A DNA stretch of 4,384 nt from a virus. Its lineage: Duplodnaviria; Heunggongvirae; Uroviricota; Caudoviricetes. Of the stretch, positions 1 to 4,384 are shown piece after piece. The stretch is from IMG/VR virus record IMGVR_UViG_2778261418_000017; one strand, written 5' to 3'. The translations under genes were made by a program, and so were the position numbers. A model generated the notes under the pieces. It was not told the origin of the DNA. It worked only from the letters and a program-made list of their open reading frames with translations, and ran no database searches. Positions within the stretch are counted from its first letter, which is position 1. The number at the start of each line of letters is the position of its first letter.

Positions 1-164
1 AGTTTTTTGGATGCCAGCAACTGATTGAACATATTTCCTGTTTTGCCACCACCTATATACGACCAACGCCCCCACATCCGTAATTTCCCCTGGATCCAGA
101 CGGCTTCCAGCGTTTTTAGACGTAAATGCTCGCCGCTTTTGCCTGTAATTTCCGGGTATATCAT
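1..164 (-). CDS. Partial CDS (N-terminal part, runs off the window start); possible phage late-gene antiterminator Q-like protein
   Basis: Hand translation of the minus strand from ATG at 164-162 is open to position 1: MIYPEITGKSGEHLRLKTLEAVWIQGKLRMWGRWSYIGGGKTGNMFNQLLASKK. It starts 8 nt after the rusA stop, where Q sits in lambdoid prophages. The RMWGRW segment loosely recalls the LERWGAW N-terminus of Q-family antiterminators (from memory). Not in the supplied ORF track because it is truncated. Confidence 0.3.
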   Translation of the reverse strand, partial: MIYPEITGKSGEHLRLKTLEAVWIQGKLRMWGRWSYIGGGKTGNMFNQLLASKK

Positions 165-172
165 ATTTACGA

Positions 173-538
173 TCACTCACTCTCAATTTTGTAAATCTTC
201 ACGCCCAGCCGCCCCCCAGGAACGCGCTGACCGCGCACAATATTGATTTCATCAAACTGCTCGTCGTCTATGAGAAGTCCGGCATGCGTCAGCGCATCCA
301 GTGGAGCTTTCAGGATATTGTCCAGGTCACGACGACGTTTATCCGGTGGCTCTGCAATAATTTTTATTGCCAGCCTTCCGGACAGGTTCAATTTCAGTCG
401 CTGCTGGCGAACAATGAGCGCCACATCACGGCGATAACGCTCACCGGCTTTTGATACAAAATATGTACTGCCACGACGTCGCCAGTAGGTGTTCACCGTC
501 GGCGGGTAAGGCAAAACAAATTCTATGCGTTCAGTCAT
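173..538 (-). CDS. rusA: RusA-family Holliday junction resolvase (crossover junction endodeoxyribonuclease), prophage-encoded
   Basis: 121-aa ORF. The translation (VNTYWRRRG...YRRDVALIV...RRRDLDNILKAPLDALTHAGLLIDDEQFDEINIVRGQ) matches the RusA family as I recall it, about 120 aa with a conserved acidic DxD/DD...E core. ATG at 538-536 directly abuts the TGA stop of the upstream gene (541-539). Confidence 0.8.
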   Translation of the reverse strand: MTERIEFVLPYPPTVNTYWRRRGSTYFVSKAGERYRRDVALIVRQQRLKLNLSGRLAIKIIAEPPDKRRRDLDNILKAPLDALTHAGLLIDDEQFDEINIVRGQRVPGGRLGVKIYKIESE

Positions 539-1597
539 TCATGCTTTCCACTTCAGGACACCCGAATTTCTCGCGTGCATTAAAAAACGAATCAGCAACA
601 ACAGCTGGCTGCCGTGTTTTTCTTCAAAATCTTTTACCCCGGCGTGCAGTTCGTTATGACATTTACGGCACAGCGGAATAACAAACAAATCGTCAGTCTT
701 TGTTCCCATCCCTCCCAGTCCATAGCCAATGATGTGATGCGGATCATCTGCCTGATTGCCACAAGTCATGCATTTCTGCGTTTTTACCCAGCGCGTGTAT
801 ACGGGCATCTCTTCCCGCTGTGGTTTCTGACGCTGGAGATACTGAGTCGGAGACTCCGGATCAACGGCAATGCTGACCACCGTCTTTTCCTGTGGTGGGT
901 TCTGTTGCTGGTGGACGTGAGGCGGTAACGCAATATTTTTTGTGCGCTGCTTCAGCATGCTGGTGGCGGTCGGTTCTCCCGGTATGATGTCGCTTTCGCG
1001 GTACACTGAGCGGATTTTTTCCGCACGTAACCCCAGAGAACGACGTAATACTACCTCCGGTAGTGCGTCCGCCACCTGATTGCAGACAGCCCACCAGGAT
1101 AATTCAGCCAGCGATAATTCCCGCTCCTGCGCGCCATTCATTACATGGCGTATGACGTCAATCATCCATGCTGACAAATTTTGGTGAGCAAGTTGCCCGA
1201 GTGATTCGGAGGTCTGGTCACGCAGCTGGTTGTCGCAGTGCCAGCACAACACCATTGCGCCGGTACCATATCGGTGAATAACGGTTTCGCTGTGATGATA
1301 ATCGCCGTGTGGCCACTGGCAGGATTTGACATGACGCAACAGCCAGTCAGACAGTGCCCCAGCACCACCAGCAGCACGAATCACCCGCTCATCGCTGAAA
1401 AATGGCAGTAATGATTTATCCTCCGCCAGCGGCTGGCGAACAGCAGGAACGACTCCGGACGGCAGACCGCGCATGCTTTTCGGTTCCGGCTCCACCAGAA
1501 CTCGAGGGTTATGAAATACCTGCATGGATTCACGGCCCGGTTTTAGCACCACCAGCCCAAGTTCCGGTACCGGAACAGGTCGAAGTAATACCCGCAC
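539..1597 (-). CDS. YdfU-like prophage protein (DUF968-type) with C-terminal HNH-like zinc-finger motif
   Basis: 352-aa ORF with a GTG start at 1597-1595, preceded by a strong Shine-Dalgarno (CTGGAGGTAAC-GTG on the minus strand). The C-terminus CMTCGNQADDPHHIIGYGLGG...LCRKCHNELH has the CxxC...HH...CxxCH layout of HNH-type nuclease zinc fingers. Size and position between a small protein and rusA/Q match Qin-prophage ydfU as I remember it. Confidence 0.65.
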   Translation of the reverse strand: MRVLLRPVPVPELGLVVLKPGRESMQVFHNPRVLVEPEPKSMRGLPSGVVPAVRQPLAEDKSLLPFFSDERVIRAAGGAGALSDWLLRHVKSCQWPHGDYHHSETVIHRYGTGAMVLCWHCDNQLRDQTSESLGQLAHQNLSAWMIDVIRHVMNGAQERELSLAELSWWAVCNQVADALPEVVLRRSLGLRAEKIRSVYRESDIIPGEPTATSMLKQRTKNIALPPHVHQQQNPPQEKTVVSIAVDPESPTQYLQRQKPQREEMPVYTRWVKTQKCMTCGNQADDPHHIIGYGLGGMGTKTDDLFVIPLCRKCHNELHAGVKDFEEKHGSQLLLLIRFLMHARNSGVLKWKA

Positions 1598-1598
1598 G

Positions 1599-1877
1599 TT
1601 ACCTCCAGATGCGTTGCTGGTATGTGCGGGATGAACGCGGTGGGCGTTCGGAGTAAGGGAGTCTGACTGAGATTATCCAGTGACGGTAGTCGAGGCTAAG
1701 AGCTTTCTTAACCTCGTATCCGCGCCTGCGGTAACACTGAATTATCCATTCCGCCTGCTCTTCAGTGCATGGAGGATGCTGGAACCAATCTGATTTGAAT
1801 GCGTGAAAACGCCGTCCGCACCTACTGGCAAAGACGGCAGAATCATTAGAATTGTGTAATTTGGTATCGTGCGCCAT
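1599..1877 (-). CDS. Small prophage protein of unknown function (92 aa from the internal ATG; the longer 119-aa ORF to 1958 is less likely)
   Basis: Open frame ending in TAA at 1601-1599, three nt before the GTG of the next gene. The longest ORF start (1958) would make the terminator T-tract code FFPGF, so I prefer ATG at 1877-1875 (MAHDTKLHNS...). It occupies the position that rem has downstream of hokD in Qin-type prophages, but I cannot confirm identity from memory. Confidence 0.45.
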   Translation of the reverse strand: MAHDTKLHNSNDSAVFASRCGRRFHAFKSDWFQHPPCTEEQAEWIIQCYRRRGYEVKKALSLDYRHWIISVRLPYSERPPRSSRTYQQRIWR

Positions 1878-1950
1878 CGGTTGTCTCTGCTGGCGCAGCA
1901 GGTGCCAGTTGTTCAGGCTGGCGTGCGGATTGTAAACCAGAAAGCCCGGA

Positions 1951-1976
1951 AAAAACAAAACCCGCCGTAGCGGGTA
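1951..1976 (-). terminator. Rho-independent terminator downstream of the HTH-ImmA gene
   Basis: On the minus strand the sequence reads ACCCGC-UACG-GCGGGU followed by UUUUGUUUUUU: a GC-rich 6-bp stem with a UACG tetraloop and a T-tract (plus coordinates 1961-1975 stem-loop, 1951-1960 tract). It lies immediately 3' of the stop at 1980-1982. Confidence 0.7.
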
Positions 1977-1979
1977 TGC

Positions 1980-3083
1980 TCAAACAATCTGAAAAATATT
2001 TCTTGGATTTGTAATAGGTCGATTGATGGAGAACAACTCACGAATTAAATCTTGACTCAAGCCAGTTTTCATAAGAATGCTTAACCAAGTTGCATCATCC
2101 AGCATGTCAATCGCTTCGGACAGCATACTTGGTTCTTCGGGGCGCAAAAGTTCATCACCAGGTTCAACTCTCGTGTACCCTCTAGAATTAAGATGCATAT
2201 AGCCAGTTCTTGCCTGTTCCTGGGTCAATAGTCCTAATGCACTGGCTCGATAAATACACATTTTAAGGCTAATTTTCCATCTAAGCTTAAATTCAACCAG
2301 AGCACTCCAATCGAATTGCTTACCTCGTATTCGTGGAAATTCTTTAATGAAAGATAGCCTAGGAACCAATAATGCGCTAGAAAAGTGATCAGCTTGTGAT
2401 TCCGTAAGTTTATCACCAGTAGTTATGCCCTCATGCATTACTAAATGCCCTAACTCATGACCTAAATCAGAGCGAAATCTACATATGCTTTTTTTTACAT
2501 TGTTCCTGATAATAACAGGCCTGTTATTGTGAACAGTGAATGCATCAACACGATCATCGACTCCCGTAACATGCGCAACGATTACCCCCAAACTCTCCGC
2601 CAATTTCACCATTGATGATATAGGGCCAAGACCTAGATTCCATGCACGGCGACAATCTTCTGCCACTCGCTCAATATCATTCGGGGTAAGTAATTCAGTT
2701 CCGGGGTGCTCTGGTATGTTGACATCAGGGAATTCGATTTCACCTTCAACAGCAGAAATTATAATATTAAGAATCTCAGCCCTGGCCAAGACACTATTAG
2801 TCAGCGTTTGAGTCCTGGACTTCTTACTCCGAAAATGGCAAACATCGCTTTCCAGAGCATATTTTCGCTCAGTAAATAGAAAATCGGACTTAATCATAAG
2901 AGCTGAGGCTATTAACTCCAAGCATCGCTCTGATGGCCTAAATCCCTTCTCCAATTTGCTAACGAATTGCTTTGTTTTGCCAATTTTTTCGGCCAACTCT
3001 TCACATGAAAGCCCAACAGCCATTCTTGCTAGTTTGAGCTTATCGCCTCGATACTCAGTGAAGTTATTCACCTGATGTTCCAT
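1980..3083 (-). CDS. Fusion protein: N-terminal XRE/Cro-C1-type helix-turn-helix DNA-binding domain plus ImmA/IrrE-family (COG2856, M78-like) zinc metallopeptidase domain with C-terminal extension
   Basis: 367-aa ORF. Residues about 14-70 (LKLARMAVGLSCEELAEKIGKTKQFVSKLEKGFRPSERCLELIASALMIKSDFL) follow the canonical XRE HTH pattern. Residues 209-213 are HELGH (plus 2445-2459), in the context SDLGHELGHLVMHEG typical of ImmA/IrrE peptidases. Shine-Dalgarno-like GAGCAG precedes the ATG at 3083-3081. AT-rich codon usage. Confidence 0.85.
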   Translation of the reverse strand: MEHQVNNFTEYRGDKLKLARMAVGLSCEELAEKIGKTKQFVSKLEKGFRPSERCLELIASALMIKSDFLFTERKYALESDVCHFRSKKSRTQTLTNSVLARAEILNIIISAVEGEIEFPDVNIPEHPGTELLTPNDIERVAEDCRRAWNLGLGPISSMVKLAESLGVIVAHVTGVDDRVDAFTVHNNRPVIIRNNVKKSICRFRSDLGHELGHLVMHEGITTGDKLTESQADHFSSALLVPRLSFIKEFPRIRGKQFDWSALVEFKLRWKISLKMCIYRASALGLLTQEQARTGYMHLNSRGYTRVEPGDELLRPEEPSMLSEAIDMLDDATWLSILMKTGLSQDLIRELFSINRPITNPRNIFQIV

Positions 3084-3714
3084 TACTGCTCACATCCAAA
3101 TTTTTATCCTTCGTACGCCGACGAAGAGACACCTTATTAATCTCCGCTTCGCCAGGGAGTGTGTTACCGTCAAGGGACATAAGTGGCATTGATGCTGTAG
3201 ATTGATGAGAAACCATACTAATCTGAGCACCATAGGTATTAAACCCAACAAGAGCCACCTCCCAACGAGGCAGTGTGGACTCTAATTCACCATCTCCCTC
3301 TTCGGATAAAAATGGCTCCGCTATGACTCGCCATGTAATATCTTGCTCAGCCTCAACATCACCAAACAATGAAAGCTGCTCATGCTCTACTTTATTTCGA
3401 CGCAGGCGATGTTTCTTTTTGGGGTTATTAATGCAATCTTTGGTAAATTGTAGCGGAACTTTATTTAAAGCAACTACATAGTCCAACCCCTTGGAAATCA
3501 TCTTAAGACCAGGAATTGCGCCTTCATTTTGAATAAGATGGTTTCTGACCCAATCATAAGCCCTTACACCTTCAGACCAGTTGCTGTCTAATACGTGCTT
3601 ATGATAGTACAACTGCTCAAGTACGTTAGCGATCTCCGCCAACAACTGGCGAACATTGCTTTCAGCAAGATAAGGTTGAAATTCCCAACAAGGAGCTAAC
3701 TGATTTTCATTCAT
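3064..3714 (-). CDS. Hypothetical protein, 216 aa, no recognisable family; first gene of the two-gene cassette
   Basis: Long uninterrupted ORF, antisense only to a short shadow ORF. ATG at 3714-3712, TAA at 3066-3064, overlapping the downstream HTH-ImmA start by 20 nt. Contains a basic stretch PKKKHRLRRNK (residues 98-108, plus 3391-3423) flanked by acidic segments. I recognise no catalytic motif. Confidence 0.7.
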   Translation of the reverse strand: MNENQLAPCWEFQPYLAESNVRQLLAEIANVLEQLYYHKHVLDSNWSEGVRAYDWVRNHLIQNEGAIPGLKMISKGLDYVVALNKVPLQFTKDCINNPKKKHRLRRNKVEHEQLSLFGDVEAEQDITWRVIAEPFLSEEGDGELESTLPRWEVALVGFNTYGAQISMVSHQSTASMPLMSLDGNTLPGEAEINKVSLRRRTKDKNLDVSSNGTSGE

Positions 3715-3744
3715 TTCAAGTTTCGCTTTTTTTAGAATTCGTAA

Positions 3745-3778
3745 ACCTTATATTTTCGCATTTTCCTGTTTTTGTCAA
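3745..3778 (-). promoter_or_regulatory. Putative sigma70 promoter for the two-gene cassette
   Basis: On the minus strand a perfect -35 TTGACA (plus 3773-3778) is followed by A/T-rich candidate -10 hexamers (AAATAT at 17-nt spacing, or TATAAG at 20 nt), about 40 nt upstream of the ATG at 3714. The -10 assignment is ambiguous. Confidence 0.4.
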
Positions 3779-3793
3779 CCAGACTAATGCATA

Positions 3794-3811
3794 AACCCGC
3801 CGAAGCGGGTT
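3794..3811 (-). terminator. GC-rich stem-loop (UUCG tetraloop) downstream of hok; probable terminator or 3' stabiliser
   Basis: Plus sequence aacccgc-cgaa-gcgggtt. On the minus strand this is AACCCGC-UUCG-GCGGGUU followed by UAUGCAUU, a moderately U-rich tail. It is nearly identical to the hairpin at 1961-1975. Confidence 0.5.
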
Positions 3812-3850
3812 ACGTGCGGGTGCGTTGAGGATGCCTGCCACATCAGAGGT

Positions 3851-3872
3851 GGCGAGGGATTTCTCCCTCGCC
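3851..3872 (-). other. Perfect 9-bp stem-loop immediately 3' of the hok stop (hok mRNA 3'-end structure)
   Basis: ggcgaggga-tttc-tccctcgcc is a perfect inverted repeat with a 4-nt loop, starting 8 nt after the hok stop codon. It has no T-tract, so it is more likely an mRNA 3' structural element than a terminator. Hok mRNAs are known to carry structured 3' ends. Confidence 0.5.
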
Positions 3873-3879
3873 TGGTCTC

Positions 3880-4035
3880 TTACTCCTCAGGTTCGTAAGC
3901 TGTGAAGACAGCGACCTCCGTCTGGCCGGTTCGGATTCGTACCTCGCAGAGGTCTTTCCTCGTTACCAGTGCCGTCACTATGACGGTTAAACAGATGACG
4001 ATAAGGGCGATTAACATCGCCTTTTGCTGCTTCAT
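3880..4035 (-). CDS. hokD: Hok/Gef-family small membrane toxin (type I toxin), HokD/RelF-like
   Basis: 51-aa translation MKQQKAMLIALIVICLTVIVTALVTRKDLCEVRIRTGQTEVAVFTAYEPEE matches E. coli HokD as I recall it: single transmembrane helix, conserved Cys, acidic tail. Strong Shine-Dalgarno AAGGAG lies 9 nt upstream of the ATG at 4035-4033. The ORF track shows an in-frame 19-codon upstream extension (ATG at 4092). Confidence 0.85.
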   Translation of the reverse strand: MKQQKAMLIALIVICLTVIVTALVTRKDLCEVRIRTGQTEVAVFTAYEPEE

Positions 4036-4156
4036 AGCCTGCTTCTCCTTGCCTTTCGGCACGTAAGAGGCTAACCTACATTTGTGAGACATAGATTGGG
4101 CCTCAGATTAATGTTAAGCGTCCTGCAAGACGCGTAATGTTAACTGGGGCTTTTCT

Positions 4157-4193
4157 CTATCTGCCTTTTGGTGTTCATGCCTGAGGCAGATAG
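4157..4193. promoter_or_regulatory. 9-bp perfect inverted repeat (ctatctgcc ... ggcagatag) in the hok upstream leader; candidate RNA structure or operator
   Basis: ctatctgcc at 4157-4165 is the exact reverse complement of ggcagatag at 4185-4193, with a 19-nt spacer. A second overlapping imperfect hairpin is tgaggc-agata-gcctca at 4182-4198. It sits where the hok mRNA 5' regulatory region would be. Confidence 0.3.
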
Positions 4194-4246
4194 CCTCAAG
4201 CACCCGCAGCAATTCTACTTAACTCTCCTTTTCCCGCAAACCGTTT

Positions 4247-4384
4247 TTATCCCCAGCGGCAAATCGAATACACCACCAGCGCCACCGCCATCGCAATTCC
4301 TACCGTTGTGAATGCTTCAGGCCAGGTCATCGTAAAATATCCTCCGCGTTTATCAGTCCGTTTCGCTTCAGGTAGACCATCGCC
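4247..4384 (-). CDS. Partial or small ORF ending in a hydrophobic C-terminus; possible 27-aa membrane peptide (MTWPEAFTTVGIAMAVALVVYSICRWG)
   Basis: It is the only frame open at the window end on the minus strand, with stop TAA at 4249-4247. An internal ATG at 4330-4328 is preceded by a strong Shine-Dalgarno (GGAGGA, 9-nt spacing). The frame stays open upstream to the window edge, so it may be the 3' end of a longer gene. The C-terminus is not that of RelE. Confidence 0.3.
   Translation of the reverse strand, partial: GDGLPEAKRTDKRGGYFTMTWPEAFTTVGIAMAVALVVYSICRWG

Follow-up and report, generated by a model that had tools for sequence, protein, structure and literature searches.

The RosmerTA-type gene pair in this lambda-like prophage lies between two copies of one terminator hairpin, directly downstream of a hok gene, and the arrangement probably arose when lambda-like phages recombined through terminator hairpins that they share at the boundaries of modules. 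The stretch of DNA analysed, hereafter the window, comprises 4,384 nucleotides. It offers a nucleotide-resolved case for an old question of phage evolution, that is whether mosaic joints form at short common sequences or at random with subsequent filtering by selection: one terminator hairpin of 16-23 nt is the only sequence common to the joints of at least five unrelated toxin-antitoxin or defence cassettes downstream of hok. Since matched empty and filled versions of the site exist in several genetic backgrounds, the question is testable with phage crosses. In addition, accessory and defence genes of lambda-like prophages may be sought between hokD and orf92 (ydfU side). A caution also follows: phages carry identical GC-rich UNCG hairpins so often that a matching pair alone is no evidence of duplication.

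Twin hairpins flanking a RosmerTA-type cassette

The features of the window are as follows.

1599..1877, minus strand: orf92 (phrog_1212), first conserved gene downstream of the insertion site, from its PHROG match and the empty-site spacing
1958..1975, minus strand: hairpin copy A, predicted intrinsic terminator of the cassette; stem 1960-1965/1970-1975, loop UACG, U-tract encoded by 1950-1959
1980..3083, minus strand: rmrA, RosmerTA antitoxin-type protein, 367 aa (PADLOC, Pfam, phrog_2439)
3064..3714, minus strand: rmrT, RosmerTA toxin-type protein, 216 aa (PADLOC RmrT, phrog_5786)
3715..3792, minus strand: putative cassette leader/promoter region; block TGGTTGACAAAA at 3770-3781 with a -35-like TTGACA at 3773-3778, spacer GACTAATGCAT at 3782-3792
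3793..3811, minus strand: hairpin copy B, predicted 3'-terminal stem-loop (terminator) of the hok mRNA; loop UUCG, then UUUAU only
3818..3830, minus strand: fbi-like element of the hok mRNA (CCUCAACGCACCC), predicted to pair with the mRNA 5' end at 4194-4205
3880..4035, minus strand: hokD-type Hok/Gef toxin gene, 51 aa (Pfam HOK_GEF, E 3e-23; homologous loci are annotated hokD in RefSeq)
4030..4205, minus strand: hok mRNA leader/sok region (Rfam RF01794 sok, 121.7 bits, gathering score 59, E 2.1e-28)

A repeat search of the window revealed a direct repeat in the same orientation, AAACCCGCCGTAGCGGGT at 1958-1975 and AAACCCGCCGAAGCGGGT at 3793-3810, which is identical at 17 of 18 positions and has its sole mismatch in the loop. 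On the minus strand, the sense strand for every gene of this region, the transcripts read ACCCGC-UACG-GCGGGU (copy A, 1975 to 1960) and ACCCGC-UUCG-GCGGGU (copy B, 3810 to 3795). Both are predicted to fold into a stem of 6-7 bp with a tetraloop, at -15.3 kcal/mol for copy A and -15.1 kcal/mol for copy B in 41-nt contexts. Repeat search and folding bear out the coordinates (1961-1975 and 3794-3811) and the UACG and UUCG loops of a preliminary description of this DNA, which had also placed one hairpin below the cassette and the other between hok and the cassette promoter box. The mapped positions agree: copy A lies 4 nt past the rmrA stop codon (1980-1982), and copy B separates the hok 3' UTR from the TTGACA box. 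A pattern search of the window with up to two mismatches to the hairpin 18-mer returned copies A and B only, while shuffled windows contained 0.01 matches on average and none of 200 shuffles gave two. Because the 18-mer is very common in phages, a more-than-chance match in this comparison is no proof of common descent.

Copy A was called as terminator-like, with a 6-bp stem containing 5 GC pairs followed by UUUUGUUUUUU. Concerning copy B, the predicted minimum-free-energy fold of 3790-4205 pairs 4194-4205 with 3818-3830 and leaves copy B as the last stem-loop; in this model it is the 3' hairpin of the hok mRNA, directly past the element that pairs with the 5' end. Its stem is followed by UUUAU in the window, by UUUUUG in other cassette-bearing loci and by UUUUGUUUUUU at empty sites. 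Since the insert and a point change at 3792 cut the U-run of the hok terminator to UUU, read-through from hok into rmrT is likely in this window. An Rfam scan of the whole window matched the sok/hok leader alone and no family covering either hairpin. Judged from their sequences, both copies are best explained as functional intrinsic terminators that belong to a single type, very common in phages, with a 6-bp ACCCGC/GCGGGU stem and a UNCG tetraloop.

By its protein matches, the cassette is a RosmerTA (rmrT-rmrA) toxin-antitoxin/anti-phage pair in a lambda-like prophage. The rmrA product matches PADLOC model RmrA PDLC03943 over nearly its full length (E 3.7e-105) and combines an N-terminal XRE helix-turn-helix (Pfam HTH_3) with a Peptidase_M78 (ImmA/IrrE) domain carrying the HELGH motif. 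The rmrT product matches RmrT PDLC03929 over residues 7-206 of 216, through one model only and with a moderate E-value (3.5e-25), as well as phrog_5786 (E 4.8e-83); no Pfam family was found for it. The two genes overlap by 20 nt, and GC content is ~0.38-0.47 within the cassette as compared to 0.50-0.59 in the flanks. A consensus scan of 3740-3790 found no canonical sigma-70 promoter and no good -10 at standard spacing; by eye, a putative promoter has a perfect -35 box, TTGACA, and poor -10 candidates. Block TGGTTGACAAAA is invariant across RosmerTA modules of six different contexts, and the adjoining spacer, homologous in five of the six, is linked to the module (alignment A1). Open reading frames, Pfam and PADLOC revealed no transposase, integrase or reverse transcriptase encoded in the cassette or the window. 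The cassette is present in 237 of 5426 E. coli genomes and has no DNA match among the INPHARED phage genomes. A plasmid collection gave two matches in E. coli, both in the same prophage context; the remaining plasmid matches, in Acinetobacter and Spartinivicinus, are weak and cover short rmrA-like stretches.

Empty and filled sites downstream of hok

The hok 3' UTR is followed by the hairpin of copy B in 129 contexts, which include IMG/VR contigs from many E. coli isolates and therefore non-independent observations. In 53 of these the gap between hairpin and orf92 is 97-98 nt, i.e. the site is empty. The preliminary description had suggested that the cassette was inserted at or next to a pre-existing terminator, and had proposed comparison with prophages lacking it. 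Such cassette-less E. coli prophages and IMG/VR contigs (L002, L003) have a single hairpin with hybrid flanks: its left flank, comprising the T-tract and the region upstream of orf92, is the flank of copy A in the window, while its right flank, the hok 3' UTR, is that of copy B. Together with the assignment of copy B as the hok 3' hairpin, these flanks support insertion at a terminator already in place. Downstream of the site lie the early lytic genes orf92, DUF968 and rusA; in related loci the Q antiterminator comes next.

At least six different inserts, the RosmerTA cassette of the window included, occupy the hok-terminator site. The others are two distant RosmerTA subtypes, a Phd/Doc-like pair, an HTH + ImmA/IrrE pair, rem-like genes and a lipoprotein-like gene. 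Several are bracketed by exact hairpin copies, among them the two RosmerTA subtypes (RmrA identity 43% and 32%) and the Phd/Doc-like pair (~40 hok-context loci). The bracketing repeat measures 18, 20, 22 or 23 nt depending on the cassette, with 23 nt around the HTH + ImmA/IrrE pair. The Doc cassette plus hairpin is followed by distal flanks of at least four kinds, and two of these flanks adjoin the hok hairpin directly elsewhere (L133 matches L139; L148/L207 match L233). Judging by the variety of inserts, the hok site is a recurrent moron site; the hairpin had been proposed at the outset to mark a moron insertion site.

The mismatch maps of the window against L001 and L003 were also inspected for a crossover within copy A. 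Between ~1884 and 3812 the window shares 99.3% identity with L001, and over 1590 to 1927 it is nearly identical to empty-site loci; the breakpoint thus lies in conserved DNA, 50-90 nt left of copy A. A crossover within copy A was therefore rejected for this event: the latest traceable exchange bypassed the hairpin and gives no support for it as a crossover point.

Origin of the arrangement

Under the recombination reading, the RosmerTA moron would have entered via recombination between lambda-like phages, with crossovers inside the common hairpin sequence, which would have served as homology. On the upstream side, the single hok terminator of the recipient would have been joined to the upstream hairpin and spacer of the module; on the downstream side, the same terminator would have been joined to the downstream hairpin of the module. 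This would give the order hok-hairpin-cassette-hairpin-T-tract-orf92, in which the original hok U-tract is now used by the cassette terminator. The unit, once formed, would then move among prophage backgrounds by ordinary homologous recombination in conserved flanks. For insulation, selection may ensure that every insert ends in a strong terminator, since the downstream early lytic genes must stay silent in the lysogen.

RosmerTA modules outside the hok site are informative in this respect. The preliminary description had recommended searching for the cassette elsewhere, and the relatives from five non-hok prophage contexts are indeed each followed by a hairpin whose stem is identical and whose loop varies; four of them also have an in-register hairpin ahead of the putative promoter. 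Homology between these modules and the window ends at the outer edge of each hairpin (alignments A1, A2). As the spacer 3782-3792 is linked to the module, both junctions fall within the hairpins. Of the two routes named at the outset, recombination through the hairpin fits better and duplication of the hairpin less well, because members of the cassette family have such hairpins elsewhere too. A point against recombination is that the homology would amount to only ~16-23 bp, which is short. Moreover, since the terminator is so common, module boundaries could fall at hairpins by selection for intact modules, the hairpin itself not promoting recombination.

The latter consideration leads to the alternative with the most in its favour, which we regard as possible though rather unlikely: the cassette was joined illegitimately beside the hok terminator, its own terminator happened to be the same ubiquitous UNCG hairpin, and recombinants that broke a transcription unit were lost. 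The exact 18-mer occurs in 106 places outside hok with 104 different flanks, which upholds the initial caveat that such stems are common and might converge; hairpin identity alone therefore proves little, and the case rests on flank comparisons. In the same direction point the same-stem terminators of RosmerTA relatives and of Doc relatives in unrelated contexts, the latter often with an exact ACCCGC-UUCG/UACG/UCCG-GCGGGU hairpin downstream. One insert type (L004) has its junction within the 5' arm of copy B, which by its sequence is an illegitimate joint and indicates that such joints occur at the hok site. Convergence, however, leaves unexplained why both junctions of several unrelated cassettes lie inside the hairpin without tandem terminators, filler or leftover flank, and why the original U-tract always follows the distal copy at the filled sites compared. 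Furthermore, in types L005, L155 and L139 the identity continues past the stem, giving repeats of 20-23 nt, and identical distal flanks exist with and without a cassette, the hairpin being the sole sequence common to the joint.

Far less probable than convergence, we consider, is a dedicated capture site, that is a single-stranded or cruciform palindrome at the hok terminator which would take up toxin-antitoxin or defence modules of the form hairpin-promoter-genes-hairpin via phage-encoded Red/RecT-type annealing or the neighbouring RusA or DUF968-HNH nucleases. If true, the region downstream of hok would be an integron-like acquisition locus of lambda-like prophages.

Similarly improbable, and if anything slightly more so, is a genuine target-site duplication, produced by an active insertion mechanism that targets hairpins, be it transposon-like, by integron/attC-like capture or through a circular intermediate. 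Hairpin-recognising mobile systems do exist, namely integron attC sites, IS200/IS605 and group II introns inserting after terminators, and several unrelated two-gene cassettes share this site, each flanked on both sides by the same palindrome in direct orientation. But neither the cassette nor the window encodes a recombinase or reverse transcriptase, the repeat search detected no terminal inverted repeats, and no arrays of three or more exact hairpins were found within 2.6 kb. A transposon would bring a fixed-length duplication, a transposase and defined ends, as compared to repeats varying between 18 and 23 nt here. The non-hok RosmerTA hairpins, with their different loops and in some cases no upstream partner, fit ordinary terminators rather than a recombination site, and ~40 loci at the hok site carry rem-like or other single-hairpin inserts, the rem-type junction of L006 lacking a second hairpin. 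The transposon and integron readings were rejected on these grounds, and the hairpin pair is not a transposon-style target duplication.

Prior tandem doubling of the hok terminator, e.g. by replication slippage, followed by insertion between the copies would yield two identical copies with exactly the observed flanks, but is very improbable given that none of the 129 hok contexts has tandem hairpins lacking an insert and that hairpins with this stem also accompany the cassette family away from hok.

Relation to known systems

This site can be compared with several known systems. Like integrons, it has promoter-proximal cassettes at one hot spot with hairpin-forming repeats of the same orientation between them. 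Integrons, however, are defined by attC sites of ~57-141 nt with R''/L''/L'/R' boxes, a linked IntI and promoterless cassettes in arrays, whereas here the repeats are 16-18 nt terminator hairpins, multi-cassette arrays are absent, the cassette has its own putative promoter block, and neither the window nor its annotated neighbours contain an integrase. The hok locus resembles hok/sok of the hokD, Qin prophage type in its Hok/Gef ORF, Rfam sok/leader match, tac-fbi-like 5'-3' pairing and terminal hairpin, but differs in its terminator U-run, reduced to UUU in the window. The gene pair shares with RosmerTA, a toxin-antitoxin/anti-phage system discussed in PMC10440598, the toxin-first order, the antitoxin-type HTH + ImmA/IrrE (Peptidase_M78) architecture and strong PADLOC matches; by comparison, defence and toxicity of the window pair are predicted, and its RmrT is matched by one model with a moderate E-value.

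Exchange of lambdoid mosaics at short conserved boundary sequences is a matter of debate, summarized in PMC3945230. As in such mosaics, different modules are joined here at a short sequence common to otherwise unrelated neighbours, with synteny kept. In this case, however, the common sequence is a terminator hairpin predicted to be functional, and at 16-23 nt it falls below the length of the homologies put to experimental test there. Finally, phage morons, a concept of Juhala and Hendrix, are defined by their own promoter and terminator (PMC3594210). The cassette is an added unit of deviating GC content with a putative promoter region and a terminator of its own, located between conserved lambda-like prophage genes; it is absent from close relatives at the same position and is predicted to encode a host-benefit or defence function. 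What distinguishes it is that its point of insertion is known with nucleotide precision, within the terminator of the hok mRNA, and that both module boundaries are hairpins of one common sequence. The feature thus belongs to a known kind, a moron or mosaic junction, and represents an ordinary swap of a prophage accessory module.

The RosmerTA cassette and its two hairpins

Every gene in the window is encoded on the minus strand; the relevant features are listed below in transcript order.

4030-4205, minus strand: sok/leader RNA of the hok/sok locus (Rfam, 121.7 bits)
3880-4035, minus strand: Hok/Gef ORF of the hok/sok locus
3793-3811, minus strand: hairpin copy B
3064-3714, minus strand: 216-aa ORF (RmrT)
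1980-3083, minus strand: 367-aa ORF (RmrA) with HTH and Peptidase_M78 domains
1958-1975, minus strand: hairpin copy A
1599-1877, minus strand: orf92 (phrog_1212)
539-1597, minus strand: DUF968/HNH protein
173-538, minus strand: RusA

In homologous E. coli loci, DUF1133 or Q-type antiterminator genes come next, and the window thus represents the part of a lambda-like prophage that precedes Q. None of the complete E. coli genomes matched the whole window above ~92%. The best match was patchy: inside the DUF968 gene, positions 501-900 showed ~35% mismatches, and beyond 4200 the two sequences were unrelated; by these comparisons, the window itself is a mosaic of several prophage lineages.

The 367-aa protein matched a PADLOC profile for RmrA (E 3.7e-105), the 216-aa protein one for RmrT (E 3.5e-25), which identifies the two, as judged from sequence, as a RosmerTA toxin-antitoxin/anti-phage pair. 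The class of ImmA-protease antitoxins to which RosmerTA belongs is discussed in PMC10440598. The cassette was found in 237 of 5426 complete E. coli genomes (identity at least 99% in nine, ~94% in 224 and 80-90% in five), and ORF, Pfam-domain and PADLOC analyses revealed no recombinase gene in it.

A repeat search of the window confirmed the twin hairpins of equal orientation reported in the preliminary description: the direct repeat 1958-1975/3793-3810 is identical at 17 of 18 positions and flanks a segment of low GC content. Allowing up to two mismatches, the 17-mer occurs only at these two sites in the window, and two matches were reached in none of 200 shuffles. On the transcript, copy A (ACCCGC-UACG-GCGGGU) and copy B (ACCCGC-UUCG-GCGGGU) are both predicted to fold stably, with loops of the UNCG class. 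Copy A, which was detected by a terminator scan, is directly followed by UUUUGUUUUUU, copy B by UUUAU only. Because of its stem and U-tract, copy A should end rmrTA transcription before orf92, the DUF968 gene, rusA and, in related loci, Q. A strong terminator closing every insert would suit a lysogen, in which Q must stay silent.

When 3790-4205 was folded as one RNA, the 5' end GGGUGCUUGAGG (4205-4194) paired with 3818-3830, leaving copy B as the 3'-terminal stem-loop. This prediction agrees with the architecture of hok mRNAs, whose tac-fbi pairing was reportedly described by Gerdes and colleagues, and copy B is therefore regarded as part of hok. Position 3792 is T in the window and A in the other cassette-bearing loci listed (AATGCAAAAACCC), and the U-run after the hok hairpin accordingly reads UUU instead of UUUUU. 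The insert and the T at 3792 together have removed most of the copy-B U-run, and read-through of hok transcripts into rmrT is probable in this allele. In three IMG/VR contigs (L163, L225, L202), the loop of the hok terminator holds an extra palindrome of 24-29 nt, generating a longer composite hairpin (e.g. CCCGCCGAA-ACGCTGAGAGATCACAGCGATGG-GCGGG).

Empty and occupied hok sites

A single hairpin at cassette-free sites, the check proposed in the preliminary description, was indeed present after hokD in E. coli DCE7 (L002) and HD12480 (L003). Here, the sequence reads ...CCAGGAAAAAACAAAACCCGCCGAAGCGGGTTA(A/C)GTGCGGGTGCGTTGAGG..., its left flank corresponding to the copy-A flank of the window and its right flank to the copy-B flank. 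An IMG/VR scan for the hok 3' UTR plus hairpin, to which the window and the E. coli loci were added, provided 129 oriented contexts, 53 of which place the hairpin 97-98 nt from the orf92 start. Sequence of at least 2.6 kb is available for 90 contexts, of which 64 carry one hairpin, 14 carry two exact copies and six combine a damaged proximal with a distal copy; no arrays of three were seen among the hok contexts scanned. The repeat common to both copies measures 18-23 nt, depending on the cassette. Located between the hok hairpin and the conserved gene that comes next, the site holds the following inserts.

Window-type RosmerTA: directly upstream of orf92; elsewhere upstream of a rem-like gene (L008-L010)
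Distant RosmerTA subtypes: L155 (RmrA identity 43%) and L208 (32%, different PADLOC models)
Doc cassette, 0.85 kb: hairpin-bracketed, downstream of hok (L139, L233, L187, L198, L136, L280-L327)
Split HTH plus ImmA/IrrE pair: L005 2265-3640, also L125; between exact 23-nt repeats
Lipoprotein-like gene: L004 2282-2900; also L154, L180, L204, L210, L232
Rem-like and other inserts: ~40 loci, single hairpin, orf92 start 379-478 nt from it

In L008-L010, the left flank of copy A is identical to that of the rem-type empty site (L006). The Doc cassette encodes a Fic/Doc-family protein of 161 aa (HPFANANKR motif; Pfam Fic, E 1.6e-11) preceded by a 59-aa ORF, and occurs downstream of hok in ~40 viral contigs, its distal neighbours being of several kinds. 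The unit of Doc cassette and distal hairpin is followed by at least four different sequences; in other contigs, two of these directly adjoin the hok hairpin (L133 corresponding to L139, L148/L207 to L233); at these joints, the hairpin is the only common sequence. Further downstream in this prophage region in L133, L135, L148, L207 and L233, module boundaries carry hairpins in which the same AACCCGC/GCGGGT stem closes different loops (TCAATGG, ATAAA, TCGAAGG), followed by a conserved TCTGGTAAAGTTCATGCGC motif.

The split pair comprises a 119-aa protein, helix-turn-helix according to RefSeq and without Pfam match, and a 158-aa ImmA/IrrE peptidase; this insert includes an additional 0.33 kb with its own terminator-like hairpin. 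The L004-type product (130 aa, no Pfam match) resembles signal-peptide-bearing lipoproteins. Its gene replaces most of a RosmerTA cassette, of which copy A and ~100 nt at the 3' end of rmrA are retained, and the hok hairpin no longer has an intact 5' arm (AAAAAACGCCGAAGCGGGT); this joint is illegitimate.

The hairpin outside hok

The caution in the preliminary description that such stems are common proved justified. The exact 18-mer occurs at least 125 times in the IMG/VR scan, at least 106 times away from hok and there with at least 104 different flanks. Almost all of the matches listed carry an A-run placed so as to give a U-tract after a UUCG or UACG loop, which marks the 18-mer, at the sequence level, as a generic phage terminator. 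RosmerTA relatives with 90-92% RmrA identity reside in five prophage contexts other than hok. All five retain, directly after rmrA, a hairpin of identical stem (loops UAUAU, CAUUG, UUCG, UGCUU, UGCAU or UUCAU), and in four an in-register hairpin lies 14-17 nt upstream of an invariant TGGTTGACAAAA block. Since homology to the window stops at the outer edge of each hairpin (alignments A1, A2), the module in most of these contexts consists of hairpin, putative promoter, rmrT, rmrA and hairpin. The window spacer 3782-3792 goes with the module, not with hok. Doc relatives away from hok often have an exact ACCCGC-UUCG/UACG/UCCG-GCGGGU hairpin downstream. In E. coli KL53 (L007 2300-2325), the exact copy-A sequence including the loop T (AAAACCCGCCGTAGCGGGTT) lies at an unrelated place of another lambda-like prophage, where a DNA methyltransferase remnant and dinI flank it; the RosmerTA terminator of this prophage is 150 nt away.

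Origin of the cassette joints

In the window, copy B keeps its hok flank and is followed, after three U residues, by the module spacer. Copy A is flanked by the module and, at its other side, by the U-tract that originally belonged to hok and the region upstream of orf92. This places both joints within the hairpin. Most likely, they arose by crossovers within sequence common to the hok terminator and the two boundary hairpins of the module, and the hairpin is a candidate promoter of exchange. Given the synteny of lambda-like genomes, two single crossovers between phages, one after the other, would suffice. Two observations do not favour a promoting role of the hairpin: the sole breakpoint traceable for the window lies in conserved DNA 50-90 nt left of copy A, and the L004-type joint is illegitimate. 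As to the breakpoint, identity to the cassette-bearing locus L001 is 99.3% over ~1884-3812, and to the empty-site loci there is one mismatch in 1590-1927.

Selection for intact transcription units, acting on hok mRNA folding and on silence of the downstream lytic genes, could also have put the boundaries at terminators; this alternative seems rather unlikely. Transposon-style target duplication is countered by the generic 18-mer, the hairpins of non-hok RosmerTA and Doc modules, the lack of a recombinase in the cassette and the absence of three-hairpin arrays from the hok contexts scanned. Of the earlier interpretation, recombination through the hairpin is supported and agrees better with the data than duplication.

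Taken together, the cassette is a putative RosmerTA defence moron that occupies a recurrent insertion site set by the hok terminator. Most noteworthy is that several toxin-antitoxin/defence cassettes share such a hairpin bracket. For phage mosaicism, PMC3945230 sets the 'sites of limited homology' view against illegitimate joining and holds phage recombinases mainly responsible for exchanges on diverged sequence. The proposed history of crossovers inside the hairpin would fit the side of limited homology.

Follow-up and report, generated by a model that had tools for sequence, protein, structure and literature searches.

The two-gene cassette between hok and rem in the window (the whole 4,384-nucleotide stretch of DNA that was analysed) is, judged by sequence, a RosmerTA toxin-antitoxin/phage-defence module of the Vmi480/Vmi470 type, and one that standard defence-finding tools already recognise. 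The PADLOC/DefenseFinder definition of RosmerTA calls for an RmrA component, an RmrT component and an adjacent, co-oriented operon, and all three are present. Two minus-strand open reading frames, a 216-aa frame at 3064-3714 (rmrT) and a 367-aa frame at 1980-3083 (rmrA), lie with the toxin gene first and the start of rmrA running 20 nt into the end of rmrT, and the pair shares one promoter and one terminator. The initial annotation had correctly described two co-oriented, overlapping genes, and had proposed from them an 'undescribed defence or TA-like module' with one member that it could place in no family. The TA/defence-type part of that proposal stands. The novelty does not, as the PADLOC search that it recommended returned a known system, RosmerTA, and full-length matches to the PADLOC RmrT and RmrA models, together with the link to Vmi480, a pair with Vmi470 known since 2015, rule out an undescribed system. 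Taken as a whole, the cassette is very probably a RosmerTA-type TA module belonging to the Vmi480/Vmi470 subtype, which a lambdoid prophage bears in its nin region as a moron.

The 216-aa protein, which the initial annotation could place in no family, does fall within one, a small family of proteins of ~200 aa. It fits RmrT model PDLC03929 over its full length (E 3.5e-25, residues 7-206 on model positions 5-192 of 198) and also matches phrog_5786 (E 4.8e-83); its family includes close homologues of Vmi480, and PDLC03929 is matched by 53/53 members of that family, the best at E 3e-72. Pfam and NCBIfam searches with the protein gave no match, and no HTH was found in it with either; likewise, no HigB/RelE similarity of this first gene appeared in Pfam, NCBIfam or PADLOC. 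The protein is acidic (pI 5.45) and has no transmembrane or hydrophobic segment (over 19 residues the Kyte-Doolittle average peaks at 0.95), which rules out a membrane toxin like the RmrT of phage Kita. It may be described as a putative soluble toxin of the Vmi480-type RmrT subfamily, although its toxicity is presumed through a Vmi480-like toxin to which it has only 25-28% identity.

The downstream protein combines HTH_3 (residues 16-62) and Peptidase_M78 (176-281) domains in Pfam with an intact HExxH (HELGH at 209-213), bearing out the XRE HTH-ImmA/IrrE peptidase fusion recognised earlier. It matches PADLOC RmrA model PDLC03943 (E 3.7e-105, residues 11-349 on model positions 2-341 of 370) as well as 13 further PADLOC RmrA models. 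Matches to PADLOC capP (E 1.9e-14) and capH (E 1.6e-5) are partial, domain-level and far weaker than those to RmrA, and with no CBASS genes in the window the CapH/CapP regulators of CBASS were set aside. The spr1629 family repressor/antitoxin model NF052239 scores 154.5 bits, under its curated cut-off of 335, and the match is not an equivalog. The spr1630/spr1629 system of Streptococcus pneumoniae resembles the window pair in its HTH plus M78 antitoxin architecture, with the ClpX-essentiality link reported for RmrT-type toxins, but it is a Gram-positive system and the likeness is drawn from the antitoxin. The pairing of the two families is constant: in 8/8 toxin-family representatives an RmrA-type gene with HTH and Peptidase_M78 domains (348-384 aa) lies downstream on the same strand. 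The representatives occupy diverse mobile elements and chromosomal sites, and the pair also occurs outside prophages.

The same architecture could be read as an ImmR/ImmA- or IrrE/DdrO-like switch, in which cleavage of a repressor by the HTH-peptidase governs prophage induction or a stress regulon, with the 216-aa protein as regulatory partner instead of toxin. ImmA, IrrE and CapP do share the M78 peptidase domain, as in the capP match above, and one distant family member adjoins a CI/S24-type repressor in a P22-like prophage. With the HTH fused to the peptidase, however, there is no separate gene for a repressor substrate, and the cassette lies between hok and rem in the nin region, outside the immunity region. 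Moreover, homologues of the upstream gene are lethal when expressed alone, and the occurrence of the pair outside prophages likewise argues against such a switch. Finally, the cassette is absent from at least 65% of otherwise similar prophage junctions and therefore stands outside the core phage regulatory circuit. A switch of this kind is very improbable, and an ImmR/ImmA module of the ICEBs1 type in particular was rejected given the fused HTH, a neighbouring gene without an HTH and the nin-region location.

Experiments on the Vmi480/Vmi470 subtype come from the Vibrio mimicus pair, of which Vmi480 is lethal alone in E. coli, Vmi470 rescues, and vmi470 alone is undeletable; both genes are carried on the mobilisable genomic island MGIVmi1 (Luo et al. 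2015, PMC4671572). What ties the window pair to Vmi480/Vmi470 is a set of primer matches and the gene layout, with a V. fluvialis pair (P0036/L005) as proxy. Primers of Luo et al. 2015 map at the homologous V. fluvialis positions (20/24, 30/36 and 17/22), and the V. fluvialis member shares the vmi480/vmi470 layout, including a 5-bp gap and an upstream resolvase. Through this proxy the family pattern of a ~200-aa toxin followed by a ~360-aa HTH-Zn-peptidase is found. The window RmrT has 25% identity to the V. fluvialis Vmi480-like protein (E 8e-16), and the window RmrA 46% identity to the Vmi470-like protein (E 5e-121). The window pair and Vmi480/Vmi470 (~200 aa and ~362 aa) are thus alike in toxin and antitoxin families, toxin-first order and tight linkage, and differ in that one resides in a Vibrio island and the other in a lambdoid prophage, in the 5-bp gap as against the 20-nt overlap, and in the high divergence of the toxins. 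In E. coli E101, the prophage TA E101_02645/E101_02644 is homologous to Vmi480/Vmi470 (33% and 42%) and makes clpP essential (bioRxiv 10.1101/2020.05.25.114553). Transitivity through Vmi480/Vmi470 places this TA in the same family as the window pair, which it further resembles in being prophage-borne in E. coli and in having a domain-less toxin with a downstream partner. The E101 proteins (WP_001179380.1 and WP_000481765.1) were absent among the retrieved E. coli variants and family clusters, and residue 46 is Thr in none of those variants; ClpP dependence of the window allele may be supposed by analogy.

Protection against phages has been established for RosmerTA with other toxins. The RosmerTA of E. 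coli OLC-716 (system SG158) protects against phages, and a delta-rmrA strain was unobtainable (bioRxiv 10.1101/2022.05.11.491447). Like the window pair, it comprises two genes, toxin first, with a ~370-aa HTH plus Zn-peptidase antitoxin in an enterobacterial host; the two RmrA proteins have 29% identity (E 5e-35), with the HExxH and a downstream E-x-x-A-D-x-F aligned. The OLC-716 toxin, in contrast, is a 239-aa protein of PDLC03935 rather than PDLC03929, and no relationship between the two RmrT proteins was detected by BLASTP (E 8.8) or hhalign (probability 1.4%). Phage protection was shown for OLC-716, whereas defence by the window subtype is suggested by analogy. Similarly, the RosmerTA of Gordonia phage Kita, whose toxin depolarises the membrane, protects E. 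coli against phages, though narrowly (PMC10440598). This phage-borne system likewise pairs an RmrA-type ImmA-protease antitoxin with a toxin of no known domain, but the two toxins differ: a membrane-localised C-terminal region is predicted in that of Kita, and the window RmrT has no hydrophobic segment. PD-lambda-2 of the E. coli pangenome, which defends against lambda-vir and in which toxicity came from the HTH-peptidase itself (PMC9519451), shares the Xre-HTH/peptidase fusion. It differs in having three genes (HigB-like, HTH-peptidase and P4-antitoxin-like), whereas the window cassette has two, with neither a HigB-like nor a third gene.

Whether the RosmerTA pair serves defence must be weighed against pure addiction, that is, retention of the prophage or island by post-segregational killing with no anti-phage role. 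The searchable literature yielded no phage-protection experiment for the Vmi480-type toxin subfamily, and direct experiments on these toxins consist of toxicity and neutralisation assays only. The residence of vmi480/vmi470 in a mobilisable island, the discovery of the E101 homologue via clpP essentiality rather than phage assays, and the direct neighbourhood of hok/sok would all suit addiction. Nevertheless, RosmerTA with the same RmrA architecture protects against phages in two independent studies. The cassette also occupies variable accessory prophage slots, near defence-type genes in sister prophages (SIR2, O55:H7), and the V. fluvialis pair adjoins a reverse-transcriptase/SMC-type ATPase module. 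Addiction and defence are, moreover, not mutually exclusive. A role confined to addiction is accordingly unlikely.

Given these parallels, a working model of the defence module can be outlined. With a sigma-70 promoter and an intrinsic terminator of its own, the cassette can be expressed from the repressed prophage. RmrT, a soluble protein of ~24 kDa, would be lethal if made alone, as are its homologues, and RmrA, with its XRE-HTH and M78 Zn-metallopeptidase domains, would neutralise it and should, as in homologous systems, be undeletable beside the toxin gene. Control of the toxin may also depend on host ClpXP, as reported for relatives; among Pectobacteriaceae, essentiality of rmrA and clpX is confined to RosmerTA-bearing strains (bioRxiv 10.64898/2025.12.09.693261). 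Phage infection might then disturb this control and free RmrT, and the cell would be stopped or killed before phage release, an abortive infection of the sort suggested by RosmerTA with other toxins. Such abortive infection would shield both the lysogen population and the prophage.

The control regions of the cassette are consistent with an independent transcription unit, as the initial annotation had held. The promoter (3750-3778, minus strand) was read from the sequence as a -35 TTGACA (3778->3773), a 17-nt spacer and a -10 AAATAT (3755->3750). A consensus promoter scan called nothing, this arrangement being sub-consensus and below the scan threshold; yet in the ET881 copy, which lies in an unrelated prophage context, homology to the window begins exactly at the -35 box, and GGTTGACAAA is kept upstream of distant toxin-family members. 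A GGTTTAC motif (3741-3747, minus strand) lies downstream of the GGTTGAC -35 box at a distance of 32 nt, close to the start of transcription, and may form one half of an RmrA operator. The combination TTGAC-N27-GTTTAC, with a fixed start-to-start spacing of 30-32 nt, recurs at 7/12 family loci (mean 0.0025 and maximum 1 in 2,000 shuffles), and the sequence between the two motifs is unconserved. No palindromic operator was found in the cassette promoter, where a direct GGTT[G/T]AC repeat is present instead. On this motif conservation, the HTH of RmrA probably represses the operon at the conserved GGTTGAC...GGTTTAC element overlapping the promoter. At the other end, a terminator scan identified an intrinsic terminator at 1950-1975 on the minus strand, consisting of the stem ACCCGC-TACG-GCGGGT followed by TTTTGTTTTTT; it lies 3' of the second gene (1975->1960 plus the T-run), and the same stem stands 3' of rmrA in three different prophage contexts.

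The chemistry of the toxin invites a more specific and more speculative proposal. The AF2 model of RmrT has a pLDDT of 82. Residues 172-216 make up a disordered tail at the C terminus, and three residues, D43, E110 and R129, are near-invariant across the 53-sequence alignment. Vmi480-type RmrT might be an enzyme with a restriction-endonuclease fold but divergent catalysis, organised around D43, E110 and R129, checked by RmrA and host ClpXP, fired when a phage perturbs proteolysis or RmrA, and encoded by an operon autoregulated via GGTTGAC-N25-GGTTTAC. The PD-(D/E)xK catalytic motif, D...(D/E)xK on beta2/beta3, does not appear in the 53-sequence alignment: beta2 position D78 is variable, beta3 reads V-P-x-[RKQ]-F and lacks a conserved acidic residue, and D43, E110 and R129 fall outside the beta2/beta3 motif positions. 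The proposal as a whole is quite doubtful. If true, this reading of a nuclease fold under two layers of proteolysis would give a RosmerTA toxin of the Vmi480 subtype its first assigned mechanism, and would be the first account of how an M78-peptidase antitoxin works.

The surroundings of the cassette indicate how it has travelled. Pfam, PHROG and RNA matches agree with the flank layout given at the outset, with hok (PF01848) and sok RNA (RF01794, 121.7 bits) on one side and a rem-like ORF (phrog_1212), a DUF968/ydfU-like gene and RusA on the other. hok/sok, a classical addiction module, directly adjoins the cassette. The suspicion of compositionally foreign DNA was also justified, as GC is 0.413 in the cassette against 0.52 in each flank, and GC3 is 0.35-0.37 in its genes against 0.50-0.65 in adjoining genes. 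The expected presence/absence polymorphism at the hok-rem junction is plain among 5,426 complete E. coli genomes: 237 carry the cassette, and 3,519 have an empty junction, where a synthetic site with one hairpin copy is matched unbroken (799-800 of 800 nt in one piece, best identity 98.9%). In the deposited phage genome collection there was no match to the cassette DNA or to the toxin protein, and carriage is therefore documented only in prophages. For annotation, the consequence is immediate. The pair is present in about 4-5% of complete E. coli genomes, labelled only 'hypothetical protein' and 'helix-turn-helix domain-containing protein', and such pairs can safely be renamed RosmerTA (Vmi480/Vmi470-type) toxin-antitoxin/defence modules.

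Alignment to the empty hok-rem junction defines an inserted block of 1,835 bp at 1976-3810 (equivalently 1958-3792), the edges of which are an 18-nt duplicated hairpin. At the upstream edge of the insert stands the second copy (3793-3810, minus strand), a direct repeat 17/18 identical to 1958-1975 and the terminator hairpin resident on the hok side; the empty site of E24377A has a single copy. Transposon-like insertion with target-site duplication was rejected, since the 18-nt repeat forms a terminator hairpin whose stem the cassette also carries in unrelated contexts, and recombination at hairpins reads better than transposition. Other nin-region positions in prophages also hold the whole unit, -35 box through terminator. 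The cassette neatly illustrates a promoter-to-terminator moron that passes from one nin-region slot of lambdoid prophages to another by exchange at terminator hairpins. In the O55:H7 sister prophage, a SIR2 gene adjoins the cassette.

The two-gene cassette lying between hok and the rem-like gene is recognisable by sequence as a RosmerTA system of the Vmi480/Vmi470 subtype. Its 216-aa protein (rmrT product, 3064-3714, minus strand) corresponds to RmrT (PADLOC PDLC03929, E 3.5e-25) and its 367-aa HTH-peptidase fusion (rmrA product, 1980-3083, minus strand) to RmrA (PDLC03943, E 3.7e-105; 13 other RmrA models match too). Given that both PADLOC matches are full length, the module is not the undescribed defence or TA-like system that the initial annotation had suspected, although its gene calls were right and the finding is real. 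Millman et al. (bioRxiv 10.1101/2022.05.11.491447) introduced the name RosmerTA for a Zn-peptidase antitoxin with a toxin of unknown function, a delta-rmrA mutant being unobtainable in that study, and Ernits et al. (PMC10440598) define it as diverse toxins, each paired with an RmrA protease antitoxin. The window proteins were compared with the tested E. coli OLC-716 proteins, taken from the supplementary table of Millman et al.: the RmrA proteins are homologous and align at their catalytic motifs (29% identity, E 5e-35), whereas the toxins lack similarity (BLASTP E 8.8), match different PADLOC sub-models and belong to families that reach a probability of 1.4% in profile-profile comparison. The remaining interest lies in biochemistry common to the whole RosmerTA family, rather than in the window locus.

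An exhaustive search of 1.84 billion representative proteins with the toxin profile returned no more than 59 clusters at E <= 1e-3, nearly all of 195-225 aa, from Enterobacteriaceae, Vibrio, Aeromonas, Pseudomonas, Photobacterium and Pseudovibrio; members are all annotated as hypothetical, and all 53 full-length members match PDLC03929. One 206-aa Pseudomonas member (P0148) is named 'alkylated DNA nucleotide flippase Atl1' by JGI/IMG, for which its cluster representative offers no Pfam support, and the name is probably a mis-annotation. After the toxin gene, 8 of 8 representatives examined carry a same-strand HTH + Peptidase_M78 gene of 348-384 aa, and the settings of the pairs include prophages (lambdoid, Mu-like and P22-like), an island with an integrase, another with a resolvase and next to a reverse-transcriptase/SMC-type ATPase module, and plain chromosomal sites. 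At L005 5883-8600, a Vibrio fluvialis locus encoding the toxin-family protein P0036, the Vmi480-like pair adjoins genes for an RVT_1 reverse transcriptase, an SMC/AAA ATPase and a 222-aa protein; these neighbours resemble a defence module, of the retron type or otherwise RT-associated, in a resolvase-bearing island. A distant family member at L017 4744-6603 has an integrase and genes for DUF5677 and nuclease-like NA-iREase1 proteins as neighbours, a setting suggestive of a small defence island.

Functional expectations come from homologues. Luo et al. (PMC4671572) showed V. mimicus vmi480 (198 aa) to be lethal to E. coli and to be neutralised by vmi470 (362 aa, HTH + Zn-peptidase), a gene that is not deletable alone. 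The V. fluvialis P0036 locus has the same layout (199 aa, 5-bp gap, 361-aa partner, upstream resolvase), the primers of Luo et al. map at homologous positions in it (20/24, 30/36 and 17/22 matches), and the window proteins are 25% (toxin, E 8e-16) and 46% (antitoxin, E 5e-121) identical to its pair. Given this link and the reported toxicity and rescue, the toxin-antitoxin behaviour of the subfamily is supported directly by experiments on a homologue and is predicted for the window allele by homology. In E. coli E101, clpP becomes essential through a prophage toxin-antitoxin system with a reported identity of 33%/42% to Vmi480/470, an effect that is suppressed when the toxin carries a T46S change (Rousset et al., bioRxiv 10.1101/2020.05.25.114553). 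In Pectobacteriaceae, rmrA and clpX are essential only in RosmerTA-carrying strains, according to a 2025 preprint that cites the same clpX link in S. pneumoniae (bioRxiv 10.64898/2025.12.09.693261). The E101 accessions were not found among the E. coli variants and toxin-family clusters retrieved, and the ClpXP link therefore reaches the window allele by family membership only.

By analogy, RmrT would be lethal, RmrA would neutralise it and be indispensable, and ClpXP would be needed to tolerate the module; at the sequence level, the window offers an autonomous operon, in which the toxin gene comes first and overlaps the antitoxin gene by 20 nt, and an intact metalloprotease motif. The operon may be autoregulated through the RmrA HTH, and phage infection could release the toxin, with abortive infection as the possible outcome. 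With a lower probability, the pair may serve purely as an addiction module. An ImmR/ImmA-like switch governing induction is unlikely: HTH and peptidase are parts of one fusion protein, the cassette is located in the nin region, the pair is found outside prophages too, and homologous upstream genes are lethal. There is also a candidate operator. In the upstream regions of distant family members, GGTTTAC follows GGTTGACAAA (the -35 box) at a start-to-start spacing fixed at 30-32 nt, an architecture present in the window (3741-3781, minus strand) and at L005, L007, L008, L009, L010, L013 and L015, with variable sequence in between. TTGAC-N27-GTTTAC occurs in 7 of 12 Vmi480-type rmrT loci (shuffle mean 0.0025), with a one-base variant in the O55:H7 copy, and the loci sharing the architecture come from very distant hosts. 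It is a plausible operator for the RmrA HTH, overlapping the transcription start.

The RmrT AlphaFold2 model, built on a 53-sequence alignment, is confident (pLDDT 82, pTM 0.72), with two long helices, a three-stranded sheet, a helix, three more strands and a C-terminal tail disordered from about residue 172. Foldseek found no significant match for it in the PDB and viral models, nor did sequence profiles in the PDB and Pfam. D43, E110 and R129 are nearly invariant in the family, the 53-sequence alignment shows no conservation at the canonical D...(D/E)xK positions, and a nuclease-like fold is a weak lead. RmrT is acidic (pI 5.45) and, in contrast to Kita RmrT, which depolarises the membrane (Ernits et al., PMC10440598), has no hydrophobic segment.

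The cassette is compositionally distinct, with a GC of 0.413 against 0.52 on either side and a GC3 of 0.35-0.37 against 0.50-0.65 in neighbouring genes. RmrA bears Pfam HTH_3 and Peptidase_M78 domains with an intact HELGH motif; RmrT has no Pfam or NCBIfam match. The initial annotation thus described the sequence correctly. The terminator that it proposed was recovered by the scan as a consensus intrinsic terminator downstream of rmrA (minus strand 1975->1960, then a T-run). The promoter scan upstream of rmrT detected none, and the proposed promoter emerges instead by eye, as a perfect TTGACA (3778->3773), a 17-nt spacer and AAATAT. Its best support is E. coli ET881, where a copy of the pair (88%/92% identical) lies within a hok-less nin region and homology to the window starts exactly at the -35 box and stops just past the terminator hairpin. 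What moves is therefore a unit of promoter, both genes and terminator, a classical moron.

The cassette occurs in 237 of 5,426 complete E. coli genomes (9 at >=99% identity, 224 at 90-95%, 5 at 80-90%), about 219 of which keep the hok-rem context, and a more distant variant (toxin 42%, antitoxin 56% identity) lies upstream of hokD in 31 further genomes. A synthetic empty junction, made by joining the window flanks with a single hairpin copy, matches as one piece in 3,519 genomes (identity up to 98.9%). Alignment of the E24377A empty site to both window junctions defines an exact 1,835-bp insert bounded by a duplicated 18-nt hairpin, AAACCCGCCG(T/A)AGCGGGT. Since the same hairpin stem accompanies the cassette in other contexts, insertion is best read as exchange at similar terminator hairpins, and an origin of the repeat as a transposition footprint was rejected on the same ground. 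Two of 239 copies are in large plasmid records (NZ_CP195449.1, 195 kb; NZ_AP026904.1, 238 kb), which may be phage-plasmids or plasmid-integrated prophage segments. Some strains (E. coli PRO_A-1420/1429) have an IS200C-family transposase at the hok-rem junction instead of the cassette. In O55:H7, which has a 94%-identical variant of the cassette, an additional hypothetical gene of 86 aa separates rmrA from the rem-like gene (L003 2587-2847), so that sequence past the cassette terminator differs from the window.

Every long ORF of the window is on the minus strand, in the transcription order hok, rmrT, rmrA, rem-like (phrog_1212), DUF968/ydfU-like and rusA. The hok gene (3880-4035; Pfam HOK_GEF, E 3e-23), with an in-frame 70-aa extended ORF reaching 4092, and sok RNA (4030-4205; Rfam, 121.7 bits) form a complete type I locus (3880-4205, minus strand) that adjoins the cassette, and two toxin-antitoxin modules thus stand side by side. 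Neighbouring nin-region slots of sister prophages hold other accessory or defence-type genes, namely a SIR2-family gene adjoining hokD, a Ser/Thr kinase gene next to Q and an opposite-strand alpha/beta hydrolase (L003 5429-6388 in O55:H7 RM12579, L002 1-270 in E24377A, L001 8764-9537 in 14EC001); the region behaves as a cargo hotspot. Upstream of hok/sok, an unlisted 27-aa ORF (4244-4327, minus strand), MTWPEAFTTVGIAMAVALVVYSICRWG, has a strong GGAGG Shine-Dalgarno 8 nt upstream and looks like a small single-pass membrane peptide.

Follow-up and report, generated by a model that had tools for sequence, protein, structure and literature searches.

An AT-rich RosmerTA-type cassette in a polymorphic slot behind hokD in a Qin-like lambdoid prophage of Escherichia coli

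The window, which is the whole 4,384-nt stretch of DNA that was analysed, comes from the nin region of an E. coli lambdoid prophage that is Qin-like. All of the features described here lie on the minus strand. The backbone on the right includes hokD, a type I toxin gene that is so annotated in related genomes and in which a 51-aa Hok frame (3880-4035) lies within a 70-aa mok-like frame (3880-4092; Pfam HOK_GEF, E = 3e-23). The hok/sok regulatory region at 4030-4205 matches the sok antitoxin RNA model (Rfam RF01794) with 121.7 bits, where the gathering score is 59 (E = 2e-28), and the hokD transcript has its 3' hairpin/terminator at 3793-3810, a hairpin identified as a direct repeat and by its fold. 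The backbone on the left consists of orf92 (1599-1877; phrog_1212, E = 1.5e-35), a small, conserved gene of phages that forms the left edge of the cargo slot described below and is listed in related genomes as a 92-aa hypothetical protein, followed by genes for a ydfU-like DUF968/HNH protein (539-1597; Pfam DUF968, E = 9e-63) and the RusA resolvase (173-538; Pfam RusA, E = 5e-16). A 119-aa reading frame that begins at 1958 and overlaps a terminator is probably not the real start of orf92. The window has no tRNA genes, and integration linked to a tRNA was therefore rejected.

Between hokD and orf92 lies a block (1977-3793) that is a self-contained cargo unit, or moron, comprising a putative promoter region, the genes rmrT and rmrA, and an intrinsic terminator. 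The moron concept for lambdoid phages is reportedly due to Juhala, Hendrix and colleagues, and the block resembles lambdoid morons in being a unit of deviant composition, with its own terminator and a putative promoter, that stands between genes which are adjacent in related phages. An 18-nt direct repeat with hairpin potential, AAACCCGCCG(T/A)AGCGGGT, occurs on either side of the block at 1958-1975 and 3793-3810. The left copy belongs to the intrinsic terminator of the unit (1950-1975; terminator scan), which lies 3' of rmrA and consists of the stem-loop ACCCGCTACGGCGGGT at 1975-1960 followed by TTTGTTTTTT; the predicted RNA fold includes a 6-bp GC stem. Orthologous cassettes likewise end in terminators of their own with the form ACCCGC-loop-GCGGGT-T-run. 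Only the left copy is followed by a full T-run, the right copy being followed by just three T residues. In the empty site the hokD hairpin runs directly into the T-run that here stands at 1950-1959, and the right hairpin lacks a full T-run because the cassette occupies that position. The left hairpin has a GTAG loop, which was considered as an old marker of the cassette; the idea was dropped, as an allele of 94% identity has one mismatch in the left hairpin and the different loop is therefore probably just a SNP in the 99% allele.

At the other end of the block, cross-genus comparison and BLAST delimit a conserved putative promoter and leader (3715-3781). A -35 hexamer, TTGACA, at 3778-3773 is separated by a 17-nt spacer from a weak candidate -10 element, AAATAT, at 3755-3750. 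In all six contexts compared, which represent five genera, the TTGACA is perfectly conserved and lies near the 5' end of the mobile unit. Homology across contexts begins at about the GGTTGACA box, which is position 3780 in the cross-genus comparison, and BLAST homology to the copy in E. coli KL53 stops at 3781. A simple consensus promoter scan made no call at the TTGACA/AAATAT site; the conserved sequence at 3750-3780 would nevertheless serve as the promoter of the cassette. Within the cassette no structured RNA was found by the Rfam scan (E <= 0.1), the only match in the window being the sok model in the flank.

The two genes of the cassette are arranged with the toxin gene first. The rmrT gene (3714-3064) encodes a putative toxin of 216 aa and lies upstream of rmrA (3083-1980), which encodes a putative antitoxin/repressor of 367 aa; the genes share a 20-nt overlap, which suggests that their translation is coupled. 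RmrA has an N-terminal Xre-type HTH domain (residues 16-62) and an M78 (ImmA/IrrE) zinc-peptidase domain (residues 176-281), and both Pfam matches exceed their cut-offs (HTH_3, 2.9e-8; Peptidase_M78, 3.8e-11). The HELGH form of the HEXXH motif is intact at residues 209-213 and is followed by ESQADHFSSALLVP. The PADLOC RmrA model (PDLC03943) matches residues 11-349 with E = 3.7e-105. In a BLASTP comparison with the validated RmrA of E. coli OLC-716, whose sequence was taken from the supplement of the original paper, the proteins share 29% identity over 301 columns (E = 5e-35). RmrA also matches the NCBIfam model for the spr1629-family repressor/antitoxin (E = 4e-45), but its score of 154 bits is far under the equivalog cut-off of 335, which sets it apart from the spr1629/spr1630 pair of Streptococcus pneumoniae.

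The PADLOC RmrT model (PDLC03929) matches residues 7-206 of the 216 with E = 3.5e-25, and the protein matches phrog_5786 with E = 5e-83. RmrT has no Pfam or NCBIfam family, and no relative by sequence was found in the PDB, even with a 43-sequence profile. The family is small, with 55 clusters among 1.84 billion representatives. BLASTP against the validated OLC-716 RmrT gave nothing significant (best E = 8.8), and sequence comparison places the protein in a different RmrT subfamily, which is small and found mainly in enterobacteria. RmrT has no transmembrane segment, as the Kyte-Doolittle maximum over 19 residues is 0.95.

PADLOC calls the rmrT-rmrA pair RosmerTA, and in six other contexts the two genes likewise stay together. 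An antitoxin with HTH and M78/HEXXH domains, homology of RmrA to a validated member, and an adjacent, co-oriented toxin gene all agree with this assignment. The toxin is not similar to a validated RmrT, but the RosmerTA family has been described with diverse toxins paired with a conserved RmrA (PMC10440598), so that the dissimilarity leaves membership possible. The gene pair is thus a RosmerTA-type toxin-antitoxin system, a known type of anti-phage system, and by its likeness to the validated members the present subtype would also function in defence. The RosmerTA system of E. coli OLC-716, described by Millman et al. in 2022, protects against phages, and a deletion of its rmrA was not transformable, possibly through toxicity (10.1101/2022.05.11.491447). 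The present pair is like the OLC-716 system in its toxin-first, overlapping genes and in an antitoxin that combines an Xre-type HTH with an M78/ImmA HEXXH domain, and unlike it in having a toxin with no detectable sequence similarity to the OLC-716 RmrT. A second validated system, RmrT-D5/RmrA-D25 of Gordonia phage Kita (Ernits et al. 2023), defends E. coli (PMC10440598) and is likewise phage-borne with an ImmA-protease antitoxin. The Kita toxin is membrane-targeted and depolarising (PMC10440598), whereas the RmrT described here has no hydrophobic segment, and a different toxic activity is therefore expected of it. RosmerTA-like prophage modules elsewhere make ClpX or ClpP essential. Among Pectobacteriaceae, three strains carry RosmerTA; ClpX is essential in these alone, and rmrA is itself essential. 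In E. coli E101 a prophage TA module renders clpP essential.

Alternatively, the pair could serve plain addiction and so stabilise the prophage, or be a switch of the ImmR/ImmA kind that controls expression of the prophage or its cargo, with no role in immunity. The domains of RmrA follow the regulatory logic of ImmR/ImmA of ICEBs1 and of CapH/CapP of CBASS, in which a signal leads a protease to inactivate an HTH repressor, and the PADLOC capP (1.9e-14) and capH (1.6e-5) models match separate halves of RmrA. The parallel between ImmA/ImmR and RosmerTA has been drawn previously (PMC10440598). A split HTH and ImmA/IrrE pair with no obvious toxin alongside occupies the same slot in other strains, and TA modules are capable of addiction. 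In the present cassette, however, both domains are fused in one protein whose partner is a putative toxin rather than an integrase or a CBASS operon, and the full length of that upstream partner matches the RmrT toxin model. Elsewhere the prophage has a separate region for immunity and replication, and the cassette is dispensable for the backbone, as the slot was empty in 36 of 80 sampled loci. Furthermore, family members with the same architecture gave phage protection in experiments (10.1101/2022.05.11.491447; PMC10440598), and addiction and defence are compatible with each other. A role without immunity is consequently considered unlikely, and the RosmerTA defence assignment is preferred.

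The cassette differs from the backbone in base composition. The initial annotation had put the cassette at about 37% GC and its flank at about 60%; the shift is real, but its size was overstated, since the GC content is 41.3% (751/1817) for 1977-3793 and 52.1% for the flanks pooled (52.1% for 1-1976 and 52.3% for 3794-4384). The exaggeration arose because the estimates were taken from two 60-nt blocks, at 2041-2100 and 1201-1260, which were counted correctly (22/60 and 36/60) but are nearly extreme in their distributions. Over all 60-nt blocks the mean GC fraction is 0.414 (sd 0.064) inside the cassette and 0.522 (sd 0.059) outside it (Mann-Whitney p = 3.4e-8). An unconstrained likelihood scan for two change points placed the edges at 1975 and 3795 with a log-likelihood gain of 25.7, compared with a highest gain of 8.5 in 30 base shuffles. 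These edges fall on the two hairpins, in agreement with the earlier claim that composition changes at the hairpin boundaries, and the gain with the edges fixed at 1977 and 3793 is 24.9; a sharp discontinuity does exist at the coordinates first given. The contrast between cassette and flanks is greatest at synonymous sites and third codon positions, where GC3 is 0.353 for rmrA and 0.373 for rmrT and 0.50-0.65 for rusA, ydfU, orf92 and hokD. The dinucleotide signature distance is 102 between cassette and flanks and 50-56 within each class, and the cassette thus deviates from the flanking phage genes in GC, GC3 and dinucleotide distance alike.

Genes of mosaic prophages do differ in GC content, those of the A10 prophage ranging from 33% to 58%, and it might be argued that the drop reflects chance or the amino-acid make-up of two native phage proteins. 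The change-point test, the bias towards third positions and a presence/absence polymorphism with exact junctions refute this explanation, and it is given practically no credence. The polymorphism is seen in E24377A, where hokD, a single hairpin and orf92 follow one another and the insert is precisely absent; a synthetic empty-site query aligns to this locus in one piece with 97.3% identity. Among complete E. coli genomes (n=5,426), 237 (~4%) carry the cassette and ~4,780 carry the flanks. The claim that the block is separate from the prophage backbone is borne out by the empty site and by these counts. Insertion in the manner of a transposon was rejected: there is no transposase, and the inverted repeats are short, imperfect and scattered.

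The position behind hokD is a slot for various cargoes, and no description of it was found in the literature searched. Other strains carry at this position rem, a Doc-like toxin pair, a lipoprotein gene, the split HTH/ImmA pair or a divergent RosmerTA, and the inserts have 39-44% GC, save for one short insert of 291 bp at 28.5%. In a survey of 80 viral contigs the empty slots (36) were followed in number by rem-like inserts (28), RosmerTA of the present type (3), Doc-like pairs (2), and one each of a divergent RosmerTA, the split ImmA pair and the unclassified 291-bp insert; eight contigs lacked orf92 on the left. The slot is similar to the defence hotspots of P2 and P4 (PMC9122126; PMC13586616) in that alternative TA and defence cargoes are exchanged by recombination in conserved flanks, and differs from them in lying in the nin region of Qin-like lambdoid prophages, right after hokD.

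In 224 genomes the same slot holds a second allele of the cassette, with 94% identity, and a RosmerTA allele of only 24%/43% identity is also found there, which indicates that the association of cassette and slot is old. No full-length cassette was found in deposited phage genomes, and two plasmid records with the cassette contain the whole prophage region and hence the same slot. Strains A10 and 14EC001 carry copies with 99.3% identity to the cassette, and the backbone next to these copies matches that of the window at only 83-92%. The backbone of the window is instead nearly identical to that of E24377A (98.9% in the orf92 region and 308/308 in the hok region), and E24377A-like sequence resumes exactly at 3793, though the breakpoints rest on few informative sites. 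This mosaic of identities implies that the cassette entered recently relative to divergence of the backbone. Most likely it was donated directly by a different lambdoid prophage of E. coli, through recombination in the flanks.

The initial annotation had attributed the composition of the block to recent acquisition from a low-GC donor. The GC (41%) and GC3 (35-37%) of the cassette are indeed far under E. coli values, as might be expected if it had come directly from such a species and had yet to ameliorate, and related operons occur in low-GC Enterobacterales, with protein identities of 54% in Xenorhabdus and 61% in Limnobaculum. The same operon occupies moron positions in prophages of Enterobacter, Serratia, Limnobaculum, Xenorhabdus and E. 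coli KL53, and its GC content against that of the prophage flanks is 42.1 vs 51.3 in Enterobacter, 44.1 vs 51.8 in Serratia, 38.2 vs 44.4 in Limnobaculum and 36.8 vs 44.3 in Xenorhabdus. The operon is 6-10 GC points under its flanks in every host examined, with a similar offset in all seven contexts, and the low-GC hosts are no exception (6-7.5 points in Xenorhabdus and Limnobaculum). A deficit that is kept across hosts marks AT-richness as a long-standing trait of the cargo family rather than the signature of one donor. Several other patches of 33-39% GC occur in the A10 prophage that carries the cassette. The nearest copies, moreover, lie in the same slot of E. coli prophages, the mosaic points to import by recombination in homologous phage flanks, and the old association of both other alleles with the slot argues in the same direction. 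Direct transfer from a low-GC species is thus very unlikely, and the word recent applies to transfer between E. coli prophages and to nothing beyond that.

The best explanation, and one we regard as highly probable, is that the AT-rich block is a RosmerTA moron in the polymorphic slot behind hokD, imported by recombination between E. coli lambdoid prophages. Its low GC content would reflect the separate evolutionary history of the cargo family, and the present copy would have reached its current backbone by homologous recombination with an E. coli lambdoid prophage that bore it in the same slot. By analogy with the family, RmrA may bind its own promoter in the lysogen and neutralise RmrT. This neutralisation would be lifted, perhaps through the peptidase domain, once a phage infects or ClpXP-dependent control is lost, if the module behaves as its relatives do. 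Free RmrT in the cytoplasm could then arrest or kill the infected cell before the phage cycle is completed, as family precedent suggests. The downstream terminator, on the same family model, would stop transcription of the cassette from reaching orf92-ydfU-rusA-Q in the lysogen.

It is conceivable, though rather doubtful, that the hokD terminator hairpin (AAACCCGCCGAAGCGGGT) is itself a site of capture and exchange for AT-rich cassettes and, separately, that the RmrT subfamily is a new nuclease-like toxin; a PD-(D/E)xK nuclease, with a restriction-endonuclease-like fold, was considered as a candidate for RmrT. Among the larger cassettes with inspected junctions, each is bracketed by copies of the hokD-terminator hairpin. 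Two full copies bracket four types of cassette, namely the present RosmerTA, the 24%/43%-identity RosmerTA, the Doc-like pair and the split HTH/ImmA pair, and of the two copies around the lipoprotein cassette, one is full and the other degenerate. In both of the very divergent RosmerTA alleles the spacing from hairpin to hairpin is exactly 1,835 nt. A role of the hairpin in exchange would explain both the bracketing and the shared spacing, and the mechanism could be directed by the hairpin or by microhomology, in loose analogy to integron attC sites.

For the most part the locus confirms textbook behaviour, in that prophage cargo stands out compositionally and the cargo is a catalogued defence system. 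It also illustrates that a deviation in GC content should not be taken as evidence of recent transfer from a low-GC species. The slot behind hokD in Qin-like prophages is now defined as a compact and easily assayed site at which an empty state, rem, TA modules and defence cassettes alternate, and a RosmerTA subtype with a soluble putative toxin could help explain how the RosmerTA family senses phages and kills.

The locus is the nin region of a Qin-like lambdoid prophage, and every gene in the window lies on the minus strand. Transcription runs from hokD (3880-4035), which lies within a mok-like frame as part of a hok/sok locus, to a hairpin at 3793-3810, a conserved 67-nt leader (3715-3781), a 216-aa ORF (rmrT, 3714-3064) and an overlapping 367-aa ORF (rmrA, 3083-1980). 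A second hairpin with a T-run follows (1958-1975), and then a conserved 92-aa phage ORF (orf92, 1599-1877; phrog_1212), a DUF968/HNH ydfU-like gene and finally rusA. At the equivalent place in K-12 Qin the gene order is ydfU-rem-hokD. The ydfU/rem interval of K-12 MG1655 (L002) contains an intact homologue of orf92 (6307-6590) that lacks annotation in the RefSeq record. The hok/mok/sok locus of the window is complete (4030-4205; Rfam sok match, 121.7 bits). In the comparison with K-12 Qin (L002 7276-7350), homology stops just upstream of hokD, where relBE is found, which marks a further variable junction on the far side of hokD. A 27-aa ORF with one hydrophobic helix (MTWPEAFTTVGIAMAVALVVYSICRWG, 4247-4330, minus strand), just upstream of the hok/sok locus, may encode a small membrane peptide.

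The two ORFs between the hairpins encode a RosmerTA module. The 367-aa protein combines an Xre-type HTH domain with an M78 (ImmA/IrrE) peptidase domain whose HELGH motif is intact, and it matches the PADLOC RmrA models over its full length (E = 3.7e-105); the nearest NCBIfam model, the spr1629 repressor/antitoxin family, scored below its cut-off. The 216-aa protein matches the PADLOC RmrT model over residues 7-206 (E = 3.5e-25), and a Pfam search with it gave no family. PHROG families exist for both proteins, and sequences identical to both occur in E. coli assemblies. Compared with the validated system of E. coli OLC-716, RmrA is 29% identical (E = 5e-35) and similarity between the RmrT proteins is not detectable, in keeping with a published account of RosmerTA in which diverse toxins accompany a conserved protease antitoxin (PMC10440598). 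Transformation of an rmrA deletion did not succeed, toxicity being a possible cause (10.1101/2022.05.11.491447). Where RosmerTA is present rmrA is essential, ClpX is essential only in the three RosmerTA-carrying Pectobacteriaceae strains, and clpP is essential in E. coli E101 owing to a prophage TA module.

The module is set off by its base composition. GC content is 47.7% for the whole window, 41.3% (751/1817) for 1977-3793, and 52.1% and 52.3% for the left and right flanks, and 60-nt blocks inside and outside the interval differ in GC (p = 3.4e-8). The contrast is strongest at third codon positions (GC3 of 0.35-0.37 in the two cassette genes versus 0.50-0.65 in the flanking genes), and the dinucleotide signature differs as well. 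The initial annotation had put the shift at 37% versus 60%, based on two blocks whose counts (22/60 and 36/60) are correct, although both are close to the extremes of the distribution; the shift, real and highly significant, therefore amounts to about 11 points rather than 23. Its placement of the change at the hairpins, with a discontinuity at 1977 and 3793, was accurate. An unconstrained two-change-point scan found boundaries at 1975 and 3795 (log-likelihood gain 25.7 versus at most 8.5 in shuffles), which match an 18-nt direct repeat, the GC-rich hairpin AAACCCGCCG(T/A)AGCGGGT at 1958-1975 and 3793-3810.

A synthetic empty-site query, in which the two flanks were joined through one hairpin, aligned in a single piece with E. 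coli E24377A (97.3%), whose junction (...GGAAAAAACAAAACCCGCCGAAGCGGGTTACGTGCGGG...) consists of a single hairpin flanked by hokD and, on its opposite side, by the T-run. Of 5,426 complete E. coli genomes, 237 have the cassette and about 4,780 have the flanks. Other strains carry at the same position a 130-aa lipoprotein gene, a Doc-like toxin with a 59-aa partner, or a split HTH and ImmA/IrrE pair, and K-12 carries rem. Empty sites and alternative inserts bear out the proposal that the block is foreign, modular cargo separable from the prophage backbone. Of 80 IMG/VR contigs picked up by the hairpin-plus-hokD pattern, 36 had an empty slot and 28 a rem-like one, three carried RosmerTA of the window type, two a Doc-like insert, and one each a split ImmA, an unclassified 291-bp insert and a very divergent RosmerTA; eight had no orf92 on the left. 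Inserts have a GC content of 39-44%, except for the 291-bp insert (28.5%).

The divergent RosmerTA (L057 2464-4299, IMGVR_UViG_2531839662_000017) shares with the window its hairpin flanks and a hairpin-to-hairpin spacing of exactly 1,835 nt, and GGTTGACA motifs occur at its 5' edge. Its RmrT and RmrA are 24% and 43% identical to those of the window, RmrT having diverged much faster. The split pair (L016 1961-2799; also L034) encodes a 119-aa HTH protein and a 147-aa ImmA/IrrE peptidase with HELGH; no toxin was recognised there, and the pair may be a regulatory or defence module resembling RmrA in logic. A scar of about 100 nt beside the left hairpin of the lipoprotein cassette (L004 2077-2175, L005 2077-2160; likewise in phage hits H126 and H127) matches the end of rmrA on its 3' side (window 1977-2073) at 71-78% identity, which suggests that a RosmerTA-type cassette held the slot before being largely replaced.

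The extent of the mobile unit is delimited by an E. coli KL53 copy (80.6% nucleotide identity) in another lambdoid nin region, one that lacks hokD, where homology is limited to window positions 1980-3781. When the window, KL53, Enterobacter, Serratia, Limnobaculum and Xenorhabdus were compared, conservation started at GGTTGACA, the -35 box, and four of the six (window, KL53, Enterobacter and Limnobaculum) had their own downstream ACCCGC-loop-GCGGGT-T-run terminator. A consensus scan of the window called the terminator and did not call the promoter, which is thus a putative one. The operon lies between the Q and holin genes in Serratia and Limnobaculum and in the nin region in Enterobacter, and its layout is that of a classical moron. 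The leader (3715-3781, minus strand) contains two GCGAAA(A/C) repeats, one overlapping the candidate -10 and one immediately ahead of the start codon, together with an imperfect palindrome, CGAAAA-N7-TTTACG; these elements, conserved in five of the six contexts, are candidate RmrA operators.

The low GC content had been taken to indicate a low-GC donor, which is unsupported since the operon lies 6-10 points below its prophage flanks in all contexts examined: 41.8% versus 51.7% in the window, 42.1% versus 51.9% in E. albertii, 42.1% versus 51.3% in Enterobacter, 44.1% versus 51.8% in Serratia, 43.8% versus 52.8% in KL53, 38.2% versus 44.4% in Limnobaculum and 36.8% versus 44.3% in Xenorhabdus. 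The deficit is therefore a lasting family trait, held across at least 46% protein divergence, and identifies no donor. The E. coli A10 prophage (L001) has several more genes at 33-40% GC (751-1326, 4080-4361, 10096-10438 and 14355-15156), among them those for an LPS core heptose(II)-phosphate phosphatase and for a monooxygenase that is frameshifted; AT-rich cargo is thus commonplace in such backbones.

Acquisition had also been called recent, which holds for recombination between phages and no further. The cassette is 99.3% identical to the A10 and 14EC001 copies, compared with 87-89% for the adjoining orf92 region and 83-92% for ydfU-rusA, and the closest match to the window flanks is the empty-site E24377A backbone (98.9% and 308/308). 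Mismatch maps show a high-identity tract common to the window and A10 at about 1835-3791 and an E24377A-like tract that stops at about 1928 on the left and restarts exactly at 3793 on the right. These alignments are most simply read as a recent import, in which an E24377A-like prophage gained the cassette by recombining homologously with a second lambdoid prophage of E. coli. The crossovers would then have occurred at the right hairpin and no more than about 50 nt from the left one, the breakpoints being approximate because informative sites are few.

Two hairpin copies bracket each of the larger cassettes with inspected junctions, although the second copy is degenerate in the lipoprotein cassette and the left junction of rem in K-12 is of another kind. 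Four cassette types in the slot lie between two copies of the hokD terminator hairpin, which occur at 1958-1975 and 3793-3810 in the window, at about 2055 and 2902 in locus L006, at 1614 and 2962 in L016, and at 2464 and 4299 in L057. In the lipoprotein cassette (L004/L005) one copy is at 2061, and the right copy near 2722 is missing part of the left arm (GGAAAAAACGCCGAAGCGGGTT), as though the junction were inside the stem. The KL53 prophage (L008 3794-3819, ~3955-3975) has a hokD-type hairpin with a T-run despite lacking hokD. This copy lies about 165 nt past a truncated methyltransferase remnant and the terminator of the cassette itself, which is a different one; the hairpin thus seems to recur as a junction between modules of lambdoid phages. 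It may either mediate insertion or be duplicated for functional reasons. A plausible functional rationale is that hokD would keep its own 3' hairpin while the copy with the T-run would go to the cassette, so that in the lysogen orf92-ydfU-rusA-Q would be shielded from the promoter of the cassette.

What is observed directly is the domain content of the two proteins, the order and overlap of their genes, their conservation as a unit, the autonomous boundaries of the cassette and its place in the prophage. Based on family knowledge, RmrA would act as both repressor and antitoxin. Infection would lift neutralisation, perhaps by way of the M78 peptidase, on the pattern of ImmA/ImmR and CapP/CapH, and the freed RmrT would then abort the infection. 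The AT-rich block represents an already known type of element, namely a RosmerTA moron within a prophage slot of polymorphic cargo, and is mildly unusual only in its duplicated hairpins and in the repeated use of the slot by TA and defence cargo.

Follow-up and report, generated by a model that had tools for sequence, protein, structure and literature searches.

More than half of the COG2856 peptidases are fused to an Xre-type helix–turn–helix (HTH), and such fusions were tied to toxin genes in 2009 (Makarova 2009, PMC2701414). An antitoxin role for this architecture was shown with the Vmi480/Vmi470 pair of Vibrio mimicus, where Vmi470 neutralizes Vmi480 and vmi470 cannot be deleted alone (PMC4671572). 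The name RmrA was given in RosmerTA (Millman 2022 preprint); the RosmerTA system of E. coli OLC-716 protects against phage, and a delta-rmrA version of it could not be transformed (Millman 2022 preprint). RmrA has since been treated as a hub among antitoxin domains, in many cases with an HTH at its N terminus, and the RmrTA pair of Gordonia phage Kita, which has a toxin of another family, shows both toxin–antitoxin behaviour and phage protection (PMC10440598). A prophage homologue in E. coli E101, for which a suppressor of the T46S type has been reported, makes clpP essential (Rousset et al.), and neutralization in RipAB, a Rosmer-family system of Streptococcus pneumoniae, needs ClpX (PMC12795458).

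Here we describe a locus of this kind in the window, by which we mean the whole 4,384-nucleotide stretch of viral DNA that was analysed (IMG/VR record IMGVR_UViG_2778261418_000017). We put a probability of about 85% on the reading that RmrA is the antitoxin, and probably the autorepressor, of a two-gene prophage RosmerTA cassette formed by rmrT and rmrA (Table 1).

Table 1. Features of the rmrTA cassette and its flanks in the window, with the type of evidence for each.
Feature	Position	Strand	Description	Evidence
rmrT	3064..3714	(-)	216-aa candidate toxin, first gene of the operon	ORF, PADLOC, phrog
rmrA	1980..3083	(-)	XRE HTH plus ImmA/IrrE (M78) zinc peptidase; candidate antitoxin/repressor	ORF, Pfam, PADLOC, phrog
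XRE-type helix–turn–helix	2874..3047	(-)	RmrA residues 13-70	Pfam, AF2, Foldseek, conservation
C-H-F-R linker motif	2829..2840	(-)	RmrA residues 82-85	Conservation, translation checked
Zincin (gluzincin-like) catalytic domain	2184..2810	(-)	RmrA residues ~92-300; HELGH at 2445-2459	Pfam, conservation, Foldseek
C-terminal helical module	1980..2183	(-)	RmrA residues ~301-367	AF2 secondary structure, Foldseek alignment span
Promoter/operator region	3721..3780	(-)	Two tandem 27-nt units 33 nt apart; candidate HTH operators	Direct repeat D1
Intrinsic-terminator-like hairpin	1950..1975	(-)	ACCCGCTACGGCGGGT then TTTGTTTTTT	Terminator scan
Hairpin downstream of hokD	3795..3815	(-)	AACCCGCTTCGGCGGGTT and a short T run	Inverted repeat found by script

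The rmrA reading frame opens with ATG and encodes 367 amino acids. The first-pass annotation had proposed that an HTH and a metallopeptidase are combined in one chain, and Pfam bears this out with matches to HTH_3 (residues 16-62, E = 2.9e-8), HTH_31 (13-62) and Peptidase_M78 (176-281, E = 3.8e-11), all three exceeding their gathering cut-offs. The PADLOC RmrA model PDLC03943 covers residues 11-349 (E = 3.7e-105) and 13 further RmrA models also match (14 in total), while the PADLOC capP and capH models match weakly (1.9e-14 and 1.6e-5). The protein belongs to phrog_2439 (E = 4.9e-123), labelled ‘transcriptional regulator’ by PHROGs, and is identical in sequence to EFC0660176.1 of E. coli at NCBI. 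We retrieved 332 homologues; among the 120 listed, almost every one has a length of 347-387 aa and both Pfam domains, PF06114 alone being precomputed for some and a few being shorter partials. An assembly or frameshift artefact as the origin of the fusion was rejected, as the homologues share the fused form. The fusion had been presented as a departure from the norm, a view that did not survive, given that most COG2856 peptidases are of the Xre-fused type (PMC2701414). Judged by its sequence, the 367-aa protein is an ordinary member of RmrA, a known RosmerTA antitoxin family in which the fusion had already been recognized. Fusions of HTH and M78 are frequent; a catalogue of them dates from 2009 and PADLOC and DefenseFinder call them RmrA, so the fusion itself adds little.

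RosmerTA is defined by a co-oriented adjacent gene of the RmrT family, and the gene at 3064-3714 is of this kind: its product is matched by the PADLOC RmrT model PDLC03929, 198 positions long (E = 3.5e-25), and by phrog_5786 (E = 4.8e-83), and is identical to EFC0660175.1 of E. coli at NCBI. A Pfam search found no domain in it. The last 20 nt of rmrT overlap the start of rmrA. Members of this same RmrT family lie directly upstream of rmrA in 78 of the 80 loci of distant relatives, from several phyla, and also at loci L002, L004, L006 and L008. Both the co-encoded 216-aa partner announced by the first-pass annotation and its suggestion that the two proteins work jointly agree with these findings.

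The verified RosmerTA of OLC-716, the sole phage-tested E. coli Rosmer system whose sequence was compared, is likewise a two-gene operon with the toxin first and an antitoxin of ~370 aa carrying an N-terminal XRE HTH and an M78 HExxH motif; the two RmrA proteins are 29% identical over 301 aa (E = 5e-35), whereas the OLC-716 RmrT has no similarity to the 216-aa toxin detectable by BLAST. A similar layout is seen in Vmi480/Vmi470 of V. mimicus MGIVmi1 (VMD_06480/06470; Luo et al. 2015) and in the pair E101_02645/02644 of E. coli, the latter also prophage-borne. In both, a domainless toxin of ~198-216 aa comes first and abuts or overlaps the gene for a 362-373-aa antitoxin with HTH and Zn-peptidase, which is undeletable alone. 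From the architecture, the sizes of the proteins and the identities that Rousset gives, we infer that the present cassette shares a subfamily with these two pairs. The E101 accession did not match those of two E. coli variants (WP_000401169.1 and WP_032253521.1; WP_000418464.1), and V. mimicus was not among the clusters of 194-204-aa toxin relatives, in which Vibrio fluvialis, Aeromonas and Pseudovibrio were found. An apt annotation for the prophage cassette is RosmerTA module, Vmi480-like toxin subtype. RipAB (Spr1630/Spr1629) of S. pneumoniae also has an HTH–ImmA antitoxin and was placed in the Rosmer family by its authors. The NCBIfam model NF052239 (‘spr1629 family repressor/antitoxin’) matches RmrA over residues 11-355 (E = 4.1e-45), but its 154.5 bits fall far under the 335-bit equivalog cut-off, so RmrA is not an spr1629 equivalog. 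RipAB differs further in that its toxin, RipA, acts on the DnaN clamp, whereas nothing ties the 216-aa RmrT to DnaN.

The AF2 model of RmrA (pLDDT 88.7, pTM 0.86) and the conservation among 55 sequences, down to 36% identity, outline its domains. The HTH, put at about residues 14-70 by the first reading and shifted here by a single residue, forms five helices (13-23, 27-34, 38-45, 52-61 and 66-70), and Foldseek matches it to the CapH N-terminal domain, SinR and the 434 repressor. Its recognition-helix region, T37-x-Q39...K43-x-E45, is among the best-conserved stretches of the protein, with Q39 and E45 invariant and T37 and K43 kept in at least 90% of sequences. The HELGH motif was correctly placed at residues 209-213. 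It lies on a helix (200-216) that is followed by a second helix (225-239) bearing E228, a candidate third zinc ligand, and H209, E210, H213, H217 and E228 are all invariant. An HExxH motif on the active-site helix, a downstream Glu and a zincin fold in the AF2 model are traits of M78/COG2856, and the invariance of H209, E210, H213 and E228 suggests that the peptidase is catalytically active. The best Foldseek matches of the peptidase are CapP (7t5t, E = 4.9e-5), IrrE (3dti) and PprI–ssDNA (8sln), the alignments to CapP and IrrE spanning ~165-170 columns of the peptidase part only. Of the C-terminal extension of about 150 aa described previously, residues 300-367 (~65 residues) stand as an extra module, while those from 214 to ~300, including E228, are part of the zincin domain. 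This module is all helical (320-327, 330-340 and 344-351), and AF2 and Foldseek give no GAF-like domain after the catalytic domain. A cysteine-switch insertion was not identified in RmrA. In the linker, H83, F84 and R85 are invariant across the same 55 sequences and F-R is present also in the verified OLC-716 RmrA; local pLDDT at residues 82-85 is only ~61. The C-H-F-R motif might serve as a pseudosubstrate or self-cleavage site, and F84-R85 resembles, as an analogy, the scissile bond L106-R107 of DdrO.

Upstream of rmrT lie two tandem units, GGTTGACAAAAACAGGAAAATGCGAAA (3780-3754) and GGTTTACGAATTCTAAAAAAAGCGAAA (3747-3721), with a -35-like TTGACA at 3778-3773. The GGTTGACA-N13-GC unit is also seen ahead of rmrT in unrelated genera: 66 of 81 upstream regions contain GTT[GT]AC, as against a shuffle mean of 8.5, and pairs of units spaced 30-38 nt apart occur in 41 of the 81 loci, as against a shuffle mean of 0.035. 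This enrichment is strand-specific, and the window and the 28-kb prophage locus (L001) each contain a single copy of the full pattern. The region 3715-3790, which the first-pass annotation had named as a target for EMSA, contains the conserved units. A simple promoter scan called no sigma-70 promoter upstream of rmrT and the best -10-like hexamers lie 15 to 20 nt from TTGACA, so that the promoter is assigned from the conserved unit that includes TTGACA. A simple palindromic operator was rejected, the window having a single weak palindrome (TTTACGAATTCTAAA) and the conserved signal being a tandem direct unit. The units themselves lack clear palindromic symmetry, and the TTGACA at their core may partly reflect a -35 element. 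We regard the tandem GGTTGACA-N13-GC units as candidate RmrA operators that fit autoregulation via the HTH, and the autoregulatory switch proposed earlier is to this extent plausible. The terminator-like hairpin ACCCGCTACGGCGGGT, with TTTGTTTTTT behind it, lies 5 nt past the rmrA stop codon and marks where the two-gene operon ends. The hairpin downstream of hokD was not called by the simple terminator scan; it would shield the rmrTA promoter from transcripts of hok.

A mechanism can be proposed on this basis. rmrT and rmrA would be co-transcribed from the promoter at ~3780-3745 and coupled in translation through their 20-nt overlap, and the HTH of RmrA would bind the tandem units over this promoter and repress its own operon, a step for which there is comparative support. 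In homologues, the literature shows that RmrA renders RmrT harmless and that loss of the antitoxin alone kills, and the present RmrA is expected to behave likewise. The presumably active M78 zinc peptidase may be the regulated element. It probably either cuts the linker of RmrA itself near H83-F84-R85, with the effect that the HTH is freed and the operon derepressed or the antitoxin destabilized, or processes RmrT. Self-cleavage is considered because peptidases of the IrrE, CapP and ImmA type cut their HTH partners; we found no protease substrate of any RmrA in the literature (PMC12795458). By extension from Rosmer systems elsewhere, a signal from phage or stress could tip the balance such that RmrT halts the growth of the infected cell or kills it, and ClpXP may help to restrain the toxin. 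For this subtype, anti-phage activity is extrapolated, because its toxin family is unrelated by BLAST to the OLC-716 RmrT, and a search of the literature found no phage-defence data for this RmrT family. The tandem operator-like unit, the invariant catalytic residues and the invariant H-F-R motif of the linker provide three experimental handles on a question left by the literature, namely what the Rosmer antitoxin peptidase cleaves and how ClpXP fits.

A more specific version, which we hold to be rather doubtful, is that RmrA, in this widespread RmrT(Vmi480-like)/RmrA subfamily, is a single-chain ‘LexA-like’ metalloprotease repressor in which C-H-F-R is the pseudosubstrate or self-cleavage site, triggered autocleavage frees both the HTH and the toxin, and ClpXP clears the fragments. 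In such a scheme the HTH would leave the tandem GGTTGACA operators and the released toxin would have a fold unseen in solved structures; if true, it would be the first mechanism for a Rosmer hub antitoxin. It is improbable, in our estimation, that RmrA acts purely as a fused switch of the CapH–CapP or DdrO–IrrE kind, which represses rmrT, responds to DNA damage or ssDNA and undergoes self-cleavage, with an antitoxin effect that is transcriptional only. Like RmrA, the CapH/CapP, DdrO/IrrE and ImmR/ImmA pairs join an XRE HTH repressor with an M78/COG2856 HExxH peptidase, and the Foldseek ranking of CapP, IrrE and PprI–ssDNA, the weak capP and capH matches and the conserved operator-like repeat at the rmrT promoter all speak for such a switch, as do the fused CapH–CapP proteins known from 15 CBASS operons and from some of DISARM. 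RmrA differs, however, in being one polypeptide encoded downstream of the toxin rather than divergently. CapH/CapP genes typically run divergently to the operon under their control, whereas rmrA shares the operon of rmrT and lies downstream of it, so that derepression raises RmrT and RmrA alike. CapH/CapP and DdrO/IrrE are, moreover, DNA-damage-responsive regulators of other genes, whereas the predicted role of RmrA is that of an antitoxin, and RmrA is without the GAF-like domain that makes the ssDNA groove in CapP and IrrE. Although the RipAB authors were unable to rule out repression as a route of neutralization (PMC12795458), the Vibrio toxin is still neutralized when co-expressed from the heterologous PBAD promoter (PMC4671572), which argues for a post-transcriptional effect in that system.

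The location of rmrA within a prophage, its PHROGs label and the control of mobile-element induction by ImmA/ImmR and Rir/Crh-type pairs could also be explained if RmrA were a prophage immunity or induction regulator, that is, a fused ImmR/ImmA-type lysis–lysogeny switch outside any toxin–antitoxin cassette. We consider this very unlikely. The rmrTA genes lie between hokD/sok and the DUF968–RusA genes of an E. coli lambdoid prophage, in the nin/moron region (hokD to DUF968-RusA-Q) and away from the immunity region, and the prophage carries separate regulator, replication and YdaT genes elsewhere. With a terminator after rmrA, a hairpin upstream and a GC content lower than in its flanks, rmrTA is a self-contained low-GC cargo cassette (moron) of this prophage. 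Its relatives are found in prophages and also outside them, next to a GAPS4 defence system and flanked by transposases; the 28-kb prophage locus has no second copy of the operator-like pattern, and the toxin partner is strictly conserved. The prophage-repressor reading was rejected on the cassette position, the contexts of the relatives and the conserved partner. Least credible of all is a reversal or mixing of roles in which toxicity lies with the Xre–peptidase and the 216-aa protein acts as its restraint. This arrangement has a precedent in PD-lambda-2, whose HigA-like Xre–peptidase is toxic alone and is rescued by the upstream component, and COG2856 was first listed as a predicted toxin (Makarova 2009, PMC2701414); yet in two-gene systems of like architecture the peptidase protein is harmless alone and the upstream protein lethal (PMC4671572), the delta-rmrA mutant was unobtainable (Millman 2022 preprint) and PADLOC places both proteins in RmrA/RmrT models, away from PD-lambda-2.

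The rmrTA cassette was found in 237 of 5426 complete E. coli genomes (~4%). A megablast search of 50,697 phage records found rmrTA in none of the sequenced phages, though both proteins have PHROG families. At its position in the prophage, rmrTA replaces the relBE-type cargo adjoining hokD.

The 216- and 367-aa ORFs of the window, rmrT and rmrA, are a RosmerTA toxin–antitoxin pair, an identity settled by matching to PADLOC profiles: 14 RmrA models matched the longer product (best E = 3.7e-105, residues 11-349) and an RmrT model matched the shorter one (3.5e-25), whose gene lies upstream and overlaps rmrA. The corresponding PHROGs are phrog_2439 for RmrA (4.9e-123) and phrog_5786 for RmrT (4.8e-83). 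Both the system and the protein are already known, and the exact sequences are present in NCBI from E. coli, where RmrA is labelled 'ImmA/IrrE family metallo-endopeptidase' or 'XRE family transcriptional regulator' and RmrT 'hypothetical protein'. Among 5426 complete E. coli genomes, 237 carry the cassette.

The first-pass annotation had proposed that a single chain combines an XRE HTH with an ImmA/IrrE peptidase, and this was borne out by domain search and structure prediction, both of which give an HTH plus a zincin. Pfam HTH_3 (residues 16-62, 2.9e-8), HTH_31 and Peptidase_M78 (residues 176-281, 3.8e-11) all scored above curated cut-offs, and HELGH lies where it had been placed, at residues 209-213 (nt 2445-2459). 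The AlphaFold2 model, built with 55 homologues as input, is confident (pLDDT 88.7, pTM 0.86) and comprises a five-helix HTH at 13-70, a linker of lower confidence at 71-91, a zincin domain in which the active-site helix (200-216) bears HELGH and the next helix bears E228, and, at the C terminus, a short module of helices. This module is what stands of a supposed 150-aa extension past HELGH, most of which is the remainder of the catalytic domain. Foldseek placed the peptidase part nearest to CapP (7t5t), IrrE (3dti) and PprI bound to ssDNA (8sln), and the HTH nearest to the CapH N-terminal domain, SinR and the 434 repressor. CapP and IrrE possess a GAF-like domain that builds an ssDNA groove, whereas RmrA has no such domain, and ssDNA sensing identical to theirs is therefore not expected. 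PDB 9vzy, an entry absent from the Foldseek PDB library used here, contains as chain A a 393-aa 'HTH cro/C1-type domain-containing protein' with a solved N-terminal HTH and M78-like domain. In its peptidase region this chain matches the RmrA profile with E = 2e-8, and it may represent the first solved fusion protein of the RmrA type; a literature look-up for 9vzy found no paper.

The fusion had been deemed unusual, a view that prior work does not sustain. COG2856 and Xre form one fused protein in more than half of cases, and in phages and prophages their genes are often co-operonic with toxin genes (Makarova et al. 2009, PMC2701414). The same architecture occurs in Vmi470 (362 aa, HTH plus Zn-peptidase), which neutralises the lethal product of the first gene, Vmi480 (198 aa), and is not deletable alone (Luo et al. 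2015, PMC4671572), and in the RmrA of RosmerTA, a system named by Millman et al., in whose study delta-rmrA was unobtainable. An E. coli prophage carries a homologous pair that renders clpP essential (Rousset et al.), ImmA-type RmrA is a hub antitoxin that 'often possesses a small N-terminal HTH' (Ernits et al., PMC10440598), and CapH–CapP fusions are also on record. An artefactual fusion is excluded: the homologue search returned 332 proteins, and nearly all of the 120 listed are 347-387 aa long and carry both domains. Comparison with the verified RosmerTA sequences of E. coli OLC-716 (from the supplementary table of the Millman preprint) showed 29% identity between the two RmrA proteins over a 301-residue alignment (E = 5e-35) and no relationship between the two RmrT toxins, which fits the described partner-swapping of RmrA.

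RmrA alignments that extend to homologues of 36% identity show invariant residues in the active site, among them H209, E210, H213, H217 and E228, and this invariance argues for an active enzyme. Also invariant are Q39 and E45 in the recognition-helix region and H83-F84-R85 in the interdomain linker, usually with a Cys just before. The suggested partnership with the 216-aa protein was upheld, as a member of its family, RmrT, lies directly upstream of rmrA, co-oriented and abutting or overlapping, in 78 of 80 loci. These loci were drawn from representative genomes of Gamma-, Beta-, Alpha- and Deltaproteobacteria, Chlorobiota, Nitrospirota and Acidobacteria, with RmrA 32-66% identical to the window protein. 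Loci in Pseudomonas and Alteromonas, reached by looking up identical proteins, again have the RmrT family upstream of rmrA; the pair is flanked there by transposases, adjoins the defence system GAPS4 or belongs to another prophage. Members of the RmrT family are few, as 1.84 billion cluster representatives yielded 37 at E <=0.001; a Pfam search of RmrT returned no domain, and its structure model (pLDDT 80.5) has weak, non-reproducible structural neighbours.

Features of the window, in order of transcription
Feature	Coordinates	Strand	Basis
hok/sok type I toxin-antitoxin locus	3880-4205	-	Pfam + Rfam
Hok ORF	4092-3880	-	Pfam HOK_GEF, 3e-23
sok RNA	4205-4030	-	RF01794, 121.7 bits
rmrT, 216-aa ORF	3714-3064	-	PADLOC RmrT
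rmrA, 367-aa ORF	3083-1980	-	Pfam + PADLOC RmrA
Small ORF	1958-1599	-	ORF call, 119 aa
DUF968/HNH protein	1597-539	-	Pfam
RusA	538-173	-	Pfam

All convincing genes lie on the minus strand, and the window corresponds to the nin/moron region in a lambdoid prophage. The same gene order is found in E. coli strain A10 between replication genes and the Q antiterminator, in a prophage whose integration site adjoins mtfA and a tRNA-Ser gene. Low G+C (0.36-0.46 at 1950-3750 vs 0.50-0.58 in the flanks), a strong terminator-like hairpin 5 nt past the rmrA stop codon and a second hairpin downstream of hokD mark rmrT and rmrA as a self-contained cassette. Its neighbours are the same in A10 and 14EC001, the two matches inspected with flanks. 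A second E. coli variant (58% identity for RmrA, 41% for RmrT) also adjoins hokD in a lambdoid prophage, and is located upstream of hokD, between it and a DUF977 gene (loci L002 and L089). Positions 1-4228 (96% of the window) match strain 14EC001 at a mean of 92.0%, with the cassette at 99.3% there and at about 94% in most other genomes; the window is mosaic, which suggests that cassette or flanks have been exchanged between lambdoid prophages by recombination. The hokD/sok locus is complete and immediately upstream of RosmerTA, and the nin region of the prophage therefore has two addiction/defence-type modules in direct succession; PGAP calls a 51-aa HokD for the 70-aa Hok ORF. The 119-aa ORF downstream of rmrA had no match in Pfam, PADLOC or NCBIfam, and the real gene is probably shorter: PGAP's call at the corresponding position of a 28-kb E. 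coli prophage locus (13414-13692) is a hypothetical protein of 92 aa, and a match to phrog_1212 (unknown function) is limited to residues 54-119.

Upstream of rmrT, the window holds a 27-nt unit twice, at a distance of 33 nt (GGTTGACAAAAACAGGAAAATGCGAAA and GGTTTACGAATTCTAAAAAAAGCGAAA); its consensus is RGTTGACAWA-N9-WTTGCA, and other genera have it in two or three tandem copies. Among 81 non-identical upstream regions, compared with shuffles and with the opposite strand, 66 had at least one GTT[GT]AC (shuffles mean 8.5, max 16; opposite strand 4), 49 had at least two copies (shuffles mean 0.39; opposite strand 0) and 41 had a pair 30-38 nt apart (shuffles mean 0.035, max 1; opposite strand 0). 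GGTTGAC was present in 50/82 upstream regions vs 0/82 coding controls, and the full unit pattern has a single occurrence in the window and likewise in the 28-kb prophage locus. Because the core contains an exact -35 hexamer, some of the signal comes from the promoter; what points to candidate operator sites is the extension past the hexamer, the tandem repetition and a GC conserved 20 nt downstream (in 84 of the 126 units). A conserved recognition helix together with a conserved DNA unit is the pattern expected of an autoregulating antitoxin, and the autoregulation proposed at first pass is, on this comparative sequence evidence, probable. In some of the distant loci (L032, L057, L071, L081-L083 and others) the cores are spaced 19 nt rather than 31-34 nt apart (19 cases in the spacing histogram), which suggests that the family has a second way of arranging its operators.

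The best-supported reading is that rmrTA would be an autoregulated, translationally coupled toxin–antitoxin/abortive-infection module, with RmrA acting as repressor and antitoxin at once. In the Rosmer-family RipAB system of S. pneumoniae, neutralisation depends on ClpX, and the clpP result in E. coli points in the same direction; the RipAB study offers several candidate models, including transcriptional repression alone (PMC12795458). A purely transcriptional switch resembling CapH–CapP is a less likely alternative here, in view of the gene order, the lack of a GAF domain and the neutralisation obtained from a heterologous promoter in Vibrio (PMC4671572). A role as prophage immunity regulator fits poorly with the position in the prophage, the insulation of the cassette, its occurrence outside prophages and the strict conservation of the toxin partner, while reversed roles, as in PD-lambda-2, are contradicted by data on two-gene systems of the RmrA architecture.

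For RmrA, cleavage of an HTH-bearing substrate would be the expected peptidase chemistry, by analogy with IrrE/DdrO, ImmA/ImmR and CapP/CapH. IrrE cleaves DdrO at L106-R107, and F84-R85, in the low-pLDDT linker of the fused protein, may by inference be a candidate cleavage site or pseudosubstrate. The candidate operator and the linker motif provide handles for probing the role of the peptidase, where the remaining interest lies.

Several genomic settings of the pair are of additional note. In Alteromonas macleodii (L006 4553-6611, L007 2901-4959) rmrTA directly adjoins GAPS4 (PDDEXK_GAPS4 and GAPS4b_N), consistent with a defence-island location. In Pseudomonas aeruginosa (L004, L005) DDE transposase genes (DUF772/DDE_Tnp_1) lie on both sides of rmrTA, with a DUF4917 gene close by, and the cassette may move as transposon cargo. 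Finally, the longest ORF upstream of rmrA in an Escarpia endosymbiont (L069 25-2001) is 658 aa long and matches the RmrT profile, representing either an ORF call that runs too far or a toxin with extra N-terminal sequence fused to it.

Follow-up and report, generated by a model that had tools for sequence, protein, structure and literature searches.

RosmerTA is a widespread defence system. Millman et al. 2022 validated the anti-phage activity of the system of E. coli OLC-716, which consists of RmrT (239 aa) and RmrA (370 aa), and described the toxin only as one of unknown function (bioRxiv 10.1101/2022.05.11.491447). A Rosmer system deleted for rmrA could not be transformed, indicating that RmrT is toxic and RmrA neutralising, and the Rosmer system of phage Kita, whose RmrT is a membrane toxin, protects against phages. 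In Streptococcus pneumoniae, the Rosmer toxin-antitoxin pair RipA/RipB (Spr1630/Spr1629) comprises a toxic protein, RipA, which is neutralised by RipB and was demonstrated experimentally to target the DnaN pocket, to which suppressors mapped (PLoS Genet 2025, PMC12795458). The same study maps the DnaN interaction of RipA to no motif, and it found neither the toxins nor the antitoxins of RipA/RipB and SocAB to be homologous (PMC12795458). Further, in the Vmi480/Vmi470 pair on MGIVmi1 of Vibrio mimicus, the gene for a toxin of ~198 aa without a recognisable domain precedes that for an HTH-Zn-peptidase antitoxin of 362 aa; the toxin kills E. coli and is neutralised by its antitoxin (PLoS One 2015, PMC4671572). 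Another pair, E101_02645/02644 from an E. coli prophage, makes clpP essential (bioRxiv 10.1101/2020.05.25.114553), and for Rosmer the idea of regulation through a protease-controlled HTH protein has already been raised (PMC10440598).

Here, we analysed a gene pair in a window of 4,384 nucleotides, by which we mean the whole stretch of viral DNA examined. The two genes and their main features are as follows.

3064..3714, minus strand: rmrT, RosmerTA toxin gene, 216 aa (PADLOC family PDLC03929, phrog_5786), from the ORF and profile matches
1980..3083, minus strand: rmrA, antitoxin/repressor gene, 367 aa (XRE-type HTH at the N-terminus, ImmA/IrrE-type M78 Zn-peptidase at the C-terminus), from Pfam and PADLOC
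2445..2459, minus strand: HELGH, the intact HExxH zinc-binding motif of RmrA (aa 209-213), from the sequence
3064..3083, minus strand: 20 nt shared by the end of rmrT and the beginning of rmrA, from the ORFs and likewise annotated in RefSeq

The 216-aa reading frame, for which the ORF call confirmed an ATG start, matched the PADLOC RmrT model PDLC03929 (E 3.5e-25, aa 7-206 against profile positions 5-192 of 198), while phrog_5786 covered the whole protein with an E-value of 4.8e-83. An earlier note, made from the sequence, had held that the protein could not be assigned to any family, which these two full-length matches contradict. The PDLC03929 model was also matched by 53 of 53 aligned relatives (best E 3e-72). 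Scans of Pfam and NCBIfam placed RmrT in no family, Pfam gave only scattered noise on all 53 relatives, a profile search of PDB sequences returned nothing (best E 0.5), and Foldseek against the PDB gave no significant match. An identical protein is present in public data under the label 'hypothetical protein'. Three relatives at 20-25% identity and eight members of a sister family are each encoded directly upstream of a 350-380-aa HTH/M78 gene, and this toxin-antitoxin gene order, together with the PADLOC assignment, bears out the suggestion that the upstream protein is the effector of the module. We conclude that 3064..3714 very probably encodes the RmrT of a RosmerTA system.

The partner, RmrA, matched PADLOC PDLC03943 (E 3.7e-105), and Pfam placed HTH_3 at aa 16-62 (E 2.9e-8) and Peptidase_M78 at aa 176-281 (E 3.8e-11). 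As the note had described, rmrT is promoter-proximal and translationally linked to the HTH-ImmA gene, being the first of the pair with a 20-nt overlap. The flanks of the pair carry the following elements.

3747..3778, minus strand: candidate promoter with a perfect -35 (TTGACA, 3778-3773) and weak -10s (AAATAT, 3755-3750; TATAAG, 3752-3747), found by eye
3721..3780, no strand assigned: two 27-nt direct repeats (3721-3747 and 3754-3780), 70% identical with 33-nt spacing, from a repeat search
3794..3811, minus strand: GC-rich hairpin AACCCGCTTCGGCGGGTT followed by T's between hokD and rmrT, the 5' boundary of the cassette, from the sequence
1960..1975, minus strand: intrinsic-terminator-like hairpin with a T-run directly after rmrA, the 3' boundary of the cassette

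A consensus promoter scan upstream of rmrT called nothing, and we therefore regard the promoter only as a weak candidate. The direct repeats span the -35 and the leader and are a candidate operator for the HTH domain of RmrA. The cassette is flanked by hokD and the nin genes in a Qin-like lambdoid E. coli prophage, and the GC content falls from ~0.50-0.55 to ~0.41 across rmrT-rmrA. Taken together, rmrT and rmrA form a self-contained, low-GC cargo cassette within the nin region. It was found in 237 of 5426 complete E. coli genomes (4.4%), is annotated as 'hypothetical protein' throughout, and has close relatives in Klebsiella, Salmonella, Enterobacter, Vibrio, Aeromonas and Pseudomonas; relatives of RmrT adjoin restriction, Mokosh-type and other defence genes. 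In phage genomes, tblastn did not find RmrT among 50,697 entries, and blastn matched only the flanks of the cassette.

The AF2 model of RmrT is a globular alpha/beta domain, and the protein is predicted to be soluble with an alpha2-beta3-loop-beta3 arrangement; both AF2 models are of moderate confidence (pLDDT 71 and 64). The pI of 5.45, with 30 D+E against 23 K+R, agrees with the description of an otherwise acidic protein, to a mild degree. The elements of the loop after strand 3 and of the C-terminus are listed below.

3391..3423, minus strand: basic patch PKKKHRLRRNK (RmrT aa 98-108), in the loop after strand 3 and probably flexible, from charge and AF2
3364..3378, minus strand: Q113-L-S-L-F117, predicted DnaN docking peptide and exact QL[S/D]LF, from a sequence match to the beta sliding-clamp-binding consensus
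RmrT peptide bearing the predicted DnaN docking motif: NKVEHEQLSLFGDVEAE
3337..3360, minus strand: acidic run DVEAEQDI (aa 119-126), following QLSLF, from the charge profile
3067..3201, minus strand: C-terminal tail (aa 172-216) with little predicted secondary structure, of low AF2 confidence (<50 from aa 205)

The basic patch was found exactly where it had been reported, and it is the sole strongly positive stretch of RmrT (+6 per 15-aa window), with a weaker one of up to +4 at about aa 191-205. Downstream of it comes a near-invariant Glu110, then Q113-F117 and the acidic run, where the charge reaches -5 to -6. Model confidence is low here, with a pLDDT of ~50 at residues 101-110 and ~50-53 over 101-120. 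Among 47 members of the wider family, the segment aligned with the patch carries a net charge of +2 or more in 72%, P98 is conserved in 82%, and the +7 of the window protein is the highest value; the segment aligned with the acidic run comes to a net -1 or below in 85% of members. In the OLC-716 RmrT family, the patch aligns with P-x-x-K-x-x-K-G. From this conservation we judge that the basic patch is no chance feature, and that a probably flexible loop has conserved it; it may be a nucleic-acid binder or a protease cleavage site, both raised in the earlier note. In the tail, LRRR..K and GTSG are conserved in the close family, as invariant columns of the alignment.

The protein had also been described as having no recognisable motif, which is not the case, as QLSLF, a match to the clamp-binding consensus, lies five residues past the basic patch. 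Peptides of the QLSLF type are a signature for docking onto the DNA-replication sliding clamp. The clamp-binding motif is either a pentapeptide (QL[S/D]LF or QxxLF) or a hexapeptide (QLxLxL) (PMC12309361, PMC4549789), and alternation of QxxLF with QLxLxL/F forms is typical for it. QLSLF is invariant among 14 close RmrT homologues. In the wider family, 34 of 47 non-redundant relatives had a clamp-type penta- or hexapeptide in this loop, where 2000 shuffles gave 1.8 ± 1.3 (maximum 8), and outside the loop such motifs appeared only 3 times in 8193 residues. Column by column, the 47 relatives carry Q in 40, L in 20, S in 21, L in 35, and F in 15 or L in 8; at the critical positions 1, 4 and 5 this amounts to Q in 40/47, L in 35/47 and F/L in 23/47, the remainder being mostly hexapeptide forms. 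The variants include QLSLF, QLTLF, QFSLF, QMSLL, QLSLPL and QLSLDF, among others, and a regex-clean motif is missing in 13 of the 47. In the AF2 model, residues 108-115 form a short helix and QLSLF is internal rather than terminal, so the motif could instead be a structural or RmrA-binding element that merely resembles a clamp-binding motif.

With moderate confidence, and from sequence features, we favour a clamp-targeting mechanism for RmrT. RmrA would act as the antitoxin and probably also as an autorepressor. Should RmrA lose this control or be overridden, presumably when a phage infects, free RmrT would dock on the DnaN sliding clamp by placing QLSLF in its hydrophobic cleft and, once bound, would compete with Pol III and other clamp clients. 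Replication would then halt in the host and in any phage relying on the host clamp, and either growth would stop or the infection would abort. The basic patch, which adjoins QLSLF, may contact the DNA threaded through the loaded clamp, or otherwise strengthen docking. RmrT would thus be a soluble replication poison kept in check by RmrA, by whatever neutralisation route RmrA may use. Its toxicity and its neutralisation by RmrA are expected by analogy with other Rosmer pairs, and protection against phages by likeness to the OLC-716 and Kita systems.

The alternative that survives best, although we consider it unlikely, is that the basic-E-QLSLF-acidic loop is the element through which RmrA recognises RmrT, as an interface or as an M78/ClpXP cleavage site, while the toxin acts on another target. 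The loop appears flexible and exposed in the AF2 model, like protease substrates, the metallopeptidase site of RmrA is intact, control of related Rosmer toxins depends on ClpX or ClpP, and the loop co-occurs with RmrA in all family members examined. However, recognition by RmrA leaves unexplained the exact identity to the clamp-binding consensus, the variants that follow the known penta- and hexapeptide alternatives, and the binding of the DnaN pocket by a Rosmer toxin of the same loop layout. The two roles of the loop, RmrA recognition and clamp binding, are not mutually exclusive.

We give a low probability to RmrT being a DNA nuclease of the PD-(D/E)xK fold, with toxicity caused by DNA cleavage and QLSLF either tethering the enzyme to clamps at the fork or being incidental. 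Per-column conservation in the family alignment did not reveal the conserved D ... (D/E)-x-K on strands 2 and 3. Lower still stands the reading of the pair as a plain addiction or prophage-maintenance toxin-antitoxin, or as an ImmR/ImmA-like prophage switch, without a role in phage defence. Vmi480/470 and RipA/RipB were both first described as toxin-antitoxin pairs with no defence phenotype, and RipA has a physiological role in competence; however, the architecture at our locus is that of RosmerTA, two members of which protect against phages, the validated OLC-716 toxin is probably a remote homologue of the window family, and the cassette occupies an exchangeable cargo slot of a prophage, with relatives near defence genes. 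Finally, a membrane-depolarising toxin like RmrT of the Gordonia phage Kita, which is the only Rosmer toxin besides RipA with a characterised activity, is effectively refuted by hydropathy, as RmrT carries no TM-like segment (maximum 19-residue Kyte-Doolittle value 0.95 against a threshold of ~1.6; GRAVY -0.51), and the globular alpha/beta model also speaks against it.

Clamp targeting by RmrT, if true, would extend the sole experimental precedent, pneumococcal RipA, to Gram-negative prophage systems. RosmerTA itself was already known, and what is novel here is the QLSLF clamp-type motif in RmrT. An invariant clamp-type peptide with charged flanks reduces the function of RmrT to a question for three point mutants (Q113/L116/F117). 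Since the sliding clamp is an antibacterial target, natural high-affinity clamp poisons would be of practical interest. If the motif does not bind DnaN, RmrT is an ordinary member of a known defence family that can be annotated automatically.

More tentatively, and with slightly less confidence than doubt, we propose that several divergent Rosmer toxin families (PDLC03929, PDLC03935 including OLC-716, and PDLC03931 including RipA) form one ancient superfamily, built on a degenerate restriction-endonuclease-like alpha2-beta3-loop-beta3 scaffold whose loop carries a basic element and the clamp motif, and that much of RosmerTA immunity is DnaN poisoning. The sharing of the motif suggests one mechanism for seemingly unrelated Rosmer toxins. 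If this holds, the clamp would be a recurrent target of prophage-borne abortive-infection systems, and there would be a residue-level handle on a toxin whose mechanism has stayed obscure since 2015/2022.

Rosmer toxins are heterogeneous, and the window pair resembles the described systems to different degrees. It shares with OLC-716 a toxin-first, two-gene operon and an antitoxin with HTH and Zn-peptidase domains, and the two RmrA proteins are 29% identical (E 5e-35). The toxins differ in length (216 aa in the window against 239 aa), fall under different PADLOC models (PDLC03929 and PDLC03935, respectively) and show no pairwise sequence similarity. In a profile-profile comparison, however, the two toxin families aligned over 121 columns (hhalign 69.7%, E 4.2e-5), and this alignment keeps the basic element, the Q-L-x-L motif and the W-strand after it in register. 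OLC-716 RmrT itself has the hexapeptide QLKLDL and a weaker basic element. On this alignment, the two toxin families are probably remote homologues.

RipA matched PDLC03931 (E 1.3e-80) and not PDLC03929, and a comparison of RipA with the window RmrT, by single sequence and by family profile, gave no homology (hhalign 0.3%); a homology search between the OLC-716 and RipA toxin families was also negative. The window RmrT was thus rejected as a member of the spr1630 (RipA) family of ClpXP-sensitive toxins. Equivalent clamp-type motifs are conserved in the OLC-716 RmrT and RipA families. RipA is encoded on Gram-positive chromosomes and linked to ClpX and competence, whereas the window system is prophage-borne; the window RmrA is 26% identical to the RipB orthologue from S. 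mitis. The toxin SocB, from the SocAB system of Caulobacter crescentus, shares the mode proposed for RmrT, a toxin in the hydrophobic pocket of DnaN that blocks replication (PMC12795458), whereas its antitoxin SocA, unlike RmrA, is not an HTH-peptidase.

E101_02645 was considered and rejected as an identity for the window RmrT: position 46 is W and not T, from which it follows that this is a different protein, and the accession was absent among the cluster members listed. Vmi480 is a possible member of the family: its length of ~198 aa equals that of the PDLC03929 profile (198), and its N-terminus, MTKKPEFY, resembles those of two family members (MTKKPWEL in P0045 and MTKKPSEY in P0053), a likeness that concerns the N-terminus and length. 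For RmrA, the nearest parallels are ImmR/ImmA of ICEBs1 and CapH/CapP of CBASS, which are pairs of an HTH repressor and an M78 protease. RmrA scored against both the capP (E 1.9e-14) and the capH (E 1.6e-5) models, and these scores, together with the presence of both domains, suggest regulation of the operon through a protease-controlled HTH. Whereas ImmR/ImmA and CapH/CapP have an integrase or a CBASS operon as their partner, RmrA fuses both domains in one protein, and its partner is a toxin.

An earlier note had described the protein, from sequence alone, as a motif-less product of no assignable family that carries a basic patch and is translationally linked to an HTH-ImmA gene. The gene and the patch were found at the following positions:

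3064..3714, minus strand: rmrT open reading frame, ATG start, 216 aa
3391-3423, minus strand: basic patch PKKKHRLRRNK, aa 98-108

The protein is acidic (pI 5.45; 30 acidic and 23 basic residues), and the charge profile showed that the patch is by far its most positive stretch and is followed by a strongly acidic run. The last 20 nt of rmrT are shared with the next gene downstream (1980..3083, minus strand), whose 367-aa product contains HTH_3 and Peptidase_M78 domains (Pfam) with an intact HELGH. In E. coli chromosomes, RefSeq annotates this gene pair with an identical overlap and names the products 'hypothetical protein' and 'helix-turn-helix domain-containing protein'. The reading frame, the patch in an acidic protein and the coupling of the two genes were thus all as the note had proposed.

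Pfam and NCBIfam scans recognised no family for this protein, which explains why none had been assigned. However, it matched the PADLOC RmrT model PDLC03929 (E 3.5e-25, aa 7-206) and, in PHROGs, fell into phrog_5786 (unknown function; E 4.8e-83), so that a family can be named; the partner product matched PADLOC RmrA PDLC03943 (E 3.7e-105). RmrT is the toxin and RmrA the antitoxin of the anti-phage system RosmerTA, and the suggestion that our protein is the effector of the module agrees with this profile match. Close homologues (61-93% identity) came from Enterobacterales only. An exhaustive HMMER search gave 59 representative clusters, each with a length near 200 aa and with named members in Vibrio, Aeromonas, Photobacterium, Pseudomonas, Rhizobium/Sinorhizobium and Allosphingosinicella, nearly all labelled 'hypothetical'. 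The PDLC03929 model was matched by all 53 aligned relatives, none of which had a convincing Pfam match, and three relatives at 20-25% identity each lie directly upstream of a 366-372-aa HTH/M78 gene. Taken together, all features that can be checked in silico were found, arguing at the sequence level that the cassette is a new member of the known defence system RosmerTA.

In several close homologues from the databases (P0014, P0017, P0012 and P0013) the C-terminal third is cut short or shifted in frame, P0014 and P0017 diverging after about aa 158, which suggests that genomes sometimes carry an inactivated toxin. The C-terminal tail of the window protein (aa 197-216, nt 3067-3126) is modelled with low confidence, yet R198, R200, D207, G212 and T213 are invariant in the close family, and this tail could be a degron or bind RmrA.

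Five residues past the patch, the protein reads E110-H-E-Q113-L-S-L-F117-G-D. The clamp-binding consensus of bacterial DnaN ligands is QL[S/D]LF, or more loosely QxxLF, in which positions 1, 4 and 5 are critical. The 'full consensus' form is QLSLF, and a hexapeptide variant that binds tightly is QLSLPL (PMC12309361, PMC4549789). A recognisable motif is therefore present after all, and it is internal rather than terminal. QLSLF was invariant across 14 close homologues, and the aligned columns of 47 non-redundant wide-family members held Q in 40, L in 20, S in 21, L in 35, and F in 15 or L in 8. A penta- or hexapeptide of the clamp-motif type occurred in this loop in 34 of the 47 (for example QLSLF, QLTLF, QLPLF, QFSLF, QYELF, QMSLL, QLSLL, QLSLPL, QLSLDF or QLNLSF), the other 13 having no clean motif, whereas 2000 shuffles of the same loops gave 1.8±1.3 motifs with a maximum of 8; outside the loop the motif type appeared only 3 times in 8193 residues. 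The alternation between QxxLF and QLxLx[LF], in which the last hydrophobic residue moves by one position, is the behaviour of a clamp ligand, and a packed helix would presumably not tolerate it. The flanks are conserved as well: in 72% of members the net charge over the columns of aa 98-109 is +2 or higher (the +7 of the window protein being the maximum), E110 is conserved in 93% of the family, and the post-motif segment is acidic in 85%. The patch is thus one half of a conserved basic, motif and acidic loop. Overall, the earlier interpretation holds for the effector, the coupled genes and a real, conserved patch, but not for the lack of a family or a motif.

The cassette lies in the nin region of a Qin-like lambdoid prophage, with the following features along the minus strand and the Q antiterminator just outside the window:

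3880-4205, minus strand: complete hok/sok type I toxin-antitoxin system, directly upstream of the cassette (Hok reading frame, Pfam HOK_GEF, E 3e-23; RefSeq hokD)
4030-4205: sok antisense RNA (Rfam RF01794, 121.7 bits)
3851-3872: inverted repeat GGCGAGGGA / TCCCTCGCC, perfect over 9 nt around a 4-nt loop, just downstream of hok, probably forming the stem-loop at the 3′ end of the hok mRNA
3811-3794 and 1975-1960: GC-rich hairpins bracketing the cassette
3721-3747 and 3754-3780: pair of 27-nt direct repeats with 70% identity, spaced 33 nt, covering the candidate -35 and leader and lying between a TTGACA hexamer and the start codon of rmrT
1599-1958, minus strand: phrog_1212 gene, mechanical reading frame of 119 aa
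539-1597, minus strand: DUF968/HNH-type gene (YdfU-like; phrog_96 'HNH endonuclease')
173-538, minus strand: RusA Holliday-junction resolvase gene, abutting the DUF968/HNH gene (538/539)

Two unrelated toxin systems are thus neighbours in one prophage. The DUF968/HNH and RusA genes are standard content of a lambdoid nin region. The GC content of the cassette is about 41% against 50-55% in its flanks. The 119-aa frame is probably over-extended, since the RefSeq gene there has only 279 nt and the phrog_1212 match is confined to residues 54-119; a homologue of its product is labelled 'toxin to Rem' in one phage record. Ahead of the cassette there is a perfect TTGACA with a weak -10, and a consensus promoter scan called no promoter there. 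Both direct repeats end in GCGAAA on the coding strand and are a possible operator for the RmrA HTH. Of 5426 complete E. coli genomes, 237 carried the cassette alone, intact in every case; 2 of the copies were plasmid-borne. In phage vB_EcoS-689R5 (ON470583.1, 2501-3231) the cassette flanks are conserved, but a different hypothetical gene, of 130 aa, occupies the slot that separates hok from the ydfU-side genes, indicating that the hok-ydfU junction is an exchangeable cargo ('moron') position, which could be mined for further defence genes.

Clamp poisoning by RmrT is what we infer from these sequences. RmrA would repress the operon, possibly through the 27-nt repeats, and/or neutralise RmrT; once released on some trigger, RmrT would put QLSLF into the DnaN cleft and displace polymerases and other clients, and replication would halt. 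The patch beside the motif may touch DNA inside the clamp channel or strengthen binding to loaded clamps in some other way, and the patch or loop may also be a site of RmrA or ClpXP action, as the earlier note had in part proposed. This model has to allow for an internal motif, for 13 of 47 relatives with no clean one, and for the heterogeneity of Rosmer toxins: the RmrT of phage Kita depolarises membranes (PMC10440598).

Vmi480/Vmi470 of V. mimicus comprise a 198-aa lethal toxin and a 362-aa HTH-Zn-peptidase (PMC4671572). Vmi480 may belong to our family: its MTKKPEFY is like the N-termini of two members, and 198 aa is the PDLC03929 profile length. A Vmi480-related toxin from an E. coli prophage makes clpP essential (Rousset et al., bioRxiv 10.1101/2020.05.25.114553).

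The RosmerTA validated by Millman et al. came from E. coli OLC-716, with sequences in their supplement. Its RmrT (239 aa) matches a third model, PDLC03935, and contains DDS-QLKLDL-DMPEGD, and its RmrA shares 29% identity with ours. In eight plasmid-borne homologues (22-42% identity to OLC-716 RmrT), each upstream of an XRE/ImmA gene, the motif column reads QLDLF, QLSLF, QIDLF, QMYLF, QLELDL, QLFLPG, NYDLF and TVDMF, with an upstream P-x-x-K-x-x-K-G conserved among them. The remote-homology check by hhalign aligned our family with this one (69.7% probability, E 4.2e-5, 121 columns), bringing the two patches and the two motifs into register and pairing W128-R with the T-W strand that comes next; OLC-716 RmrT is therefore probably a remote homologue, judged by profile. 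Sister-family pairs adjoin a RES-Xre toxin-antitoxin system and a restriction endonuclease on a Mesorhizobium plasmid (L016), and an N-6 DNA methylase on a Methylocystis plasmid (L018), and a pair of our own family adjoins an integrase and an NA-iREase1 gene (L003/L004), a typical defence-island or mobile-element setting.

The toxin of one pneumococcal Rosmer system, RipA (Spr1630), interacts with DnaN, suppressor mutations that relieve its toxicity fall in the clamp's hydrophobic pocket, and its neutralisation by RipB (HTH and ImmA) depends on ClpX; no binding motif is named for RipA (Maziero et al. 2025, PMC12795458). Using a primer sequence in that paper, we recovered orthologues from the S. 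mitis group. RipA matches another RmrT model (PDLC03931, E 1.3e-80), and hhalign found no profile-profile similarity between its family and ours (0.3%), whereas RipB is 26% identical to our RmrA over the full length (E 6e-26). Members of the RipA family share an invariant Q141-M-E-L-[V/I/F] with acidic residues after it and a K/R-rich loop ahead, and an AF2 model (pTM 0.70) predicts the same order of secondary-structure elements as in our RmrT. An S. mitis orthologue (L011:3874-4605) starts M-L-N-Q-D-L-F-D-S-L, a second, N-terminal clamp-motif-like peptide whose [D/E]-[L/I]-F is conserved across the family; the RipA paper mentions neither peptide. In the searchable literature we found no description of the clamp-binding motif or its recurrence across Rosmer toxin families, and only the RipA paper ties Rosmer to the clamp; what is added here is this conserved, putative motif and that recurrence. 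Taken together, in three Rosmer toxin families a basic element precedes a clamp-motif-like peptide that sits 52-60% of the way along the protein; one family is experimentally a DnaN binder (RipA), and another holds an experimentally validated defence toxin (OLC-716).

Follow-up and report, generated by a model that had tools for sequence, protein, structure and literature searches.

A 20-nt overlap at the toxin-antitoxin gene junction of a predicted RosmerTA-type cassette in an Escherichia coli prophage

We consider it probable that the 20 nt shared by rmrT and rmrA, two minus-strand genes in a 4,384-nt stretch of virus DNA (IMG/VR record IMGVR_UViG_2778261418_000017, hereafter the window), form the internal junction of a bicistronic RosmerTA-type toxin-antitoxin operon in which antitoxin synthesis is linked to toxin synthesis. 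The overlap itself, already present in RefSeq annotation, is nothing out of the ordinary for this known system. On the minus strand, the rmrT-like open reading frame runs from 3714 to 3064 and ends in the codons AAT GGA ACA TCA GGT GAA TAA (stop at 3066-3064), and the frame encoding the HTH/ImmA protein runs from 3083 to 1980, begins with the ATG at 3083-3081 and lies one base out of register with rmrT, such that 3083-3064 are common to both genes. This reading, together with the NCBI PGAP/RefSeq annotation of E. coli 14EC001 and 118UI, which holds both coding sequences and the identical overlap, bears out the original prediction of a 20-nt out-of-frame overlap between that stop and that ATG. 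The cassette was present at a query coverage of at least 80% in 237 of 5,426 complete E. coli genomes. Inspection of the sequence led us to reject a programmed frameshift yielding a toxin-antitoxin fusion: the rmrA frame is +1 with respect to that of rmrT, and no slippery heptamer occurs in the overlap. The two genes, their domains and the overlap are located as follows.

3064..3714, minus strand: rmrT, encoding a 216-aa putative toxin in which no Pfam domain was found (PADLOC RmrT PDLC03929; phrog_5786; homologue of the E101 toxin)
1980..3083, minus strand: rmrA, encoding a predicted 367-aa antitoxin, an XRE-type HTH fused to an ImmA/IrrE (M78) Zn-peptidase (PADLOC; Pfam; homology to E101_02644)
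2898..3038, minus strand: HTH_3 domain of RmrA, residues 16-62, starting 5 codons ahead of Met21 (Pfam)
2241..2558, minus strand: Peptidase_M78 domain of RmrA, residues 176-281 (Pfam)
3064..3083, minus strand: 20-nt out-of-frame overlap from the rmrA ATG to the rmrT TAA (sequence; RefSeq; the 20-nt stretch of lowest diversity in the operon)

The 216-aa protein matched its PADLOC RmrT model with an E value of 3.5e-25, and the 367-aa protein matched the RmrA model PDLC03943 (E 3.7e-105) along with 13 further RmrA models, as well as the PADLOC models capP (1.9e-14) and capH (1.6e-05). These RmrT and RmrA matches uphold the earlier claim that the two co-oriented genes make up a single toxin-antitoxin or defence cassette. 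The HExxH motif of RmrA is H209-E-L-G-H213, encoded at 2459-2445, and H209, E210 and H213 are invariant among relatives. RosmerTA systems are defined by an antitoxin that carries an ImmA/IrrE (M78) Zn-peptidase, usually with an N-terminal HTH, and by an adjacent, co-oriented toxin gene from one of the heterogeneous RmrT families; RmrA has this architecture and rmrT this position. Judged by sequence, the pair appears to be a RosmerTA-type toxin-antitoxin/anti-phage cassette of an already catalogued kind, resident in an E. coli prophage, with putative toxicity, putative neutralisation by RmrA and putative anti-phage activity of the window allele.

The order of genes on the minus strand is hokD with sok, rmrT, rmrA, a small ORF, a DUF968/HNH gene and RusA, and rmrTA occupies a cargo slot, running from hokD to DUF968/RusA, within the late-regulatory part of a lambdoid prophage. 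The type I toxin gene hokD lies directly upstream of rmrTA (window 3880-4205, minus strand; Pfam HOK_GEF, 3e-23) and is accompanied by an Rfam match to sok at 4030-4205 (RF01794, 121.7 bits), so that two toxin systems of different types, hok/sok and rmrTA, adjoin. The small ORF that separates rmrA from the DUF968 gene (1599-1958, minus strand) matches phrog_1212 (unknown function) over its C-terminal 66 residues, has a shorter, 92-aa PGAP version in relatives, and stops 1 nt ahead of the GTG start of the DUF968/HNH gene (539-1597). Scanning for signals and inspection by eye placed two elements at the flanks of the cassette.

1950..1975, minus strand: intrinsic terminator-like hairpin with T-run, 5 nt past the rmrA stop, at the end of the operon (terminator scan)
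3730..3778, minus strand: candidate rmrTA promoter/operator with TTGACA (3778-3773), TATAAG (3752-3747) and a GAATTC palindrome (3745-3730) (by eye)

The TTGACA and TATAAG motifs are separated by a non-canonical 20-nt spacer, and the promoter scan did not report this region, which may comprise a promoter and an RmrA operator. Upstream of rmrT, the hok terminator (3810-3792) stands between hok and rmrTA. At the rmrT-rmrA junction and in its vicinity, the consensus scan reported neither a promoter-like nor a terminator-like site; the weak matches that it gave inside genes (2789-2761, promoter-like; 3273-3255 and 2792-2773, terminator-like) were about as numerous as in shuffled sequence. Nor did it detect an internal rmrA promoter within rmrT, the sole promoter-like hit of the cassette lying inside rmrA and the hit total being at chance level. 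Overlap, scan and flanking terminators together describe a bicistronic operon with no internal terminator or promoter detected, as is typical of type II toxin-antitoxin modules, and we infer that rmrT and rmrA are co-transcribed.

The original prediction had named a downstream rmrA start as the finding that would abolish the overlap. Between the upstream in-frame stop and rmrA codon 19, the only start codons are ATG1, which gives an overlap of 20 nt, and GTG5, which gives one of 8 nt; the next is Met21 (ATG 3023-3021), and if RmrA began there the start would be mis-annotated and no overlap would exist. Such a start, chosen by some automatic gene calls of homologues (P0009, P0031), is scarcely tenable in light of the conservation ahead of it. 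Across the 27 distinct sequences of the clade with at least 84% identity, RmrA residues 11-20 (YRGDKLKLAR) undergo no amino-acid change; several of these positions (R12, G13, L18, A19, R20) use two to four synonymous codons each. Because the amino acids are invariant while the codons vary synonymously, codons 11-20 are evidently translated, and the pattern points to purifying selection on them. Moreover, L16, L18, A19 and R20 are invariant or nearly so in 40 relatives and Met21 is not conserved, the Pfam HTH_3 domain already begins at residue 16, and the P0009 contig encodes YRGDKLRLAR in frame ahead of the called start, the call (at the Met21 equivalent) having passed over an in-frame MQLFDSELNYRGDKLRLAR, from whose ATG the overlap with the upstream gene measures 14 nt. 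The conservation of codons 11-20, the limits of HTH_3 and the P0009 contig effectively refute Met21 as the RmrA start. With ATG1 and GTG5, both inside rmrT, as the only start codons upstream of this translated segment, no downstream start can do away with the rmrA-rmrT overlap, which measures 20 nt from ATG1 and at minimum 8 nt from GTG5. The automatic calls of three RmrA homologues, P0009, P0026 and P0031 (L163 1444-1501), begin at an internal Met (the Met21 equivalent or one within helix 1); apparently these calls avoid an overlap and in doing so lose the conserved start of the HTH.

Two elements near the rmrA start bear on how it might be recognised.

3090..3097, minus strand: SD-like GGATGTGA, 6 nt upstream of ATG1, a 7/8 match to GGAGGTGA (16S pairing; near-invariant in the clade)
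3069..3071, minus strand: GTG, rmrA codon 5, an alternative start that would give the canonical 8-nt overlap GTGAATAA (clade alignment)

ATG1 sits in the motif ATGGAAC, which is shared with the clade of 55-66% identity; in several members of that clade, where the overlap with the toxin gene measures 14 nt, no start other than the ATG1 equivalent is possible. GTG5 is invariant in the clade of at least 72% identity, including one locus (L050) with AAG at the ATG1 position. The SD-like stretch doubles as the Asp-Val codons of the RmrT tail. Pairing of the rmrA site (GGAUGUGA) with the 13-nt 3' end of 16S rRNA (GAUCACCUCCUUA) was computed at -8.8 kcal/mol, within the top 6% of operon positions, and with the 9-nt core at -4.0 kcal/mol, a moderate SD that may allow independent initiation. 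GTG5 has no SD of its own (-3.3 kcal/mol, equal to the operon median). Local RNA folding at the junction showed no extra stability over shuffled sequence (MFE z = -0.19), and a small hairpin comprising the SD and AUG had a consensus energy of only -4.2 kcal/mol and 0 compensatory pairs in the covariation analysis. Coupling through the unfolding of an RNA structure that occludes the rmrA ribosome-binding site thus found no support.

Comparison of homologues revealed that the RmrT C-terminus is charged, variable in length and not conserved, and the AlphaFold2 model of RmrT (mean pLDDT 69, pTM 0.66) has residues 175-216 mostly below a pLDDT of 50 and without secondary structure, indicating that the antitoxin SD and start codon are written into a toxin tail that is predicted to be disordered. 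In the clade with at least 84% identity, the mean nucleotide diversity (π) of the 20-nt overlap was 0.051, compared to 0.145 across rmrT and 0.139 across rmrA; equally invariant segments made up only 0.2% of the 20-nt segments of the operon, which contained no indels. Lowered diversity across the overlap is what dual coding predicts. The 20-nt geometry recurs in 18 distinct junction sequences (70 loci) with RmrA identities of 73-100%, and this retention together with the low diversity shows that the overlap is kept beyond chance.

A survey of relatives revealed that the exact length of the overlap is not the feature that persists. Alignment-based viral and metagenome scans yielded 161 loci with RmrA relatives of 39-99% identity, compared to one locus from a single-protein contig search. 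At 75 distinct junctions, a co-oriented ORF of at least 100 aa lies upstream, and in 72 of them this ORF is an RmrT homologue. Among these 72 junctions, 55 overlap by 8-35 nt (one at -35, 18 at -20, two at -17, nine at -14, three at -11 and 22 at -8), 16 are spaced by 1-10 nt (two at +1, one at +2, nine at +5, one at +7 and three at +10) and one is disrupted; in the 71 intact junctions, spacers never exceed 10 nt. The 20-nt overlap is restricted to alleles from enterobacteria with an identity of at least 73%, the 14-nt overlap (ATGGAACTGTTTGA) represents the 55-66% clade and the 8-nt overlap (ATGAATGA or ATGAATAA) a clade of about 45% identity, and SDs are weak in most of the 8- and 14-nt junctions. 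All overlaps are in the phase -8/-11/-14/-17/-20, the commoner one for long overlaps (Huber et al., 2023). Because the junctions of relatives range from -35 to +10 nt, 20 nt is no functional constant; what is conserved is a tight toxin-antitoxin junction within that range, whose exact length drifts. Near-identical DNA was not found in isolated phage records, where a protein search gave distant RmrA relatives only. In one metagenome contig (L103, OBZA01000952.1), the RmrT frame appears disrupted, with open stretches of 174 and 88 aa upstream of an intact rmrA, and this locus may be an orphan antitoxin left behind by toxin decay.

Overlapping or closely spaced gene pairs are commonly coupled in translation (review PMC12548453; Huber et al., 2023), and the rmrT stop overlaps the rmrA start at -20 nt (-8 nt from GTG5). 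Because the junction is tight family-wide and the SDs are mostly weak, coupling of rmrT and rmrA is a reasonable hypothesis and, on these sequence grounds, plausible. The stronger wording of the original prediction, that the overlap implies coupling, is not supported, given that long overlaps couple poorly and rmrA has an SD of its own, and the fixed stoichiometry that it derived from the overlap does not follow. The optimum for coupling lies at -4 to +3 nt, and growing overlap costs more than growing spacing (review PMC12548453); by about +20 nt coupling is gone (Huber et al., 2023). The antitoxin ribosome-binding site and ATG reside inside the last 7-12 toxin codons, a disordered and poorly conserved tail that tolerates dual coding, and we propose that one mRNA would serve toxin and antitoxin, no internal promoter or terminator having been detected and terminators standing on both flanks. 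Ribosomes finishing rmrT at 3064 would be released at a point 8-20 nt past the rmrA start sites, where they could hold the region unfolded or re-initiate, adding to SD-driven de novo initiation at ATG 3083, and antitoxin synthesis would thereby be tied to toxin synthesis. With its start at -20 nt and a moderate SD, rmrA probably draws on both de novo initiation and coupled ribosomes, and re-initiation could take place at GTG5 (-8 nt). RmrT would probably be neutralised by RmrA, with autoregulation through the RmrA HTH, and the 20-nt length would be a lineage-specific result of stop-codon drift in the toxin tail.

The same drift could also have produced the overlap as a neutral by-product, with the stop wandering in a tail free of constraint and rmrA relying on its own SD for independent translation, an explanation that we regard as possible but doubtful. 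The variation of the junction distance among homologues, the disordered, unconserved tail, the moderate SD ahead of the window rmrA and the poor coupling at long overlaps (review PMC12548453) are all compatible with it, as is the 10-nt spacer of the validated E101 allele, which counts against any requirement for an overlap. Drift of this kind is harder to reconcile with the absence of spacers above 10 nt from all 71 intact distinct junctions and with the predominance of overlaps (55/72), and the 8- and 14-nt clades, mostly without a usable SD, are awkward for purely independent initiation. GTG5 (3071-3069) might itself be the functional rmrA start, at least for re-initiating ribosomes, within an overlap of the common 8-nt NTGNNTRA type, ATG1 then serving only or additionally de novo initiation. 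This is unlikely, albeit in keeping with the persistence of GTG5 where ATG1 is replaced by AAG, with the resemblance of GTGAATAA to the ATGAATGA/ATGAATAA junction of the clade at about 45% identity, and with work on the phage fr coat-lysis junction, in which scanning ribosomes took the start nearest the stop codon (review PMC12548453). GTG5 lacks an SD, ATG1 and its ATGGAAC context are kept down to 55% identity, with ATG1 the only start in the 55-66% clade, and nearly all bases of the overlap are invariant, so the conservation of GTG5 is not specific evidence. More speculative still, and in our view improbable, is a division of labour in which ATG1 and its SD would serve free ribosomes and GTG5 those leaving the toxin gene; if true, two RmrA proteoforms would exist, 4 N-terminal residues apart, antitoxin synthesis would be in part strictly tied to the toxin and in part independent, and changes in translation induced by phage could shift the balance and release the toxin.

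A toxin-antitoxin junction that stays tight while its geometry drifts is consistent with selection for linked expression of the two proteins, and the junction survey adds no new principle beyond this. For annotation, rmrT and rmrA, RosmerTA-type toxin-antitoxin/defence cargo of the hokD-DUF968 slot, should replace the labels 'hypothetical' and 'HTH protein', and the overlapping ATG should be retained as the rmrA start, since some gene callers cut the HTH by avoiding the overlap.

Millman et al. (2022) introduced RosmerTA as a defence system that combines a Zn-peptidase antitoxin with toxins whose function is unknown, and diverse RmrT toxins are partnered with the RmrA protease antitoxin (Ernits et al.). 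The window cassette resembles the verified system of E. coli OLC-716 in its two-gene organization and in an antitoxin with an N-terminal HTH and an ImmA-like Zn-peptidase (Millman et al., 2022); to judge by the numbering and strand in Table S11, the OLC-716 toxin gene also appears to lie upstream of the antitoxin gene. The ΔrmrA mutant of the verified system could not be transformed (Millman et al., 2022). The 239-aa RmrT of OLC-716 has no detectable similarity to the window RmrT (BLASTP E 8.8; hhalign probability 2.7%), and a relationship between the two toxins was rejected; RosmerTA toxins are a heterogeneous set. Phage protection has been reported for other RosmerTA systems, whose toxins are unrelated to the window RmrT (Millman et al., 2022; Ernits et al.).

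A further counterpart is E101_02645/E101_02644 (WP_001179380.1/WP_000481765.1), an experimentally validated prophage toxin-antitoxin module in which knock-down of clpP releases the upstream toxin (Rousset et al., 2021). This module is homologous to that of the window, with 24% identity between the toxins (E 9e-14) and 43% between the antitoxins (WP_000481765.1 = E101_02644). The E101-type toxin used in the comparison was WP_001179381.1, a neighbouring accession that we take to be a close variant of the published WP_001179380.1. The E101-type allele has the same gene order and occupies the same slot as the window cassette (hok - T - A - small ORF - DUF968 - RusA), but its sequences are strongly diverged and its two genes are separated by a 10-nt spacer, with GTG as the antitoxin start, compared to the 20-nt overlap of the window. 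In E. coli UMNF18 (L162), positions 1226-4700 correspond to window 173-4092 and hold a diverged rmrTA allele in the same hok...DUF968-RusA slot; its antitoxin is WP_000481765.1, the accession given for E101_02644 by Rousset et al. (2021). The UMNF18 and window alleles look like a replacement of defence cargo at a fixed hotspot.

ImmR/ImmA of ICEBs1 and CapH/CapP of CBASS likewise combine an XRE HTH with an ImmA/IrrE metallopeptidase, both of which are present in RmrA, and the ImmA/ImmR analogy has been discussed previously (PMC10440598). In those systems, HTH and protease reside on different polypeptides, and a signal triggers cleavage of the repressor by the protease, whereas RmrA is a fusion paired with a toxin. 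With respect to the junction, rmrT-rmrA is similar to coupled overlapping pairs that act by termination-reinitiation, including the long-overlap cases of fr/MS2 coat-lysis, in that the genes are co-oriented and the downstream start lies inside the upstream 3' end, and its overlap belongs to the commoner 'phase 1' series (-8, -11, -14, -17, -20). Typical coupled pairs are positioned at -4, -1 or -8 nt, whereas rmrT-rmrA is at -20 nt, where a lower efficiency of coupling is expected (PMC12548453).

What the first reader, a model, noticed from the sequence alone, without database searches (positions are those of the whole stretch)
3880..4250. Hok toxin gene with a structured upstream leader and no relBE immediately upstream
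The Hok ORF matches HokD as I recall it. In K-12, hokD is the third gene of the relBEF operon and lacks its own mok/sok control region. Here the 350 nt upstream contain no RelE-like C-terminus in any frame. Instead there is an in-frame upstream ATG (4092), a 9-bp perfect inverted repeat (4157-4165 and 4185-4193) and further hairpins. The locus may therefore keep or have gained independent 5' regulation, such as a mok-like coupling frame or an antisense sok-like RNA. I could not identify a convincing sok promoter by eye.
Basis: partly seen in the sequence, partly recalled or inferred. Interest (0 to 1): 0.45.

Follow-up and report, generated by a model that had tools for sequence, protein, structure and literature searches.

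The report
Intact prophage hok/mok/sok toxin-antitoxin cassette
The small killer-toxin gene here, whose protein is identical to E. coli K-12 HokD, still carries the complete, well-known hok/mok/sok RNA control region that K-12 lost, so it is an ordinary member of a long-studied prophage toxin-antitoxin family.

Summary
Window 4239-3793 (minus strand) is a complete type I toxin-antitoxin cassette of the hok/mok/sok family. The toxin ORF (4035-3880) is 100% identical to K-12 HokD. The in-frame ATG at 4092 starts a 70-aa Mok frame, as in mokW and mokC. The Rfam 'sok' model matches the leader (4205-4030) at 121.7 bits against a threshold of 59. The predicted full-length mRNA folds with its 5' end (tac, 4205-4194) paired to a 3' element (fbi, 3830-3818). 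The alternative pairings of the R1 hok model are also present. The closed (full-length) and open (truncated) structures are each kept, with compensatory changes, in 50 hok loci from many enterobacteria. The cassette is about 92% identical to hokW-sokW of Stx phage 933W/Sp5, which was annotated in 1999 and shown to work in 2021. The Sok promoter (4049-4077, plus strand) is identical over the 30 nt that match a published hokW probe. No relBE lies in the window or within 5-6 kb upstream in close relatives. K-12 relBE-hokD is the derived form, with the breakpoint about 17 nt upstream of the hok ATG. Two genes next to hok are a Rosmer defence pair.

The parts
4234..4239 (-). Putative hok promoter -35 (TTGCGG), 16-nt spacer to the -10
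   Evidence: Read from the sequence. Only 3 of 6 matches to consensus, and not called by the consensus scan. Identical in 933W.
4212..4217 (-). hok promoter -10 (TAGAAT), 6 nt upstream of the predicted hok mRNA start
   Evidence: In the hok loci examined, a -10-like hexamer (TAGAAT, TATAAT, TATGAT, TAGGAT, with weaker variants such as TAAGAT and TAGAGT) sits 6-8 nt upstream of the tac motif.
3793..4205 (-). Predicted full-length hok mRNA (about 413 nt)
   Evidence: The 5' end is placed by alignment to the hokC, hokB, R1 and hokW leaders and by position 1 of the Rfam model. MFE -170.6 kcal/mol, z = -7.8.
4194..4205 (-). tac (translational activator element), GGGUGCUUGAGG, at the mRNA 5' end
   Evidence: Pairs with fbi in the full-length fold. 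Pairs with ucb in the Rfam consensus. The motif lies 136-176 nt upstream of the hok ATG in most loci.
4177..4187 (-). Partner of tac in the predicted 5' metastable hairpin
   Evidence: Truncated folds pair 4203-4193 with 4187-4177. Inverted repeat I3, 90% complementary. The role is as described for R1 in PMC9841398.
4157..4193 (-).
   Evidence: The helix is 91.6% paired across 50 loci, with 5 pairs changed on both sides.
4144..4152 (-). ucb / anti-SD (AAGCCCCAG); pairs with the mok SD in the closed form and with tac in the open form
   Evidence: The ucb/SD helix is 100% paired in 50 loci, with a GC to AU swap in 10 of them.
4100..4106 (-). mok Shine-Dalgarno region (CUGAGGC; GAGG at 4104-4101, 8 nt before the ATG)
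   Evidence: Sequence. Sequestered by ucb in the full-length fold. Pairs with dcb in the Rfam structure.
3880..4092 (-). mok ORF (70 aa, in frame with hok, start 57 nt upstream)
   Evidence: Same layout as the annotated mokC of K-12 and mokW of 933W. PHROG 251 'MokW-like host killing', E = 8e-33.
4073..4097 (-). Target hairpin holding the mok AUG in its stem; the 7-nt loop CUCACAA is complementary to the Sok 5' end
   Evidence: The Sok 5' nucleotides GUGAG (4084-4088, +) are complementary to the loop.
4067..4071 (-). dcb (GCCUC); pairs with the mok SD in the open form
   Evidence: Rfam consensus alignment. The helix is 93.2% paired in 50 loci.
3880..4035 (-). hok toxin ORF (51 aa, identical to K-12 HokD); SD AAGGAGA at 4050-4044
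3818..3830 (-). fbi (fold-back inhibitory element), CCUCAACGCACCC, 50 nt after the hok stop
   Evidence: 12 bp with tac plus one bulge. The same element lies about 46-57 nt after the stop in most other loci, and it beats shuffled controls clearly only in the larger groups. Helix 85.2% paired, with a UA to CG swap 26:23. It is retained in K-12 hokD, which has no tac.
3793..3811 (-). Terminator-like hairpin (AACCCGCUUCGGCGGGUUU) with a short U tract
   Evidence: Not called by the consensus scan. K-12 has the same hairpin with a long T run.
4049..4077 (+). Sok promoter: -35 TTGCCT (4049-4054), 17-nt spacer, -10 TAACCT (4072-4077)
   Evidence: Position matches R1 (TTGCGC, 17 nt, TATCCT) in the leader alignment. 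Identical to 933W. Window 4047-4076 is an exact match to probe YO-597 of PMC8621323. Not called by the consensus scan.
4084..4158 (+). Predicted Sok antisense RNA (about 71-75 nt): single-stranded 5' tail, long hairpin, CUUUUCUCU tail
   Evidence: Maps onto the annotated sokW of 933W (L007 1746-1676) and sokC of K-12; both start 8 nt inside mok. Fold -31.1 kcal/mol, z = -5.0.
4052..4053 (.). Point where homology to K-12 relE-hokD ends (about 17 nt upstream of the hok ATG)
   Evidence: Pairwise alignment. No tac motif and no Rfam sok hit in the K-12 Qin segment.

Best explanation
Window 4239-3793 (minus strand) is a complete and apparently intact hok/mok/sok type I toxin-antitoxin cassette of the lambdoid-prophage hokW-sokW lineage. 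Its toxin is identical to K-12 HokD.

Shown here: all sequence elements are present, and the predicted pairings are conserved across the family.

Inferred by homology to R1 hok/sok and to Sp5 hokW-sokW:
1. hok mRNA is made from its own promoter (-10 TAGAAT, 4217-4212), starts near 4205 and ends at the hairpin 3811-3793.
2. While the mRNA is being made, tac folds into a local hairpin.
3. The finished mRNA is locked shut by tac (4205-4194) pairing with fbi (3830-3818). The mok ribosome-binding site (4104-4101) is held by ucb (4150-4144), so nothing is translated.
4. Slow 3' trimming removes fbi. Then tac pairs with ucb, and the mok SD pairs with dcb (4071-4067). This displays a hairpin whose loop is recognised by the 5' end of Sok.
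5. Sok (about 71-75 nt) is made constitutively from the plus strand (promoter 4049-4077, start near 4084). It base-pairs across the mok start, blocks mok translation and with it the coupled hok translation, and the duplex is degraded.
6. If Sok is lost, through loss of the element or through prophage induction as shown for hokW, Mok/Hok is made and damages the inner membrane.

K-12 relBE-hokD is a derivative in which everything upstream of about -17 was replaced.
For: - Rfam RF01794 matches 4205-4030 at 121.7 bits (threshold 59). This is higher than the same model scores on K-12 hokC (118.3), 933W hokW (113.5), K-12 hokB (109.7) and R1-type hok (88.9). It gives no hit on K-12 relBE-hokD.
- The leader aligns with hokC, hokB, R1 and hokW.
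- The cassette is about 92% identical to 933W, where mokW, hokW and sokW are annotated.
- The published hokW probe YO-597 matches exactly at 4047-4076.
- hokW-sokW was shown to be a working type I system with its own sokW promoter (PMC8621323).
- The full-length fold pairs tac with fbi and ucb with the mok SD, z = -7.8.
- The alternative tac/ucb and metastable pairings exist and match the model described in PMC9841398.
- In 50 distinct loci the closed structure is 72% paired against 42-44% for slid partners. The tac/fbi helix is 85% paired with a compensatory UA to CG swap. The ucb/SD helix is 100% paired.
- The open structure's helix 1 is 85% paired and its SD/dcb helix 93%.
- tac-fbi complementarity sits at a fixed place after the stop codon in most loci.
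- A -10 box is fixed 6-8 nt before tac.
- The Mok frame has the same layout as mokC and mokW.
- There is no relBE in the window or its relatives.
Against: - No expression data exist for this sequence.
- The simple promoter and terminator scan calls nothing in 3700-4384. The hok -35 is weak (TTGCGG), the Sok -10 is TAACCT, and the terminator has only three U.
- MFE folds of 3'-truncated mRNA do not settle on one structure. The tac/ucb stem appears for one end point and the metastable hairpin for the others.
- The structures tested for covariation were derived from this sequence or from the Rfam model, which favours them.
- From memory (Pedersen and Gerdes 1999), and as cited in the 2025 bioRxiv survey, chromosomal hok loci tested in E. 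coli did not give post-segregational killing. Intact sequence therefore does not guarantee activity.
Confidence: 0.9

Rival explanations
1. The cassette is a sequence-intact but functionally silent relic, as was proposed for chromosomal hok loci. The leader is conserved only because the copy is young. Hok is never released in this host.
For: - Decayed copies exist. L012 encodes an identical HokD but has lost tac and gives no Rfam hit.
- The chromosomal hokA, hokB and hokC loci that were tested did not mediate post-segregational killing (cited in the bioRxiv survey).
- Promoter hexamers are below the scan threshold.
Against: - Every element is intact, including both ORFs, tac/fbi and the Sok promoter.
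- The nearest studied relative, hokW-sokW, has the same hok promoter and Sok promoter sequences and is active in Sp5.
- The leader occurs at 80% coverage or more in 4113 of 5426 complete E. coli genomes. That is hard to reconcile with pure decay.
Confidence: 0.07
2. hok here is expressed only as a passenger of the phage early (nin-to-Q) transcript that reads through it, much as hokD is co-transcribed with relBE in K-12. The 5' region is then ordinary intergenic sequence without a regulatory role.
For: - hok has the same orientation as the upstream nin-region genes and the downstream Q-side genes.
- The hok -35 is weak.
- HokW production in Sp5 depends on RecA and prophage induction. That would fit read-through adding to expression and interfering with the convergent Sok promoter; this last point is my inference.
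Against: - The 5' region is not ordinary intergenic DNA. It scores 121.7 bits on a structure-aware family model.
- It shows compensatory changes across 50 loci.
- It contains a conserved -10 box at a fixed distance from tac in loci with unrelated upstream sequence.
- Read-through can add to the autonomous control but cannot replace it.
Confidence: 0.03

Closest known systems
hokW-mokW-sokW of Stx2 phages 933W / Sakai prophage 5 (AF125520; Takada et al. 2021, PMC8621323)
   Same: - About 92% nucleotide identity from the small upstream ORF through fbi.
- Identical hok promoter region.
- Sok promoter and hok SD identical in the alignment.
- A 70-aa in-frame Mok.
- Sok of about 71 nt at the same place.
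- The 18-nt extension of the Sok hairpin, relative to hokC, is shared.
   Different: - The toxin C-terminus is HokD-type (FTAYEPEE) rather than HokW-type (FVDYESEK).
- Mok codons 2-5, and therefore the Sok 5' tail, differ (MSHK vs MLNT; Sok GUGAGAC vs GUGUUCAG).
- The Sok hairpin loop differs.
- The location differs. Here the cassette lies in the nin region between the replication genes and Q. In 933W it lies near the right end of the deposited record, next to different genes.
- The sequence after fbi differs.
K-12 relBE-hokD (relF) in the Qin prophage
   Same: - Identical 51-aa toxin.
- Near-identical DNA from -17 through the ORF, 3' hairpin, fbi and terminator.
- Same neighbours on the downstream side in other strains (rem, ydfU/DUF968, and Q).
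   Different: K-12 has relE ending 71 nt upstream. It has no tac, ucb, mok start, target hairpin, Sok -10 or Sok RNA. The K-12 junction occurs in 1167 of 5426 genomes. The leader, counting related hok paralogues, occurs in 4113 of 5426.
K-12 hokC (gef)/mokC/sokC
   Same: - Leader alignable throughout.
- Same tac sequence.
- In-frame Mok starting 57 nt upstream.
- Sok starts 8 nt inside mok.
- Hok is 82% identical.
   Different: In K-12, hokC is followed closely by IS186 and has lost its fbi. Its Sok hairpin is 18 nt shorter. The sokC -10 region differs.
hok/mok/sok (parB) of plasmid R1, the reference system
   Same: - Same order of elements: tac, metastable partner, ucb, mok SD, target hairpin, dcb, hok SD, hok, fbi.
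- Sok promoter at the same place with the same 17-nt spacing.
- Same Rfam family.
   Different: - Hok is only 41% identical.
- R1 mok is out of frame with hok, whereas here it is in frame (read from the alignment).
- tac is GGCGC... rather than GGGUGC..., with matching changes in fbi.
- The 5' hairpin is longer in R1.
- R1 is plasmid-borne.

Membership tests
hok/mok/sok type I toxin-antitoxin loci | Small hydrophobic Hok/Gef toxin ORF | tested here: met
   Pfam PF01848, E = 3e-23, 81.6 bits against a cut-off of 22. 100% identical to HokD.
hok/mok/sok type I toxin-antitoxin loci | mok reading frame that starts in the leader, has its own SD and overlaps hok | tested here: met
   ATG at 4092, with GAGG 8 nt upstream, giving a 70-aa ORF. 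Same layout as the annotated mokC and mokW. Translational coupling itself was not tested.
hok/mok/sok type I toxin-antitoxin loci | Leader RNA matching the family covariance model | tested here: met
   RF01794: 121.7 bits against a gathering score of 59, full model length. Positive controls hokC, hokB, hokW and R1 score 89-118 bits. The K-12 hokD region gives no hit.
hok/mok/sok type I toxin-antitoxin loci | Long-range tac/fbi pairing of the mRNA 5' and 3' ends | tested here: met
   12 bp in the MFE of 4205-3793. Conserved position in most loci and compensatory changes across them. This is prediction only, with no probing.
hok/mok/sok type I toxin-antitoxin loci | Alternative pairings: ucb/mok-SD (closed), tac/ucb plus SD/dcb (open), and the 5' metastable hairpin | tested here: met
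   All four complementarities are present. Paired fractions in 50 loci: ucb/SD 100%, helix 1 of the open form 85%, SD/dcb 93%. Which fold forms after 3' trimming was inconclusive by MFE.
hok/mok/sok type I toxin-antitoxin loci | Antisense Sok gene with its own promoter and terminator, complementary to the mok translation start | tested here: met
   The promoter-like hexamers at 4049-4077 are identical to those of sokW. The predicted RNA has a free 5' tail, a long hairpin and a U-rich end. It maps onto the annotated sokW and sokC. The consensus scan does not call the promoter.
hok/mok/sok type I toxin-antitoxin loci | Sok RNA is made, represses Hok, and its loss kills or arrests the cell | not testable with these tools
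   Shown for the 92%-identical hokW-sokW (PMC8621323), not for this sequence.
relBEF operon (K-12 arrangement of hokD) | relB and relE immediately upstream of hokD on one transcript | tested here: not met
   tblastn with RelE and RelB finds no hit in the window or in 5-6 kb upstream in relatives. L013 and L018 serve as positive controls.

The most novel reading that the evidence does not exclude
Among nearly identical prophage hokD/hokW cassettes, sequence differences cluster in the Sok 5' tail and the target-hairpin loop (mok codons 2-5; window 4105-4076). This clustering could reflect selection for distinct Sok/hok specificities, so that the up to 10 copies in one genome do not cross-protect each other. 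The window's Sok (5' GUGAGAC) would then define a specificity group different from sokW and sokC (5' GUGUUCAG).
Probability: 0.15. Interest if true: 0.4.

Novelty: already known. Interest (0 to 1): 0.12.

Why it matters
Its value is mainly as an annotation point. RefSeq labels this gene 'hokD' and annotates neither mok nor Sok. In every listed row, the 198-nt leader had no annotated feature under the match, and it occurs in 4113 of 5426 complete E. coli genomes. A reader who knows only K-12 could take these loci for the unregulated, relBE-linked hokD. They are in fact self-contained type I toxin-antitoxin cassettes of the hokW-sokW kind, and K-12 is the exception. The result also shows the cassette directly next to a Rosmer defence pair in a variable part of a lambdoid prophage. 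No new mechanism or family is implied.

Tried and rejected
- Promoter and terminator scan of 3700-4384: no hits. The promoters and terminator rest on homology, not on consensus strength.
- Folding 3'-truncated mRNAs to see the closed-to-open switch: the MFE alternates between the tac/ucb stem and the metastable hairpin depending on the end point. This is recorded as inconclusive.
- 'Gained' regulation: rejected. The leader is homologous to all other family members, and K-12 still carries an orphan fbi.
- relE further upstream: not seen in four close relatives with 4-6 kb of upstream sequence. The window's own source was not found in the complete-genome collection (best place 93% of the window at 95.3% identity; the leader alone is 99% identical to strain cq9), so this could not be checked on the actual contig.
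- Specificity diversification of Sok: variability around the mok start (0.23-0.38) is no higher than in other hairpin loops (0.40-0.43). The 933W tail is identical to that of K-12 hokC. It is therefore kept only as a low-probability reading.
- The small 27-aa ORF as part of the hok cassette: rejected. Most hok loci lack it, and the segment occurs without hok in other phages.
- Other Rfam hits in the window (ceN48, SNORD93, rsmX): all far below their gathering scores and taken as chance.

Full report
**What is in the window.** All long ORFs lie on the minus strand. Read in the direction of transcription, from high to low coordinates, they are:

- the end of a nin-region gene (stop at 4327);
- a 27-aa ORF (4330-4247);
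- hok (4035-3880);
- a 216-aa protein (3714-3064);
- a 367-aa HTH plus M78-peptidase protein (3083-1980);
- a Rem-like ORF (within 1958-1599);
- a DUF968/YdfU protein (1597-539);
- RusA (538-173).

Similar DNA is found in lambdoid phages and prophages. In the closest E. coli relatives this stretch lies between the replication and nin genes and the Q antiterminator.

**Checking the observation.**
- The Hok ORF is 100% identical to K-12 HokD and matches Pfam HOK_GEF.
- The ATG at 4092 is in frame and gives a 70-aa ORF.
- The inverted repeat at 4157-4165 / 4185-4193 exists and is 10 bp perfect. It is embedded in a longer imperfect repeat, 4146-4166 / 4184-4204, and a second repeat lies at 4178-4187 / 4193-4202.
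- tblastn with K-12 RelE and RelB finds nothing in the window.

**What the upstream region is.** Rfam's 'sok' model (RF01794) matches 4205-4030 over its full length at 121.7 bits, against a gathering score of 59, with E = 2e-28. The match is on the hok-sense strand and runs to the hok AUG, so the model in fact describes the hok mRNA leader. As controls, the same model hits K-12 hokC (118.3 bits), 933W hokW (113.5), K-12 hokB (109.7) and an R1-type plasmid hok (88.9), always on the hok strand. It finds nothing in the K-12 relBE-hokD segment. The leader aligns base by base with the hokC and hokB leaders and with R1.

**Nearest described relative.** Phage 933W (AF125520) annotates mokW (70 aa, in frame), hokW and a 71-nt antisense sokW. 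The window is about 92% identical to it from 4330 to the fbi element at 3818. The hok promoter region is identical, and so is the stretch carrying the Sok promoter and the hok SD. Takada et al. 2021 (PMC8621323) studied the same locus in Sakai prophage 5 and showed the following:

- HokW is toxic.
- sokW, expressed from its own promoter, counteracts it, and mutating the sokW -10 abolishes protection.
- RNase III and Hfq contribute to repression.
- On mitomycin C induction, sokW RNA disappears.
- HokW then accumulates in the inner membrane in a RecA-dependent way.
- Phage yield is about two-fold higher with the locus than without it.

Their hokW probe YO-597 matches the window exactly at 4047-4076.

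**Anatomy.** All coordinates were verified.

| Element | Coordinates | Sequence or note |
|---|---|---|
| hok promoter -35 | 4239-4234 (-) | TTGCGG, weak |
| hok promoter -10 | 4217-4212 (-) | TAGAAT |
| mRNA start | about 4205 (-) | |
| tac | 4205-4194 (-) | |
| metastable partner of tac | 4187-4177 (-) | |
| ucb | 4152-4144 (-) | |
| mok SD | 4104-4101 (-) | GAGG |
| mok ATG | 4092 (-) | |
| target hairpin | 4097-4073 (-) | loop CUCACAA |
| dcb | 4071-4067 (-) | |
| hok SD | 4050-4044 (-) | |
| hok ORF | 4035-3880 (-) | |
| fbi | 3830-3818 (-) | |
| terminator-like hairpin | 3811-3793 (-) | |
| Sok promoter -35 | 4049-4054 (+) | TTGCCT |
| Sok promoter spacer | 4055-4071 (+) | 17 nt |
| Sok promoter -10 | 4072-4077 (+) | TAACCT |
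| Sok RNA | about 4084 to 4154-4158 (+) | maps onto annotated sokW and sokC |

The predicted Sok folds with a free 5' tail, a long hairpin and a U-rich end (-31.1 kcal/mol, z = -5.0). Its first five bases are complementary to the loop of the target hairpin. That loop contains a YUNR-type CUCA. The role of such loops in fast antisense recognition is from my own knowledge of Franch et al. 1999 and was not tested here.

**Structure tests.** The predicted full-length mRNA (4205-3793) has an MFE of -170.6 kcal/mol, z = -7.8. In that fold, tac pairs with fbi (12 bp, one bulge) and ucb pairs with the mok SD. This is the closed, untranslatable form described for R1 in PMC9841398. Truncated versions fold either with the tac/ucb stem, which is the open form and also the Rfam consensus, or with the tac metastable hairpin, depending on the chosen end. 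The alternatives exist, but MFE alone does not show the switch.

For comparative evidence I fetched 77 hok loci from one genome per species.
- A tac motif lies 136-176 nt upstream of hok in most of them.
- In most loci the best tac partner lies about 46-57 nt after the stop codon, with matching changes between lineages. The duplex beats all 100 shuffled controls clearly only in the larger groups. The lineage pairs are GGGUGC/GCACCC, GGCGC/GCGCC and GGGUGCC/GGCACCC.

On an alignment of 50 distinct loci, the results were as follows.

| Structure or helix | Cells paired | Note |
|---|---|---|
| Closed structure, all pairs | 72.2% | 42-44% when partners are slid; covariation score 0.182 vs 0.095 or less |
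| tac/fbi helix | 85.2% | one position split UA 26 / CG 23 |
| ucb/SD helix | 100% | GC to AU swap in 10 loci |
| Open (Rfam) structure, all pairs | 68.1% | 40-47% when partners are slid |
| Open form, helix 1: tac/ucb plus 5' hairpin | 84.7% | |
| SD/dcb helix | 93.2% | |

The structures were derived from this sequence or from the Rfam model. That biases the paired fraction upward but does not create the compensatory swaps.

A -10-like hexamer sits 6-8 nt upstream of tac in loci whose upstream sequences are otherwise unrelated. This supports an autonomous hok promoter.

**Relation to K-12.** Homology between the window and K-12 relE-hokD starts only about 17 nt upstream of the hok ATG (about window 4052) and then continues through the ORF, fbi and the terminator hairpin. 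K-12 therefore keeps an orphan fbi but has no tac and no family-model hit. Because the leader is shared with hokC, hokB and plasmid hok, the leader-bearing form is ancestral and the K-12 form is derived. This agrees with my recollection of Pedersen and Gerdes 1999, who described hokD as inactivated by a rearrangement; that paper was not available in the library.

Among complete E. coli genomes:
- The K-12 junction is present at 80% coverage or more in 1167 of 5426.
- The 198-nt leader is present in 4113 of 5426, with up to 10 places per genome. This count includes related hok paralogues at 80-90% identity.
- No listed row has any feature annotated under the leader.

In close relatives there is no relBE within 4-6 kb upstream, only small nin-region ORFs. 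Some copies are decayed. L012 encodes an identical HokD but has lost tac and the Rfam hit.

**Mechanism and role.** The most likely mechanism is the R1/hokW one given under best explanation. The sequence elements and their conservation are shown here. Transcription, processing, Sok action and toxicity are inferred from the homologues.

For biological role there are three candidates: prophage retention, help with lysis on induction (as shown for hokW), and exclusion of other phages (reported for R1 hok/sok, as cited). None can be decided here.

Because hok is co-oriented with early rightward transcription in this prophage, read-through on induction could add hok-sense RNA and interfere with the convergent Sok promoter. 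That would fit the loss of sokW RNA after induction, but it is my inference.

**Verdict.** The finding is real and its interpretation is supported, but it describes a known system. hokW/mokW/sokW have been annotated since the 933W genome and were characterised in 2021, and a recent survey reports that hok loci are enriched in prophages. Novelty: already known. Interest: low.

Noticed in passing
window 3714-1980 (minus strand): The two overlapping genes directly downstream of hok match the PADLOC models of the Rosmer anti-phage system. RmrT is 216 aa (3714-3064, E = 3.5e-25). RmrA is 367 aa with HTH and M78 peptidase domains (3083-1980, E = 3.7e-105). The pair is inserted between hok and rem. 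K-12 and many phages have no such insert there.
   Followed up: partly
window 4330-4247 (minus strand): An unannotated 27-aa hydrophobic ORF (MTWPEAFTTVGIAMAVALVVYSICRWG). Its ATG overlaps the stop of the upstream gene (ATGA). It is conserved in strain cq9, strain HH97, 933W and pPE4, where it sits behind two different upstream genes with the same ATGA overlap. Other hok loci lack it. The segment also occurs without hok in other phages, under 'hypothetical protein' or 'EaA protein' annotations. It has no Pfam or PHROG match.
   Followed up: partly
window 4205-4030; loci L003, L004, L007, L009: Rfam RF01794 is called 'sok antitoxin', yet all its matches lie on the hok-sense strand, are about 150-176 nt long and end at the hok AUG. 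The model therefore describes the hok mRNA leader rather than the roughly 70-nt antisense Sok. Annotation pipelines that use it would place 'sok' on the wrong strand.
   Followed up: partly
E. coli complete genomes: RefSeq annotates only a 'hokD' CDS at these loci. Neither mok nor Sok is annotated, and every listed match to the 198-nt leader has no feature under it, although the leader occurs in 4113 of 5426 genomes.
   Followed up: yes
window 3793-3800, compared with L001 (K-12): The terminator hairpin after fbi is followed by only three T here (GGGTTTATGC), against a long T run in K-12 (GGGTTTTTGTTTTTATTTT). Homology breaks right at this point, where the Rosmer insert begins. A perfect TTGACA lies at 3777-3772 (minus strand), ahead of rmrT. 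hok transcription may therefore read into rmrT.
   Followed up: no
window 4105-4076; alignment A5: Within ten hokD/hokW-type cassettes that are otherwise nearly identical, differences cluster around the mok start, which is also the Sok 5' tail (mean pairwise difference 0.23-0.38). The level is similar to that in other hairpin loops (0.40-0.43). The window has MSHK where 933W has MLNT, and the 933W tail equals that of K-12 hokC.
   Followed up: partly
window 3900-3897 (minus strand): Tyr46 of Hok is encoded by UAC followed by G (UACG). The bioRxiv Hok survey states that hokC, hokD and hokE mRNAs are A-to-I edited by TadA at codon 46, recoding Tyr to Cys. The motif is intact here. Editing was not tested.
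   Followed up: no
L012 (E. coli ECMA0423, CP178302.1): A third state of the locus: an identical HokD ORF with a decayed leader. tac is lost, several indels are present, there is no Rfam hit, and there is no relBE.
   Followed up: partly
L008 (PP818812.1); L019, L028, L034, L039-L041, L073 (genome contigs): A record named 'Actinobacillus phage vB_Apl-pPE4' is 97% identical to this E. coli prophage region. Its gene order matches that of E. coli strain cq9. Identical hokD or R1-type hok also appear on contigs labelled Veillonella, Acinetobacter, Xanthomonas, Streptomyces, Ferruginibacter, Oscillibacter and Vagococcus. These are most likely wrong host assignments or contamination.
   Followed up: no
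window 1958-1599 (minus strand): The 119-aa ORF listed from a TTG start matches the Rem-like PHROG 1212 only over residues 54-119. Relatives annotate a 273-279-nt gene here. The real gene is probably much shorter than the mechanical ORF.
   Followed up: no

Follow-up and report, generated by a model that had tools for sequence, protein, structure and literature searches.

The bacterial single-span proteins AcrZ, KdpF, MgtS, MgrB, PmrR, and CydX bind larger membrane proteins and modulate them. Annotation systematically overlooks small membrane proteins, and the open reading frame (ORF) analyzed here belongs among the overlooked ones: PGAP skips it, and it is annotated in none of the 14 phage records that we inspected. 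The ORF lies in a 4,384-nucleotide stretch of viral DNA (IMGVR_UViG_2778261418_000017; hereafter, the window), and comparison of its copies makes it very probable that the ORF is a genuine phage gene, unannotated for the most part, that encodes a tiny peptide spanning the membrane.

The small ORF and its neighbors in the window

The small ORF occupies positions 4247–4330 on the minus strand (27 codons plus TAA, with the ATG at 4330–4328 and the stop codon at 4249–4247) and encodes MTWPEAFTTVGIAMAVALVVYSICRWG. The Shine-Dalgarno sequence, GGAGGA (4345–4340, minus strand), is separated from the ATG by a 9-nt spacer and falls within the last codons of the upstream gene. In these features, the first-pass annotation of this DNA was confirmed; of the three readings that it had offered for the ORF, that of a small membrane protein stood, whereas those of a type I toxin-like peptide and of the C-terminus of a longer gene did not.

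The GRAVY of the peptide is 1.09, and its best 19-residue Kyte-Doolittle mean, 2.11, ranks third among the 138 stop-to-stop segments of the window; on this scale, the 27-mer contains a single hydrophobic span, as small membrane proteins do. In the predicted peptide, the N-terminal part is short and acidic (E5), and an arginine (R25) lies at the C-terminal end. The predicted membrane layout places a tryptophan at each interface (W3 and W26, separated by 23 residues), with a small-residue face, G11-x-A13-x-A15-x-A17, between them.

A consensus scan detected no promoter-like site for the small ORF on either strand, no Rfam family was found over 4247–4345 (the sok model stops at 4205), and folding gave no RNA structure signal at the ORF on either strand (z = +0.94 and −1.0). 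Midway through the ORF (4262–4297, minus strand), there is an imperfect run of hexamers (GCGATG GCGGTG GCGCTG GTGGTG), and several variants (P0071, P0080, P0082–P0085, P0087, and P0088) carry in-frame expansions of Ala-Met or Ala-Val dipeptides, with a helix of 29–35 residues. Such expansion variants are recurrent, P0084 being represented by 36 contigs and P0082 by 9. Antisense to the small ORF, a plus-strand ORF of 47 aa (4168–4311, MVFMPEADSLKHPQQ...) was considered and rejected: its pN/pS exceeds 1 across the family, it ends differently in relatives, and it is most likely spurious.

The window also holds, in a second frame, the 3′ end of the upstream gene (4327–4384, minus strand), which encodes a hypothetical 'Ea-type' early phage protein of about 114 aa. 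This frame reads ...AMVYLKRNGLINAEDILR, its translation ending in ...NGLINAEDILR, and its TGA (4329–4327) overlaps the ATG of the small ORF in the arrangement ATGA. The best full-length relative, a prophage of E. coli HH97 (L001; 95% identity over 685 nt), has a 114-aa hypothetical protein annotated in the second frame that terminates exactly at the ATGA overlap; this full-length homolog is the coding sequence WP_000206826 (L001 4714–5058), and it has no match in Pfam or NCBIfam.

The frame of the small ORF itself reads GDGLPEAKRTDKRGGYFT-M... ahead of and into the start codon and, as the first-pass annotation had stated and translation confirms, is open to the window edge at 4384. This open frame, together with the abundance of short ORFs, 68 of which reach at least 20 aa in the window, is what speaks for a chance ORF or for the C-terminal end of a longer gene with its start outside the window; taken alone, the small ORF does not rise beyond chance, given that number. 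Relatives contradict such an explanation. In the HH97 prophage, a TAA closes the frame one codon past the equivalent of the window edge, and the codons before it include neither ATG nor GTG nor TTG. Among the nearest relatives, the closing stop codon lies 18–32 codons upstream of the ATG. In the first 80 IMG/VR loci, the frame extends 18–36 codons upstream of the ATG and is terminated by a stop codon every time, and no canonical start was found in this extension among the relatives checked (94.5–97.5% identity over the shared stretch). Furthermore, similarity across different contexts starts only at the Shine-Dalgarno sequence and the ATG. Extending the sequence upstream, the check proposed in the first pass and carried out here in relatives, reveals no continuation to a longer conserved ORF, and we reject the longer-gene reading; extrapolating from the relatives, the frame of the window itself would also close beyond 4384. 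Over its full length, the window has no match above 95% identity in complete E. coli genomes or the phage collection, the best matches being 92–95% identical. What raises the small ORF above chance is the comparative evidence, that is, the spread, contexts, selection, integrity, and family described below. With all the conservation evidence for a real gene counting against it, the chance-ORF or longer-gene explanation is extremely improbable.

On the other side of the small ORF lies hok, as had been noted in the first pass. The hok mRNA leader and sok antisense region (RF01794) spans 4030–4205 on the minus strand and matches the full-length Rfam model (121.7 bits, E = 3e-29), and a mok frame of 70 aa (3880–4092, minus strand), which contains hok (3880–4035, 51 aa), matches Pfam HOK_GEF (E = 3e-23); its equivalent is annotated as hokD in relatives. 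Directly past the stop codon of the small ORF, there is a putative hok promoter (TTTGCG-17 nt-TAGAAT; 4212–4240, minus strand), with TAGAAT at 4217–4212 and a weak −35 element at 4240–4235. The placement of this putative promoter follows where the hok mRNA of plasmid R1 begins, and it was not called at the threshold of the consensus scan. The hok/sok cassette begins only past the stop codon of the small ORF, and the two elements are separable. Of 111 copies of this subtype, 59 have a hok gene within 500 nt downstream of the ORF, as do 66 of the 181 loci sampled, and no hok follows the ORF in the BP-4795-type and P1-like/rV5-like contexts inspected. Other 3′ neighbors include an opposite-strand toxin-antitoxin pair of the ParDE type, the DUF4222-xis-int genes, other early genes, and hairpin-like sequences. 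As judged from these neighborhoods, the small ORF is an independent mobile module rather than a component of hok/sok.

The rest of the window, with all genes on the minus strand, begins just downstream of hok with a 216-aa protein that has no Pfam match (3714–3064), followed by a 367-aa protein with an N-terminal HTH_3 and a Peptidase_M78/IrrE domain identified by Pfam (3083–1980); the two genes overlap by 20 nt and form a pair of the XRE-HTH and ImmA/IrrE-like type within the nin region. Next come a 119-aa ORF with no Pfam match (1958–1599), a DUF968/HNHc protein of the YdfU type (1597–539), and RusA (538–173), so that the segment 173–1958 has the ordinary gene order of a lambdoid nin region towards Q.

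A conserved coding unit that is independent of its context

The small ORF is among the more widespread E. coli prophage ORFs and has a sharp signature that reaches many metagenomic phages. A tblastn search with the peptide retrieved 94 phage records at 59–100% identity, and of 5426 complete E. coli genomes searched by blastn with the Shine-Dalgarno sequence plus ORF, 1613 (~30%) carry it, at 3067 places in total, with up to 7 copies per genome and 163 copies on plasmids. The carriers encompass podoviruses with Stx, Sepvirinae being among the carrier groups (933W, ArgO145, POCJ13), lambdoid siphoviruses (BP-4795, VT1-Sakai, PhiR12, PhiR5, PhiR49), P1-like Punavirus (813R1, SJ46), and virulent, rV5-like Vequintavirinae (Av-05, TH18). 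In gene-dense records, the small ORF takes up exactly the roughly 80 nt left unannotated between two annotated genes; this gap is longer in 933W, ArgO145, and VT1-Sakai. Among contigs from one genome per GTDB species, the strict motif occurs only in Escherichia and Shigella, besides two tiny contigs, assigned to Acinetobacter idrijaensis (L096, 369 bp) and Xanthomonas pisi (L100, 431 bp). The former combines a DUF551-type upstream end with a P1-like downstream context, and both are probably contaminating reads rather than evidence of true hosts. Salmonella and E. albertii copies were found in the protein collection, and a check of the K-12 prophages Rac, Qin, and CPS-53, which did not extend to DLP12 and e14, yielded no named homolog.

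The genomic contexts of the small ORF are diverse. In BP-4795, VT1-Sakai, and PhiR12, it is located between a gene of the DUF551/Ea22 type and DUF4222-xis-int, and in the relatives of the window, between the replication gene P and the antiterminator gene Q. Clustering of 300 nt on each side of 181 copies sorted them into 15 clusters of upstream and 16 of downstream context, which combine in at least 38 ways. When copies with different sequence on both sides are paired (405 pairs), identity within the ORF ranges from 0.74 to 1.00 and is 0.78 in the Shine-Dalgarno bin (−12 to −7), dropping to 0.4–0.5 farther upstream and to the random level of 0.25–0.30 from the first base past the stop codon. 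Similarly, the blastn alignments with E. coli matches in the DUF551 context extend precisely from the ATG to the stop (query positions 16–99).

The link to the upstream gene is invariant at the level of architecture. The start codon of the small ORF overlaps the upstream stop codon in all 181 loci, as ATGA in 139 and as TGATG in 42, and in 175 of them, the upstream ORF that ends there spans 50 codons or more. The GGAGG sequence is found at −18 to −4 in 162 of the 181 loci and GAGG in 15 more (177 in total), and codon 2, which specifies Thr, Ser, or Asn, always has A as its first base, which preserves ATGA. This overlap in every locus would be expected if the peptide were a membrane anchor or partner subunit for the upstream protein, produced in fixed proportion to it by coupling, and rare natural in-frame fusions with an Ea22-like protein (P0155, P0156; L311) point the same way. 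However, the upstream genes are unrelated to each other, coding as they do for DUF551 proteins, the 114-aa protein that matches nothing in Pfam, L0139 of 933W, proteins from Av-05 and SJ46, a protein resembling GapR, and even an integrase, and the fusions are very rare, each coming from a single short contig, so that we regard an anchor or partner role as quite unlikely. In the fused copies, of which L311 (156–776) was checked at the DNA level, an Ea22-like coiled-coil gene without a stop codon continues in frame into the peptide (junction ...PPLENKK-MSWPDAF...), giving a product of 143–206 aa with a C-terminal transmembrane helix; these copies retain an internal GGAGAA and ATGA.

Downstream of the ORF, several loci (L013, L027, L045, and L094) have GC-rich, hairpin-like sequence directly past the stop codon, for example, ...aaaaaccccggattgacggtccggg and ...ccagccccgaacgggctgg. 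Such 3′ sequences suggest that the small ORF may often be the last gene of its transcription unit. We also considered a regulatory leader peptide or upstream ORF and rejected this candidate because no fixed gene follows the ORF: its 16 downstream contexts are unrelated and include genes on the opposite strand as well as hairpins resembling terminators.

Selection acts on the encoded peptide. Nei-Gojobori counts over 56 unique 84-nt blocks gave a pN/pS of 0.32 in the sense frame compared with 1.15–1.79 in four of the five other frames, and for divergent pairs, omega was 0.09–0.61 with dS up to about 1.5; a plain tally of variable sites per codon position did not discriminate. The fifth frame, an antisense shadow frame that is mostly open, has a pN/pS of 0.31, and its third positions coincide with those of the sense frame. 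Low pN/pS in an antisense frame that shares third positions is a known shadow effect, and despite this value, we reject the frame as a gene, given that it lacks a conserved start. Because the low pN/pS is shared with the shadow frame, the strand was assigned by the conserved ATG, Shine-Dalgarno sequence, and stop codon, together with hydrophobicity.

The integrity of the ORF is equally well maintained. An ATG start is universal among the 181 copies, and the length is exactly 27 codons in 173 of them and in 116 of the 119 copies in a set ascertained on the first 20 nt only, although many copies are nearly identical, so that these counts of intact ORFs do not amount to independent observations. 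The exceptions in the latter set comprise one in-frame 6-nt deletion, two C-terminal extensions derived from junctions, and one rearranged copy. Disrupted copies do exist, such as that of POCJ13, where TGG is changed to TAG, and a few frameshifted variants are present in the protein collection. Conservation of the start, stop, and length under purifying selection is what a real coding unit for a small membrane protein displays. The first-pass reading of the ORF as a small membrane protein is retained, as a prediction, with start, Shine-Dalgarno sequence, and length kept across contexts under that selection.

The same data bear on the possibility that the block acts as a nucleic acid or through translation itself, either as a recombination 'linker' or as a coupled ORF that prevents polarity. 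Mosaic junctions fall exactly at the ends of the ORF, some junction variants lose the stop codon and gain unrelated C-terminal tails, and in several contexts hairpin-like sequence follows right after the ORF, all of which would fit a role in cis. Yet the substitutions are mostly synonymous (pN/pS 0.32, dS up to 1.5) and the replacements are conservative, W3, P4, A6, and G11 are near-invariant in 126 clusters (50% identity) despite the loss of nucleotide identity, and the signal of RNA structure is absent. We consider this possibility highly improbable. Comparative analysis of the DNA and its translation demonstrates a conserved coding unit under selection, its coupling architecture, and its independence of context.

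Database searches and the wider family

The peptide from E. coli returned nothing above threshold in Pfam, NCBIfam, PHROGs, PADLOC, or the PDB sequences. Only weak matches were obtained, to phrog_4612 (E = 0.019), KdpF, DUF883_C, and T4SS_pilin, along with PTR2 among the Pfam matches at E ≤ 10, and the first four were treated as noise from a hydrophobic segment. Searching for the peptide strings likewise gave no match, either in the searchable literature or in the supplementary files of the Sakai Ribo-seq paper and the Enterobacteriaceae microproteome preprint. In the searches made, the small ORF is essentially uncharacterized, having no curated family, phage-record annotation, or literature match.

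A protein collection of 5.8 billion sequences contains many copies, some of which, from E. coli, are named 'bacteriophage protein', 'prophage protein', or 'hypothetical protein'. Others (P0012, P0035, P0044, P0054, and more) bear the NCBI label 'DUF551 domain-containing protein, partial', which is wrong. Kinship with DUF551 was considered and rejected: P0001 and P0016 fall in 90%-identity clusters whose DUF551 representatives do not contain the 27-mer. The clustering and naming of the 27-mer as DUF551 looks like an artifact of overlapping gene ends and read-through gene calls, which hides the small protein.

A profile search of 1.84 billion representative proteins, with a family cut-off of E ≤ 0.001 and clusters defined at 50% identity, identified 162 further clusters, almost all of 25–60 aa, that share the motif W-P-E-A-F-x-x-V-G-x-A-x-A-x-A. 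For 126 clusters, the consensus is M-[STN]-W-P-E-A-F-x-x-V-G-[VI]-A-F-A-[VI]-A-...-[WY]-A-...-[KR]-[YW]-G, with a median length of 28 residues from Met to the end. The conservation values are 1.00 for W3, 0.93 for P4, 0.98 for A6, 0.88 for F7, 0.87 for V10, 0.99 for G11, 0.73 for A13, 0.81 for A15, 0.88 for A17, and 0.69 for K/R25, where some columns are partly imposed, the extraction pattern having demanded W3 and limited positions 4, 6, 10, and 11 to a few residues. The WPEAF motif near the N-terminus and the small residues of G11-x-A13-x-A15-x-A17 are the best-conserved parts of the peptide. Across the family, hydrophobic residues are replaced by hydrophobic ones. Distant members (L181, L183/L184) are likewise encoded among clustered early genes of phages, and their start codons overlap the stop codon of the preceding gene, as in E. 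coli. Ten distant members had no Pfam or PHROG match above threshold, and tblastn with one of them (P0158) found no match in the phage collection.

More tentatively, with a confidence that stops just short of even, we propose that the E. coli ORF represents a large, uncurated family of phage 'WPEAF' micro-proteins of 25–35 residues, comprising at least 162 clusters and present in temperate as well as virulent phages, that would have a specific, conserved membrane target or form a defined oligomer and serve a common early-infection function. If this is true, the WPEAF family would be a common, so far unrecognized function of early infection that about 30% of E. coli genomes carry via prophages. 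A new family model would be justified so that the gene becomes annotated, and the 27-residue peptide is an easily synthesized target for the study of early phage effects on the host inner membrane.

Proposed mode of action and comparison with known systems

Overall, the best explanation, which we consider probable though well short of certain, is that the small ORF encodes a translationally coupled, single-span inner-membrane peptide that acts via helix-helix packing. From the sequence features and their conservation, we infer that the peptide is translated, inserted into the membrane in a defined topology, and active through packing of its helix. The gene would be an accessory one, situated in the early 'ea/nin' regions of E. 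coli phages and transcribed with the early operons (pL 'ea' or pR 'nin') rather than from a promoter of its own. Because its ATG overlaps the upstream stop codon (ATGA or TGATG) and GGAGG lies within the last codons of the upstream gene, translation would be coupled, that is, performed by ribosomes terminating on the upstream gene. The product would then insert in the inner membrane as a single helix, with the N-terminus out (E5) and the C-terminus in (R25), as predicted by the positive-inside rule, and with Trp3 and Trp26 at the two membrane interfaces. The near-invariant G11 and the small residues at positions 13, 15, and 17 would form small-xxx-small helix-packing faces, and the partner would be another transmembrane helix, most likely from a membrane protein of the host or the phage, the activity of which the peptide would modulate. 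It is these faces that favor a modulator that binds a partner, the helix-packing step being a proposal drawn solely from this sequence motif. The modulator reading, which we favor, likens the peptide to AcrZ, KdpF, MgtS, and PmrR in mechanism, not in sequence. Vequintavirinae are strictly lytic, and the presence of the small ORF in these phages speaks for a function in the course of infection rather than in maintaining a prophage.

The same small residues could support a different activity, namely, that of a self-assembling small pore or membrane perturber, akin to a viroporin or a type I toxin, which would depolarize the inner membrane early in infection for host shut-off or superinfection exclusion. 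The ring-packing motifs of ATP-synthase c subunits, GxGxGxG and AxAxAxA, resemble the pattern in the peptide, where residues 11, 13, 15, and 17 place small faces on two sides of the helix and so permit packing into a ring; the peptide is tiny and very hydrophobic, and half of the copies of this subtype adjoin hok. Nevertheless, the locus has no antisense RNA, promoter of its own, or structured leader, and the peptide has no match to HOK_GEF, PADLOC, or any toxin family. That intact copies persist in 30% of E. coli genomes, with as many as 7 in one genome, argues against leaky toxicity, and the ORF lies outside the lysis cassette, with holins encoded elsewhere in the same loci. A pore or toxin is thus an unlikely, although not negligible, alternative to the partner-binding modulator.

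Comparison with described systems delimits the place of the peptide. It shares with type I toxins (Hok/Gef, Ibs, ShoB, TisB, and Ldr) its very small size and hydrophobicity and, in the window, adjoins hok/sok. In contrast to these toxins, it lacks a cis-antisense RNA, a promoter of its own, and a long structured 5′ UTR, its start and stop overlap is embedded in an operon, and it is carried by virulent phages, too, many of its contexts lacking hok. Membership in this class, which the first-pass annotation had entertained, is unsupported, there being neither a HOK_GEF or PADLOC match nor an own promoter, RNA-family, or structure signal. With holins and pinholins, the peptide has in common that it is a small phage membrane protein, as predicted, with conserved small residues resembling a glycine zipper, but it differs in being a single helix of 27 residues without a charged C-terminal tail. 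A holin or pinholin assignment was rejected, the small ORF residing in the ea or nin early region outside the lysis cassette, with the genes for holin, endolysin, and spanin elsewhere in the same loci. At one distant locus (L184), Phage_holin_3_1, lysozyme, and Phage_lysis genes are found about 3 kb downstream of the small ORF, after Q.

The neighborhood and the mosaic swapping of modules are those of the lambdoid exo-xis ('ea') and nin genes (Ea22, DUF551 proteins, Ea8.5, and orf60a/61/63). The products of those genes are soluble, however, whereas the peptide is a bare predicted transmembrane helix, and the small ORF is not among the exo-xis proteins reviewed in PMC8614690, a review in which we came across no reference to a transmembrane or small ORF.

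The closest counterparts are the small single-span modulators. Like AcrZ, KdpF, MgtS, MgrB, PmrR, and CydX, the peptide is shorter than 50 aa and has a single hydrophobic helix with aromatic residues at the interfaces and a small-xxx-small packing motif, and it was routinely missed by annotation. Unlike AcrZ, KdpF, MgtS, and the rest of this class, to which it has no sequence kinship, it is borne by phages and coupled inside early operons; membership in the KdpF family itself (TIGR02115) was rejected, with a score of 14.7 bits against a cut-off of 26.85. By analogy with these proteins, the peptide most probably works as the small single-span modulators do, and it adds a member to the small single-span membrane proteins without founding a category of its own.
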